DNA of 56,730 nt. It comes from Octopus bimaculoides. Taxonomy: Eukaryota. Positions 1 to 56,730 of the stretch are shown here, piece after piece (position 1 is the stretch's first letter; each line of letters opens with the position of its first letter). The notes beneath the pieces were generated by a model. That model made no database searches. It was not told the DNA's origin and saw only the letters and a list, made by a program, of their open reading frames with translations. The translations under genes were made by a program, and so were the position numbers. The stretch spans positions 123,402,793 through 123,459,522 of the forward strand of contig NC_068981.1 in NCBI RefSeq assembly GCF_001194135.2, read 5' to 3'.

Positions 1-74
<74 letters not shown>

Positions 75-116
75 TTAATAATAATAATGATAATAATATT
101 AATAATAATAATAATG

Positions 117-174
<58 letters not shown>

Positions 175-225
175 TAATAATGATAATGATAATAATAATA
201 ATTCTTATTATTATCATTATTATTA

Positions 226-293
<68 letters not shown>

Positions 294-298
294 GATAT
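1..298. repeat. (TAA)n microsatellite switching to (TTA)n near 201-204
   Basis: Read directly. The 87..320 poly-Ile ORF is an artefact of this tract. Confidence 0.97.
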
Positions 299-299
299 T

Positions 300-2250
300 G
301 CTTCGGAATTTTTTTTATGAGTATTTTCCAAGATCTAAGTAATTGTTTTCAGGAAAGAAAGGAGAAAGTTTTGGTATATTTCTTAAATTGTGCTTAATGA
401 AATTGAACATAAAGTAATTATAGAGAAAATTAAGATGAATACAAATATAATAAAAGAAAATGAATACTCAACTGCTCGCAAAATATTAAATATTGATGAA
501 AAGTTACACAGTAAATAAGAAACAGCTTGATAACGGATTGAAGTATACGTTTGTAAGCTAGTATTTACCTGTTAGTGTATGTTTTCTGAAGGAACATGAT
601 TTAGAAACCAGAGCTCGACCCTTCACAACTTATGATAAATAATATAAGTAACCACCATATCATTCGAGTAATGAAAACTCTGAATTCACACGTAAGATAT
701 ATGCCACTCATAACATATTCACAAGTCTACATCAACCCTAAACAAAATGAAGAAAAACCCGAAGGAGAAAATAGTAAGACATTTAAATTATATACGTATA
801 CATATTATTCTTAAACACGAACTGAAATGAATCAGTAACAGAAAGAATAAAAACATAGATATTAAGAAAAGATGTTAAAAATGCAAATACGAAAACCAAA
901 ACCTCAAATCTAAAAATGTAGTGAATTTAGATATTAAAAGAAAACAAAATAACAAAGAAACTGAATTTGAATAAAGCAATAGAGAGGAGAACTGGAATTA
1001 CGTTAACGAAAATATGAATGCAATATGATAATGATCACTACAGAATGTTCTAAAATTTGAATTATATAAAACAACAACCCAAGGCGACAATCCTCATATA
1101 TATAAAAATTGTGAAACATTTTTAGACGAAAGATATACTCTGTAGAGGTAATATTTTACATGTAAACAGTGTGTTATTGTTGATTTCCTGGAAACAGATA
1201 CCAGGATCTATATCGTCGATACAAGTAGAGTGTCCACCGAAACAAATACAGCAGTCATGAAACAAATCAATAGCTAAATCCATTCAAATAATATAGTCAA
1301 TATTTCTACAAAGAAATATAGTTTGTTAAAGCCATTGAAAAAAACGTAGTCTATGTTAGACAAGCTCTGCCAGAAAATTCGACACTGAAACAAAACAATT
1401 GCAAAAATGGAAATAACTCATTATGAGGAAAATTTATTCATTTCAAGGCCAAAACAAAATGAGTTTCCTAACAGCAAGATAAGCCGGAGCTTGGGCAATG
1501 GGAAAGACAGTGGATGGATCTCAAGATAGCTTCGTCCAAGTATTCATCTCTCCTTCTTTTTATGTCTTAAGCAAACATACGTAACCAATACACTTGTCCA
1601 GGCAGCAAACATATACAACTTCTACTGCTACAATCAGTCATAATATTCTGAATATAAAGTCAATTTGTATACTGCACATGTCAAACAACTGAAGCACTGT
1701 CACATACGTTTACAGATTCACAAAGAAAATTCTTAATTAGCACTGACATAAAATTCAGTTAAAAAAATACAGTAATGCAACTTTGAAAAGCAGAAAATTA
1801 AATATTAATTAAAATCACTAATATGCTGTTAGATAATAGATGAGAGATATGAAAATTACTCTAAACATAGGCAAATGTTTAAAAATTAATAAAGTAGACA
1901 GCAGACAAGAGACACTAATGAAAGAAATTGCCCTGAAGGGATACTTTAAACAAATAAAATATTTACAACAGTCAACAGAACAAAAATAACATATGTCTCA
2001 AAACTTATATCTTTTTCAGTAATCAATTCTACTTATAATACACTTAACAGGAAGCTAAGTAAATTAATAAGACAGAACAAGAATAATATTGGCTGCATTT
2101 AGAAAACAACACCCGAAAGCAAGAGTGACAAAACTATTCTGTTTAAAACGATTATATTTAGTGATGTTCCGCTCCTAGAAAAAAAATATTCTGAAGTATT
2201 TATTGTTGAACGGCAAAATATATATACGAAAGAATGAAGTAAAATTAACG
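300..2250 (+). mobile_element. Degenerate R4/Dong-clade non-LTR retrotransposon, RT region
   Basis: A-rich strand with frameshifted motifs in the expected order: FVQVFISP (1531-1554, QGD.LSP-like), DMKITLNIGKC (1846-1878, DI.M.FG.DKC-like) and DRTRIILAAFRKQHPKARVTKLF (2071-2139, DRKTRK.LT....HPKS.V.RLY-like). The 5' boundary is approximate. Confidence 0.65.
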
Positions 2251-2329
2251 CAAATGGCTATAAGACATGAGACGAGGAAAGACAAATGCTTTACGTCTTC
2301 AAAGGAAATCAACAAATATAAAAGAGACA

Positions 2330-2490
2330 CGCTCGTCTTAGCGTCATGACAGCTGACCGGTTCAGCAAAAGAGACGGATAGAATATGTAACAGGCTTAAA
2401 AATAAGTGCTAGGGTCAATTCAGTCGACTTAAAATTCAAAGTGGTCGCCCGCCATGGTCGCAATTTAATGACTGAAACAATTAAGACGTA
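2330..2490 (+). mobile_element. SINE family B, 3' half
   Basis: Matches the 3' part of the full copy at 28751-29146 (cggttc.gcaaaagagac.gatagaata...atgactgaaaca). Confidence 0.7.
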
Positions 2491-2820
2491 GACGATATAA
2501 GAAAAAGAAACCGGAATTAAATTATCTAGGATTACAAAAGGTCATTCGAAGACGTATGTGAGAAAAATCGTATGACAAGATGTTGGAAAAGGGGCGCGGA
2601 TAAAGAATATCTAATTACGAAATGAGGAGCGCAATAACTCAAAGATAAGATCGGAGATTTAGTTTATTCTTTCTTAGTATAACAGTATAACGCCTAAACG
2701 TTTCAACCAAGAACCATATAAAGTAATCTACTCCCGAAGAATATTAAGGGTAAAAGTAAATATACACAAAAATCTTCAGATTTATTCAAGAGAGACAGTT
2801 CTCTTTAAATTGTTTCTATC

Positions 2821-3875
2821 ATTAGACTAAAGCCACGCTGGAATAGCGCAATGAAGAATTTTTGTCGAATGAATTCAGCCCAGTAATTTTTTAAAGCATG
2901 GTACTGTTTTCGGGACGTAAACACCGATTGTCACACACGCGCGCACACACACACACACACATATACGAGGTCTGTTCAATAAGTATCAGGACCGTTGCCA
3001 TAGTAACGAGGCTAAAGAACACAGCGTAAAGCCGTTTCGCAAAGATTGACCTTGAACTCAACTGTGCATGTGCACTTAGATTTATGTTATATCTCACTTC
3101 CGCTGTTTAAAGCAGTGCTCGGAAGGATGGTGTGTAGCGTGTGATCGTCGCATTGAGAAAGTTGTCACGGCGATATCTGCAAAGTTGTAGAAAGTGTGTG
3201 AAGGGAAGTGTATGAGCCGCACACAAGTATCCGAGTGGTTCAGACGTTTCCAAGATAGCTGAAAAAAATGTTGATATTGACTAATGTCTGGGAGACCCGC
3301 AACCATAAAGACTGAGAAAAACATCGTAGATGTGCATGCAGCTGTGAGAGGAAATCGTCGAATCACCATCCGTGACTTATCAGATGTGCACATTAGTTAC
3401 GGTTCAGTTCATTCCATTATCACTGAAGAACTGCCAAGTTTGTGCCAAAATTGCTTTCCGCTCTCCTTGATTGTGCCAAGGACGATGAAAATGTCTTGAA
3501 AACTTTGCGTAGGCCACTGTGCAGGTAACGCCAAATTTTTGGCAAGATTTGATGCAGATTCTCTGCTCGTCTTTGTCTGTCATGATGAATGCAACGATCA
3601 TACGCTACACACCTTCCTTCCAAACACTGCTGTGGACAGTGGAAGTTGGTTGGAACGTTAAAACTTAGTGCACATGCACAGCATAGTGCAACGTCAATCT
3701 GTGCCAAGCGGCTTTACTCTGCGTGTTTTAGCTTCTTTACTATGGCAACGTGCGGCTACTTATTGATCAGACCACGTATATGACAGGTTTCTTTCTATTT
3801 CAGTCTATCGAGTCCACTCACAAGGAACCATGTGGCCAGGAAGCAAACTTCTTACCACACAACCTCGCCTGTGCC
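2821..3875 (-). mobile_element. SINE family B interrupted by the mariner derivative
   Basis: 3' part and (CA)n at 2821-2963; the sequence resumes at 3779 with family B body and head (ccactcacaagg...cttcttaccacacaacctcgcc). Confidence 0.7.
2966..3776. mobile_element. Mariner-derived element made of two inverted 5' ends, TA-flanked
   Basis: TA at 2964-65 and 3777-78; imperfect inverted arms of about 190 bp. Plus-strand HTH fragment MSRTQVSEWFRRF...GRPATIKTEKNI...NRRITIRDL...ISYGSVHSIITEEL; minus-strand N-terminus EQRICIKSCQKFG. Confidence 0.9.
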
Positions 3876-3891
3876 TGTTTACCACAACTAC

Positions 3892-4668
3892 GCCTATTCA
3901 AAGATTTACAAAACTCTAGTCACCTGGAAAGTACGATTTCCTAACTTCAATGCGCTGGTTGTAGTGATCCAGCTACTTCGTGAAGGCCACAAGGAAATCT
4001 TCCTGAGTGAAGGTATGCCACAGCCTTCTTCACTTTAAAAACGACTTCCCCATGAGGATATCATTCAGCTTGGGGAGCCACTAAAAGTCACTGTGAGTCA
4101 CGTGGGGACGGTAGAGATGGTAAGGGGCATGTATTGATGCCCCCTTCAGTGGAGTAGTTGTTAATAGAATGCTTGTTACTGAGCAGCATTCGAACAAATT
4201 TTGCACAACATTTGCGCATGCTCATGTCTTCATGAATAATTATGTGTACAGTTGTCACCTCAACTCCAAACTGTATACATTTGTGTTTATAAACACACGT
4301 CACTAGTCGTATAGAAAATTCCAAATATCTCCTCCAGACCACATATTCAGACGTCTCTTTCATTACAACGCTTTTCATCGTATTATGCCTCTACTTTAGG
4401 GTGCTTGAATATCTTGCACCACCGAAAACGTTAATCCATAAGCAGTCTGGAATATTTGATAAGTTTCTGTAGTGCTTTTTCCCCAGATTAACAGAAACCT
4501 GTATTGCATAGTGAACTCCCAAATGTTCCGACATGATTCTGAAATATATTCCATAGGATGTGTTCAAATTGCTGTTACAAGCGTCTCCTTCAATATGATA
4601 ACAATAATCTACGACAGCTATAGCTGTTTCTCCTAAAAGAAAAGCTGAAGTCTTCTGGAATATACCTC
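3892..4668 (-). mobile_element. Second mariner remnant, internally deleted
   Basis: Minus-strand pieces: HYAIQVSVNLGKSTTETYQIFQTAYG (N-terminus), VHIIIHEDMSMRKCCAKFV, and C-terminal QEDFLVAFTK*LDHYNQRIEVRKSYFPGD* ending at 3916 (YFEGD-like). Confidence 0.8.
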
Positions 4669-4669
4669 C

Positions 4670-4681
<12 letters not shown>

Positions 4682-4741
<60 letters not shown>
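4682..4741. repeat. (GT)n microsatellite
   Basis: Read directly. Confidence 0.97.
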
Positions 4742-4743
<2 letters not shown>

Positions 4744-4756
4744 TGCGAGTGCATGC

Positions 4757-4841
4757 GATATTTAAACTCAGAACGTAAAGACGGATGAAATACCGATAAG
4801 CATTGTGCCCGGCGTGTTAAAGATTCTTGCAGCTCGCCCCC
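4757..4841 (-). mobile_element. SINE family A head fragment
   Basis: aactcagaacgtaaagacggatgaaataccgataagcatt...ccggcgtg matches family A reverse complement. Confidence 0.8.
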
Positions 4842-5488
4842 GTAATCACAACTGAAATAATAACAGTTTATAGCATACTAAACGTGACAGAAAATTCGAG
4901 GGAGGGTCTAGTGTATTCTGCCTAACTCAGTACTGGGCTGCTACTTTCATTGACACGGAAAGACTGCAAAATAAAGCTGGTTCATCAACTGGATCGGTCA
5001 AAATTCAGTGGTCAAAATGACACTTGATTAGTAATCCGGGATAGCTGAATAGGGTGTCATGTTGAAAGACTGTTATTGTGTGTGATACGAATAAGACTAT
5101 GATCGACTGTTTCTTTTGCGAAGTTTTGACAGTGTTTTCCCCTGACTGTCGAGTGTTGATAAACAGTAGTAAATATAAACGATAACATATTTAAAGGTTC
5201 TTAGAACAGGCTATGTTTTTCTTGGAAACGTCATTAAATGACATTCAGTGTACATGTTGCACAGCAAAATCCTGCTTTCCAGTTAATATGATGAAAGTTG
5301 GATGAGAGTTACCAGACACCTACAGGTGGGTATATATAGTCCCAATTATTATACTGTATATTCACATATTCAGTATACGGAGAAGATTATTGTTGAGTAA
5401 CATGATTTGCGCTATATATTATATCATATTATATTATACATACATACATACATACATACATACGTACATACATACATATATATATATA

Positions 5489-5706
5489 NNNNNNNNNNNN
5501 NNNNNNNNNNNNNNNNNNNNNNNNNNNNNNNNNNNNNNNNNNNNNNNNNNNNNNNNNNNNNNNNNNNNNNNNNNNNNNNNNNNNNNNNNNNNNNNNNNNN
5601 NNNNNNNNNNNNNNNNNNNNNNNNNNNNNNNNNNNNNNNNNNNNNNNNNNNNNNNNNNNNNNNNNNNNNNNNNNNNNNNNNNNNNNNNNNNNNNNNNNNN
5701 NNNNNN
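5489..5706. other. Assembly gap (N run)
   Basis: N run after a (TACA)n/(TA)n tract. Other gaps: 10500-11039, 12112-12121, 15053-15151, 25356-25431, 34451-34960, 38752-39135. Confidence 1.
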
Positions 5707-5799
5707 GGGGGGGGGGGAATTATCACAACTGGTCTGAGGTTGCCGTGAAGAAGGTGAAACGAAAACGGGCCAGGGAATAAGGTTAGGAGTTATGTCCCT

Positions 5800-5840
5800 T
5801 GGTTGGGCACGCTTCTTACCACACAGCCACGCTTGCACCT
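5800..5840 (-). mobile_element. SINE family B head fragment
   Basis: ttggttgggcacgcttcttaccacacagccacgc matches the family B tRNA-like head. Confidence 0.6.
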
Positions 5841-6713
5841 ATATATATTCCCATACATACATTGGTAGAGGTTAACTTGTGGCCGAGTAAAGCCACTTCC
5901 TAAAGTCAGTAAGTCCGTGAGTCTGTGCAAAACATCAGTTGCAAACCAGAAGTTGAGAGGACCAGAAAACAATTGCACTTCCGATATTTTTAATGGGATT
6001 GCCTTCAAGAAGGAAGTTTTAACGGGAACTAGGGATGCTTCACTCCCAATGGTTTATATACCAATTAACTAATCGCTGGGACCCTATCACATGATCCTAC
6101 TCCGGAGTAGATTAAACCTGGGAACAATATTAGTTAAGTGGTATTTCTACCCTCTTCAAAAACCCTGGAACTCAATAGCAGGGCCCAGCTACCGCATGCA
6201 GTTCAAAGTCATATTGATACATACACACATCCATATAGTGACACACACAAGTGCACACATAAACAGACATAAAGACGCACAGACACACATATAGATAGAT
6301 ACAACAGTATAAGAAGAGGAATGTAGTAGCAGAGTGACTGAGAAACAACGCAACAAATGCATATTGTCACAGTGAACTCATAGTTGCGGCTACCATTGTT
6401 TTCAGTGGTAGCCAGTCACATTGCTCGCTCACACCCTTAGGCTAACCAGAAAAGAAAGGAACGTACTTTTCACCAGGGCACCACCATAACGGAACGTCCA
6501 GCTGAAGAACGACCACAGAGCTAGCAGAAAGGTCTGTATAATAGCATTGTTATTGCGTCTTACGATAATAGTTAAGCGATCGTAATAGGGGAACACTAGA
6601 CAAATTCTGAGGATGGTTATAATCTAAATTCACCTTACATATCTGATGTATAACCTGACGGATTTGTTACTAAGTTAATCTAACATCACTTTCGTTAGAA
6701 TGTTTTAGTGGGG

Positions 6714-6906
6714 AGACAAGGCTAGCAATTGTGAGGAGAGAAGCAAGTCGATTACATTGGCCCTAGTACATGACTAGTAATTATTTTATCGATCCCGAAA
6801 AGCAAATTCATCTCGAAGTAATTTGAACTCAGAACGTAATAAGTCAGGAACGCTGCTTAGTATTTTCTTCAACGCGTTAACTATTCCAGAAGCGTGCTGC
6901 TTCGTT
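6714..6906 (-). mobile_element. SINE family A (tRNA-derived)
   Basis: aagtcgattacat...ttttatcgatcccgaaa...atttgaactcagaacgt matches family A. Confidence 0.8.
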
Positions 6907-6952
6907 GAAGACCAATGATATAAACATCGTCTTCATAATTTGGGTGGTAATT

Positions 6953-7350
6953 AAGGTGGCGAGCTGACAGAAGCGTTAGCCTGTCAGGAAAAATGCTTAG
7001 ATGCATTTCGTCCATCTTTATGTTCTAAGCTTTAATACCGCCGGAATCGATAAAATGAGTAATCGACATACCCCATTACACGAAATTGCTGACTTTGCGC
7101 CAGAATTTGAAACCAATTTATTGTTAGTAATCAGTATTATTTTGTTTGTTGGTGGTTCAGAAGCGGGGCTTCCAGAATCGTTAGTGTGTTTAATTATACT
7201 TGCGCTTTATACTTTGCAGATTCGAGGCTTTCAGTCCAAATCCAACCGAAATCAACATTGCATTTCATCCTTGGCTAAATAAAATAAATTACCATTCCAC
7301 TTCTAGGAACGATATAATCGATTGTTCCATTCCCCCAATTTTGAGACCTC
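6953..7350 (+). mobile_element. SINE family A, degenerate; one deleted copy plus a second fragment at about 7215-7350
   Basis: Head aaggtggcgagctgacagaagcgttagc; the later fragment has tgcatttcatcc...gatataatcga. Confidence 0.7.
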
Positions 7351-8649
7351 GTTTTAAGTAATAGATTAGTTAGAAGTAATAGTTATGATAATATGAATAA
7401 AGTTTGAACATTCTCATGCGAATTGGTGGCAAGTCTTTGAAATTTGCAAGCAGCTTTAGATATTTTGAAACTACTTTTCTCTCGGGGAAAAACCATAACG
7501 TAATTAATTATCTTAATAAAATATTCAGACCAATTGCATATTAGATGCTTCGGGGACTATAAATATTCCATTTGTACTGTGAAGCCTTATTGCAGCTTAA
7601 TTACTATCCTGATTACAGAATATAATGAGAAATGTTAATTGAAATGCATATAATGAATTCGTTTGATAAATTCTAAATTTTTGCAATACACTACCTACGT
7701 AAGGCGACATTTATCTTTCACTGCGTTTTAACTTTTGAAAAGGTTGTATTTTGACAAATACAATTGACAGCTGTTTATCCCAAAGGGTTGACGAGCACAA
7801 CAAGAGCATTATACATTACTTTACACGTTACATTTGCATATAAAAAACAGAGATGACGTGAAAATTAAATCTGTTTGAGAAAAAAAAAAAATCATTTGAT
7901 CCTATAGTCATATTCAGGAAACATGTAAATGTCATTAAATTTATAATTTGATTAAAAGTTTTGAAAATACTTATTAAAGCCTTAAAAGCATCTAACATAT
8001 AAGAATAAACAAACCGAATGGAGAGTTTAGCATAAACAGCTCTATATATAATGTTTTGCAATAATATATTTCTTATTACTATACAGCAATTGATCAAAAT
8101 TTCAGGGAAAGGAAACTACTGTTTTCTCTTTTGTAACTTTGTTTTTCAATATGTTTTTCTATGATGCATGAAGTCAGCTTAGTACAGTGTAAGGTCTGTC
8201 CACAGAAAAATTAAATGTATTCATTCTTTAATGTATAGCTGGGATTCCACGTTTTACTTCAGAGGATTAATAAAAGGAGATTATATAGGTAAAAACCTAT
8301 GAAATGAAATATTGAATCTACAGGAATAATGGCACACGTTATGTTAGTGAGAAAGCAAACACAATCTGTGGAAAGGAGATTAGTTGTCTCTTAAGTGGAT
8401 GCAGTAGGCTAGCATAAAAAGTGTATATGAGCATAAATGACTGAGCTGGTGAAAGATTGCACTGGAACATTAAACTGTAGAAAAGTGTCATAAAATACCA
8501 AAGCTAGAGACCGTGATGACGAATGAATATTTTATGAGCTTTCCCCATAACGAATAACCATAATAGGAAGCCTGGAGAGCAGATATGGTAGAGGACAAAA
8601 GAGCAGTGAAAGATTATAGACGGGAATATAATAACAGTATGAATATCTA

Positions 8650-9300
8650 ATAAAAAGAGAAAATCAGATCAGATTAGCCAGATGATTCTCGTCGACGCCC
8701 AGAGTCGTACTTGCCTGACATTTAACCCTTTATAGAACGCCAAAGTAGAACTTCTACTGACGTAATTGCCTGACTGACAGAGAACTGTGAGCACCTGATG
8801 ACACTCGAGGTGCCAGACGCCGTGGCTCGGTCTGCGCTTGATCCAGGGTTGAAGATCAGTCAAAAAATTAGCTATGGAAGAGCGAGTCTGACAAACGGTG
8901 TTCAAATATACGCTACATCAAGGAAGCGCTGTAGATATCGTAGTCACAGTGCTTGTTTGCACATCAGAACGCCCGGGATGCCCAGTCCTCCATTTAGTGG
9001 ATGTTGACAACAAACGGGTCACCTGACCAGTGGAACACATCCCCTCCTAAGAAAATGGAATAGTATACGCTACAGTTTGGTCAGATGTCTGCTAGAGCAA
9101 AGCACGACGGTCAGGCGGTAATATATGACGGAGGTGATGTATGCATTTGTCACCTCTGTCCGACCATTCAGAGACAGCTTTCTCTCTTCTCATTTCTGGA
9201 TGAGATTCGCTACTCTGTTCATCAACTTGTCGCAGTTGTTCTCCACTTGGAGATCCGGATTCCGAAAACCAGTTAAAGTCTATAAGCCAGGTACATACTT
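8650..9300 (-). mobile_element. Tx1/L1-clade LINE ORF2 fragment (region after the RT core)
   Basis: One minus frame with scattered stops: ...IQK*EERKLSLNGRTEVTNAYITSVIYYRLTVV...L*RILFHFL...LVR*PVCCQHPLNGGLGIP, matching W..R.LSL.GR....N...S...Y and P...GGLG.P. Confidence 0.85.
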
Positions 9301-9508
9301 TGATTCTCTAATATCTAAAATAAAAGCATCGTTGAATCTGAGAATATAATAATATGGGGAAGTGACGTTTTAGGCTATGGATCGTTATTCTATATTCAGA
9401 TTTACTAGCATAAAACATTAATTTAAAATGTTTTATTAGTCGTCGGGTGTTAAAGATGTAATTAGACAGAGTTTTATGTTTTATAACAATAAGTGTAATA
9501 AAAAATAA

Positions 9509-9511
9509 ATA

Positions 9512-9580
<69 letters not shown>
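9509..9580. repeat. (TAA)n microsatellite
   Basis: Read directly. Confidence 0.95.
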
Positions 9581-9581
<1 letters not shown>

Positions 9582-11152
9582 TTTAATTTAGTATTACGTA
9601 GAATGTTAATTAAATAATTATGAAATCGAGTCAGTATTGTCTGAAATCCGAATTATAAATTATTGAATTAGATAAAATACTCTCACATACATGTAATTTT
9701 TGGGCGATAATTGTTTTAATTGCTGCCTTCACACAACAATATCAGTTACTTCAAAACAATGTTTTATCATCTACATGAAATGATTAATAATTATTTAAAT
9801 GGCGTCATATTTCCTGCCCATAATTCTAATTTTGTCTGTTAGGATTGATAGGAATGGACGTAAAGAGATTGCTTATTTTTTAAACAAGAGTGCATTTTGC
9901 ACCAAAAGGCCAATATGAATATTTCTCTCGTGGTAACTACGCAGTAAAATGTGTTCTAACAGAACATCCACATTTAAGTAAGAATAAATATTACCTCTTG
10001 GTATGAATACAGCCACAGTTGCTAATAAATATTTTTAAACAAGATAACTGCCTAATCGCGATACCAGCGCATGTTCTGGCATTGTCAGTCTATATATCGC
10101 TGGTAGGGAGATAAGTCACTGCTATCTTTAGTTGTCGAGCTACCATCATTGACAAATCCTACGAAGGTCAAAATCATGTGATATGGTGTTTTTGGTGCTA
10201 GAGGTGGCGGGGTTGTTATTCACGAGCAACAACCTTTTCCAACTACCGCTTTTCCGAAGGTCATCAAGAAACTGTTTTCATTCCGAAATATAGAAATACA
10301 AGGTAAAACTGCAGCATTGTTCTCTTTTCTTTTGCTTTAGTAGTTTACTTTGTACCTTCTCGCATCGTTTCAGTCTTACACAACTACATTCTTTAAATCT
10401 ATACCTCAAAATGCTTCACCAAAAGTCGCTGATGTTATATATATATATACAATCAAACCTTGGGAGAGGCATTATGCCGGTAATAAACACACGCACTGTN
10501 NNNNNNNNNNNNNNNNNNNNNNNNNNNNNNNNNNNNNNNNNNNNNNNNNNNNNNNNNNNNNNNNNNNNNNNNNNNNNNNNNNNNNNNNNNNNNNNNNNNN
10601 NNNNNNNNNNNNNNNNNNNNNNNNNNNNNNNNNNNNNNNNNNNNNNNNNNNNNNNNNNNNNNNNNNNNNNNNNNNNNNNNNNNNNNNNNNNNNNNNNNNN
10701 NNNNNNNNNNNNNNNNNNNNNNNNNNNNNNNNNNNNNNNNNNNNNNNNNNNNNNNNNNNNNNNNNNNNNNNNNNNNNNNNNNNNNNNNNNNNNNNNNNNN
10801 NNNNNNNNNNNNNNNNNNNNNNNNNNNNNNNNNNNNNNNNNNNNNNNNNNNNNNNNNNNNNNNNNNNNNNNNNNNNNNNNNNNNNNNNNNNNNNNNNNNN
10901 NNNNNNNNNNNNNNNNNNNNNNNNNNNNNNNNNNNNNNNNNNNNNNNNNNNNNNNNNNNNNNNNNNNNNNNNNNNNNNNNNNNNNNNNNNNNNNNNNNNN
11001 NNNNNNNNNNNNNNNNNNNNNNNNNNNNNNNNNNNNNNNGTCTTCCACAAAGGTTAGTGACTTTCTGATAAACAATGTACAACTATTTTAAAAATAATAT
11101 ATAAAGAAATCTTTGTTAAACTTGGTAAAGTGTACCAAATAATTTTCAGGAA

Positions 11153-11188
<36 letters not shown>

Positions 11189-11259
11189 CAAACCTTGGGA
11201 GAGGCATTATGCCGGTAATAAACACACGCACTGTATATATATATAATTTTTAAAATTTA

Positions 11260-12070
11260 ATCACACACAACACACAAAACCACAATATGAAACTAACTGT
11301 TCATGCAAGGATAAAAATTTGTACCCGCTAAATGAAGCTGCATGTCCGAGACCATCATCTATGAAGCCACCGTGGACTCTATATCCACTAAGGACACAGT
11401 CTCGACGAAGAAATACGTGGGCCTTACAGAGGGTTATTTCAAGGCCAGATTCAACAATCATACCTTGAGCTTCAGGCACTGGGATAAAAGGAAAACGACC
11501 AAATTATCCAGTCATATATGGTCCTTAAAAGATAATGGTGTCAGTTACAACATCTACTGGAAGATCTTAGCCAAGTGTAAACCCTACACCAACGGCAGCA
11601 GAAAGTGCGGTCTTTGTGATATGGAAAGATGGCTCATCTGCAAAGGCAGCTTAGATCCGGCCACATGCCTAAATTCAATAACTGAACTTTTCGGATCATG
11701 TCCACATGTGGCTAAATATTTGTGGATATATATATGTAATTTTTTTGTCGAATGTGCGGGTGAGCATGTGTGTGTTTTAAGTGAGAGTGGATGAGTATAT
11801 ATACATAGGCACATGTATGTGCATGTATGGACTGGTGCGCTTACGCAAATACTATGGACATTTTTACTCTTTTACCTTTACTCCCTTCCCTCACTTAGCG
11901 GTCATTCTAATAGCTCTTTTGTCATAATAACGGTCAACCACACAGTAAATTCCCTTTGTTTACCGGTCATTTTCATAGCATTCTTCGATGGACAGATAAC
12001 TGAAGAGATGGCGACGTGGGTTTCTTCCCCGGCATCCGAAACTCGGAGTTTTATCATGGCTACCGAATAA
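11260..12070 (+). mobile_element. Penelope-like element 3' fragment: GIY-YIG endonuclease plus putative terminal repeat
   Basis: ORF 11342-11794: IIYEATV...KKYVGLTEGYFKARFNNHTLSF...TKLSSHIWSLK...WKIL...CGLC...LN...ELF..C.H, preceded by NCSCKDKNLYPLN. A hammerhead motif follows at 11995-12055. Confidence 0.9.
11995..12055 (+). ncRNA. Minimal type I hammerhead ribozyme motif (Penelope-type)
   Basis: Stem I GATAA (11995-99) pairs with TTATC (12051-55); core CTGAAGA (12000-06); stem II GATG/CATC with an extra C; GAAA (12038-41); near-palindromic stem III ACTC-G-GAGT; GUU cleavage triplet (12048-50). Confidence 0.75.
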
Positions 12071-12138
12071 TTGTGACATATTGTTTACAGATATATATAT
12101 ATATATATATANNNNNNNNNNATATATATGTATGTATG

Positions 12139-12172
<34 letters not shown>

Positions 12173-12450
12173 TGTATGTATGTATGTATGCATATGCGTG
12201 TGTGTTTGTGTGCGTATTCGGTTCAAAAAATCAATAATTTAGATATCCCTAATAAAGAACTGTCGATATAACTTGCTGTTATTATATTTCAGCCGTGAAT
12301 ACACTTATTTAATTGGGTTTGTAATTTTCCCTACATATCCCTCTGTTTTTCATCCTATTTTCAACTTTGAATGAACAGAACACTAACCAAAGGTGTTAGA
12401 GGAATGATTATTCTGCATTTGTTAAGAAATGATATATCTAGTTAAACATT

Positions 12451-12658
12451 AAGGTGGTGAGCTTACATTGTCGTTAGTACGCCGGGCAATACACTTACCG
12501 TCATTTTGTCCGTCTAATGTTTGAATTTAAAATTCCGAAATAGACATTATTTCTCATTCTTTAAGGGTCGATATAAAGTGTACCGCTTGATCACTGGAGT
12601 CAATATAATCGACTTATCCTTCCCTCAAAATCGCTGGCCTTCTGCCACAAATTGAATC
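12451..12658 (+). mobile_element. SINE family A
   Basis: Head aaggtggtgagct..., body gggtcgatataaagtgtacc, tail ccctcaaaatcgctggcc. Confidence 0.8.
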
Positions 12659-13020
12659 CGATAGATTTAGTTAAACATGATTTAATGTGACCTTCCATTT
12701 TTAAGCAACGGAAGGTCATATTAAATATAATTTGAAGAATATTTTGGTGCTCTTCCAAGAAGGTTGAGCATCAATGAGGATCCTCGTTGGAGGGTCTCAG
12801 TAAGAAAATACATCAAAGATCTGAAAATTCACAAGGAAAAATACGGAGAAGATGAAGGCAAAAATATAGAATAAACTCCCAACACCCCAAAATATCATCT
12901 TCAGCCTACATCAATCACACCAGTATATTGATACACCCTCATATGACAGCTATCACGGAGGATAAAACTAAGTCGCAGGTATAAATTCTAAAGAATGAAA
13001 TTTCAAGATAAAGTAGAAGC

Positions 13021-13180
13021 AAGGTGGCAAGCTGACAGAATCGTTAGCACACCGGGCAACATTCATAACGACATTCCGTCCTTCTTTATGCTCTAAGTTC
13101 AAATTGCACCGAGGTCGACATTGCCCTTCATCATTTTGAAATCGATAAAATAAATAACAGTTGAACACTGGGGTAAAACC
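13021..13180 (+). mobile_element. SINE family A
   Basis: aaggtggcaagctgacagaatcgttagcacaccgggc...agttcaaatt...gaggtcgac. Confidence 0.85.
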
Positions 13181-13331
13181 AATATTATTGTTTTTGTTTG
13201 CTAAATGCATCACCAAATAATGTAATACTAAAATAGAATCAGAAATGAAGGAGGGATAGGGAAGACTCTAGAAAAAATAAAAGTCGTAGATTGTAGAAAA
13301 AGTATTCTGCGGAGTATTACGAAAAATAACG

Positions 13332-13529
13332 GTTTCAAATTTTGCCACAAGGGCAGCAATTCTAGGAGGAGCGATTGTATCGGCCCCAGTCTTTAAATGA
13401 TATTTAATTAATCTTACCCGAAAAGACGAAAGGCAAAGTCGACCTCAGCGGAATTTGAACTCAAAACATAGCAACTGACAAAATACCGCTTAGCATTTCG
13501 CCCGGCGTGCAAATGATTCTGCCAGCTTG
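13332..13529 (-). mobile_element. SINE family A
   Basis: gaaaggcaaagtcgacctcagcggaatttgaactc...gcatttcgcccggcgtgc. Confidence 0.85.
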
Positions 13530-13857
13530 AATATACAAAAATGATACGAAAAAATATATCACAAGCACCGGAGTAAATTTTATAAGACTATGTCCTGGTT
13601 CAATTTGTGACTGGTCCATATGGCGTTTGTGCATATTTCGATTATTTCCACTGTTGCTGATAAATGCTGCGTCATTTGTTGACGTATTGAATATGAGTTA
13701 CTTTTCAGCTCTACATAAATTATATATATTTTGCCGTGTTGACATACGATATGTTTCTAAACAGATCAGTTTAGTTTTTCCACTTAATGTCAAAAATCAG
13801 TATAGTTTGATATTGTAAATGTCAGATGAAATTATATAATACTTCATTCTCCTTTTT

Positions 13858-14030
13858 TATATCAAGCGCAAGCAAGTTTAAACGGTTTGCAACCACATGG
13901 ATTTGGATTCCCTCTTTTTGCGTGATATATTAGTTGAATGTTTCTACTAATAAACACAGACCTACCAATGATTTCTTTGTAAATTTGGTGGACAGAAACT
14001 GTGTCGAATCCTCTCGTGTATGAGATTGTG
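13858..14030 (+). mobile_element. SINE family B, 5' half
   Basis: tttgcaaccacatgg...gacctaccaatg...atttggtggacagaaactg matches the family B head and body. Confidence 0.65.
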
Positions 14031-14232
14031 CAAGTGAGTGATTGTGTTTCTCTCTCACTAATGATCAAATTGTGTAACTGCCTTCTGTCGACGCATAAAA
14101 GATGAATAGACATATAAAATCACTGATGTGTAGTGTTGATCATGAGGGCAGATACACACAAACACACAAACATACACATACTCATATATATATATATATA
14201 AATATATATATATATACATATGCCCTTTTATA

Positions 14233-14330
14233 TCTTACTTATTTCAGCCATTAGGCTATGGCTATGCAGGGGCACCGCACAGGGGGATCTTAGTAGAAGT
14301 AATCGACCCAATACTTATTTTCTTTTGTAA
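14233..14330 (-). mobile_element. SINE family B, 3' fragment
   Basis: ttatttcagccatt...ggctatgcaggggcaccgc...aatcgaccc. Confidence 0.6.
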
Positions 14331-14577
14331 CACTTCTATCAGTAGGTGATAGTGATAACATGACTCTGTCAATTAATGATCAATATCTAATAATCTTCTG
14401 CCCTACTGCAGAGCTGTTGTCAACTCCTTTGTTTATAGTGTGAGTAAAAATGCTGGTAGTTGAGAATGAGTTGTCGGCTGAATGATCTACACTCCTCGAA
14501 TGCAAAAGGCTCTCTACCGGATGCCGGCAGATATTGTGACCGTGACCAATAGGCATTGTTTAGAAGAGACAAGTCAC

Positions 14578-14782
14578 AGGTAGTGAGCTAGCTGAATCGT
14601 TAGCTCGACAGAAAAATAACTAGCGGCCTTTTGTCCGTCTTTACGCTCAAATTCCTATGGGGTCGATTTTGCCGTTCATTCTTTAGGGATCGGTAAAATA
14701 ATTACCATTTGAACGATGGGGGTCAATGTAATCGAATTAGACCCACCCTCAAAATTTCTGGTCTTGTGCCAAAATTTGAAAC
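14578..14782 (+). mobile_element. SINE family A
   Basis: aggtagtgagctagctgaatcgttagc...ggggtcaatgtaatcga...ctggtcttgtgccaaaatttgaaac. Confidence 0.85.
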
Positions 14783-17388
14783 TAATATTTCAAAGCAGCC
14801 TCTTAAAGGAAGCGTCACGCAACGTACGGCAAGTGAATGGGTGCAGTTCGAACACGTCGACAATAGAGCAGTGTTTATCAAAACAGTATGATGTATTAAA
14901 AACAATTATCCATTTACAAACACCATCTAGAATTTTTGCTTCGTACTCGATAATAACCTTGTAAATAGATTTTAAAAATACACTACATTGGGAAAATAGC
15001 GTATATAAATGCTTACTAATTAAACTTTGATTGCAAACACGTATTTGACGATNNNNNNNNNNNNNNNNNNNNNNNNNNNNNNNNNNNNNNNNNNNNNNNN
15101 NNNNNNNNNNNNNNNNNNNNNNNNNNNNNNNNNNNNNNNNNNNNNNNNNNNTATATATATATTTGATGTTCTAAAAAAATTAGATAAAACAATAACGGTG
15201 GATGGTAAGAAACGGTAGTATGACAGTCTGTACACTACTTACTCGTGCATATTGAGAAAAATTTCATCCAAAGACCAGAATGAGTATTGATGAGTAGCAC
15301 CATAATTAAGTGTTAAGAAAAAGAGAAATAAAGTGAGCCACAAAACAGTAGAAACGAAAATACCGAAGACTATAGCAACGACACATCTCACGACTAATAT
15401 TCATTACATTGTACATGTCTATGAAACATCATGTTTAGTGAATAAATCGAACAATAATTGCCATGTTATTAAGTTGGCAGTGTGTTGTTGTGTATTCTAT
15501 CGTGCAAGAGATGCAAAGGTGATGCTGTAATTTAAAGGATTATAGTTTAAATCATTTTAGTTCCATTAGTACTTTATTCATGTATTATCTCAAATAAAAA
15601 TCTTTGCAATAAAAGTAAGGATATGCAAAAGCGATGTTTTGCTTTTAGTCCGAAATTAAAATCGTAAGTATGCAATAATATAATTTCGGATTCTTAAAGA
15701 TACAACCATATTACCACATTAACGTGTGATGTTATGTAAGATGATAAACTAAATTACTGGGATTTAGCTACAAACAGATGTTGCATTGTATTCAAGATCA
15801 TAGTATACTTCAATGGGTACACACTTTTACGTATTGAGTACAAATATCTTTTATGATGTGTGCCTGTTCCATGAAATAAATATCAGTCCAGTACAGGAGC
15901 TGGAATAATCTAATATGGTCCCTCCTCTCCATCTTATACATCTTTGTGTTTACGCTAGTAATCTTATATCATCTTTAAAAGTAGTCTCATCGATTCAAAT
16001 AATATTTTTCTGACATAACTTCTCTATTCCCTTGTATTTTCTTTACATAACTTTTGCTGCAAATGGTCTTGAAGAAAAAGAAACCCAGACATCAGATTAA
16101 TGCTTTGTCTAACTTCTATTCAGCTGATATCCTGTACATCTTCTCAATATAAAATTAGGACTTATTTTCTTCTCTTTTTTCCATTTGTGATACGATGATA
16201 ATTTTCATTTTGCATTTATTAATTTTTTATTTTGTTTAATTGAAAAGATTGGTAATGGACAAAATATACGTGACGGCTTTGTTTTTGCAGTTACGTTATT
16301 GTCTTGATCGAATTATCATATGGCGTTAATTCACTATATTTATACACTTTATTCACGAACATGCAAAAACATGTCAAAAATCGTATACTAAGCCTCACTT
16401 TATAATTATATCCTTTGTATAAACCGAACTTTATAATTATATCTTATATAAGAATGATAATTTAACCTCGCGTTTTTTACTCCTTTTTCATCAAGATTTT
16501 AATCATTTTCTTTCTGGGTAATTGATATTAATTATTATTCATATTTTACGATTTCTCGTTGCGCAGTCGGAGAGGAAGAAAACGCTAACATACAATTTGT
16601 TTAGTACATGAATGATAGCTTTTCGACTTTTCACTCATCGAAAGAATTTTTTGGTTTTTACGATGATGTTGAGAATGTAATTTTTTTAATAGCCAGTAGC
16701 ATAAAAAAACCCTACATTGGGATATGAATGTCAGGTATGTAGTGACTACAGTATGTGGTCTAACTTCTAATGCCTTGGCATATGTAAAATGAATAAATAA
16801 TAAAGATTTTCTCCTACAATAGCTTTTTTCTAAATCAGCTTTATCAATATTTAATACTGTTCTGAAACTGAGCTATATATTTCATCAGGACAAATTTGGC
16901 GTCACTTTATTCTCTCCCTTATTATATGCATGCATGCCTCCGTCGCGCTAAGGTTATGTGACCGGATTAGTGTTAGACGAATTACTAACTTGTACACGGA
17001 AAGACGAAATATGTTGTTTCGAGAAACTTTACGTCACCCAATACTAAGATTCTGAAACGGCTAGAAGTTGACTAATTCCGAGGCTCTGCAATACTTACAT
17101 CTTTTTTCTAAACGTTATTCAACAACTGATGCTTCATAATCTGATATCAAAGAAAAACGTATATTACAGCTAGCAATATTTTACGTTTCAGGCCACCCAC
17201 TCAAGCAAATATTGCTTTGGTCATAGCACAGAAATTTCAGAGCTACTAAACATTACGCACAAATTGCTCCGGAAATTTTTTAATCTTAATCTATTTCGAA
17301 TGGATCGTTTGATATGAGAATTATTGAAGCTTCATAAATCAACGTTACTGCGGTAACTAAGATTCATAACGAAAATGTGATGATTGAA

Positions 17389-17690
17389 CATCCATCCATC
17401 CATCCATCTTCGCCTGCTATTTTTTGAATGGTCATGGGGGCAGAGTCCTTAAGCACCTCCTCCATAGGACCGTATCAAAACCAAACGCCATTGAATTTCC
17501 CAAGAGTAAACAACCGAGAGATTTGGATATTATCCAACCAACACTTTCTTGGTCTACCCCAGGTCTCATATCTGTTGGATCAGCTCCCCATCTTGTAATT
17601 CTAACACGGTTTAGTCTTCCTGCTTGAGGATGCCACCCTCCCTCACTCCCGCCTCTCCTGGACTCAATGTGTCGGGTTATAGACATTCAT
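17389..17690 (-). mobile_element. RTE-clade LINE 3' end with (GATG)n tail
   Basis: Minus strand GRPRKCWLDNI (GRPR.RW.D-like) and DTVLWRRCLRTLPP*, then a short UTR and (GATG)5 at 17389-17408. Confidence 0.65.
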
Positions 17691-18032
17691 TTATTTTCCG
17701 ACTTGAAGATTTTTTTTTTAAATATGATGTCTTGAATAATTTCAGACTTAAAACCAATCAGCATATGATGAATTAATTATCGGTAAGTGTCCTGATATAA
17801 TCAAATTCGGATTTCGTCACGAAAGACGATTTAAGTTTATGACTATTAGCATTCTTAATTAGAAACATTTTGTACTTAACAGAATTGAACTGTCAGAAAG
17901 GTGCACGTTGCTGATGTTCTGGAGGGGTCTCAAAGTTATCCCAATTGCACTGTCTGTCGTTTTATTTTTTCAAAGCCTAATGGTATCACCCATGATAACT
18001 CACATACTAATATATCTGTATAAAAAGTTCAT

Positions 18033-18400
18033 AAGGTGGCGAGCTGGCAGAAACGTTAGCACGGCGGGCGAAATACTAGTTCAAATTCCGTCGAGGTCGA
18101 CTTTGCCTTTCATCCTTTCGGAGTCGATAAATTAAGTACCAGTTACGCACTCGGATCGATGTAATCGAGTTAATCCTTTTGTTTGTCCCCTCTATGTTTA
18201 GCTCCTTGTGAACAATAAAGAAATAAGAAACGTTAGCACACCGGGGGAAATGCTTAGCGGTATTTCGTCTGTCTTTATGCTCTGAATTCAAATTCCACCG
18301 AGGTCGACTTTACTTTTCATCCTTTCGGGATTGATAAATTAAATACCAGTTGAGTACTGGGTCGATCTAGTCGGCTGGCACCCCTCTCCCAAAATTTCAG
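18033..18400 (+). mobile_element. Dimeric SINE family A composite
   Basis: Two tandem family A units joined by tttgtttgtcccctctatgtttagctcct...aaagaaataag. Confidence 0.9.
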
Positions 18401-18632
18401 ATGAGAATATTATGTGCTCTACTTGCAACAAAATTTCAAATATGTTTATAACTGGTAGTTTCTGAGTGCAGACAATATTGTCCCTGACTTATGTCTACAA
18501 TGATAGCGATTATGCTGAAAGTTGTGTAGGCGATCATCACACATGCACGCGCACACCACGTCTAAATATGTATGTTTTCTATATATATATATATATATAT
18601 ATAAGCATGTATGTATAAGTGTGCATTTGTAT

Positions 18633-18673
<41 letters not shown>

Positions 18674-20655
18674 TCTGTGTGTGTATGTGCGTGTGTGTGT
18701 GTATAATATAATTTCTCTATAAACTTAGACGTTTAATAAATGCATTTGTAGCATCTCTGTGAAAATAGTAAATAATTAATGCAAATAACTTATTTGTACT
18801 GCTGTAGATAAGATCAGACCTTGCCTGATCATGCTTACATTATTCATCAAATAGTGTTTCTACGTTCCCCCAGCGACCAGCGCTGGCTATGTGAATCGTG
18901 ACGATCAGTTTTAACGAAAGTCGTAACTAATCGATTAGTAGATTCGATCTTTCCCATTATTCTCCAAAGTAAATTTGTATTCACTGTATCAAAAGCTTTT
19001 GTTAGACCATTAAAAAAAAAAGCTGATAAGAGTAAGATGATATTCTATACATTTCCGCTGCAGATGTCAGACACAAATATCATATCAGATCTCAACCCAC
19101 AATGAAACGCTGCAAATAACTATAGGGCATATGTATGACTGCTAAGAATTTAACTAGAGTGAATACTGTATCGATAGTTACTAGTAAACGACTATCACGA
19201 AAGAAAATGAACAGTTTCACCTTTCAGAGTGATATCAGTAAAAGATCAGTTTGATTTCGGAACCGGTCAACCATTCCACACATCGAACCTGAAGGCTGTT
19301 CACATGCACAACCGTTACTTTACCGTCATATTTGATATACCATTAATTCATTGTGTTATTTTTTAATTGACTCTTTGATAGCCGCCTTTATCGATTTTTG
19401 GTTGGGGAGTGATATACATTTACTCAGTATTCATGACTGAAAATGTTTACAGATAATGTATTCATTTATAGCGCGTGGCCTACGAAAAACACCCGTGAAA
19501 CTGGTTGTAGATTGCTTCAAAATGTCTCGGTCAGAGAATAGCAATAGCTTAGATCAGACAGTAGTTATAGATGATTCATTAGGAGTCAATATATGTTTAA
19601 CAAGCTATGCATTAATTTATTTTAATCTTTGTAATCAAAAGCAAATTGATTATCCTTGTAGTTACACAATTTGTCACCTGCCCTTGATGACACATATATC
19701 TTTGTACCACATTAACTTCTGATGTGTCAGCAACTCTTCTGTCAAAGAGAAGAAACACTGAAGCATCAGATAACTCGGTATTAAATAAGTTCTGAGGTAT
19801 GTATGATGTCTAGGCATGTATTTACTTTTGAGTTTTAGAATTGTAATTTTCTGGCAAGTCATTTGATCTAAGACTATGTATTCAGGCTAAAGTTGTTACA
19901 GCGTGGGAGACATATATTTCAAAACCACAAAAACCTGATAAATATTTTGGAATCGCTTTCAGCGAACCATTTCTTGTGCTTATGCATCTGAAAGCCTAAA
20001 ATATCAACAAGATTTTATTTTAGCCTTTTTGTTTGAAGTTTATCCATGAACCACCAGGAAACAGATTGTGCAAGAGAATGATGTAGAGATACAGATAATT
20101 AGGGAATATCAGATGTCAGTAACCTGGATCAGAATTTTCGTTATTTGGTGTTAACTTTTTGCTTAGTCATTCATCCAACTCGTACAATTACGAAACACCT
20201 TAGAATCATAATGAATGTCACTTTTGCGTATTATGATTCATGCAAATTTTATGCATTATGACGCCATCAATGAGGTAAGTTTGTTTCGATCGTGAATACA
20301 TCGAAGGAAATTTATGCTTAAATTTCTGACTAAACGGTGTGTTATATTTAAGGATAAGACAATTTATTTTTATTTTACTAGTACCAAAGAATCCCTAAAA
20401 ATATTATGACCTTCTCTGGGATTAAAGACATTTATGAAAAATGACTTTGTCATCAGTTGGAATAGAAAGCAAGCCATTTCTGTGAGACGCATAATAAAGG
20501 TCAATATTCTTCTGTTTAGTAAAGAATGTTTATAAAGAAAAGAAAGTAACAATTCGAAAACAAGATAATGACAAACGGAGTTTAATAATTCAAACACCCA
20601 CGCACTGTGTAGCTAATTATTCAGATTATCAATTACCTTATTTTCTTTATTGCAG

Positions 20656-20882
20656 TGGCTGCACCACCCAAATGTCTTCATCCACAGGTTCACCGATTCA
20701 AAAGAAACCATAACAATGGGTTTCATATAGCAAACCTTTTTTCTACCATTCATGTCTCTGAAATCGCAGTGATATCACTAATACTGATTATGCTCTTATT
20801 CTCTGTTACAACGATAACATTTCGACGTTCTATCCTACTGGGACGTTCATTCACAATAGGTTTCCCATATTCTAAAACATAG
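20656..20882 (+). CDS. Candidate terminal coding exon (RFKR motif, hydrophobic segment, short tail); unverified
   Basis: Acceptor ttttctttattgcag, then an open frame AAPPKCLHPQVHRFKR...IAVISLILIMLLFSVTTITFRR...*. No compatible upstream exon found. Confidence 0.2.
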
Positions 20883-21429
20883 CGCAAATATAGCTTTCAT
20901 CGCTTTATATATTTACAGTGAAGTTAATTATCTTACCTTGATTTCTCTGTAACGTGCTCTAAACGCGCGTGCTAATTCAAACATCGATGGGAACAAACGC
21001 AGTTACTAAAAAGTCTTGTTTTCACAAGCACGATAAATAGCGAACGAAATTAATATTTTAACAAGTAAACCATGGATACGTGTATTCAGAAGGTTGTTTT
21101 AGTAATATCTTACCTGAATAACTTGAGTAAGTGGGTAATGATTGTGATACTGTTTTTATATTCTTGCCTAAATGACAATGATAGCACACAGAATATTTCA
21201 AACATAATATTACTGCCCAAGATCAAAGGAAATGACATTGCAATCATTGAATTGGTGTGTTTTGTAGATTTGTTGTTGTATGATGCGGATTCATTAAGTC
21301 ATCACCAAAGACGCTCATTGGCAAATAACTTTGAAAGATCGCCATAACATATACTTGCTTCAGGAATCAAACGTATCTGCGACGTGATAGCTGATATTAT
21401 ATATATATATATATATATATATGTGGATG

Positions 21430-21700
21430 AACCACTACTAAATCTTTCCGGAGTTTTGGCAAAGAGTCGTATTCTGCTGCAACACATTGGATTTTTCAGC
21501 TGCAAATGGCTCCAGCCAGGGATTGACCACAGCTTCCAGTAGCTTCACATAGAAGTCTGAACTCTGTCAATGACCCTGTTCATTAGTTGCTGAAAAAAAC
21601 AATGGTAGGCGGACGCAGTCAGAATCAGAGTTTGCATTGCAGGTGTTCATGTGACGTCTTACACCTGGTACAGTGTTCACAGAGCATGGATCAACAGTCA
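21430..21700 (-). mobile_element. Tc1/mariner-superfamily (maT/DD37D-like) transposase fragment
   Basis: Minus strand SDFYVKLLEAVVNPWLEPFAAEKSNVLQQNTTLCQNS resembles Y..LLE.VVKPW....A.GRPYV.QQD.AP.HTS. Confidence 0.6.
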
Positions 21701-22600
21701 TGTTATCGGGAATTTGATAGCCATTGCGAATCATGATGATACAGATAAAGTTTTAGGAATATTCAGATGGCTTCCAGTTCTCTGTGTTAGTTAACTACAA
21801 TGTTGATATCGTTGCATTCCAACGCCGCTAACTGTTTACCAATACATCAAGCTGCTGCTAAAAAAGACGACATAAAAATCATCAAATTAAGTTAGAACAC
21901 ACCGTATGTATGTATATATATAATAGAATCCAGTGTGTTCTTCGTCAGTCACGCTGGTACAGGGAAAATAAAAACAACAAACCGTGTGATAATTGAAGGA
22001 AACTCTGAGAGATTTTGCTCTGAAGAGCTGCTAATATCCAAAACAAAATAAAACTGCAAACATTTATCGTAAATATATGTATACTGTACATTGGAGCTAC
22101 TCTTACTCTGAATACCACTGTTTTCATTTTCGTCAGCACATTCTATTGACTCTCTTTATCAGTTAGTGTTATGATGGAAGATATTTTCTACACCCTTCGT
22201 CTTAGGGCGATATTGATATTATAATTACTGCTACTCCCCTGTTGAATGGCACTGTTATCCGTATGCCGAAGCACAAGTAATTTAGCTGACGAGGGGTTTT
22301 CTAAATGCATTCTTGTCCTTTAAGTATGTCTTCCACATCCCACTTTCATTCAGACTAGATTTTCAGACATAAAGATAAAACATTTAAATCAAAATTATTT
22401 GTCCATATAAAATACTACTTTGTATAGAATGTATTCAATTTAAATATGTCTTTGAATGACTTACAAAGATAATAACTTATCTCTATTTTCATTTTCAGAA
22501 AAACGTATAAGATGAGATTGTTTTTAATTCTGTAAATTATTAGTGAAAGCTTAATAAAAATTATTGATTAATGATTAACTACAAAACAATATTCGTTTTC

Positions 22601-22880
22601 TACAGGCATGGCCGCGTAGTTAAGGAGCTCACTTCGAACTGTGGCTTTCGATTTCAGTCACACGGTGTGGTAACCCATCTTACAAAGGTATATATATGTC
22701 TGTCATTGTGTTCGTGTTTTACTCACATTCACTGTTTGATATCCAGTGTTAGTATTTTTCTTGTTCCCTATACGTTCAGCAAAAGACACCGATAGAACTT
22801 GATTCAGATTTTAAAATAAGTAATGGGAATAATTAGCTTAACTAAACCCTTTGTAGCGGTACTCATCCTGACTGAAAGAA
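22601..22880 (+). mobile_element. SINE family B, degenerate
   Basis: Head ggcatggccgcgtagttaagg...tttcagtc; 3' part gttcagcaaaagacaccgatagaa. Confidence 0.55.
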
Positions 22881-23454
22881 GAAAAATATATAAACTCACT
22901 ATATACATTGCACAATATTTTCAATTACTTATATGACAGCGTTCCTAGTCACAGTCCTGTTTTCTCCATCATGATATGTCATTCTTGTTGGTTTGAAGGA
23001 GACGTGGCTGCCATTTTTAGTAGATTGAATAACTACTGAAATTTTCACCATATGTGAATATGTGTGTTACTAGATATGAAATGGAGTTTTTTTATAATTT
23101 CATAACTATCTAATATAAAAGAAAAAACGGTGGTCTTCTCAGGAAATATAACATACTCTTCCATCAAAAACGTAAATTCCCTTGAATGTATCTTCGATCA
23201 AAAAAAAAAATCCTACCTCGTTGATGACGTCATAATACATCAAATTTATATTCCTCATAATACGCAAAAGTGACATAAATTATGTTCTGCGTAAATGTAG
23301 GTTTTGGATAGATGACAACCTACTACGACTCGCAGTGAAAACAGATTTTAGGAAAGAAGCTTAGACCAAATAACAAATAACGAATTAATGCATAAAATAG
23401 TTCATAATATTTCAGTAAATTCTTTGTACTGATTTCAAAATTCCATAGAAGACT

Positions 23455-23634
23455 AGAAATGTTTGAGGAAGAGGTAAGTCAAAGACATCGACTCCATTGA
23501 TCAACTGTTGTTCATTTTCACGAACTCAAATGGTTGGTAAGCAAAATTAACAACGATGGAAGCTGCACTCAGAACGGAAGAAATATCGTTAACCATTTTG
23601 TCGGACAGGGTAAAAGTTTTGCCAACTTGCCGCC
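23455..23634 (-). mobile_element. SINE family A, degenerate
   Basis: taagtcaaagacatcgactcca...actcagaacg...gccaacttgccgcc. Confidence 0.65.
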
Positions 23635-25291
23635 ATAGTAAATTCCTTTTATTCAGAGGAGAAAGTTTTTCATGGATTCAATTTTGACTTTACAACAGGT
23701 TATATGGACAATAGTGTATTTAGCATACAAACAGCAGAGTTGAGTGTTTTACTGTATCAGTTACCTTTTATTAGAAGGAAAAGCACTCAGATTGAAATAA
23801 GTCTTCAGCAGAATTAAAATGTATCTTGCCCGAAGGTTTTAGGAAATCTAACATACTTATTGCATATTTTTTCCTCCAATCTGTCCGCCGTTATCATTTT
23901 ACTTTCCTTATATTGTATTTTGAAGAGAAATATTCGTTGTCATTTTTCTCTATATATTTGCATATATACTTTTTTGTTAGTTACTTTTAACCACTTGAAG
24001 TAGATAGAAAAGCGACAAAAGAAATGAACAACGGAGGAAGGAGAAAAAATAACACATACAAATGAATAATAGAGTTAATACATCCGGTAAAGTGCAGAAT
24101 AAGAAAAACGTTCACTTGAAATATTGCTGCTAAGGATAAAATTTCAAATAAAATATTTAGATTTAGAAAATACTAGCTTCTATTATAACTAAAAAAATTA
24201 TTACTAGTTATTACTTGTTACTTTATAAAAAAATTTTTTTTAAAACGCAATATATTTTTTTGCACTTTAAAGAAATTCATTTTTAAAAGTGAATTTGCCT
24301 ACCATATATTTGCCTACCATATATACTACCTTGCATAAGACTTTAGCTATATTGGTACTTCTGGCTCTCATTTTTTAAGTATTCTAGTATATCGATATTT
24401 TAACAAAATGGTGGTATCTTTTTTAATTATAATGTTACTTTGTAAATTAAAATCAAATAATTTTCAATATTCAAATTTTATCCTTTGCTGCAATATTTTA
24501 AGTAACAATTTTCTTGTTCTGTACTTTACCAGATGTAATAACTTGTCCTGATGTTTTCCATATTTATAACCTTACATTTTTCCGTGTAATCCATGTTTTT
24601 CTAGGCTATTCCAATATGCTAATTAATAATGTGTCAAATGTGTCAATTAGCGGTTTCGTTGATAATTTTTTTCCTTACCTTAATGATGCTGGTGACATAT
24701 ATTAAAAGTCCCCTAGAACGATATTCATTTTAAAAAGTATAGAACTATAATATCACCAAATAGAACTATAATATCACCAAAGTTGAGACATAAATACTCA
24801 GAACTTTTTTTCTTTTAAAACACCATTGCATGAGATTGATACCACGAAGTTCCGCGAATTGAACTCTATTATTTAAGCTTAATTAAAATTTAGTTTGTCT
24901 TGAAAATAAAAATATTAGTTACACTTAAACCCAATTTTCTGCCTTACTTTTTTGATACATATTTTTGTTGCATGTGACCAAAACTATAAAATTCCTCATG
25001 TTTTCTTCTATCATTCAAGCTAAGATAAATATGTTTTGCTTTTAAAATAAAAAAAAAGACTTATTTAGATCTAAACTTCATTGGTGACGTTACTTACTCT
25101 CCTATAATGTTGCTATAAATTTTGATGTACACTTTTCTCTACTTGACCAAATCTCAAATTTTGTATGCCAAAATGTAGCTATTAAGAACTGAATACACAG
25201 CAAGATCTGAAAGATGCTGTGCGTGAGTAAATTACGGGCTTAAGAATATTATTCAACTACTACCTTAGCTGAATGATACATATATATATGT

Positions 25292-25355
<64 letters not shown>

Positions 25356-25432
25356 NNNNNNNNNNNNNNNNNNNNNNNNNNNNNNNNNNNNNNNNNNNNN
25401 NNNNNNNNNNNNNNNNNNNNNNNNNNNNNNNN

Positions 25433-25481
<49 letters not shown>

Positions 25482-26629
25482 CTGCTGAGAAATGAAAATC
25501 GAAATCAATTTTAATGACGTGTAATAACCTATTCTTAAGCAGTTATTAATTTTTTTTCATTTATTCATGATAGCTAGGCCTATTTTTATACATTCTTAAG
25601 TTTATTTTCTATTTCCAATTACGCCTTTATATATCCCTAGAGCGTAAGATTGACTTTTTCATGTGGTTCCCCGAAATAAATTACTAGATAATTATTGACT
25701 GGGAATTTATTACTGAAATCGGAAAATTAGAACGCCACAATAGAAATGTATTGAACATTTCAAGGAAAATATAAAGAAAAGGAAGAAAAAGCATCATTTA
25801 ATTATAACTGTTGTCAAATCTTGGTTGAAAGGATGTCATAATACAGCTGTGTTTATAATTTGTTCGAATTTTTGCGAAATACCTCACAATTCAATCACTC
25901 AAATATATATATATTTTTGCATATCTGCATAGTTTACACTGCAACATAGCGTGTTTTTAACGTAATGCTTTATGCTTCTGTGTAAGAAGTGTGTCGAGAC
26001 ATCGGCTTTGTTTCCTCATAACTTTCTGAAAATGCTGTTTTGTATATATAATCTTTAGTACAACTACCTGTCAGATAGAATTGTGTCCTAAAAAATAAAA
26101 CTACTTCGGGGTACTCTTCCATCCTTTCCTAAAAATTGTCTGAAAGCCATGGTCTTTGAAAGGTGAGTACAATGCTAACGCTAATTATTAAATACATAAT
26201 TACAGTCATTATTTTATATCTTAATCAGACTTTGAAACAAACTTAAAGGTAACCTATCTTGAATGTGGTCTTTTAATATGCTAGAAATAAGTGTGATCTT
26301 CGGGCACAAAAAGTGTTCTTTATTTTCAAAATAATTGCAGACATCATCATCAAATAGTACGAGAAAACAAATTCAAGAAACGAGAAATATGCGATCCCAC
26401 TCAATATTTGTTTCACACTAAATTCCAATATAATTTTAATCAACGCTATCTGAGAGGTATTTGATAAAAAGTCATTCAAATATCCATTTTTCTGACGGTT
26501 ATAAGGAAATAAATTCGAAACGAGTGAATTATCTGAAACTCTTCTCCTCACAGATCTTCGAATAGGATATATATATGTTTATATATTTATACCGTTCTAA
26601 ATTTACGTACATATATACGTATATACAGA

Positions 26630-28410
26630 CTAGCAGAAATACTCGGTGTTTCCCGAGTTAAGGAGAATAAGGAAATTTTTTTGAAATGCCGTCTAGATTA
26701 TGCAGGTCTCAACTGCTAATAGCACAGATACCAACTTTTTATATTAATAGCTCTCTAACGCATGCCAGCATGGAACATAGACATTAAGTGAAACGTTAAA
26801 AGAAAGTGTTCAACTAATATATGTATATAAAGTAAATACACATAATTCAAAAGCACGTTTTGTGTAGCTTATTTCGTAACCAACAAACAGGCACTGATTA
26901 TAAAAAATGAAAGGCTGATTTTGGTGATTCAATTGACAAAATTAGTAGAGAGCCAATCCGATGATAAATCTAACCTTGGATCTCGAATGTTTGCATGAAT
27001 TTTGGCTCAGTTAAATTTCTTGTGGCTCCAAATGATGTCATCTGTAGTGCAGCGTTGTATTGTCTAATTTTGTTTTGGAGGTGCTTGGAATTTTGATCAG
27101 TTGATGACAATAGCTGCTTCAATGGCTCTGAAGGTTGGGGAATTGCAGGCAGCGTAACCTTTCCACCACTGCAGCACAGTGCAAAGTGTCTCTCAAGGTC
27201 ACTTACTTGCTTTACAATGTACGTACTCAGTTGTCATTGCACCAATGGAAACTCTAGTGTCATCTGCATAATGAACTGCTGGTTCATAATTGAAATATGC
27301 TTCATAGAAGCTGCTTCATAGACGTTGCTTCTCTGAGCTGTGGCAACTTCTCCTCGTTCCTCAGTGGAGGTCCTATTCTCTGTCAACCATGCATACTTCT
27401 GTTTATATCTTTGAGTTGCTCTGGCTTTTATAGTGCTCAGTCTGTTCGTTTCTTGGTATGCTTCACTTTCTGTAGCTATCTCTCTTACCCTAGACAGAGA
27501 TTCTTTTGGCTGACCTTGACATTGTAGACAAATTTGACACTTTACTTGTAGGCATGGTTATATACGTATGCAAAACTACACGGATGCAGAAAATAGCAAA
27601 CAATGAAAATAACTGGGCAACGGAAATTATATTTCTTAACACGACGGTGAGCAAGTAAATAAGAAAATTTTACGGAAAATAAACTATTGTGCGGGTTGAA
27701 ACGAAATTTGTCAGTGAACCAAAGCACCGGTATTGACAGAACCAGAAAAAAACCCGTTAACAACAGAAAAACACAAAACCGTTGCAAAAGGAAATAAGAC
27801 ATTTTTAGGGAAATTGACTAAACGTACGGATTCAAGTGAAATTTTTGAAGTTACTTCTGTCAAGAAATTATGAACTTACCTGTATCAGTAATTCTGTCTA
27901 CCACCCAAAATTACAAATCTTTGCAAAAGTGAATAAATTTGTGCGCAAATTTAACGAAGTGTACAGATTGAAATGAAATTTATTTTGTTACTTCTGTCAG
28001 TAAATTATGTATGAAATTACTTCCACCAGGATTTGTGAACTTCTTTCTGTCAGTAATTTGCCGTTGTTGTTTGTAAATAGCGATTAAAAACGTATAGTGA
28101 AGACAATAGCGTCTGAAAAATGAAAGTGAAAACAATAGAGAGTCAGTGAGATATAGAGAGAGTGTTAAAGAGAGAGCTAGGTAGTTAGACAAATAAGATA
28201 GAAATTAATACATAGATAAGATATAGACAGATACAGAGAAATAGATAGAGATAGAGATAGATAGAGAGATACAGATAGAGAGATACAGGTAGAGAGATAC
28301 AGATAGAGAGATACAGATAGAGAGATACAGATAGAGAGATACAGATAGAGAGATAGAAATAGAGAGAGGAAGATGGATAGGTAGATATATATATAGAGAG
28401 AGATATATAG
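26630..28410 (-). mobile_element. Internally deleted Helitron with intact 3' terminus
   Basis: ATG at 27555 (MPTSKVSNL). Rep/Hel N-terminal motifs FNYEPAVHY...IGAM, CSGGKVTLPAIPQPSEPLKQLL...SKHLQNKIRQYNAALQMTSFGA, FMQTFEIQG*IYHRIGSLL. 3' hairpin ACTCGG-gaaaca-CCGAGT (26641-58), then CTAG (26630-33) followed by T. The 5' TC end near 28403-28411 is inferred. Confidence 0.88.
28260..28355. repeat. 14-bp minisatellite (GATAGAGAGATACA) about 7 copies
   Basis: Read directly; lies within the inferred Helitron 5' region. Confidence 0.9.
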
Positions 28411-28750
28411 ACGTTATTCACGCTAAAAAAACGAAAGTAAATATTTAAAAAACTTTCAATGACGTTAATCTAATATTAAAAGCAAATGATCTTTTACTGA
28501 CGAATGGATGTAAGGGAGACAATCAATTTCTGAAAGTTAATTTTCAGAGGGTTATCTCCCTTCTATATGTAAAGGGGGTTTTCTTCCTCCATGGGCCCGT
28601 TACTCATTCTGTGAAACATTTGAAGAGTCTAAAACTATCCCTGGAACATAAGTAATGCGTGTTCCCAGTTTGGAGAAAATCAGTTAAAAAATAGGGCCGT
28701 TATAACATTTTACACACACACACACACACATATATATATCACTTTTACAC

Positions 28751-29146
28751 TTTTACTTGTTTCAGTCTTTTGACTGCGGCCATGCTGGAGCACCGCCTTT
28801 AGTCGAAGAAATCGACCCCAGGACTTATTCTTTGGAAGCCTAGTACTTATTCTATCGGTCTCTTTTGCCGAACCACTAAGTTACGGGGACATAAACACAC
28901 CAGCATCGGTTGTCAAGCGATGTTGGGGGGACAAACACAGACATACAAACACACACACACACATACACATATATATACACATATACGACGGGCTTCTTTC
29001 AGTTTCCGTCTACCAAATCCACTCACAAGGCATTGGTCGGCCCGAGGCTATAGTAGAAGGCACTTGCCCAAGATGCCACGCAGTGGGACTGAACCCGGGA
29101 CCATGTGGTTGGTAAGCAAGCTACTTACCACACAGCCACTCCTACG
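28751..29146 (-). mobile_element. SINE family B, full length, CORE-like, with internal (CA)n/(TA)n
   Basis: Reverse complement shows A box tggctgtgtggtaag, B box ggttcagtccc and core-like catcttgggcaagtg, then a microsatellite and 3' domain. Confidence 0.92.
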
Positions 29147-29779
29147 CCCTGTGCGCGCGCGTGAATGTGTGTAAAAACTCCTTCATATACTTGACTGCTT
29201 GAATTGAATCCTCCTTGTTGAGACTTGCTATAACTCCTTCTAATACACTCTCAATTTACCTATTGATATTTGTTTAAGCAATACTTCAATTAATTCTATT
29301 TATTTCCTGTAAACTGCATAGTCAACGCTATTTCAGGTATAAATACAAGCTCTTACAAATTTAAATCAAGTGGAGGTAAATTGAAAACAATATATTAAAA
29401 GCGAAATAATTTAATGATCTTGCGAAATTTAGCAATCACAAATACAATAGTTTCGAATCAAATTGTATTAATCTCAGAATAAATTAAATAGAAGATATTT
29501 TGATAAAACTTAGTAGATGTTTTTTTGTTGTCGTTTTTGAATTGTTTGAAATAACACAAATGGTTTTTAAATCTCAATTGTGTGATTTAGGCCTACAACA
29601 TTGCACTGTATTATCTTTGACGAATGTCAGTCACAATACAGTAATAGGTTGTCTCGAGCTACAAGTTCAAGTTGTATTTTACGATTGTAATACGCGATAA
29701 CAAGCTTTACTCGTACAAAATGCCTCATTTTGAAACACTTACAAGTGACTTATCTGCTGCTGATCAAGGAGGTTTGGCA

Positions 29780-30010
29780 TCCATAGCACAGACCTACAGC
29801 ATTACATTTGCACCGCGGAGGTTTTCGACAAAATGTGTAATTGGATCATACGTGGCATGGATGAATATTTGTGGATGTTTACATTTAAAATTATATCATT
29901 TCGTCTTCCTCACACACCGGTTTAATTTTAACACATTCTTACATAACTTCAGTCAATTCCCAACGACTGGTCTTTATCTTCAAAGTAAGATATTTCTTCA
30001 GCCTACACCA
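29780..30010 (-). mobile_element. Possible second maT/Tc1-like fragment
   Basis: Weak motif echoes only (GRRND; GANVML*VCAMDAKPP). Confidence 0.25.
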
Positions 30011-30454
30011 ACAGTTATTGTTTCACCATGCACGAGAGCATGGTGAAACAGACGAGCAACAGTCCATGCACGAGCAACAGACCATGCATGAATTGCCTTT
30101 GCTCCCGGAAACTGGCTGGGCCCGTATATTACTCAATTACTCCCATTGAACCCCTTTATTACTCGTTTATGAATATTATCAGTTATTGGGTTTGATATCA
30201 TTATTTAATTATATAAACAATTAAATTTGTTCCCTTATTGTTTGAATGTACTAATAATTGTCGCTTACCTCTCCCTAGCTCTGTGTCTCTATTTTACTGC
30301 CTCACTCACAGATATATATGCACACACACTCACACACACACATGTCCATACACACACATACCTACAGACACACACACACAGATGCCCACACAATCGCGCG
30401 CGCAGTGCTCAGAGAGAAGTTGCAGTGCAAATCGATAGCTCTAATAGTATCGTA

Positions 30455-30830
30455 TGTTTTGTTGGCCCTCCACCGTTTACGACGTCGAGGGTTCCAGTTG
30501 ATCGATCAACAGAACAGCCTGCTCGTGATATTAACGTGCAAGTGGCTGAGCACTCCACAGACACGTGTACCCTTAACGTAGTTCTTGGGGATACTCAGCG
30601 TGAAACAGTGTGACAAGGCTGGAACTTTGAATTACAGGCACAACAAAAACAGGAAGTAATAGTGAGAGAAAGTTGTGGTGAAAGAGTACAATAGGGATCG
30701 CCACCATCCCCTCGTGGAGCTTTAGGTGCTTTCGCTCAATAAACACTCACAACGCCCGGTCTGGGAATCGAAACCGCCCGGTCTGTGAATCGAAACCGCT
30801 GCCCTAACCACTGGGCCATTGCGCCTCCAC
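30455..30830 (-). mobile_element. tRNA-derived SINE family D with duplicated B-box segment
   Basis: Reverse complement head gtggaggcgcaatggcccagtggttagggcag, then (gcggtttcgattc[a/c]cagaccgg) twice. Confidence 0.85.
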
Positions 30831-32065
30831 AATAGTCTCATATATACACTACTTATATATATGTAAGCGCGTGTGATCAGGCGAACTTGCTGATACTTCT
30901 ATTTTGTTTATGTCTCTCTGTATGTGAGCAGAAATGCGATAATGGAGATAATTTTTTTTATCTCATTGGGCTATGAAATGACGAAAATAAAATAATTCGA
31001 TTTCCCTTTCATAGTAGCGGATTATTTTGCTGCTATATTTGCTTTCATTTCCATCGTGTCCTTCAGATTAAACAACTTACACAAAAGGGTATATGATAAA
31101 ATCATTGATTATATTGTTGTTAGTATTCATTTTCAGAACTTTAGCTATGTTATTTCCTAATTTTGGAAAGGTTTTCGGTTACTAATAGATATTTGACATG
31201 CTTTCTTCTGACTAAATCATTGGGGGATTAAGCATTTTATCATCGCAATGCATATATTGCATTCTATTGTCATATAAGTAGAAAAACAAAAAGAACAACT
31301 GCACGGCACTCATATGGCAAACATGATTTAGTTATTGTTTTAAATTTTCATGATTGCGATGGGTCTATTGCAACGGCTGGTGCAAGAAATAATACTGATG
31401 GTAGTGAAGGGTAATATGTATTATAAAGTGGCATGAGTGTGGGGTATAGTTGAGCCTTGCTTGATGTATCCGGACGTGACACAGGAATTATCAATTGGTC
31501 AGAATATCAGAATACAATTCAATAAAAATGAAAATTAATACAGTATTAATGACTTGGTATTTCACTTTGTAAACATTTCTCGAAGAATTTCGTCTCTAAT
31601 GATTTCTGTTGTTAGATTCATTTCCCAGATGTAAATCTAATATATACTACCACATAAGATGAGACAAATTTAAACTCAAACACAGTGTACATTATAAAAT
31701 ATGCGCGCGCATACACACTCACACACACACATACAGATATACAAACGTATGACTAATGAACACACGCATGTACATGTGTGTGTGCTTCTATAAAAAAAGA
31801 GAGTGGGGAGCAAAACGTGGGATTGTCCCCTAGGCACTATATAAATTTTAATACGAGTTTCAGGATAAATCATCAGTACGTGTTTGAGCTAATTAAGTTG
31901 GATGACAAGCAAGTCATAAGTGATTTAATGTTTATATGCAAATATATTATATATGTGTGTGTGTGTGTATAATACGGGTACATCACACACATATGTATAC
32001 ATACACACACACACATATATATACATATATGTATGCATATACATATATATGTATGTATATACTTA

Positions 32066-32125
<60 letters not shown>

Positions 32126-32204
32126 TATACTAATACATCTGTTTGTTTTCTACACCACAAGTCTTCGTCTTTTGTTTTGTTTTTTTGTGTGAATTCTCCC
32201 TATT

Positions 32205-32390
32205 TATATGTGTGTGTGTGTGTGTGTCTGTGTGTTTGTGTGTCCCTGTAACGTAGTAGTTTGATAAAAGAGACCAATGGAGTAAGTATTAAGCTTACAA
32301 AAAATGAGTCCTGCGGTCGATTTGTTCGAACAAAGCGGTGCTCCAGCATTGCCGCAGTCAAATGACTGAAACCAATAAAAGAAAAGAATA
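32205..32390 (+). mobile_element. SINE family B, 3' half
   Basis: aaaagagaccaat...gcggtgctccagcattgccgcagtcaaatgactgaaac, following a (GT)n tract. Confidence 0.85.
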
Positions 32391-32949
32391 AAACAATATG
32401 TCTGAGTTGTTTGTGTGCGTGTGTGTGTGTGTGTATGCATGTATGTGTGTGTGTTGTGTGTGTGTGTTTACGTGAGAATATCATATTCATATCATAATCA
32501 GAAGTTAGAGTGAGTTTGATATCTTTATAGAAAGTCTTTGAAAACAAAAGTAATGTACTAAATCTTATTATGACTTTAACATTGATGATTGTTTGTCTAA
32601 TATATATTTGTTTACAATGTGAATAACGTGATTCTGTTTAAGACGGGAAATAATATTATAATTATAAAAAACACAACGTGCATAGCAACGCTCACGTATA
32701 TGCACACGTATCCTCTATATGATCTCTATATGCGTATATCTCCATATAATTACGGCCGATATATATTTTGGTTGGTTTGTTGGTTTGTTGGTTGATTTCT
32801 CCAGTCACGCTTTAAATCGTAATTTAAAAGCGTTTACGTAACAGATGAAGGTCGAATGCACAAACTCGGTTTAGTGATAGCCAATGATTAAAAGAATTCT
32901 ATCCACACACATTGAGCCAATCATGTTGTGCGTGGGTGATTCTTGTTTT

Positions 32950-33960
32950 GGTATCATTTTCTGTTATGTTAGCGTTTGACCTAATGGATTCCATTAGGGC
33001 TGGGCTGTTGGTGTTTATGGCGGTCAACATTTTCATTTTTCTTTAGCGGGGGTCTGGTGTTGGTGTGTTTGTGTTGATGCTTTTGTTTTCTGCAGGTGTT
33101 TTGGTTTCGGGAGTGGTAAACCTCCCTGCTTTCTTTATCTGCTTCTCTATTCTTTTCCCCGACCTTTTTCTCCTTCCCCCTGAGGCCACTTGACAATCCT
33201 CTGAGTCGTCTTCATCTGACATGTCGAAGGAATCAGAAAGTGGGAGGGGACGTGTATTGGGGTCTATTTCTGTGTGTGTTGACTTTGTTGTTGGTGTTGG
33301 TGCAGGGTGGTGATACTTGGGGTGTGGTGTATGGGTTTTGGGGGTGGGGTATGAGTCTTTTTGGTTTTCTCTTCCTCCTTTGAAGTTGTTGTTGTTGGTG
33401 ATGGTGCGATGATGGTGTTGCTTCCGTTCTTGGTGGCGCTGGTGGTGGTGTTGTCTGGTTGGGCTGACTTGTTGGTTGCTGATGTTCCTTCGTTTGTTTG
33501 TAGAGCTGTTTAATTAGTTGTGCATATGGCGGTGTGGGTAGCAGTGCTGGTTTTTGCTCGGTTTTTGGTTTTTCTTGTGGTTGTTGTTGTTTTTCGTGAT
33601 CTTGTTGTCATTGTTGCTGCTGTTGTTGTTTCTGTGCTAGTGGGCAAGTAATTTGTAAGTGTGCTTTGTTACAACAAAGGTAGCAACGTGGCTTTCTGCC
33701 TTCGACAGCCACGTGTAAACTCGAATCTTCTTTCAATTGGATTCGATGTGGAATTTTTTCGAAAATCATTGGATTAATTTGAGCAAGAATTTCGATTTCT
33801 TGGCCGATCTAGTTTTACTGGTCCACGACTGCGATTTCCAAGATATGGACTTCGTCCTCGATGTCATAGCAAAGGGCAGACACAAGCCATTTTATTTCTA
33901 TCTCAGGAGGCACATTCTTTATTTTAACTTTTGTGACCCTACGACCAAGATATGTAGGGA
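32950..33960 (-). mobile_element. Non-LTR retrotransposon ORF1 (gag-like) fragment with CCHC zinc knuckle
   Basis: Minus frame YLGRRVTKVKIKNVPPEI...LHVAVEGRKPRCYLCCNKAHLQITCP (C-x2-C-x4-H-x4-C at 33644-33685), then a Q/P/T-rich tail with few stops. Confidence 0.75.
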
Positions 33961-33971
33961 TAGACAGACAA

Positions 33972-34022
<51 letters not shown>
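33958..34022. repeat. (GATA)n microsatellite
   Basis: Read directly. Confidence 0.95.
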
Positions 34023-34023
<1 letters not shown>

Positions 34024-34364
34024 TCTGGGATGGAGAAGTGGGCGAGGAAAAGAGGGAGAAAAAGAAAACGAGAAAGTGGTGTAGAACGAAAAAGAAGTGG
34101 TGTAAGCTTTCAGCATATAAAATGAACACGGAGAGCAATTTCGTCTTCATATCTGTTTCCCTTTTAGAATATTGTTAATCATATTTTATTTTAAAGTAAA
34201 AAATATATTGTTTATAATTATTTATATTTTAAGAATTAATATTTATTTCATCATTGTGCGTAACCTCTCAGAAATTTTTATAGAAGTTATATTATGATTA
34301 TTATACGTTTTCCATATTCCCTATTCTTACCCCTAATGGCATAAGCAACACATATATATAAGTG

Positions 34365-34450
<86 letters not shown>

Positions 34451-34960
34451 NNNNNNNNNNNNNNNNNNNNNNNNNNNNNNNNNNNNNNNNNNNNNNNNNN
34501 NNNNNNNNNNNNNNNNNNNNNNNNNNNNNNNNNNNNNNNNNNNNNNNNNNNNNNNNNNNNNNNNNNNNNNNNNNNNNNNNNNNNNNNNNNNNNNNNNNNN
34601 NNNNNNNNNNNNNNNNNNNNNNNNNNNNNNNNNNNNNNNNNNNNNNNNNNNNNNNNNNNNNNNNNNNNNNNNNNNNNNNNNNNNNNNNNNNNNNNNNNNN
34701 NNNNNNNNNNNNNNNNNNNNNNNNNNNNNNNNNNNNNNNNNNNNNNNNNNNNNNNNNNNNNNNNNNNNNNNNNNNNNNNNNNNNNNNNNNNNNNNNNNNN
34801 NNNNNNNNNNNNNNNNNNNNNNNNNNNNNNNNNNNNNNNNNNNNNNNNNNNNNNNNNNNNNNNNNNNNNNNNNNNNNNNNNNNNNNNNNNNNNNNNNNNN
34901 NNNNNNNNNNNNNNNNNNNNNNNNNNNNNNNNNNNNNNNNNNNNNNNNNNNNNNNNNNNN

Positions 34961-35122
34961 ATGAGGGACTCTAAGGTCAGACTACTATAACACTACAATA
35001 ACTACGAAATCATGATTTATAATTTAGTTCATTTTTTTAAGGGGTTGGCTTTGAAAGTTGCATTTCCTCGCATTCGGTAAAAATGTGCTTTTTTATAGTA
35101 GTCTGACCTTAGAGTCCCTCAT
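34961..35122. repeat. Perfect 30-bp inverted repeat with 102-bp spacer (MITE-like or contig-end artefact)
   Basis: atgagggactctaaggtcagactactataa (34961-90) and its exact reverse complement (35093-122). Confidence 0.9.
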
Positions 35123-35489
35123 GGCGTGAGGCGTTATTATATGGTAATGCCCTTATATAAATATAAATATATATTTCGGGAATAAATTATGGATTTTTTC
35201 CCTTATGAGGTTTTTTCACGCTAGCTACTTGATAAATTCTTGTAAAAGAATTCGTCCTATTATTGAATTTATATATATATATATATATATGTATATATAG
35301 ATGTACAGACATACATGCATACATGCATACATACATACATGCATGTATGCATACATACATATATACATACATACATACATTCAAATATACACACATACAT
35401 ACATATGTACTCACAGACAATGGCACACATATATAAATAAATATATATGGCTTAAATTCATATCTGTTTTGGATGTTTACGTGATTTGG

Positions 35490-35790
35490 TTTAGAATTTT
35501 TTGTAAGTTCCCCCGCTGCGTCCGCTCTTTAATATCCTGTGACAATATGGATGTCGCCCTAAGTTAAAATTATTACGGTAGAGTGAACATATCTAGTAAC
35601 AACACCAAACAATCAAAGCTTTTTGAATTTTATCTGTCAAATGTGATTAGAACTTTTTGTAGGTTCCCCGCTACGTCCATGCATTAATATTATATGATTA
35701 TACTATTTGCGCCGAAAATTAAGGCTAACGTGATTGAGTGAGAATGTCTAGTAATACTCCGAAAACAAGGCTCCTAGTATCTCTAAATTT
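35490..35790. repeat. Diverged tandem duplication, unit about 157 bp
   Basis: ttagaa.ttttt.gta.gttcccc.gct.cgtcc...ttaatat and gagtga..at.tctagtaa each occur twice. Confidence 0.65.
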
Positions 35791-36199
35791 AACGTCATAT
35801 TTTCATATATACAAGTGAAGGTATATACAAGTGAAGGTATATACGCATTAAGTTGGAGGCCACTATTTTGCACCTAAAATGTAAGATGTTACATAGTGGC
35901 GCATCTCGTCGAATTTTTACTCCTTTGAGCTCCTACCAGAAAATACATAGAAAATACCAGAAAATACATAGAACACTATATACTCACAAGCGCAACAGCG
36001 GTAATTAAAAAGCATTATTAAGAAAAGTTATAGTAAATATATTACACAATATACACTACAATATTTTGAATAGAAAATTTAAGTGTAAGAACCAAAATAT
36101 ATTTTAAATTGTATGTATGTATAGCTTAAATATACCATCTGAATGTTTGTACATAATTCAATGATAAATGGGAAAGTGTCTGTATACTGAACTCATATG

Positions 36200-36257
<58 letters not shown>

Positions 36258-36638
36258 CTGTATAATATATCATAATAATATTTTATTCTCCGATTTGAAG
36301 CAACAATTTTTAAATACAAACAAATAACTGAAAAATGATGAGCTGTCCCCAGCCAGAATTGAATCCACAAATCAACGCTAACACAGCTCCTTGCGCATCC
36401 GGTTTGGCCAAACGCTCACCAGTCAATTATATATATACTTAAACTGTCTAACACAACATATATTTGTAAACGAAAGTCTTTGTAAATTATGAAGAGAAAG
36501 CTACTATGGAAGACTCATAGTATAATATAATAAATACTAAACCCGATTAAGACCAGATTTAGTATTTCTAGAAATCAATGACTGATAATTTATACTATAT
36601 GCGTGTTTGTGTTTGTGTGCATGTATGTGTTGCATGTA

Positions 36639-36679
<41 letters not shown>

Positions 36680-37529
36680 TTGTGTTTTGTGGGGTGAATG
36701 CATATATACATATGTATATAAATATACACACGTATACATATACATAGGTATATGTATGTTTACAATCAAGTATCTATATGCAGCTACAATGATATAAAAG
36801 TAAAATTGCACAAGCCACCCACCTAACAAACTACAAACAGAAGGTACATTAGTTAAAGAAAGTATGCATCCATCATTAAAATAAATAAACCTCCGTAGGA
36901 GACAACATGCATCGTAGTGAACTACATTACAAAGGAATAATAATGGAAAACCCTTCTCATCAACAATCTAGCGTGTCCTAGGACGTAATGCAGACAAATT
37001 ATGATATATTAATCTGAACGTAAACTTGAAAGTTGTGAATTTATCTTCACTGTTGCATCGGAGACACATTTACGAAGCGTTGTTGTCGGTTGATCATATA
37101 TTTACCCGGCATTTACACATTGTATATAATACTGTGCATGTCAAACCTAAGAGAGAAATATATAGGCTGACAGTTCTAACATTGTACATAGAATTCCAGA
37201 AACAAAAGCAAAGAAAAAACGAGAGAAGGTGTGCATATGCTTTATTCATAAAATTCTAATCAATGCTCAACACATCGACAACAGAGATTAAATAAACGAT
37301 AAAGCCACCCGTATTTGACCACTGGATAATTTTAAATCTGGCGATGGCGATTTTATGCCGTGCAGTTCCATTTGCATGATCCTGTGCTACCTACTATAAA
37401 GCACGCAAACAGCATACAATTACTACAGCATTATCACTATCAATGCAAATTTTATACGTATAAGAATATATATATGTACACCCACAAAGAGGCGTACATA
37501 TGCACATACACATAGATAAATAGATAGAT

Positions 37530-37535
37530 AGAGAT

Positions 37536-37580
<45 letters not shown>
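37530..37580. repeat. (GATA)/(GACA)n microsatellite
   Basis: Read directly; a similar compound tract lies at 43005-43175. Confidence 0.95.
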
Positions 37581-37587
<7 letters not shown>

Positions 37588-37849
37588 ACGGAAAACGTTA
37601 ACGCAAAATGCTGAATAATAAAATATGATTATGGAAAAACAAACGTGCAGAAAATGATATAATATTGTAAAATCGAATTTTTTGCAGAAAATATAATTTT
37701 TTCACTAACCAATTAAACAACATCTACCTGTTGTTTTTTTTTTATTACTTTTGACCAACAAAACCTGCAAAGGCATCTTTTCCATTACTCTTTCACATTA
37801 TGTAACTTCAATCTTTTTGAGAGAATGTCTTCCAGATATTATCTTCCAA

Positions 37850-38250
37850 TGGGGTTTGATGAGGTGGCCAGAACAGTTTGATACGGGATAAGGAAAACAA
37901 AACCAACAGAAGATCTCCACTATATTAAGACCAACAGGTCAAAGAAATTTTGGTAGAACTAAAAATTAAAATACTCACCAAATGAAACACAAACGGCTAG
38001 AGTTTTTTTGTGTAAGACATCATGAGAAAAATATACTCTATTTTGGAAATCAAGTGGCCCCTGAACAATAATATGGTTAGAAAAATACAAGATTAGGAGG
38101 ATATCTCAAAAAGCTGGATAAAGAGTTTGAAAATTAAGTACCCAAGATACATACCTAATATTATTGTAGAAAAAGGTTGCATACCAACCTGTACGGAACG
38201 AAGAACGGTTGAACTTTGTACCAGACAGGTGACCGGTCAAAATAAACACT
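37850..38250 (+). mobile_element. Possible CR1/L2-type LINE ORF2 remnant
   Basis: Weak: YSILEIKWP...PTCTERRTVEL echoes RPILEY..VW.P...LPTLE.RR...DL. Confidence 0.3.
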
Positions 38251-38703
38251 AAATTAAAAAGAGAAAGAGAACATACATATATATACATATGTATGTATTA
38301 TGTATTATGTATTATGTATGTATGTATGTATTTATGTATCAGTATGTGCGTGTATGTGTAAGTTTGTGTGTGTGTGCGTGCGCGCATCGAAATGATCCAT
38401 CTTTGCACTTCTTTCCTTTAACATCTCATACGTAAGATCTCTTCCCCGAAGACAGATGCTCGTCTCATCCTACGATGGAATCAATCTACGAATATTATCA
38501 TGGACCACCGAGCTCTCAGAAACAGCTGTTGGATTTGTAATACTGTTCCTCATCCCCTTTTATTATCTATATCATGTATACCATTTATACTTTGTATACG
38601 TTAGACATTTTTATATGTATAGATATATGCAATCTTTTGTATTTCGTATATTTAATATACTTTATATATTGATCTGTCTAACTTGCTTATCCGTACATTT
38701 ACT

Positions 38704-38751
<48 letters not shown>

Positions 38752-39135
38752 NNNNNNNNNNNNNNNNNNNNNNNNNNNNNNNNNNNNNNNNNNNNNNNNN
38801 NNNNNNNNNNNNNNNNNNNNNNNNNNNNNNNNNNNNNNNNNNNNNNNNNNNNNNNNNNNNNNNNNNNNNNNNNNNNNNNNNNNNNNNNNNNNNNNNNNNN
38901 NNNNNNNNNNNNNNNNNNNNNNNNNNNNNNNNNNNNNNNNNNNNNNNNNNNNNNNNNNNNNNNNNNNNNNNNNNNNNNNNNNNNNNNNNNNNNNNNNNNN
39001 NNNNNNNNNNNNNNNNNNNNNNNNNNNNNNNNNNNNNNNNNNNNNNNNNNNNNNNNNNNNNNNNNNNNNNNNNNNNNNNNNNNNNNNNNNNNNNNNNNNN
39101 NNNNNNNNNNNNNNNNNNNNNNNNNNNNNNNNNNN

Positions 39136-39176
<41 letters not shown>

Positions 39177-39925
39177 ATGTTATATCGATATTTGAAACAG
39201 AGATATTTAAAGACGCCGAAATGTTATCAGGCAAAGAAAATGTCTTGTGCGTGAATGATTGGCAACATACAAATAAATTTTGCTACTGCCTATAAATCAT
39301 TGCATAAAACTTGAAGCCGAATTCTTCAGTTTGTTATCATTCTTCAAGAGAGATTAATCGTATTTAACTACACCAGAAAATTGAGAAAACGTGCGTGAAT
39401 TTCTTAACAACAGTGTATTAATACTGAAGCAAATACATCTGCCGAGAATAGAATATTTCGAATACGAATGTACGAAACTCTCAAAGATTATGTAACGATC
39501 TATTTGTATTGACTCACAGAAACTCGTATTGCATTTAAATATTGTTTCAAAATATTCTATCAGAGAACTTCGGTGTCTCTTACCCATATCATTTCATTCT
39601 GTATTTCATGCTTTAGATAAAATACGTTTAATTTTACCAACCGAGTTAATCAGATTGCGAATTATACTCTCAAAAATAGATGCCTTGTTCGTTAGACCGA
39701 GCATTTCCAATGATATAAGTATAGAATATGTCTTTTCTTCACTTTTAACGGTAATACTTCACGTGAAAGAAACTTGTTAAAAATGAAGTGTTAAGAAAGC
39801 TATTGACATTATTGAGTAATTAAGCGCTGAGTATTTACCTGGAGCAGATAAGATCATATCTTTCACTATGAAAGAGTGTCAGTAAAACAGAATTTACACT
39901 TAAAACAAGCCCCTCTTCTAAAGTT

Positions 39926-39963
<38 letters not shown>

Positions 39964-40194
39964 TATAAGTAATTTATTGTATTAACATGAATGCTAGAAA
40001 GCCATATCTTTAAGCTCCACCAACCAATTTCACTACTGATGGAGGAATTCAAAGCTACAAAAGCAAGAGCAATCATCACATTGCTTCTACCTGAGTATGA
40101 GGTCAGAAACAGATGATAAAGTGGGACAAAAAATTGAAACCCCCGAGACCTCTTTCGCTAAAAAAAACCGTAACAGCAAAAAGAATATCCACAT

Positions 40195-40588
40195 ACATAG
40201 GTCTGTGATTAAGAAGCTCGCTTTGCAACCACATAATTCCGGGTTCAATCCCACTACATATGTTTGATGAGTGCTTTCTTCTATAGCCTCCAACCAACGA
40301 ATACCAGTGATGAAATTTAGCTGAAAGAAGCTGCGTGGAAGCCCGTTCTATAACTATGTTTTTGTTTATATGTATGTGTGCATGTCTGTGTATGTTTTCG
40401 TGTATGTGTCTGGCCTCCCATCGCTTGACAATCGGAATTGGTTTGTTTACGTCGCCGTAACTTATCGATTTGGCAAAGGAGGCCGGTAGAATAAGTACCC
40501 GATTTAGTGTTAGACATACACAATTCAAGTCGGGGCCACAGCATTGCTGCCTCTCTAGTGACTTTAAATGGCTTAACGATAAAAGAGA
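40195..40588 (+). mobile_element. SINE family B, full length, diverged
   Basis: Head with B box gggttcaatccc, ttctatagcc, internal GT-rich tract, catcgcttgacaatcgg, gtaactta.cgatttggcaaa. Confidence 0.85.
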
Positions 40589-40789
40589 TTTATAGAGCAA
40601 TAAGCATGTGCACTTAGTATCATTTCAAAAAGAATACTCTTGTATTCTTGTATGTGAATCGTAATAGGGTACAATGTTACCACAAAAGACATTGACAATT
40701 GGTGGTGCAATTAGAGTTACTGGGCGGACGACGGTCACTCTTTTCTATCTTATAGTTCGTCATCAACAAGATCTGCTAGAAAGATACTG

Positions 40790-42270
40790 AACGAAATTGT
40801 TTGATGTTTATGGCGCTAACTGAAAACTCCTCGTAATTTGCTTCTAACTTTCATTGTTAGAGCAGTTAGCCATAAAATCTTGTAGACCTTCCTATATAAA
40901 TTACAACTCTTTAGCAATATTCTTTGCATACAACTTAACTGGCGACTTTAGAACTTCTGTATCCTCAATTCTTTATTATTTTGAGTTTGTTCTTTTTTCT
41001 AACATCATCACGTACTCGTTAGATTAAATAACAACAACTGCAGATCATCCATGACATCATCAATTCCAACATATTTTGTAAGCGTCGAAAGAACGTTCCA
41101 AATGTGATGTAGACTTTCTACTTGCAGGAAATTTGAAAATTCTACTTGCCTGTATACTTTCCTAATTATCTTCCTTTCATACAATCACTCGGCTATATTA
41201 TCTATAGCATTCAATACGTTAAATTTCTCCCAGAAGTCTATAATTGTGGGTTTGTTCTTCCTTTCAATTATTTTTGTAAGTTATTGAAAGTTCCCAAATA
41301 ATATGCCTTGAAATCAGCTATCAAGCTTGCAAGAGCAAAGAAGATGTATACACGGGTATACATTCCACTCTCACATTATTAGAAAGCTAATTTAATTTAA
41401 TTGAGTGGTTGATGCGTTATCTGAGAGGAACAGTGCTTTGTTGGAAATATTATGCCTGACACTATATCCTTCTGCAACATGACAAAAATCTGTTTGTAAA
41501 CTACAATTCGAAAAGATTCTCTGCCAAATCAGAGGCAATTAAAACTTTGCCTATCCCTAGAACGTCCTTAAATTTTTTAAGTAATACACGAGTAGGGAGT
41601 TTGAGCTTTATCACCAGAGATATTTTGTCTTTCAGAAGAAGTGTTAGATAAAGTTTAAAAGTCTTGAATTCCGATGTCAATTTTTCTTCTCGTCCAGCGA
41701 GTGTACATTTCAAGTAAAATGCAACATAGTATACATGTGCCGACCTGTAGCTTTCTTTAGCAATCACTGAATACAATTTGTAGCTTTACTGAAAATTTCT
41801 TCGGTCATTTTTATGATTGCAAACTCAAGTGCTTCTTGAACATTTTAAGCTAACTTTTACTAGCAAGAAAATTATTCTCATTCGACGTTTCACCTTCCTT
41901 TTTTCTGGAAATCATCATGCAAATTTATAACTTTTCTTTTTTAATTACCTTTATCCATGCACCCAAGAGCCATTCCTTTTGTATGCATCACTTTATATCA
42001 AAAATGATGATGCGCAAGTAGTTAATGAAATAAATTTCTAGAGCTCTTAATTTCCTCTCTGTTGTCACGTATTGTTTCCACTATAGACGTTGCAATTGTT
42101 AATGTTTTGGCAATGTTGTTGATTTGTTTCTCTCGCTTCGAGTCTTTTCAAAACATCAATTTTAGTATCCAGAGCAATCCTTTGGCAGCTCCTTTTTGCA
42201 CGACTGCTTTAAGTTCCAAGTAATGGCTTCTTTCTCCACATCTTGTATTGTCAGTAAATCCAATAGCGGT
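40790..42270 (-). mobile_element. Tigger/pogo-like transposase remnant
   Basis: Minus pieces IALDTKIDVLKRLE, NIAKTLTIATSIVETIRDNREEIK, FLASKS*LKMFKKH, REEKLTSEFK...LTLLL, FKAYYL and DFWEKFNVLNAIDNI, in the order expected for Tigger transposases. Confidence 0.8.
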
Positions 42271-43038
42271 GACGATCAGTAATTATCCACAACAAATACG
42301 TTTTAAAAAATAGCCCTGGAAAGAAATTTTTGCAACAATGATAAATTGTTGACTTTTCTCTTTTGAATGTAATACGGGAAATAAGAAAACGAATGAGAGG
42401 AAATACAGTTTCATTACAGATAAATGGAGATTTACCAGGTTCATGGTCACTTTATGGTCACCTTGCACCTCTGACTCGAGCCCTAACAATCCCACATTCT
42501 ACTTACACACAAACACTCACACACTCACACTTCGTTTGACATACTACATATGTAACTAGAAATATTGTTATAATGCTGAGTGTATTATTGGTGCTGACAG
42601 TTGATTATGCAAAATTTGGTGGAGTGTTAGAGTGGTGGAGTTATTTCTATTGATTATGGGGCTAGGGCTGGTCTTTATGGTAGGTGTATGCTTGTAGTGA
42701 TGGTGCTTAAAATACTTCATGTTAATATTTTTGCTGTTTCTGTATAATCTCATATCAGTGTCATTGATCTTATGTTCAAAGACATTCCATTCAACATTTA
42801 CAATACACTGGAATACCATACGCTCTCATGGGAGTGTTTTCAGTCATGAAGGAGTTGATAGGTTTTTAATGCCGATGACTGTATCGGATTTAATATTGAT
42901 GCTGATTGAGTTCTTTCTGATAATGTGATAATACAAAGTATGTATACATGTATGAATGTATAAATAAATGTATACATGTAAATATATAGAACGATAGATA
43001 GCTACATAGATAGATAGATTCATATGGATAAATATTAC

Positions 43039-43083
<45 letters not shown>

Positions 43084-43132
43084 TAGATAGAGAGAGAGAG
43101 AGAGAGAGAGTGAGAGAAGTAGGCAGGCAGGC

Positions 43133-43169
<37 letters not shown>

Positions 43170-44278
43170 TATAGATATTTGGGGAAAAAGGGAACGGTCT
43201 AATGACAAGAGAGTAAGTCTCAAGAGATTCAACCTCCATCAATATTACATTGCATTCAATGCCATCGACTCTTCTATGCGGCATCACCAGAATTTCTCGG
43301 ATACGAGATAAAGCCGCCGCCACAGACGACGACTAGATGCATTCGTAAGACATGTTCATAAACCGCCTGTACTGTGATGTTTTTACTATTTGTTACAATA
43401 TCTTTTTTAACGAACATCATAAAATGCAGTCTCCTTTATACATAAATCAAAAGTAAACTATATTTTAATTTTATATATTCTTTAATAAATTTCGTTTAGA
43501 TTTTGGGTGAAATATAGCGTATTACGTCAATCAATAAAACTCTGTAATATAATCAATTATTTTATAGGATAATGAACTCTGAAGTATCTGGAATGAAAAA
43601 CGAACCGTTACTCATTATCTGGCCAAGCAGCAAATAATAGCCACAATTCTCTCAAATCAAACGTTACTTTCAAAAAAGGACATATACACTAATGTATTCG
43701 TACATTTTGATTTCATCTAAGATGAGCAGCTGATGATGGCTTAACTAATTTCCATCACACTTTTACCCAATGAGGATGGACATGGGGGTTAATCAACAAA
43801 AATTAGAACAGCATAGACAACGCCTCGGAAACAGTTCACCTCCCTTTACTAGAAATCAATGATACAAAATACGGAAAATGGCCACATCAAATACCAGACT
43901 GGTTTACATATGTATCGTTCTATTATTTTCAATGGTTCCTTTCATTTTACCGCTACGAATTTGTTCAAAACATATGTAATATTTGAATGTATATAACGTC
44001 TAATAATAAAGTTGATTACTGCAGATCAATTGAAACTAACTAGTTCACAGACTTACATTGATTTTTTATATACTTACGAAAGAAATCTACATGTGTATTT
44101 CCGTCGTATAGCAGTCATTTCATAGCTGATTGTATTTATATACATCAGCGTATACTTTTCATGTGCATACGCGTGCATATATGTATATAGGATACACCAC
44201 ACCCGCTTTCCCATTTCCCTCTCACATTTGCGCTTTATCACTTGTGTGTGTATATATCTGCTTCTGTGCGTGAGTGCT

Positions 44279-44333
<55 letters not shown>

Positions 44334-44393
44334 ATGTACGATCTTGAATATGTAATATATATATGTGAAACTACGCATATATCTATGCATGCA

Positions 44394-44432
<39 letters not shown>

Positions 44433-45114
44433 TATATGAGTATTTCAGAATTGTAAACCTTGGAACACGATCCAATCCCACACTTAATAAATCTCAGGCT
44501 TCGACGATTATAAGTCAACAGAGAAAATTCTACCAGATCTCTCGACATCCGAGGTACAGAAGCGAAATCTATCTCAATTTAGCCCTACTACCTCTTTCAC
44601 TTTTATAAGAGAAGGACATGTCGGGTAACATAAACCTCGGTTCACACTATCGGACAGAAGGCCGAAATGATCATAGCTATATTCTTTTAGACAATAGATC
44701 CTCGTAGCTGAGGATGATTTATTACTAAACAACAAGATGTAGACTCTATGACGTTCAGCTTCCTCATTATCTATATTAACTCCACCAGAGAAAGTAACTG
44801 GGGAGCTTCAGCTTCCTCGATATATAAACAGAAACTTTTCAAGAAGTCCAAAGCAAATTTCGTTATTTATTTACTCGTTCCTCATGTGGGACTGTAAGGA
44901 TATGTACCGCTACTAAGAGCACAGAAGTACAAAATAGCCTGCTGTTTCTCGAGCCAATATAAATTATTAACTTGTACCAAGCATTCATTGATTTTTTTCT
45001 AGGTGCCTTTGATGTCGCGAGCAGACACGAGCATACTCTTGCTCTCTTCACTATTAAGCCAGCAGCACATCCGGCTTTTGACATTCTGCTGGCATACTTT
45101 TACAATTGATTAGA

Positions 45115-45228
45115 CAGGAGAAACAAAATGACTTGGTCAAAACACAATGTATTGACTGACCGTGGGAACTGATCCCCGCAACCTATGATCATTGGATGAA
45201 TACCCTAACCACTAAAGTACACGCCTTC
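45115..45228 (-). mobile_element. tRNA-derived SINE head fragment
   Basis: gaccgtgggaactgatcccc...ccctaaccact resembles the family C/D head in reverse. Confidence 0.5.
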
Positions 45229-45393
45229 TAAATGGTGCTAAACCAAAATCTACTAGTAAGTGAACCATATAGTGTGTGTCGTAGTTCAAAGGTTCACAAA
45301 TTATGACTCATAAACTTTATGTTTGTCATATTTTCATCTTTGACATAGACGAAAAATGATGTATTTCTAGGTTATTTTCTGTTTTAATTATTT

Positions 45394-45605
45394 GTTTCAA
45401 ATTTTGGCACAATGCCAGCAATTCCGGGGGTGGGGTAAATCGATTACATCGACCCTAGTGTTCAATTGGTTCTTATTTTATCGACCCCGAAATGACGTAA
45501 GGCAAACTGGAACACAGTGGCATTTGATCTCAGAACGAAAAGATCTACAAAATGCCGCTAAGCATTTTGCCCGGCGTACTAAAGATTCTAACAGCTGGCC
45601 TCCTT
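45394..45605 (-). mobile_element. SINE family A
   Basis: gtttcaaattttggcaca...aatcgattacatcgaccc...ctaagcattttgcccggcg. Confidence 0.9.
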
Positions 45606-48599
45606 ATTTTATGTTATAAATATTATACTACTTTTATACTCATAACTGCTTACTGACCTGAAAAAAAAATGATTTTACATATAATTCTAGAAAAACCTGC
45701 TTCTATAAATATATCTATACGCATTTCTGAGCGTAGTTTTTGTTATTGTTTAACCCAATAGTGATCAAACAGGTTTGTTGTATACCAAGGATTACATTGT
45801 TCAATATCTTCTTCGTTTCTAGATCGTTTTGTCGTAGATTTTTTTATAGATATACATGTTATCACTAGCAGACATAAGGACAGCGTAAAGATTCATTCTT
45901 TGCTGATGTGTACGTTTGTTGATATCACTATGCATTAAGATATTGTGTGTATGCGTGCGTGTGATTCTTTGTGCTGATGCATGTGAGCCTGTACTTTTAA
46001 GTATTGTTTGTGCCTGCGGCTATATCATAAATTACAATAGCGATTTGAAATTAAAATGAAATATGAGATATAGGTTACAAGTGCAGAGATATTTTATTTT
46101 CTATTCTGAAGTCGTTAGCATAGAATACAATCACTGAAGAAGTAGCTATAATACATGTTATTTATAACACTGGTTGTCAGACAAAAGTTTTACCAATACT
46201 AATAGAACTCACTACTTTAATACAATAAAAATGGTGATATAACTATGATTTACGCAAAGATACTGTCATGGGTAGTCTACGGGTATTGTTTTATGTAAAT
46301 CAATAGTTTATATTATTTTTCTTTATATTCATTTCATTTGTTTTATTTATTTACTTAATTATATATGGCGAGGCGGTTCAGAAGAAATATTATATTAATT
46401 TAAAACAAGATTCCTCTATATAGCAAATGGAAGATATTGAAAGTGTACTATTGCTGTTTTTGTTTTCTTTCTTTTCCTTAAAATATTAAACATTCTTGCA
46501 CGAAACTTTAATGGAAAATAGGTGAGTTAATGGACTGCTGGTTTTCGTGGGGTTTTACGTTAGGATATCTAATTCTGGAATTTTCTAAGTGAATACTTGT
46601 GTGGTAAAAGGAAAAGAGGAAACCGGCACTATAATCCTTCCTTTATTATATTGTCGATTTTAAATTCAATGTTAGTGGTACATCAAGATAGCAGTTTATT
46701 GAAAAAAAAGCCTTATTCATTATTTTCAGTTGTCACTCATGTTGTTTCTTTAGTAGATGTAACGATTGTTCAATGTTCACTTCTCTGGATTACAGATACA
46801 TCTGGCTTAAAATTATTTTGCTCGCTGCCAAATTATATGTCAAAATGCTTTGTGTACTATATACCAGAGCGCTAGATAAGAAAGAGTTATCATTGTAACT
46901 TGACAAGTGATCATCTATATTTCACTTGCATAAATCTATAGATATCCCATTTGAACATTAGCCCCGTGGAACTGCAAGATTTTTGAAATGATGATATATG
47001 GATATCTAATAAATAGTGTTTGAATATTACTTTTTAGATCAAACAATAGCATGATATATATTAGAGTGTTTTAGATCATCTGTTCATATAGCATTGATAT
47101 AGCTAAGGTAATGTGTATAAATGAAGTAAAATAGGAAAGTTACAAGCAGAAACCTCCTCACAAATATGAGAAAAGTCCCAGAAGAGATTCATAATGAAGT
47201 TTAGTTTCCAAACAAATAGTATCTTATAGATGCGTTTCTTGTAACCACAAAACTACTTAGAATGCTGAGTTGATATATTGACTGTGGTGACGCACATAGT
47301 AGAGGAGTTGACAGAAAATGTTAACAGAAGAAATAATTGCATTCACATATTCAAGTCACTCCTGCTTGAAATGGTAAAAGATAGACAGAAAGCATTGCAG
47401 GACAGTAGGACGTTAATTAAGATAGACTAGCATAGACTGTGGATTTAAATCACAGTACATCTAGAGAAATTAACGCATGGAACCAGCTGAGGTGTTTACA
47501 GAAGAATAATTGTCATGTCCAAGTGCTTTAAATAGATTTCAATATATATAAATGATAATGAGCAAAATTAAATGTTGAATAATATTACTGTTCCTTAATT
47601 TACAAAAAATTGCTAAAAATTAATTTAAAAAATGAACAGACAAACTTCTCTAGTTTCCAATAGAAACAAATAACATAGTGACGCATCCTGCTGTCGATTT
47701 AATAGTTATTTATATTTAGTTTCGTCTTAGCGTTAATGTGGTGAGGTGAATTCATTAAGTTTTTATCACACGCACATTTATAATACTATGTATTTCGAAT
47801 AAGTCAACCTTCATTCCATTAAGAACCATCCTTTTTATAATATGTTTATGTAAATTCTGCTCCAGCGAGAAAGATGTATAACTTAGTTTAACTGTAAGAA
47901 AATAATACTTCTTTTACGCATCTTACTGCTTCCTGTTCTATGTTAAGTGCTTCAGACGACGTAACTTCGTATATAAATTATATCTGTCTTTCAAAATATG
48001 TACATTTCTCACAGTTACCGCATGGGAAGTAAATGTAGTGAATTAATAGAGAAAAAATGCACATTACAGCTTTTAACTCACTCTTTCCCATACAGTCTCT
48101 CTCTTCCTATTTCGTACACCTCTCTTCAATGTATTAAAATATGTTAACACTTCGCCTTTATCGTAGAAATCCAGCGTAGAACATGGTTTCCCGCTATGTT
48201 TTAAGACATGGGAGGATGGTCTTGCATTCCAAACATTCACACAGAGCTAAAATATGCAGCACATATTTTGAATGATTGATTGATTAATACTCTAGCTATT
48301 TATCTCTACATAATAAAGATTCATTTAAAAACCACAAAGCCACACCAAGAAATGTAGAAATGTGATTAATATAAGTCGTTATTATAAGTTTTAATTTAGA
48401 GACACGAATGAAAGTGCTATTTTTATCTCCTCACAGTGTTTTCTTTTTCTTAAATTGCAACATTTGTCAATTCTTTGTTTCCCTTTCCGACGATGACGAT
48501 ATATTCTCGTGTGTCTGTCAACTTGATCTCGTTGCTTGACAAGATTCCGAAATGAAAGAAATCTGTAACAGAGAAGAGAGCTTATTTGCGAAATGTATG

Positions 48600-49200
48600 C
48601 GAGAGTGCGTATGCTTGTGATATGGTGAACTTATATGGAAGGGTCACTTTACTTTGTGATTGTGGTGGTGATTCTATCCTCCAAAGCAGTGATGTCTTTG
48701 TTGGTTTTTTGTTGCTGTTCCTTTTAGTACTATTGTTGCTCTTTGTGCTGTTGGGTTACTGCTATTTTTGTTGCTGATTCTGTTAATGTTGGTACTACTT
48801 TTACGTTAATGTTGCTGTTATAGAGAAAACAGTCTCGCCAAGTGGGCTTTCTTTTCTCTTCGTTTTTTTCTGTAAAAAAAAAGTCTTCGTTGCTTTGTGT
48901 CACCGTTTACATGACGCCAAGCGCTCAACCGCTACGAAGTGTTACAAACCATCTGGCTGTATGACACTGTCCAGAATGACGTCCATGCATTTTTGATTTG
49001 TTATGATCATTAAACTCCATCCCTGCGCCAGAGCCCAACCTTATTTTGCAATGTTCAGATCCTTGCGTGATAAACTAGTTTTTGTGTTGGTCTGCGTAGG
49101 CGAAACTGACAGTAGTTAGTTTCCTAGTCTAACCGACGTGTGAGCGCGCGCTGTTGATCATGTTGGTGTCGTGGTAGAAAGTGGTGCTATTTCTTTTAGT
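48600..49200 (-). mobile_element. Possible highly degenerate ORF1 relative of the 33 kb element
   Basis: C/A-rich minus strand with HFVAVERLASC echoing LHVAVEGRKPRC. Confidence 0.25.
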
Positions 49201-50855
49201 AGCATTGCTCTTATGGAGTTTTACGTGATTTGGGTTCTTTTCATTGGTGTAGTCTTGTTACTGTTGCTGTTTTATTTATTTATTGTGTTGATGCTTTTGG
49301 ATTTAAAGGTCAGGGTCACAGGAGACAATCTCTTGCAGTGAGGAAGAAATACTTGCTTGTAGTAAGGAAGTTTAATAGGTTACTTTCACTTTCAATGTTA
49401 CCGTGAGTCTATGAATCAGCTGCTCAATAGTTAATCATAAATGTATGTAATGTATTCTTTAAGTGATCTATGTTTTCTTTACGCGCTTGAGTTCTTGTTC
49501 TCTTAGTTCATGTAATAATTTGAAAACTCCTGTTTGTTGATACAGCGCTGAGTTAACATTCATAATTGAGATATGCTTAATTGCTCTAGAATTTGCATGT
49601 ATTGACGTTCTGAATATTTCAATGCGGTATTTGGATGTTCTTTAATCCAGCTCACATCCTTTGATATGTAAACTGGATTAAAGAAAACAAAGATTTCGTG
49701 TTGTTTACAAGAACTTAGGCATCATCTAGGCGTTGTCTCCAATCAACATGTCAAACTCACTTTTGTAGTTTTCATATCTAAATCTTCAAAGTACACAAGA
49801 AGAGACTGAACCTTATTAGCAATGGTATTTTTTCTTCCTAGTTTTATTACAGCCCGTTCTTACCATACCTATAGTATGTTTCTACGATTGTGAAGAATGA
49901 TTTACGTTGAAAATTTAGAACATCTGATCTGATGGAGCTATTTCAAATGAACATCACACATCACACTCCATGTTTTCGCAAATATGCCGAATGTTTGTAT
50001 CAGAGAAAGTTCTGCATTCGAAGTTGGAAATGATAAACAGGAAGTAGCTCAGCGGTGACCATACTCAGTCTCTGCAATACGCGAGTGGTAATGACTGAAG
50101 AACAAATTGATTGAAACAATTTATTTTAGAAATTTAAACAAATAAAGTCGAATCATGACAAATAAAATGTTATGAATTTAACCAACTCTCAGAACGGAAT
50201 ATAATCTAAGAATTATATTGCTATTAAGATAACAATACCATCTTACCTATTTGTTGAACTTTACAATTTATTTTCTCTCCTGATGTGAAGTATTCTTCTA
50301 ATTGCTTTTCAAGTGTCTTTATAAACCGTTGTCACTTAGGCTGGGGTTATTGATTATTGCATTTTGCTTGTTTACATTATTTTGCTTTACGTTTGTCATG
50401 GCTGTTTTAAAATTTTCTAACAATGCACTATAGAATTTTAATACACATTTTTTTTTACTTTGAAAGAATATATAATGTTGTAATTGATATTCAAATATGT
50501 TGATAATTAGTACATAAAACATAGGTTCTTTCATAAAAATTCATTTGTTTATTTTCTTTCTTTTATGTATCATTTTATTGGGTTCAGGAAAAGCGTTTCA
50601 AAAGAATATGAAACCTGTGTATAGATATTTTGTTTGGACCTTAGGACAAATGGAAAACCTAGTTATTCCTGTTTTGGGATAATGTGCCGGTATCAATGTT
50701 GCAATAATCATATTTATACATTAAATGCCGACGAATCTCAACTGAAAGGACCTCTATATGTTAACACATACACAATTTTATTGTTTTCTGATTTAAATCT
50801 TTAAGCATTTACAAGTCAATACCACTAACACTGAGGAATATGCATGACATATTCG

Positions 50856-51046
50856 CTTCAAATGTTGGAACAAGGCCAACAATTTTAGCGCAGTGGGGTA
50901 AGTCGATTACATAGGCCCCAGTGATCAACTGGAACTTATTTTATTGACTCTGACAGAATGAAAGGCAAAGCCGGTCTCTAAACACGGACGAAATGCTACT
51001 ACGAATTTTGTCTGGCATGCAAATGATTCTGCTAGTTCGCTGCCTT
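50856..51046 (-). mobile_element. SINE family A with internal deletion
   Basis: ggggtaagtcgattacat...gaatgaaaggcaaag...gattctgctagttcgctgcctt. Confidence 0.85.
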
Positions 51047-51780
51047 ATATGCAAGAAATATTGAAATTTGTTATTTCTAACAGTCCGCTTTAGGGGCCAA
51101 TAAAAATTATAACAGTTAATCAATTAGGTCTTGAATATACAGGAATTGTTTTGAAGACTCTCATAATAGCATGTAAGAATGATAAAGAGTGAAGAGACGA
51201 ATACAGACTCAAGATTTAAAATGGAATTGTGTATATATATATATAAAATGTCGCGCTTTGGTAACTCGAAGGTTTTTTTTTTTTTACTAATGCTTAACAG
51301 CGTAATGAGCTCTAATTCAGAAGACCTATGATTAGATGTAGTTCAGATATAAGCACTTGCTTTCTTTGTTCACTCAGGCAACTGATTACATTATAAGGCT
51401 CAAATCCTCTTAAAAGTCATTAGATATAAAATGCGGTAAATCTGACTGTTCTATGTAGCCATTAGCAGTTCCGTAACCTCTTTTTACAAATCTCATAATT
51501 ATTTCCTTTTAATCTCTTATTTTATATTTTCGTAACTAAGAAAATCTATTATAATTTAATATAGTTATGTGTTCCTGGGCAAATCTTTTACAATTTTATA
51601 ACTATATTAGTTTGCTGGTTACAGTTCTTGAATAGCCATTAGGCAAACATACTGCTTTCAAGGATTTTTGACGATTATACAGGCAAAAATATTACCTTTC
51701 TGGCACATATTTTATTGGAACTGAAAGAAGAGTGAATGAGAAGCAAAGTGGGCTGAATGTAATATTTTCTACTTTAGGTA

Positions 51781-52178
51781 TAAGGCCCGAAATTTTGGGG
51801 GAGGGGGCCAGTCTATTAGATCGACCCCAGTACGCAACTGGTACTTAATTTATCGACCCCGGAAGGATAAAGGAGGAATTTGTACTCAGAACATAAAGAC
51901 AGACGAAATACCGCTAAGCATTTCACCCGGCGTGCTAACGGTTTTTTATTTTTTTTTGCTCACGAGGGGCTAAACATAGAGGGGACAAACAAGGACAGAC
52001 AAAGGGATTAAGTCGATTACATCGACCTCAGTGCATAACTGGTACTTAATTTATCGACCAGAAAGGATGAAAGGTTAAGTCGACCTCGGCGGAATTTGAA
52101 CTCAGAACGTAACAGCAGGCTAAATACCACTAAGCATTTCACCCGGCGTGCTAAAGACATCTGCTAGCTTGCCTCCTT
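51781..52178 (-). mobile_element. Dimeric SINE family A composite, second copy
   Basis: Same two-unit layout and same linker (gctaaacatagaggggacaaac) as 18033-18400. Confidence 0.9.
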
Positions 52179-52252
52179 GTGGATGGAATGTAATGCCACA
52201 GCACCTTATGGTAATTTTTGCGTGTATATATGTGTGTGCATGTATGTATGAA

Positions 52253-52590
52253 GGCACATGGCTGAACCGTTAGAGCGTGGGGTTCAGAATCATGAGGTAG
52301 TGAGTTCGATTCCCGGACCGGGCTGTATGTTGAGATTTAAGGCAAGACACTTTAATGCACGTTGGTATGGTTCACTCAGTTGCAGATATTAGTTGCGACG
52401 TCACTGGTATCAAGGTGTATCAGTCTTTGCCTTTCCCTTGGATAACATCGATAGCGTTGAGAGGGGAGGCTGATATGCATGGGCGACAGCTGGTCTTCCA
52501 TAAACAACCTTGCCCGGATTGTTCCTCAGTGAGGAACTTTCTAGGTGCGAGCGGATGGTCATTTATGACTGAAGGGTCTGTACCCTTGAT
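52253..52590 (+). mobile_element. tRNA-derived SINE family C
   Basis: A-box-like tggctgaaccgttag, B box gagttcgattccc, then ggcaagacacttt core-like segment. Confidence 0.75.
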
Positions 52591-52779
52591 GTAGCTATAT
52601 ATTATATATGTGAGCACATGCTCATATATATGCACATATACAAACGTATATGTAAGTGTATATGCAAGCGATGTGAGATAATCGTTTTTAACGATGATAC
52701 GCGTAATTCAATCTATGATAAGAGTTTGTAGAATATTGAATTTAAAAAGAAGCATACTGGGGAAATCCAAAAGATTTCT

Positions 52780-53050
52780 AACCCACTATTCTACACGCTT
52801 TGCTTACTTGCTTAAGGCAGTCCATCTTGACAGATGACGATGTCGTATTTGATCCTGAGGGGTTGTTTTGATGGCGTTGGCAGGCCCTCTCTTGACTGAA
52901 AAGGTCGATTCTGGGGGTATATGTCCGATTACACTGAGAGCAGCGAAGAGGGCCCCGACGAAGATGAGCTCGTCTAGGCTTTTGCTGATGTTCCTTGAGC
53001 TGTTATTTTTGTGTATGCGTGGGGGTTAACGGATTAATTTAAATATAAGT
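52780..53050 (-). mobile_element. Possible ORF1-tail fragment related to the 33 kb element
   Basis: Shares short motifs (gaacatcagcaa; ...tgtcaag.tgg.c) and C/A-rich minus-strand composition. Confidence 0.3.
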
Positions 53051-53078
53051 GATATTTTCCGAAACGTTTCACCGAATG

Positions 53079-53124
<46 letters not shown>

Positions 53125-53128
53125 CACC

Positions 53129-53159
<31 letters not shown>

Positions 53160-53164
<5 letters not shown>

Positions 53165-54700
53165 CAATTATAATTCACCATAGAATACAGCAGTAAACAA
53201 CTCCTTTTTCTTGACATCCTAATTAAAATAGTCAATAACCACATCGAAACAGTCATCTTCTACAAACCCACAGATTCTGAACAATACCTATTATTCAACT
53301 CATGCCACCCTAAACACATGAAAATGAATATACCTTATAATCTAGCGAAAAGAATCTGTACCATAGTTTCGGACACTTGTACTCGTGAACGAAGACTTCT
53401 TGAACTCAGATCAAAAGACATTACCCAATATCATTAATAAATGATGGAATTAAACGAGCTAAAGAAATAGATATACGAACATTAAGGGAAGTCAACTGAA
53501 ATACTAAAGCAGACTTAAAAATAGTCCCATACATCTCCACACATAACCCTATAAACAACGAAGACTTTAACATTATCATCCAAAATCTACCCATCCTCAC
53601 AAGAGATAAAACAATGAACAAAATTTTAGGCTCACACAAAATTATCAAAAGCAAAATGCAACCTAAATCATTGAAAAAATATTAACCACCGCAATACTAT
53701 ATCCATTAACAATAGAACCAAAGGTGAAAAAATGTAGTCGACCTAACTGTGGTACTTGCCCCCACCTTTTGGAGGGTTCAAGGTGAAATATTTAAGATTA
53801 AATCAAATTTCACCTGTGCCTCGGAAAATCTAATCTATGCCATTACATGCTTAGGGCGTTGTAATAATTATACTGGCCAAACAGGAATATCACTTCGTCG
53901 AAGAACCACTCTCTACAAAGAGCAAATCCGCCACGCACAATACAGACATATACAGGTCAGTGGACACATTGAAAGGTGTGCGAGGAATCTTAATCCTAAT
54001 TTCCTATTTTTCCCTTCTATCAATGTTCACAGAACACCTCAATACAAGAAAGAATGAATAAAGAAGCAACTTCCTTCAATAACTATCTTCCACAACTAAA
54101 TATGAACACATAACATTATACAAAACACTACTAACATTTCAATTCATACCACTAACACCCATACATCCCATACACCATTCACATTACAGATCTATATCTA
54201 CCCTAATTGCACCAGATCCAGAAATACTTACCTCCCTTACACATAATCTTTTTTACTCCGGGACTAGTTGATTTGACACCGTTCAGTAATTGGTGTGCAT
54301 TCAAAGCAATGATTAATAACATTACGAAATCGGTATGCGTTTTAATCTCTAACAATTCACAATAATGACTTTTATTACTCTTATTCCTACCTCAGTTCAT
54401 CTAATTGTATATATTTATCATTACTTTTCATAAAAAGCCTTTACTTTTTTTGATTTCCAACGTGCATTTTTGCTTATTTTTCTTGTTACTTCCCCCTACA
54501 TTTCCACGTGTATTTTTTATTTTGTTTTTGTAACATATTGCTATGATATATATATATACATATGACGGGATTCTGCGCCCTATTTTCGACTAAAAATTAA
54601 ATACAGAAGGCTGAAAGCACCACTTAGTATGAAAATAATTTCCGAAGTTTCGAAACTGAAACATCATCAATTTATACATAACTTCCAAATTTAGATGTTT
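53160..54700 (+). mobile_element. Penelope-like element (Neptune-like): RT thumb, Cys linker and GIY-YIG, 5'-truncated
   Basis: FTIEYSSKQLLFLDILI...YKPTDSEQYLLFNSCHPKH..NIPYNLAKRICTIVS; KKCSRPNCGTC; FTCASENLIYAITC...YTGQTG.SLRRR. Frameshifted; 3' boundary approximate. Confidence 0.92.
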
Positions 54701-55232
54701 TAAGTGAAGTACATACAAGTCTGCTTTTTTAATTATTACATTGAGTACGTTTATTGTGTATATACAATAGGAAAACTTGTATGTTCTAGTGAAAACCACA
54801 AGTCTATTGTCAGAGCTTTTTGCGATATAAGTAGCGATATTCGATGCAAATATTGACGTAGGATTTCGTTGTTATTAAAAATTCATTTCCCACTTTTGAT
54901 TGGCGATTACAACATCCGTGTACTAAAGGCCTCATATACAAAGCCATATATAATTACTGCACCAAAGCGTCAGATCCCGCTGCTGTTTTCTATAGAGACA
55001 CAATTAAGTAACAATAGTAATCAAATGCTAACAGTGGAAACTACCAACACTGTAGAAAACGTAGATTATCTAATTGAATGAATATCACTCAACACGCCGC
55101 TAGTCTTCTGAGAAAAGATCAACGGTTTGATATATTTGGTTTGGAGAGAATTTTTGAAATATGTTAAGTGATCCACGAGCAAGTAAAATGGCATGGACCA
55201 TGATGTCATAAAGCAAATAGAATAAAGCTGAT

Positions 55233-55234
<2 letters not shown>

Positions 55235-55289
<55 letters not shown>

Positions 55290-55311
55290 TATTATTATTT
55301 TTTATTATTAT

Positions 55312-55350
<39 letters not shown>

Positions 55351-55561
55351 AAACAATAATGATGTTGATAATAACAGCAACAACATCGTCAACAAGAACA
55401 AGAGAACCAACAGCAGTAACAATAGTAATTAATAACAAGAACAACAACAACAATAATAATAATAATAATTATTATTATTATTATTATTATTATTATTGTT
55501 ATTATTATTATTATCATTATTATTATTATCATTATTATTATTATTATCATTATTATTATTA
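55235..55561. repeat. Compound microsatellite (TTA)n-(TAG)n-(AAC)n-(AAT)n-(TAT)n
   Basis: Read directly; source of the poly-N/poly-Y ORF. Confidence 0.95.
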
Positions 55562-55564
55562 TAG

Positions 55565-55640
55565 AACTAGGCCAGCAATTTTAAGGAGTCAATAGCCGAC
55601 CACAGTGCTTGGTTGGTACTGCAATTTATCGTCCCTCAAA
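55565..55640 (-). mobile_element. SINE family A 3' fragment
   Basis: aggccagcaatttt...gaccacagtgc...tggtact...tttatcg. Confidence 0.55.
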
Positions 55641-55724
55641 CAGTAGCACTCAAATAATGGGATTGATTGTATCAACTATTCCACACTTCTTCAAACTCCC
55701 AGCGTTGTTTCTGAATAGGAAACC

Positions 55725-55733
55725 ATTATTATT

Positions 55734-55769
<36 letters not shown>

Positions 55770-55780
55770 GCTGTTGTTGC

Positions 55781-55856
<76 letters not shown>
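55725..55856. repeat. (TTG)n(TTA)n tract: 3' tail or target of the Dong-like element
   Basis: Read directly; source of the poly-Leu ORF. Confidence 0.95.
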
Positions 55857-56466
55857 TACTTTTACTCTGCGTGTGTGTTACAATCACTTACCAAGGCACA
55901 CCCAGTATCATGGGGTGAGTAAAGGATAAGAGGTGGTACAGCATGACTGAAAGCTGGGGTGGAGGATTGTCAAGGGCAGTAGTGAAATACCTTCATGTAA
56001 TGCATTACAGGCATTTAAATGGTTAGCGTTTATCTAAGGATGTGGGCAGTACTTGTCAGCACTATATTTTGTATCTTTCTGGGACATGCTGGGATCTTAT
56101 CTAGATGTTTTCTCACATCATTAAGAACACTTACATCTGTTAGTCTTCAAGTATTTTCTTTCGTCTTTAATTATTATGTCTGGTCGATTAGATTGGGTCG
56201 TTTTGTCTGTGTTGACTGGAAAATCCCAGAGGATAGTGACATTTTTATCTTCAACGACTGGCTCAGGATGATGTTCATATCACTAAGCAGGAGTGCTGGT
56301 TTTATAGCGTTTATATATCTTCCAATGTAAATACTGTCCAACCCTATCATGGCGATTTTTGCATTCGTTTGGTGTCAGCACAGGCCATCCCGAGATGAGA
56401 TGGTCAATTGTTCTGTCAAATGTGTCGCAGAATCTGCATCTATGGTCAAAACCGCTTTGAAGAACG
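55857..56466 (-). mobile_element. R4/Dong-clade LINE 3' end (zinc knuckle plus restriction-like endonuclease), 5'-truncated
   Basis: CRFCDTFDRTIDHLISGW...RHDRVGQYLHW; YEHHPEPVVEDKNVTILWDF...NRPDIIIKD; TDVSV; IQNIVLTSTAHILR*TLTI* ending at 56015. (TAA)n on both sides. Confidence 0.92.
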
Positions 56467-56475
56467 TTATTATCA

Positions 56476-56537
<62 letters not shown>

Positions 56538-56555
56538 ATTATTATTATTATTATT
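56467..56555. repeat. (TTA)n tract between two Dong-like elements
   Basis: Read directly. Confidence 0.95.
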
Positions 56556-56730
56556 CAGTAGTTTTATTTTTATAACGTGCTTTCACTTCACTACCGAGCG
56601 CAGCTCTGTGCGCCTTGGGTATGTGCTGTGGTTTGCTGTGGTGCTCTTATGTTTACTGTATTGAAAGTGTTTTGCGTAGAATGTGTGCAGTACCCAGTAG
56701 TGCAATTTTCTGTATGTTATATATATTTGT
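56556..56730 (-). mobile_element. 3' end of a second R4/Dong-clade LINE; continues beyond the window
   Basis: NIYNIQKIALLGTAHILRKTLSIQ* (stop at 56653-55), a 97-bp UTR, then (TAA)n. Confidence 0.9.

Follow-up and report, generated by a model that had tools for sequence, protein, structure and literature searches.

A type I hammerhead motif at the 3′ end of a truncated, probably Hydra-clade Penelope-like element in Octopus bimaculoides

RESULTS AND DISCUSSION

The 56,730-nt stretch of Octopus bimaculoides DNA analyzed here (the window, 56.7 kb) contains a 61-base hammerhead motif on its forward strand, read directly from the sequence at 11995–12055. With a probability of roughly 0.88, this is the 3′-terminal type I hammerhead of a Penelope-like element (PLE) of the Hydra clade, present as a solo, 5′-truncated and non-autonomous copy in a (TA)n microsatellite. 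The features of the element and of the motif are collected in Table 1.

All 13 of 13 core positions of a type I hammerhead are intact: CUGAAGA (12000–12006), GAAA (12038–12041), the A12041–U12049 pair, and U12050, the H17 nucleotide, which is not G. Three helices surround this core, with helix I open; helix I has five perfect pairs, helix II nine pairs with defects, and helix III four pairs around 1 nt. Core geometry and position are exactly those of the original prediction, as is the perfect 5-bp stem I, in which five of five pairs are Watson-Crick. Helix III, where ACTCGGAGT is read from A15.1 to U16.1 (12041–12049), is a 4 + 4 palindrome around one G. Because H17 is T12050, the scissile bond is predicted to lie between 12050 and 12051, and this fits the cut after 12050 that had been proposed.

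Table 1. Coordinates of the hammerhead motif and of the element copy that carries it
Feature	Position in window	Strand	Basis or description
5′ junction	11154–11245	.	(AT)n 11154–11186; unrelated 48-bp segment 11187–11234; (TA)6 11234–11245
5′-truncated Hydra-clade Penelope-like element copy	11246–12090	+	Holds the linker end, the endonuclease domain, a hammerhead-bearing 3′ UTR and the 3′ terminal segment, without RT
CxCX5C...C linker remnant, C-S-C-KDKNL-Y-PLNEAAC	11298–11345	+	Three-frame translation against CNCRxKxxCPLxGxC of relatives
Endonuclease ORF, 152 codons, GIY-YIG-type domain	11336–11791	+	IIYEATV...YVGLT...FKARFNNH...CGLCDMERW...LN..E...CPH
Stem I 5′ strand, GATAA (GAUAA)	11995–11999	+	Fully paired with 12051–12055
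Core box C3–A9, CTGAAGA (CUGAAGA)	12000–12006	+	Sequence and both covariance-model alignments; CUGANGA invariant in all relatives
Helix II region, 31 nt	12007–12037	+	Imperfect helix; sequence, folding and both covariance-model alignments
Core box G12–A15.1, GAAA	12038–12041	+	Sequence and both covariance-model alignments
Helix III, ACUCGGAGU	12041–12049	+	A15.1–U16.1 and three further pairs around a single G
H17 (U), T12050	12050	+	Standard hammerhead numbering on the sequence and Rfam alignment
Stem I 3′ strand, TTATC (UUAUC)	12051–12055	+	Sequence
Element 3′ terminal segment	12056–12090	+	40 nt from predicted cleavage site to microsatellite; relatives similarly spaced
(AT)n microsatellite, 3′ junction	12091–12111	.	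Followed by a 10-N gap, then (TATG)n

The element that carries the motif

The hammerhead lies 204 nt downstream of the end of an endonuclease ORF on the same strand, in an element copy that is bounded on both sides by (TA)n (11234–11245, and as (AT)n at 12091–12111). DNA similarity to a related contig, L001, begins at 11246. The 48-bp segment 11187–11234 was considered as a PLE “tail” and rejected, having no similarity to the element. When the ORF of a full-length relative (L015, 739 codons) was compared with the window by tblastn, only its residues 606–733 matched, at 11324–11722 and nowhere else in the window, and no reverse transcriptase (RT) was found there by this search. The linker remnant upstream has Tyr in place of the third Cys, and a 1-nt frameshift near 11338 separates its frame from that of the endonuclease ORF; in relatives this linker motif is intact as CNCRxxxxC.

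The endonuclease ORF has 4595 relatives at E ≤ 0.001, which it matches at their C-terminus, and the alignment shows invariant Y, G, K, R, H, F, T, L, W, CxxC, E, N, E and CxH columns. Homology does not continue beyond approximately codon 130, and the original stop codon therefore appears to have been lost. An AlphaFold model of the protein (pLDDT 74.7) has as its best PDB fold match the GIY-YIG nuclease T4 EndoII, a weak match (E 0.14) that lends weak support to a GIY-YIG fold; an NCBIfam scan and a PDB sequence profile search with the ORF gave nothing significant.

In the Hydra clade of PLEs, canonical hammerhead ribozymes (HHRs) are typical and so are insertions into (TA)n; the clade as published also has neither a CxC domain nor an IFD (Craig et al. 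2021, PMC8557442). Our full-length relatives fit the published clade in their RWK, DKT and YRDD motifs, their CxCX5C linker, their size of <3 kb, the lack of a Cys pair between GIY and YIG, and the CxxC/CxH residues around E and N. In particular, RWK, DKT and YRDD are present in relative L015:606-2822(-), and DKT and YRDD in P0134. The window endonuclease carries CGLC-DME...LN..E...CPH, the CxxC/CxH pattern of the Hydra clade, and is without the CCHH motif, as there is no Cys in IIYEATVDSISTKDTVSTKKYVGLT; its ORF ends after the domain.

Neither a descriptor search on both strands nor covariance model R1 (below) found a second hammerhead in the 56.7 kb window, and 11246–12090 is not repeated within it, so that the element is present there as a single copy. 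The original prediction had assigned the motif to a PLE terminal region, and this stands, with a C-terminal Hydra-clade endonuclease upstream and an (AT)n end downstream; what the window holds is a single terminal region, however, and not a terminal repeat.

Conservation and covariation in related elements

Loci were fetched for nine related proteins, and those whose downstream sequence reached 350 nt or more made up a set of 31 endonuclease copies; contigs of P0002, P0003 and P0223 (L016–L018, L027) were left out for having too little of it. A type I hammerhead is found downstream in 29 of the 31 copies (window copy included), at a distance of 17–210 nt. From cut site to (TA)n the interval is 26–107 nt in most relatives, mainly 36–57 nt with a second mode at 101–107 nt. 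One full-length relative has a hammerhead in direct orientation on either side of it, and this hammerhead-to-hammerhead unit of 2431 nt has the layout of pseudo-LTRs (pLTRs).

The stems of these relatives covary. Among 10 of them, with the window excluded, 94.6% of cells are paired and 10 of 13 pairs show compensatory changes; none of 500 shuffles was as good (0/500), and the signal collapses when the partners are slid. Pairing in stem I and in helix III was a condition of selection for the set; helix II, which played no part in the selection, covaries in three of its four pairs. The stem covariation that had been proposed for genomic copies is therefore seen, in relatives from the clade rather than in copies of the same family. 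The window motif itself differs from the relatives' stem I consensus UCUGU/ACAGA on both sides of four of its five pairs and is still paired. In helix III it matches L019, L020 and L023 (Exaiptasia) exactly, and other families have ACUCAGAGU or ACUCUGAGU there. Taken with an Rfam alignment in the same register (below), covariation in relatives of like architecture upholds the assignment to type I hammerheads with a short palindromic helix III.

Copies of the window family itself were also sought. The first protein search with the window ORF gave one match, P0001, whose Logan contigs L001–L004 (1.1 kb) end in a TA-rich stretch short of the hammerhead region. A metagenome scan for the 20-mer GGCATCCGAAACTCGGAGTT yielded no same-family copy; its single match lies inside an apparent bacterial coding sequence and was taken as chance. 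The conservation of the hammerhead, as judged from these alignments, is at the level of the clade only.

Models and chance expectation

A relaxed type I descriptor has its sole match on both strands of the 56.7 kb window at 11995–12055, with 0.35 matches per window expected in random sequences matched to it in dinucleotide composition. The chance expectation falls to 0.0075 matches per window once a 5-bp stem I and three nested helix III pairs are demanded, which by itself would not be significant genome-wide, and in the window the bare core CTGANGA...GAAA is about as frequent as chance predicts (five found vs 3.7 expected). It is because of its context and the comparison with relatives that the motif is more than chance. 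Covariance model R1, built solely from the hammerheads of the 10 relatives with the window copy left out, matches 11994–12056 at full length (24.2 bits, E 1.3e-4), and this is its only good match in the window; the next best (49090–49114, E 0.7) has no CUGANGA upstream and was dismissed as chance.

No hammerhead is found in the window by Rfam at gathering threshold, and a search of 451 nt at E ≤ 10 returned only microsatellite-driven miRNA look-alikes. The Rfam model Hammerhead_1 (RF00163) nevertheless aligns with the motif at full length and in the same register. The Infernal search suggested with the original prediction thus agrees in alignment and falls short in score, at 13.3 bits against a gathering threshold of 34 (E 1.2 on 101 nt). 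A relative's hammerhead is likewise sub-threshold with Hammerhead_1 (19.6 bits), so the low score reflects the model and not only the window copy; at gathering threshold, none of seven related loci (0/7) match.

Helix II and the condition of this copy

Helix II of the window motif is quite unlike that of its relatives, in which it is compact, with 4–6 bp and a tetraloop in 11–21 nt that directly abut the core; the window helix II region is 31 nt long. Its best fold has 4 + 2 + 3 bp, interrupted by a G/G mismatch and a bulge of 4 nt, and leaves one C unpaired beside GAAA, in agreement with the imperfect helix II described earlier, and its energy of −10.3 kcal/mol is equalled or beaten by 15% of shuffles. 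The defects are a bulged C12036 or an unpaired C12037, the G/G mismatch and an ACGU bulge; the loop is UUUCUU. Both covariance models place G12007 at G10.1 and C12037 at C11.1, and the next pair then requires that C12036 be bulged; in the thermodynamic optimum G12007 pairs with C12036 and C12037 is left free. A12006 is directly followed by G12007, with no unpaired nucleotide between A9 and G10.1. That nucleotide is also absent from relatives closed by G-C, and three relatives have U/U flanks instead. The original prediction gave the ancestral helix II arms as GGAUGCCGGGG/CCCCGGCAUCC, in which case this copy may be impaired.

One alternative that we take seriously, at somewhat less than even odds, is that the motif derives from a hammerhead and is catalytically dead, a fossil with an intact-looking core whose helix II has decayed (a lost G, the G/G mismatch, the inserted ACGU) and in which the unpaired C disturbs the G10.1–C11.1 junction. 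That 15% of shuffled sequences reach the stability of the imperfect helix points this way, as do the clean, tetraloop-closed helices of 4–6 bp abutting the core in relatives, and the element shows other decay as well, in its frameshift, Cys-to-Tyr change, lost stop and missing RT. Against catalytic death are the 13 intact core positions out of 13, the nine pairs and −10.3 kcal/mol of helix II, which exceed the relatives' short helices, and the placement of G12007 and C12037 as the 10.1–11.1 pair by both covariance models; accepted PLE hammerheads, that of D. virilis among them, also have bulges in helix II (PMC4209133).

The window locus has neither a partner hammerhead nor an RT, and its ORF is frameshifted; the motif there is most likely a fossil. 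Its activity at this locus is doubtful: any cutting would have to take place in trans with RNA of other copies, and would depend on the motif being transcribed in the first place.

Possible mechanism and role in the element

The minimum-energy fold of the monomer is not the hammerhead fold (−13.0 vs −8.4 kcal/mol for the latter), and the single strand folds no better than shuffles (z = 0.91). A non-hammerhead monomer fold is expected for this class and is not informative. Published PLE hammerheads with a short palindromic helix III are presumed to work as dimers (PMC4209133, PMC6765202), and the original prediction had applied this idea here. It agrees with the predicted energies for helix III alone, which are 0 kcal/mol for the monomer and −9.7 kcal/mol for the two-copy self-duplex; helix III is thus predicted to be too short to form by itself, and two copies of it are complementary to each other. 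Cofolding of whole RNAs was tried and rejected, as it was swamped by trivial self-complementarity, and helix III alone was used instead.

By analogy with these systems, an active element inserted in tandem or partial tandem would carry the motif in each of its two pseudo-LTRs. Because helix III would be too short to fold alone, two such hammerheads, from one long transcript or from two, would pair through the palindromic ACUCNGAGU to give an extended helix III, and each core would then cut after H17 (here 12050), leaving a 2′,3′-cyclic phosphate and a 5′-OH. That the motif cleaves, that it needs a dimer or a protein helper, and that it has a role in processing the element's RNA we infer from the literature. 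Published PLE hammerheads cleave poorly in vitro (PMC4209133), and in the PAc element insertion in vitro did not depend on cleavage, nor were RNA ends seen at the cut site (PMC11167929).

These last reports bear on a second, distinctly less likely alternative, that the motif is kept mainly as a structured binding or folding platform for the RT-EN protein or for choosing the template near the 3′ end, with self-cleavage incidental or rare. Mutants of the Anolis Poseidon hammerhead had no effect on insertion in vitro, cleavage there needed protein, and RNA-seq showed no ends at the Poseidon cut site (PMC11167929); the low in vitro activity of PLE hammerheads (PMC4209133) is in keeping with this, as is the conserved ~40 nt of element beyond the cut. 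Since the element extends ~40 nt past the cut, the RNA that is reverse-transcribed includes sequence 3′ of it and would be uncleaved, multimeric or circular. A core that is invariant across divergent families while its stems covary is, on the other hand, the pattern expected under selection on catalysis, and efficient cleavage by monomers is known from PLE hammerheads of fungi and plants (PMC4209133).

A third possibility, which we think improbable, is that the window family is a lineage-specific variant that is still active with a greatly expanded helix II (31 vs 11–21 nt), and that the ~40-nt spacing from cut to 3′ end (second mode 101–107) could link the ribozyme site functionally with an internal start of reverse transcription (“tail”). 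If such a link were real, the template for insertion would be uncleaved, multimeric or circular RNA.

The two remaining alternatives would detach the motif from the PLE or from hammerheads altogether. It is very improbable that the motif is part of a non-LTR retrozyme, a tandem repeat of short, non-autonomous units that bear type I hammerheads and spread as circular RNA, and not of a PLE copy. Animal retrozymes do bear similar type I hammerheads and have been proposed to be derivatives of PLE pLTRs (bioRxiv 10.64898/2026.07.22.740005; PMC7229834), but the window has neither a tandem repeat nor a second hammerhead, and the motif is contiguous with the endonuclease ORF in the standard PLE arrangement. 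Least probable of all are chance hammerhead-like boxes in AT-rich repeat DNA, for although the bare core is at chance level, Rfam is below threshold and the descriptor with stems extrapolates to a few hundred chance matches per gigabase genome, this reading is in practice refuted by the match to the independent model R1 (E 1.3e-4 for the whole window) and by the like place, strand and (TA)n spacing in 28 endonuclease copies of related elements, with a helix III identical to that of the Exaiptasia element besides.

Hammerheads at PLE ends are already known, and the 3′-terminal PLE hammerhead described here is a correct but ordinary finding, one further instance, in a copy that is a decayed relic; it leaves the known mechanism unchanged. 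The motif was recognized by eye where the curated Rfam threshold misses it, and because of this, genome annotations based on Rfam gathering thresholds under-report such ribozymes. With its conserved ACUCNGAGU, its covarying stems and the constant distance of ~40 nt from the (TA)n junction, the set of relatives compared here could be used as a model specific to the clade.

Comparison with known systems

The window motif resembles Rfam Hammerhead_1 (RF00163; newt, Schistosoma and other animal satellites) in its core and open helix I, with model positions 1–45 aligned, and in its palindromic helix III, which the Rfam consensus draws without a loop; unlike that model, it has a 29-nt helix II insertion and no conserved loop-loop tertiary contacts. 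It is like the Poseidon PAc hammerhead of Anolis carolinensis (PMC11167929) in being a PLE hammerhead of a pLTR, and the PAc element cuts AT-rich DNA. PAc belongs to another PLE clade, however, and its hammerhead overlaps the ORF start, whereas that of the window lies downstream of the ORF stop; of the two, PAc alone has biochemical data (protein-assisted cleavage, PMC11167929).

With the metazoan PLE min-HHRs (Cervera and de la Pena 2014, PMC4209133) it shares type I topology, a helix I of 4–5 bp, a long helix II, a palindromic 15.2–16.2 region, a PLE terminal location and a presumed dimeric active form. A strict min-HHR has no helix III past the core, unlike the window motif with its four pairs around one unpaired base, which places it nearer the “small and palindromic Helix III” variants of Drosophila, rotifers and shrimps (PMC4209133). 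The extra nucleotide usual between A9 and G10.1 in min-HHRs is absent from it.

The closest likeness is to the Hydra-clade PLEs (PMC8557442), with which the window copy shares a C-terminal endonuclease without CCHH and with CxxC/CxH around E and N, (TA)n insertion, and a type I hammerhead in the terminal region; for the hammerhead this comparison rests on the loci fetched here. Its linker may be a decayed form of the CxCX5C type, with Tyr for a Cys and in another frame. The window copy differs from its Hydra-clade relatives in an imperfect helix II of 31 nt, against 11–21 nt, in the sequence of its stem I, which is nonetheless paired, and in being without RT and without a second pLTR. With the Hydra-clade element of the cnidarian Exaiptasia diaphana (L023), it has helix III in identical form.

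A type-I hammerhead associated with a Penelope-like element

By every testable sequence criterion the motif at 11995-12055 is a type-I hammerhead associated with a Penelope-like element (PLE), here one of the Hydra clade, the exceptions being the Rfam gathering score and an extra nucleotide of the published consensus between A9 and G10.1. The coordinates and geometry of the original prediction are right and can be read directly off the sequence, and the cut is predicted to fall between 12050 and 12051. On both strands of the window, a relaxed type-I descriptor of our own design matches nothing but this site. In 400 random sequences of the window's dinucleotide make-up it matches 0.35 times per window, and 0.0075 times when stem I must have 5 bp and helix III three nested pairs; the bare core boxes are at chance level (5 found versus 3.7 expected). 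Taken alone, the motif is suggestive for one window but insufficient for a whole animal genome.

Features of the window locus and of related contig loci (core positions in hammerhead numbering)
Feature	Position	Strand	Detail
Endonuclease ORF	11336-11791	+	152 codons; only substantial clean ORF in the window
Hammerhead motif	11995-12055	+	GATAA-CTGAAGA-GATGGCGACGTGGGTTTCTTCCCCGGCATCC-GAAA-CTCGGAG-T-T-TTATC
Helix I, open		+	perfect 5 bp, GAUAA/UUAUC
Core box C3-A9	12000-12006	+	CUGAAGA
Core box G12-A15.1	12038-12041	+	GAAA
A15.1-U16.1 pair	A12041 with U12049	+
H17	12050	+	U
Inverted pairs	L005, L007-L013, L015, L022, L024, L025		e.g. L015:606-2822(-) beside L015:3001-4266(+)
Other-architecture hammerheads	L013:2598-2648(+); L015:6488-6532(+) with 6258-6214(-); L019:734-788(+), 1197-1249(+); L008:1655-1715(+)

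The host element

The window DNA is AT-rich, animal-type and rich in microsatellites and assembly gaps. Its endonuclease ORF ends 204 nt upstream of the hammerhead on the same strand, and a HMMER search of 1.84 billion representatives (E <= 0.001) gave 4595 relatives; for the 150 of these that were listed, the match almost always stops a few residues short of the C-terminus. Longer relatives have a reverse transcriptase (RT) upstream of the endonuclease. One such protein, P0134, has the RT motifs DKT, KDHK...RLINP, FDIVGFYPNI and YRDDG, and a 739-codon ORF on a related contig, L015:606-2822(-), has RWK, DKT, YRDD, a CNCRKKDQC linker and an endonuclease with CNLC...E...LN...E...CRH, without a Cys pair between GIY and YIG. 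Item by item, these are what Craig et al. 2021 (PMC8557442, section 11) give as diagnostic of the Hydra clade, PLEs with a C-terminal endonuclease; elements of this clade are under 3 kb, show (TA)n insertion in almost all families and have readily detected canonical hammerheads (PMC8557442). The window ORF has the endonuclease features common to these relatives. Direct tools point weakly to a GIY-YIG fold in it: the AlphaFold model (pLDDT 74.7; order beta-beta-alpha-alpha-beta-alpha) has the GIY-YIG nuclease T4 EndoII as its best PDB fold match, at an E of only 0.14, and NCBIfam and PDB sequence searches with the ORF found no match.

A linker remnant, C-S-C-KDKNL-Y-PLNEAAC, lies in another frame than the endonuclease ORF and has Tyr for Cys, which indicates a single frameshift, near 11338, and a single Cys-to-Tyr substitution. 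With a full-length relative as tblastn query, only its last ~130 residues match, at 11324-11722, and nothing matches elsewhere in the window; thus the copy spans ~11246-12090, is 5'-truncated and is without RT. (TA)n at 11234-11245 borders it on the left and (AT)n, from 12091, on the right.

We also note an exact 64-bp duplication (10436-10499 and 11171-11234) made up of (TA)n and a 48-bp unit, CAATCAAACC...CGCACTGT, the latter without similarity to the PLE. The first copy borders a 540-N gap (10500-11039) on its left side, and the second shortly precedes the PLE fragment; the duplication may reflect an error of assembly at the gap or be real and local. Two mechanical ORFs, 11813-12070 (+) with 85 aa and 11960-12226 (-) with 88 aa, overlap the hammerhead and microsatellite, and nothing suggests that they are genes. 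The similar peptides (…GLNPGPCGW…, …GIEPGIMWLQS…) of the stop-free stretches 28774-29171 (+) and 40106-40624 (-) suggest copies of another interspersed repeat. ARAGORN found no tRNA gene in the window.

Hammerheads in related loci

A profile search gave 435 relatives, and contigs were examined for 12 proteins, 10 of these 435 plus P0002 and P0003 from the representative search. Nine of the 12 lie on contigs with enough downstream sequence, those of P0002 and P0003 being too short. In family after family, a type-I hammerhead was found downstream of the endonuclease.

Hammerheads downstream of related endonucleases
Locus	Stem I	Core box	Helix II	Core box	Helix III	U16.1,H17
L005 family	TCTGT/ACAGA	CTGAAGA	TCGCGAAAGCGT	GAAA	CTCAGAG	TT
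L019/L020	CTGT/ACAG	CTGATGA	GTGCGTAAGCAC	GAAA	CTCGGAG	TA
L023 (Exaiptasia diaphana, GCA_001417965.1)	CTGT/ACAG	CTGATGA	GTGCGTAGCAC	GAAA	CTCGGAG	TA
L022	TCTGT/ACAGA	CTGACGA	GTGCCTTCGAAC	GAAA	CTCAGAG	TA
L025	GTCTGT/ACAGAT	CTGATGA	ATGCACTAGCAT	GAAA	CTCAGAG	TT
L019(-)	GTTGC/GCAAT	CTGATGA	TTGCTCCGGAAGGAGCAT	GAAA	CTCTGAG	TA
L021(-)	TACCAC/GTGGTA	CTGAAGA	TTCCTCTTGGAT	GAAA	CAGACTG	TA

Of 31 endonuclease copies followed by 350 nt or more of sequence, the window's among them, 29 have a same-strand hammerhead 17-210 nt downstream. (TA)n begins 26-107 nt past the cut site in most of these, and in the window 40 nt past it. With the endonuclease ORF upstream and the other copies alike, these distances bear out the placing of the motif in a PLE terminal region. 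The window's helix III, ACUCGGAGU, is the same as in L019 and L023, and in L015 a full-length copy has a hammerhead on each side, the two in direct orientation and 2431 nt apart, a pseudo-LTR (pLTR) layout.

Several other observations were made in these loci. The distance from cut site to (TA)n is bimodal within families (~36-57 and ~101-107 nt, e.g. L005-L013, L022), which may reflect alternative 3' ends with the 'tail' present or absent. Head-to-head inverted pairs are common, a longer and a 5'-truncated copy on opposite strands each having its own downstream hammerhead; this arrangement has been described for PLEs. Further type-I hammerheads have other architectures, such as an A-CG-U helix III plus one more U ahead of G10.1, or a palindromic CAGATCTG; one forms a close inverted pair, and they presumably belong to different PLE families or to retrozyme-like repeats. 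In E. diaphana (L023, LJWW01000025.1, 13718-14074) the protein P0250, under the annotation 'Nose resistant to fluoxetine protein 6', has a PLE endonuclease domain at its end; a piece of transposon was probably taken into this gene model as the final exon.

Covariation and structural models

Ten distinct relatives, the window left out, were compared, with the caveat that the filter used to select them demands stem I and helix III pairing; it leaves helix II free. In this set 94.6% of cells are paired, and in 10 of the 13 pairs, three of the four helix II pairs among them, both sides have changed. None of 500 shuffles reaches these pairing and covariation values, and shifting the partners by 1-3 columns lowers pairing to 23-46%. 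Stem I of the window differs from the relatives' consensus UCUGU/ACAGA on both sides in 4 of 5 pairs, yet all are paired. A covariance model (R1) built from this alignment and run over both strands of the whole window gives one good match, full-length at 11994-12056 (24.2 bits, E 1.3e-4, rough calibration). The next, 49090-49114 (E 0.7), is without the CUGANGA box.

Rfam at gathering thresholds found no family in the window. Given 101 nt only, Hammerhead_1 (RF00163) aligns full-length to 11994-12056 with a 29-nt insertion in helix II, in exactly the register originally predicted, but its score is 13.3 bits (E 1.2) against a gathering score of 34. One relative, tried at a permissive threshold, scores 19.6 bits, also under the gathering score, and at gathering seven related loci were all without a match, so the miss reflects the model and not this copy alone. 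Sub-threshold Rfam matches at 12082-12214 (mir-297, mir-3149, mir-1277 and others) lie on (TA)n/(TATG)n microsatellites and are low-complexity artefacts.

The minimum-energy fold of the monomer is not the hammerhead (-13.0 versus -8.4 kcal/mol for the constrained fold) and is not better than shuffles. For helix II the folding energy is -10.3 kcal/mol, which 15% of shuffles equal or better; the fold has 4+2+3 pairs together with a G/G mismatch and a 4-nt bulge, and leaves one C over beside GAAA.

Probable mode of action and state of this copy

Helix III is predicted to be unfolded alone (0 kcal/mol) and to form 4+4 pairs around a G/G mismatch between two copies (-9.7 kcal/mol). This agrees with the earlier suggestion of action through dimers and with the published view that PLE hammerheads, with their extremely short, palindromic helix III, act as dimers favoured by the tandem pLTR layout; in vitro their rates are low and helpers may be needed (PMC4209133; PMC6765202). 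By analogy, in an active element two copies of such a hammerhead would pair through helix III into an active dimer. In an Anolis Poseidon element cleavage was protein-assisted and was not required for insertion in vitro (PMC11167929). Since inserted copies reach ~40 nt past the cut site in divergent families, the reverse-transcribed RNA must contain sequence 3' of the cut, and we infer that it would be uncleaved, multimeric or circularised.

The helix II region of the window is 31 nt long with defects, including a bulged or unpaired C beside G12, whereas that of the relatives is compact (4-6 bp plus a tetraloop) and abuts the core. The proposal that this arm decayed from an ancestral form and that the copy may be impaired is compatible with its sequence, as is, equally, a family-specific long helix II. 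The search for relatives and a 20-mer scan of metagenome contigs yielded no copy of this family. The closest relative, P0001, has 52% identity, and its 1.1-kb contigs end before the hammerhead region. The sole match of the 20-mer scan lies inside apparent bacterial coding sequence and is taken as chance. We also note that this closest relative of the window ORF (L001-L004, Logan SRR11869384-94) is a decayed copy whose called protein is not the standard-code translation of the contig, in-frame TGA codons appearing as W; judged by eye, the alignment shows high DNA identity between it and the window throughout the aligned ORF.

The window locus has one hammerhead, no RT and a frameshifted ORF, and the motif there is best regarded as a fossil. 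It is a known kind of feature, correctly identified, in a decayed copy, and it differs from the consensus of Cervera and de la Pena in that their extra nucleotide between A9 and G10.1 is absent both here and in the G-C-closed relatives.

What the first reader, a model, noticed from the sequence alone, without database searches (positions are those of the whole stretch)
55725..56730. Two different Dong-like LINE 3' ends stacked in one (TAA)n microsatellite
Seen: on the minus strand, element 2 ends in (TAA)n (56467-555), followed at once by 5'-truncated element 1, which also ends in (TAA)n/(CAA)n (55725-856). Their C-termini are homologous (TAHILR.TL.I) but their 3' UTRs differ (97 versus about 160 bp). 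Element 1 has a Cys-to-Trp knuckle change and a deletion in the endonuclease. Known: R4-clade Dong elements use a restriction-like endonuclease and target TAA repeats. Inference: each insertion regenerates the target, so subfamilies pile up in self-propagating arrays and feed (TAA)n abundance.
Basis: partly seen in the sequence, partly recalled or inferred. Interest (0 to 1): 0.75.

Follow-up and report, generated by a model that had tools for sequence, protein, structure and literature searches.

The report
Two dead Dong LINEs in TAA repeat
Two broken copies of two different Dong-type jumping genes sit head to tail inside one TAA microsatellite; this is the known behaviour of this family, and the only possibly new detail is a small RNA hairpin that both copies share just before their TAA tails.

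Summary
On the minus strand, element 2 (last 25 codons, stop, 97-nt 3' UTR) ends in about 30 TAA units. Next comes 5'-truncated, dead element 1, with a 158-nt 3' UTR and a (TAA)25/(CAA)n tail.

The interpretation as R4/Dong-clade LINEs with a restriction-like endonuclease (RLE) is now tested. Full-length relatives match published Dong references best (370-625 bits), then R4 (204-260 bits); R2, NeSL, Utopia and HERO score 143 bits or less. They group with Dong plus R4 in 196 of 200 bootstraps.

Relatives from starfish, sea cucumber, coral, hydrozoan and shrimp all end in (TAA)n (14 of 14). Seven of 14 also have a perfect TAA run at the 5' junction, against a 2% background. TAA is therefore the target, not only a tail. 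Head-to-tail stacks recur in three other loci.

All of this is already published for Dong, so interest is low. The claim that Dong feeds TAA abundance is untested; four of six TAA arrays in the window show no Dong hallmark.

One addition: the two 3' UTRs cannot be aligned, yet both carry a 33-nt covarying hairpin 32-36 nt before the tail. The hairpin is conserved across phyla and is absent from Rfam.

The parts
56653..56730 (-). Element 2: last 25 codons plus stop of a Dong-type ORF (..QKIALLGTAHILRKTLSIQ*). The frame is open and is cut by the window edge.
   Evidence: tblastn to Dong-like relatives gives 65-80% identity over 19-24 aa.
56556..56652 (-). Element 2 3' UTR, 97 nt.
   Evidence: No similarity to the element 1 UTR above shuffled controls.
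56590..56623 (-). Element 2 copy of the conserved 3' UTR hairpin (inner stem 6/6 pairs, outer stem 4/6). It lies 36 nt upstream of the TAA tail.
   Evidence: Second-best hit of covariance model R1 in the whole window: 15.2 bits, E about 0.1. R1 was built only from other species. Fold; pair counts.
56467..56555 (-). (TAA) array of 29.7 units, 95% pure. It is both the tail of element 2 and the 5' flank of element 1.
56015..56466 (-). Element 1: 5'-truncated, dead ORF remnant. It keeps the CCHC knuckle (with Cys changed to Trp), RHD and the RPD part of the RLE. The RLE core is deleted at 56126-56111. It has three in-frame stops and a frame shift, and ends ..TSTAHILR*TLTI*.
   Evidence: 78.8% aa and 83% nt identity to P0055/L003.
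55857..56014 (-). Element 1 3' UTR, 158 nt.
   Evidence: Its last 75 nt or so are 77% conserved with copies from Penaeus indicus and Clytia.
55887..55919 (-). Element 1 copy of the conserved hairpin, decayed (9/12 pairs). It lies 32 nt upstream of the TAA tail.
   Evidence: Best hit of model R1 in the window: 16.3 bits, E about 0.05. Pair counts.
55783..55856 (-). (TAA) array of 24.7 units, 100% pure: the tail of element 1.
55724..55784 (-). (CAA/CAG)n run ending in a few TAA units: a variant part of the same microsatellite.
55563..55723 (-). Unique segment of about 160 bp of unknown origin, itself followed by (TAA)n. It is not shown to be part of a Dong element.
   Evidence: No other copy in the window, no Dong-like coding similarity, no R1 hairpin hit.
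55237..55562 (-). Rest of the compound trinucleotide tract: (TAA)31 imperfect, inverted (TTA/TTG)n, (CTA)12.7, (TAA)25.

Best explanation
The locus holds relics of two separate retrotranspositions by two lineages of Dong-type LINEs. These belong to the R4 clade and have a single ORF: an N-terminal helical DNA-binding-like domain, a reverse transcriptase (RT), a linker, a CCHC knuckle and a restriction-like endonuclease (RLE).

Proposed mechanism:
- The element protein nicks a (TAA)n/(TTA)n tract.
- The (UAA)n end of the element RNA pairs with the nicked target, and reverse transcription starts there.
- Every copy therefore ends in TAA and has the same orientation as the array.
- Reverse transcription often stops early, which gives 5'-truncated copies whose 5' junction is also TAA.
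- The tail of an inserted copy is itself target sequence, so a later insertion can land directly upstream or downstream. This gives a head-to-tail stack.

Element 1 is an old, dead copy. It has a knuckle Cys-to-Trp change, three stops, a frame shift and a deleted RLE core. What is visible of element 2 is intact.

Both RNAs carried a conserved two-stem hairpin 32-36 nt before the tail. I infer that this is the handle by which the reverse transcriptase picks its template.

Shown: the anatomy, the clade, TAA on both flanks in relatives, recurrent stacking, and covariation in the hairpin. Inferred: the nick site, tail-target pairing, the role of the hairpin and the order of the two insertions.
For: Anatomy.

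RLE identity:
- The C-terminal profile aligns to the knuckle and to KPD..VDV..EK..KYK of R2 structures 9nl3 and 9dou.
- Full-length relative P0167 is colinear with R2 proteins from RT to RLE, E 1e-32 to 9e-38.
- RVT_1 lies in the middle of 1134-1214-aa ORFs.

Clade, using labelled references from supplement 10 of PMC5678591:
- Twelve full-length relatives hit Dong_pol and DongAa at 370-625 bits, R4 at 204-260 bits, and every other reference at 143 bits or less.
- Relatives plus Dong plus R4 are monophyletic in 196 of 200 bootstraps; HERO is separate in 200 of 200.
- P0055, the nearest relative of element 1, hits Dong_pol at E 1e-43, against R2Lp at 4e-08.

Target:
- Full-length L004 lies between (TAA)n at 133-464 and at 4640-5029.
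- The Penaeus indicus copy follows about 3.7 kb of degenerate TAA.
- The Asterias and Oculina copies have TAA on both sides.
- 3' tails are TAA in 14 of 14 copies. 5' junctions have a perfect TAA run in 7 of 14, against a 2% background.
- TAA arrays in the relatives' loci are almost all on the same strand as the element.

Stacks: L001, L003, L009.

Hairpin:
- 93.5% of cells paired, against 67.4 +/- 3.3 in shuffles.
- 9 of 12 pairs show compensatory change; slid controls give 20-47%.
- A model trained without window sequences ranks the two window hairpins first and second in 113 kb. In 261 kb of other loci its only non-training hit is another Dong 3' UTR.

Literature: Dong targets TAA (PMC3812793, PMC1635306, PMC7998251).
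Against: - Neither window copy contains an RT, so clade placement rests on relatives. Element 1 is tied to them by 79% aa identity to P0055; element 2 only by 19-25 residues plus the hairpin.
- The order of insertion, and whether there were two events at all, cannot be read from the sequence.
- Five of 14 relatives have no TAA at the apparent 5' end. Their true 5' ends may be decayed.
- The window E-values of the hairpin model are modest (0.05 and 0.1, with rough calibration). The argument rests on position as well as score.
- No reads were available to confirm the assembly of this repeat-rich stretch.
Confidence: 0.85

Rival explanations
1. One integration event rather than two. The reverse transcriptase copied a truncated RNA of element 1's lineage. 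At that RNA's 5' end it jumped to the (UAA)n 3' end of a second RNA, of element 2's lineage, and laid down both copies in tandem.
For: End-to-end template jumping is an established property of the related R2 reverse transcriptase (my knowledge of Bibillo and Eickbush's work; not checked here). Both copies have the same orientation and are joined only by TAA. Stacks of different subfamilies recur.
Against: The joining array is long (about 89 bp) and impure, like a genomic microsatellite. Element 1 is much more decayed than the visible part of element 2, including its hairpin, which suggests different ages. Same orientation is equally expected from strand-specific target cleavage.
Confidence: 0.1
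2. The two copies inserted at separate TAA arrays and were brought together later, either by unequal crossing-over or deletion between TAA tracts, or by an assembly collapse across microsatellites.
For: The window has seven N gaps and is very rich in simple repeats. TAA tracts are good substrates for recombination and for misassembly.
Against: There are no gaps between 55237 and 56730. The same head-to-tail pattern is seen in four independent assemblies, including long-contig ones.
Confidence: 0.07
3. These are ordinary LINEs without target specificity. They merely carry a (TAA)n tail, and the adjacency is a chance nested insertion.
For: Many LINEs end in short tandem repeats. Five of 14 relatives lack TAA at the apparent 5' end.
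Against: Seven perfect plus two imperfect TAA 5' junctions out of 14, against a 2% background; the binomial probability of seven or more is about 4e-9, my arithmetic from the figures. Both full-length relatives are embedded in TAA arrays. The literature on Dong agrees (PMC3812793, PMC7998251).
Confidence: 0.03
4. The elements belong to the HERO clade, some of whose families also target microsatellites, rather than to R4/Dong.
For: PMC4640811 notes that some HERO families are specific for microsatellites.
Against: HERO references score below R2, NeSL and Utopia against every relative tested. HERO forms a separate clade in 200 of 200 bootstraps.
Confidence: 0.02

Closest known systems
Dong (Bombyx mori) and its relatives DongAa/DongAg (mosquitoes) and DongBg (the snail Biomphalaria glabrata); also the Dong consensus reported in the Octopus bimaculoides repeat library (PMC9115989)
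   Same: Single ORF with RT, linker, CCHC knuckle and RLE. Insertion into (TAA)n. No N-terminal zinc fingers. RT-linker 33-49% identical to Dong_pol and DongAa, which are the best hits for all relatives tested. Distribution in insects, molluscs and cnidarians as stated in PMC7998251.
   Different: The window copies are two diverged subfamilies, both incomplete. The relatives found here extend to echinoderms (Asterias, Holothuria), a coral and a hydrozoan. The 3' UTR hairpin was not found described in the papers I could search.
R4 (Ascaris; rDNA-specific)
   Same: Same clade (196 of 200 bootstraps with Dong and the relatives). Same domain order.
   Different: R4 targets 28S rDNA, not TAA. It scores only 204-260 bits, against 370-625 bits for Dong.
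R2 (28S rDNA LINE; solved structures 8gh6, 9dou, 9nl2-4)
   Same: Colinear from RT to RLE. The knuckle and the PD..D..K motif align. Target-primed reverse transcription. A structured 3' UTR is recognised by the protein (established for R2).
   Different: R2 has N-terminal zinc fingers plus Myb and a different target. It is much more distant (143 bits or less).
Rex6 (fish; R4 clade)
   Same: Listed with Dong as inserting in TAA repeats (PMC1635306).
   Different: No reference sequence was available, so it was not compared.
Stringent-type LINEs of the L2 clade such as eel UnaL2 (my recollection; not checked here)
   Same: A conserved 3' stem-loop followed by a short tandem-repeat tail that serves in template recognition and priming.
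   Different: These are LINEs with an apurinic/apyrimidinic-type endonuclease (APE), are unrelated in sequence, and do not target the repeat they end in.

Membership tests
RLE-bearing non-LTR retrotransposons (CRE, R2, R4, NeSL, HERO) | RT followed by a linker, a CCHC knuckle and a PD-(D/E)XK endonuclease at the C-terminus | tested here: met
   Relatives: RVT_1 lies in mid-ORF; the profile aligns to the knuckle and RLE of R2 structures; P0167 is colinear with R2 proteins. In the window, element 1 keeps the knuckle (Cys changed to Trp), RHD and RPD but has lost the D and K part. Element 2 shows only the C-terminal tail.
R4/Dong clade | RT-linker sequence groups with Dong and R4 references | tested here: met
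   Met through relatives only, because the window copies have no RT. Dong_pol and DongAa are the best hits for 12 of 12 full-length relatives. They form a clade with Dong plus R4 in 196 of 200 bootstraps. P0055, the nearest relative of element 1, hits Dong_pol at E 1e-43.
R4/Dong clade (Dong lineage) | Insertion into (TAA)n, with TAA on both flanks | tested here: met
   Window element 1 has TAA on both sides. In relatives the 3' end is TAA in 14 of 14 copies, and the 5' junction is a perfect TAA run in 7 of 14 plus 2 imperfect, against a 2% background.
R4/Dong clade | N-terminal Myb/SANT-like domain without zinc fingers (PMC7998251) | tested here: inconclusive
   No C2H2 or CCHC-like pattern in the first 450 aa of 48 long relatives. 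A conserved Trp-containing domain is predicted as a confident helical bundle, pLDDT 94.7. The best PDB fold matches are a homeodomain and the PHR1 MYB domain, but with E above 1. HMMER finds no Myb.
R4/Dong clade | HDV-like self-cleaving ribozyme at the 5' end (shown for Dong and R4 in PMC3774820) | tested here: inconclusive
   No Rfam ribozyme hit at the 5' end of full-length L004. Covariance models detect such pseudoknotted ribozymes poorly. The window has no 5' end to test.
HERO clade | RT groups with HERO references | tested here: not met
   HERO references are among the weakest hits and form a separate clade in 200 of 200 bootstraps.
R2 clade | N-terminal zinc finger(s) plus Myb; 28S rDNA target; RT groups with R2 | tested here: not met
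   No N-terminal zinc-finger pattern, a TAA target, and R2 references at 143 bits or less.
LINEs with a 3' stem-loop recognition element | Conserved, covarying stem-loop at a fixed distance from the repeat tail | tested here: met
   Binding by the RT is not testable with these tools.

The most novel reading that the evidence does not exclude
The 33-nt two-stem hairpin (NNNNCC-YNA-GGNNNN-loop-NNNNCC-C-GGNNNN), lying 25-41 nt before the (TAA)n tail, may be the universal cis-signal by which Dong reverse transcriptases choose their template. It is kept by compensatory change from cnidarians to echinoderms, crustaceans and this (probably cephalopod) genome. It is not in Rfam, and I found no description of it in the papers I could search. 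If the reading is right, diverged Dong subfamilies, and possibly short non-autonomous 3' ends, compete for the same enzyme and the same TAA targets. Hairpin plus tail would then be the minimal cargo handle for a microsatellite-targeting insertion system.
Probability: 0.4. Interest if true: 0.5.

Novelty: new member of a known kind. Interest (0 to 1): 0.25.

Why it matters
As a finding it mostly confirms textbook behaviour: Dong LINEs live in TAA microsatellites, including in molluscs, and target-specific LINEs pile up in their target arrays. Its use is as annotation. This stretch is TE debris, not a gene or a regulatory element. It also gives a caution: the TAA richness of this genome cannot be credited to Dong from one locus.

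The hairpin is the one lead worth keeping. RLE LINEs are now being developed as site-specific insertion tools (PMC13580325), and their 3' UTR recognition signal is the part that defines the cargo. A short, phylogenetically proven signal for a whole clade would be directly testable.

Tried and rejected
No reads were laid, so there is no check of the assembly or of transcription.
- Pfam finds nothing in the element 1 translation.
- An exact look-up of a window ORF found no contig, so the window could not be extended past 56730.
- A homologue search with that ORF to name the organism gave one anonymous hit. Rfam and tRNA scans of the window were empty.
- The listing of cluster members gave no useful names for the full-length relatives.
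- The AlphaFold model of the C-terminal domain was poor (pLDDT 50) and was not fold-searched.
- The fold search of the N-terminal domain was not significant. HMMER found no Myb.
- No HDV-like ribozyme was found by Rfam in L004. I did not pursue a manual search.
- I suspected that the roughly 160-bp segment at 55563-55723 was a third, UTR-only Dong copy. It has no hairpin hit and no similarity to anything fetched, so the idea is dropped as unsupported.
- No similarity to Penaeus indicus beyond simple repeats, so the window is not from a close relative of that shrimp.
- The original Dong paper (PMC309301) and PMC4400214 are not held.
- Literature searches for a described Dong 3' stem-loop, or for Dong-driven TAA expansion, found nothing relevant.
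- A first Biopython bootstrap run timed out and was redone with a faster distance routine.

Full report
**1. Observation.**
The description holds at the stated coordinates; everything below is on the minus strand.
- 56730-56653 translates to TNIYNIQKIALLGTAHILRKTLSIQ followed by a stop. A 97-nt UTR (56652-56556) and a (TAA) array of 29.7 units at 95% purity (56555-56467) follow.
- Directly after the array comes a 610-bp fragment (56466-55857). It starts in mid-protein with ..CRFCDTFDRTIDHLISGWPVLTPNECKNRHDRVGQYLHWKI...
- This fragment has two adjacent in-frame stops, then ILWDFPVNTDKTTQSNRPDIIIKD. It then loses the frame and resumes with ..KIQNIVLTSTAHILR*TLTI*.
- Against its closest relative, P0055, it covers residues 235-338 (78.8% identity) and 398-431. 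Residues 339-397 are missing. At DNA level, 151 nt of the relative are replaced by 16 nt.
- The fourth knuckle cysteine is Trp.
- Its 158-nt UTR is followed by a pure (TAA)24.7 array (55856-55783) and by (CAA/CAG)n.
- The two UTRs share no sequence similarity above shuffled controls.
- Nothing else in the window resembles these proteins.
- The stack is the upstream end of a compound trinucleotide tract of about 1.3 kb that reaches 55237.

**2. What the proteins are.**
- Pfam sees nothing in element 1.
- A large-database search finds many 200-430-aa fragments from animal assemblies with the intact consensus ..CRFC....ETIDHLVSGC..L.P.EY..RHDRV....ILWDF.I.TDR.I.ANRPDI.IKD....C.LID...P.D.N...K...K.SKYKDLEIE....W........PVVVGALG....QKIVL..TAHILR..LS.
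- A profile of this domain aligns to the CCHC knuckle and to the KPD..VDV..EK..KYK endonuclease motif of solved R2 proteins. The part deleted in element 1 therefore holds the second acidic residue and the lysine of the restriction-like endonuclease (RLE).
- An exhaustive profile search gave full-length proteins of 1021-1240 aa. They have RVT_1 in the middle and are colinear with R2 proteins from the reverse transcriptase (RT) to the RLE.

**3. Clade.**
- The supplement of PMC5678591 holds a labelled alignment of RLE LINEs: R2, R8, R9, R4, Dong, CRE, HERO, NeSL and Utopia.
- All twelve full-length relatives tested hit Dong_pol and DongAa best (370-625 bits, 33-49% identity over about 590 aa). 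R4 comes next (204-260 bits). Every other reference scores 143 bits or less, and HERO is near the bottom.
- In a neighbour-joining tree (570 columns, 200 bootstraps), relatives plus Dong plus R4 are monophyletic in 196 replicates. HERO is separate in all 200.
- P0055 is 83% identical in DNA to element 1. It hits Dong_pol at E 1e-43, against 4e-08 for the best R2 reference.
- The R4/Dong assignment is therefore met. The caveat is that the window copies have no RT and are tied to the tree only through their C-terminal domain.
- The N-terminus of the relatives has no zinc-finger pattern. It has a conserved Trp-containing domain predicted as a confident helical bundle.
- That picture fits the divergent Myb/SANT domain reported for R4/Dong in PMC7998251. 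My fold and HMM searches did not reach significance, however.

**4. Target and stacking.** I fetched ten loci around relatives.
- A full-length copy (L004) lies between (TAA)n at 133-464 and at 4640-5029.
- A near full-length copy in Penaeus indicus (L005) follows about 3.7 kb of degenerate TAA and is followed by more.
- 5'-truncated copies in Asterias (L002), Oculina (L006) and L009 have TAA on both sides.
- All 14 copies with a readable 3' end finish in TAA.
- Seven of 14 have a perfect (TAA) run of at least 4 units within 40 nt of the 5' junction, and two more have an imperfect run. Only 2% of positions in the same sequences qualify. The binomial probability of seven or more is about 4e-9, by my arithmetic from the figures.
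- TAA arrays in these loci are almost all on the element's strand.
- Head-to-tail stacks of different copies joined only by TAA occur in L001, L003 and L009, the last with three copies in a row.

**5. A shared hairpin.**
- While comparing 3' ends I saw the same two-stem hairpin in unalignable UTRs. It has a 6-bp outer stem ending in CC/GG, a 3-nt bulge, a 6-bp inner stem, a loop of about 5 nt (often TGGGT) and a single bulged C.
- It lies 25-41 nt before the tail.
- On nine sequences from other species, 93.5% of cells pair, against 67.4 +/- 3.3 in shuffles. Nine of 12 pairs show changes on both sides. Slid controls give 20-47%.
- A covariance model built from those nine was run over the whole window with filters off. 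Its two best hits are the hairpins of element 1 (55887-55919, 16.3 bits) and element 2 (56590-56623, 15.2 bits). The next hit is noise at E 3.6.
- In the ten loci, the model's only non-training hit is another Dong 3' UTR.
- Rfam has no matching family.
- In element 1's lineage, the whole last 75 nt or so are 77% conserved between the window, L003, Penaeus indicus and the hydrozoan Clytia.

**6. Mechanism and rivals.**
- The best reading is two target-primed reverse transcription events by two Dong lineages into one TAA tract. The tail of one copy served as target, or as flank, for the other. Element 1 looks older.
- A single event with a template jump, a later recombination, or a misassembly cannot be excluded from the sequence. 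I give these about 0.1, 0.07 (the last two together) and lower.
- The idea that Dong 'feeds' TAA abundance is not tested here. Four of the six TAA arrays in the window have neither Dong coding sequence nor the hairpin.

**7. Context and novelty.**
- That Dong inserts in TAA repeats is published for Bombyx, Anopheles and the snail Biomphalaria (PMC3812793), for 'most insects, mollusks and cnidarians' (PMC7998251) and, with Rex6, in PMC1635306.
- An abundant SINE in the window (28760-29150) matches my recollection of the common octopus SINE. This rests on memory only.
- PMC9115989 reports a full-length Dong in the Octopus bimaculoides repeat library with no sign of recent activity. That fits a decayed copy here.
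- The finding is therefore a correct reading of a known kind. The hairpin is the only part that may be new.

**8. Limits.**
- No reads were available.
- The window could not be extended, and the organism is not established.
- The covariance model's E-values are rough.
- The flank counts come from ten loci chosen by protein similarity, not from a census.

Noticed in passing
window 55887-55919 (-) and 56590-56623 (-); L002 11147-11179, L003 483-515 and 2077-2109, L004 4554-4580, L005 11062-11094, L006 10821-10853, L007 5316-5348, L008 4752-4784, L009 4714-4746, L010 4769-4801: A 33-nt covarying two-stem hairpin lies 25-41 nt upstream of the (TAA)n tail in Dong-like 3' UTRs from several phyla. 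It has no Rfam family.
   Followed up: yes
window 55851-55926 (-); L003 2066-2140; L005 about 11048-11135; L007 about 5305-5390: In element 1's lineage the last 75 nt or so of the 3' UTR (hairpin plus GTGATTGTAA..ATGCAGA..AAAAG) are 77% conserved between this window, a metagenome scaffold, the shrimp Penaeus indicus and the hydrozoan Clytia. That is unusually high for non-coding DNA across phyla. It suggests either strong constraint or horizontal transfer.
   Followed up: partly
window 55563-55723: A unique segment of about 160 bp sits between two TAA arrays, just downstream of element 1's tail. It has no copy elsewhere in the window, no Dong-like coding and no hairpin. Its origin is unknown.
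   Followed up: partly
window 28760-29150 (-); also near 32310 (+) and 40106-40624 (-): Copies of a SINE-like repeat with a tRNA-like head (..GGTCCCGGGTTCAGTCCCACTGCGTGGCA..) and an internal TG/TA microsatellite. It matches my memory of the abundant octopus SINE, which hints at a cephalopod source. The organism is not otherwise established.
   Followed up: partly
window 53728-54054 (+): An open frame with a weak GIY-YIG match (E 0.0055, below Pfam's cut-off). It is possibly the endonuclease end of a Penelope-like element, 1.2 kb from the trinucleotide tract.
   Followed up: partly
window 1-293: A (TAA)67 array abuts an inverted (TTA)31 array, forming a palindromic microsatellite at the window start with no Dong hallmark beside it. 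A similar inversion of orientation occurs at 55417-55469.
   Followed up: no
L005 3454-7128 and 11211-12270 (Penaeus indicus, JAGYIC010000007.1): A near full-length Dong-like copy is preceded by about 3.7 kb of degenerate TAA repeats with embedded (CAA)n runs, like the (CAA)n run after element 1 in the window.
   Followed up: partly
L009 520-1279, 2371-3603, 3833-4636: Three Dong-like copies lie in a row on one strand, each ending in a TAA array. A further RVT_1 gene follows right after the last array.
   Followed up: partly
L001 5815-6495 (-): Another C-terminal domain of RLE type with a different motif set (..RPDL..LELTVGFE.N..). It belongs to a different LINE family and lies next to the Dong copies.
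   Followed up: no
window 11342-11794 (+): A 150-aa ATG-started ORF with no Pfam match and only one anonymous homologue. It is probably TE-derived.
   Followed up: partly
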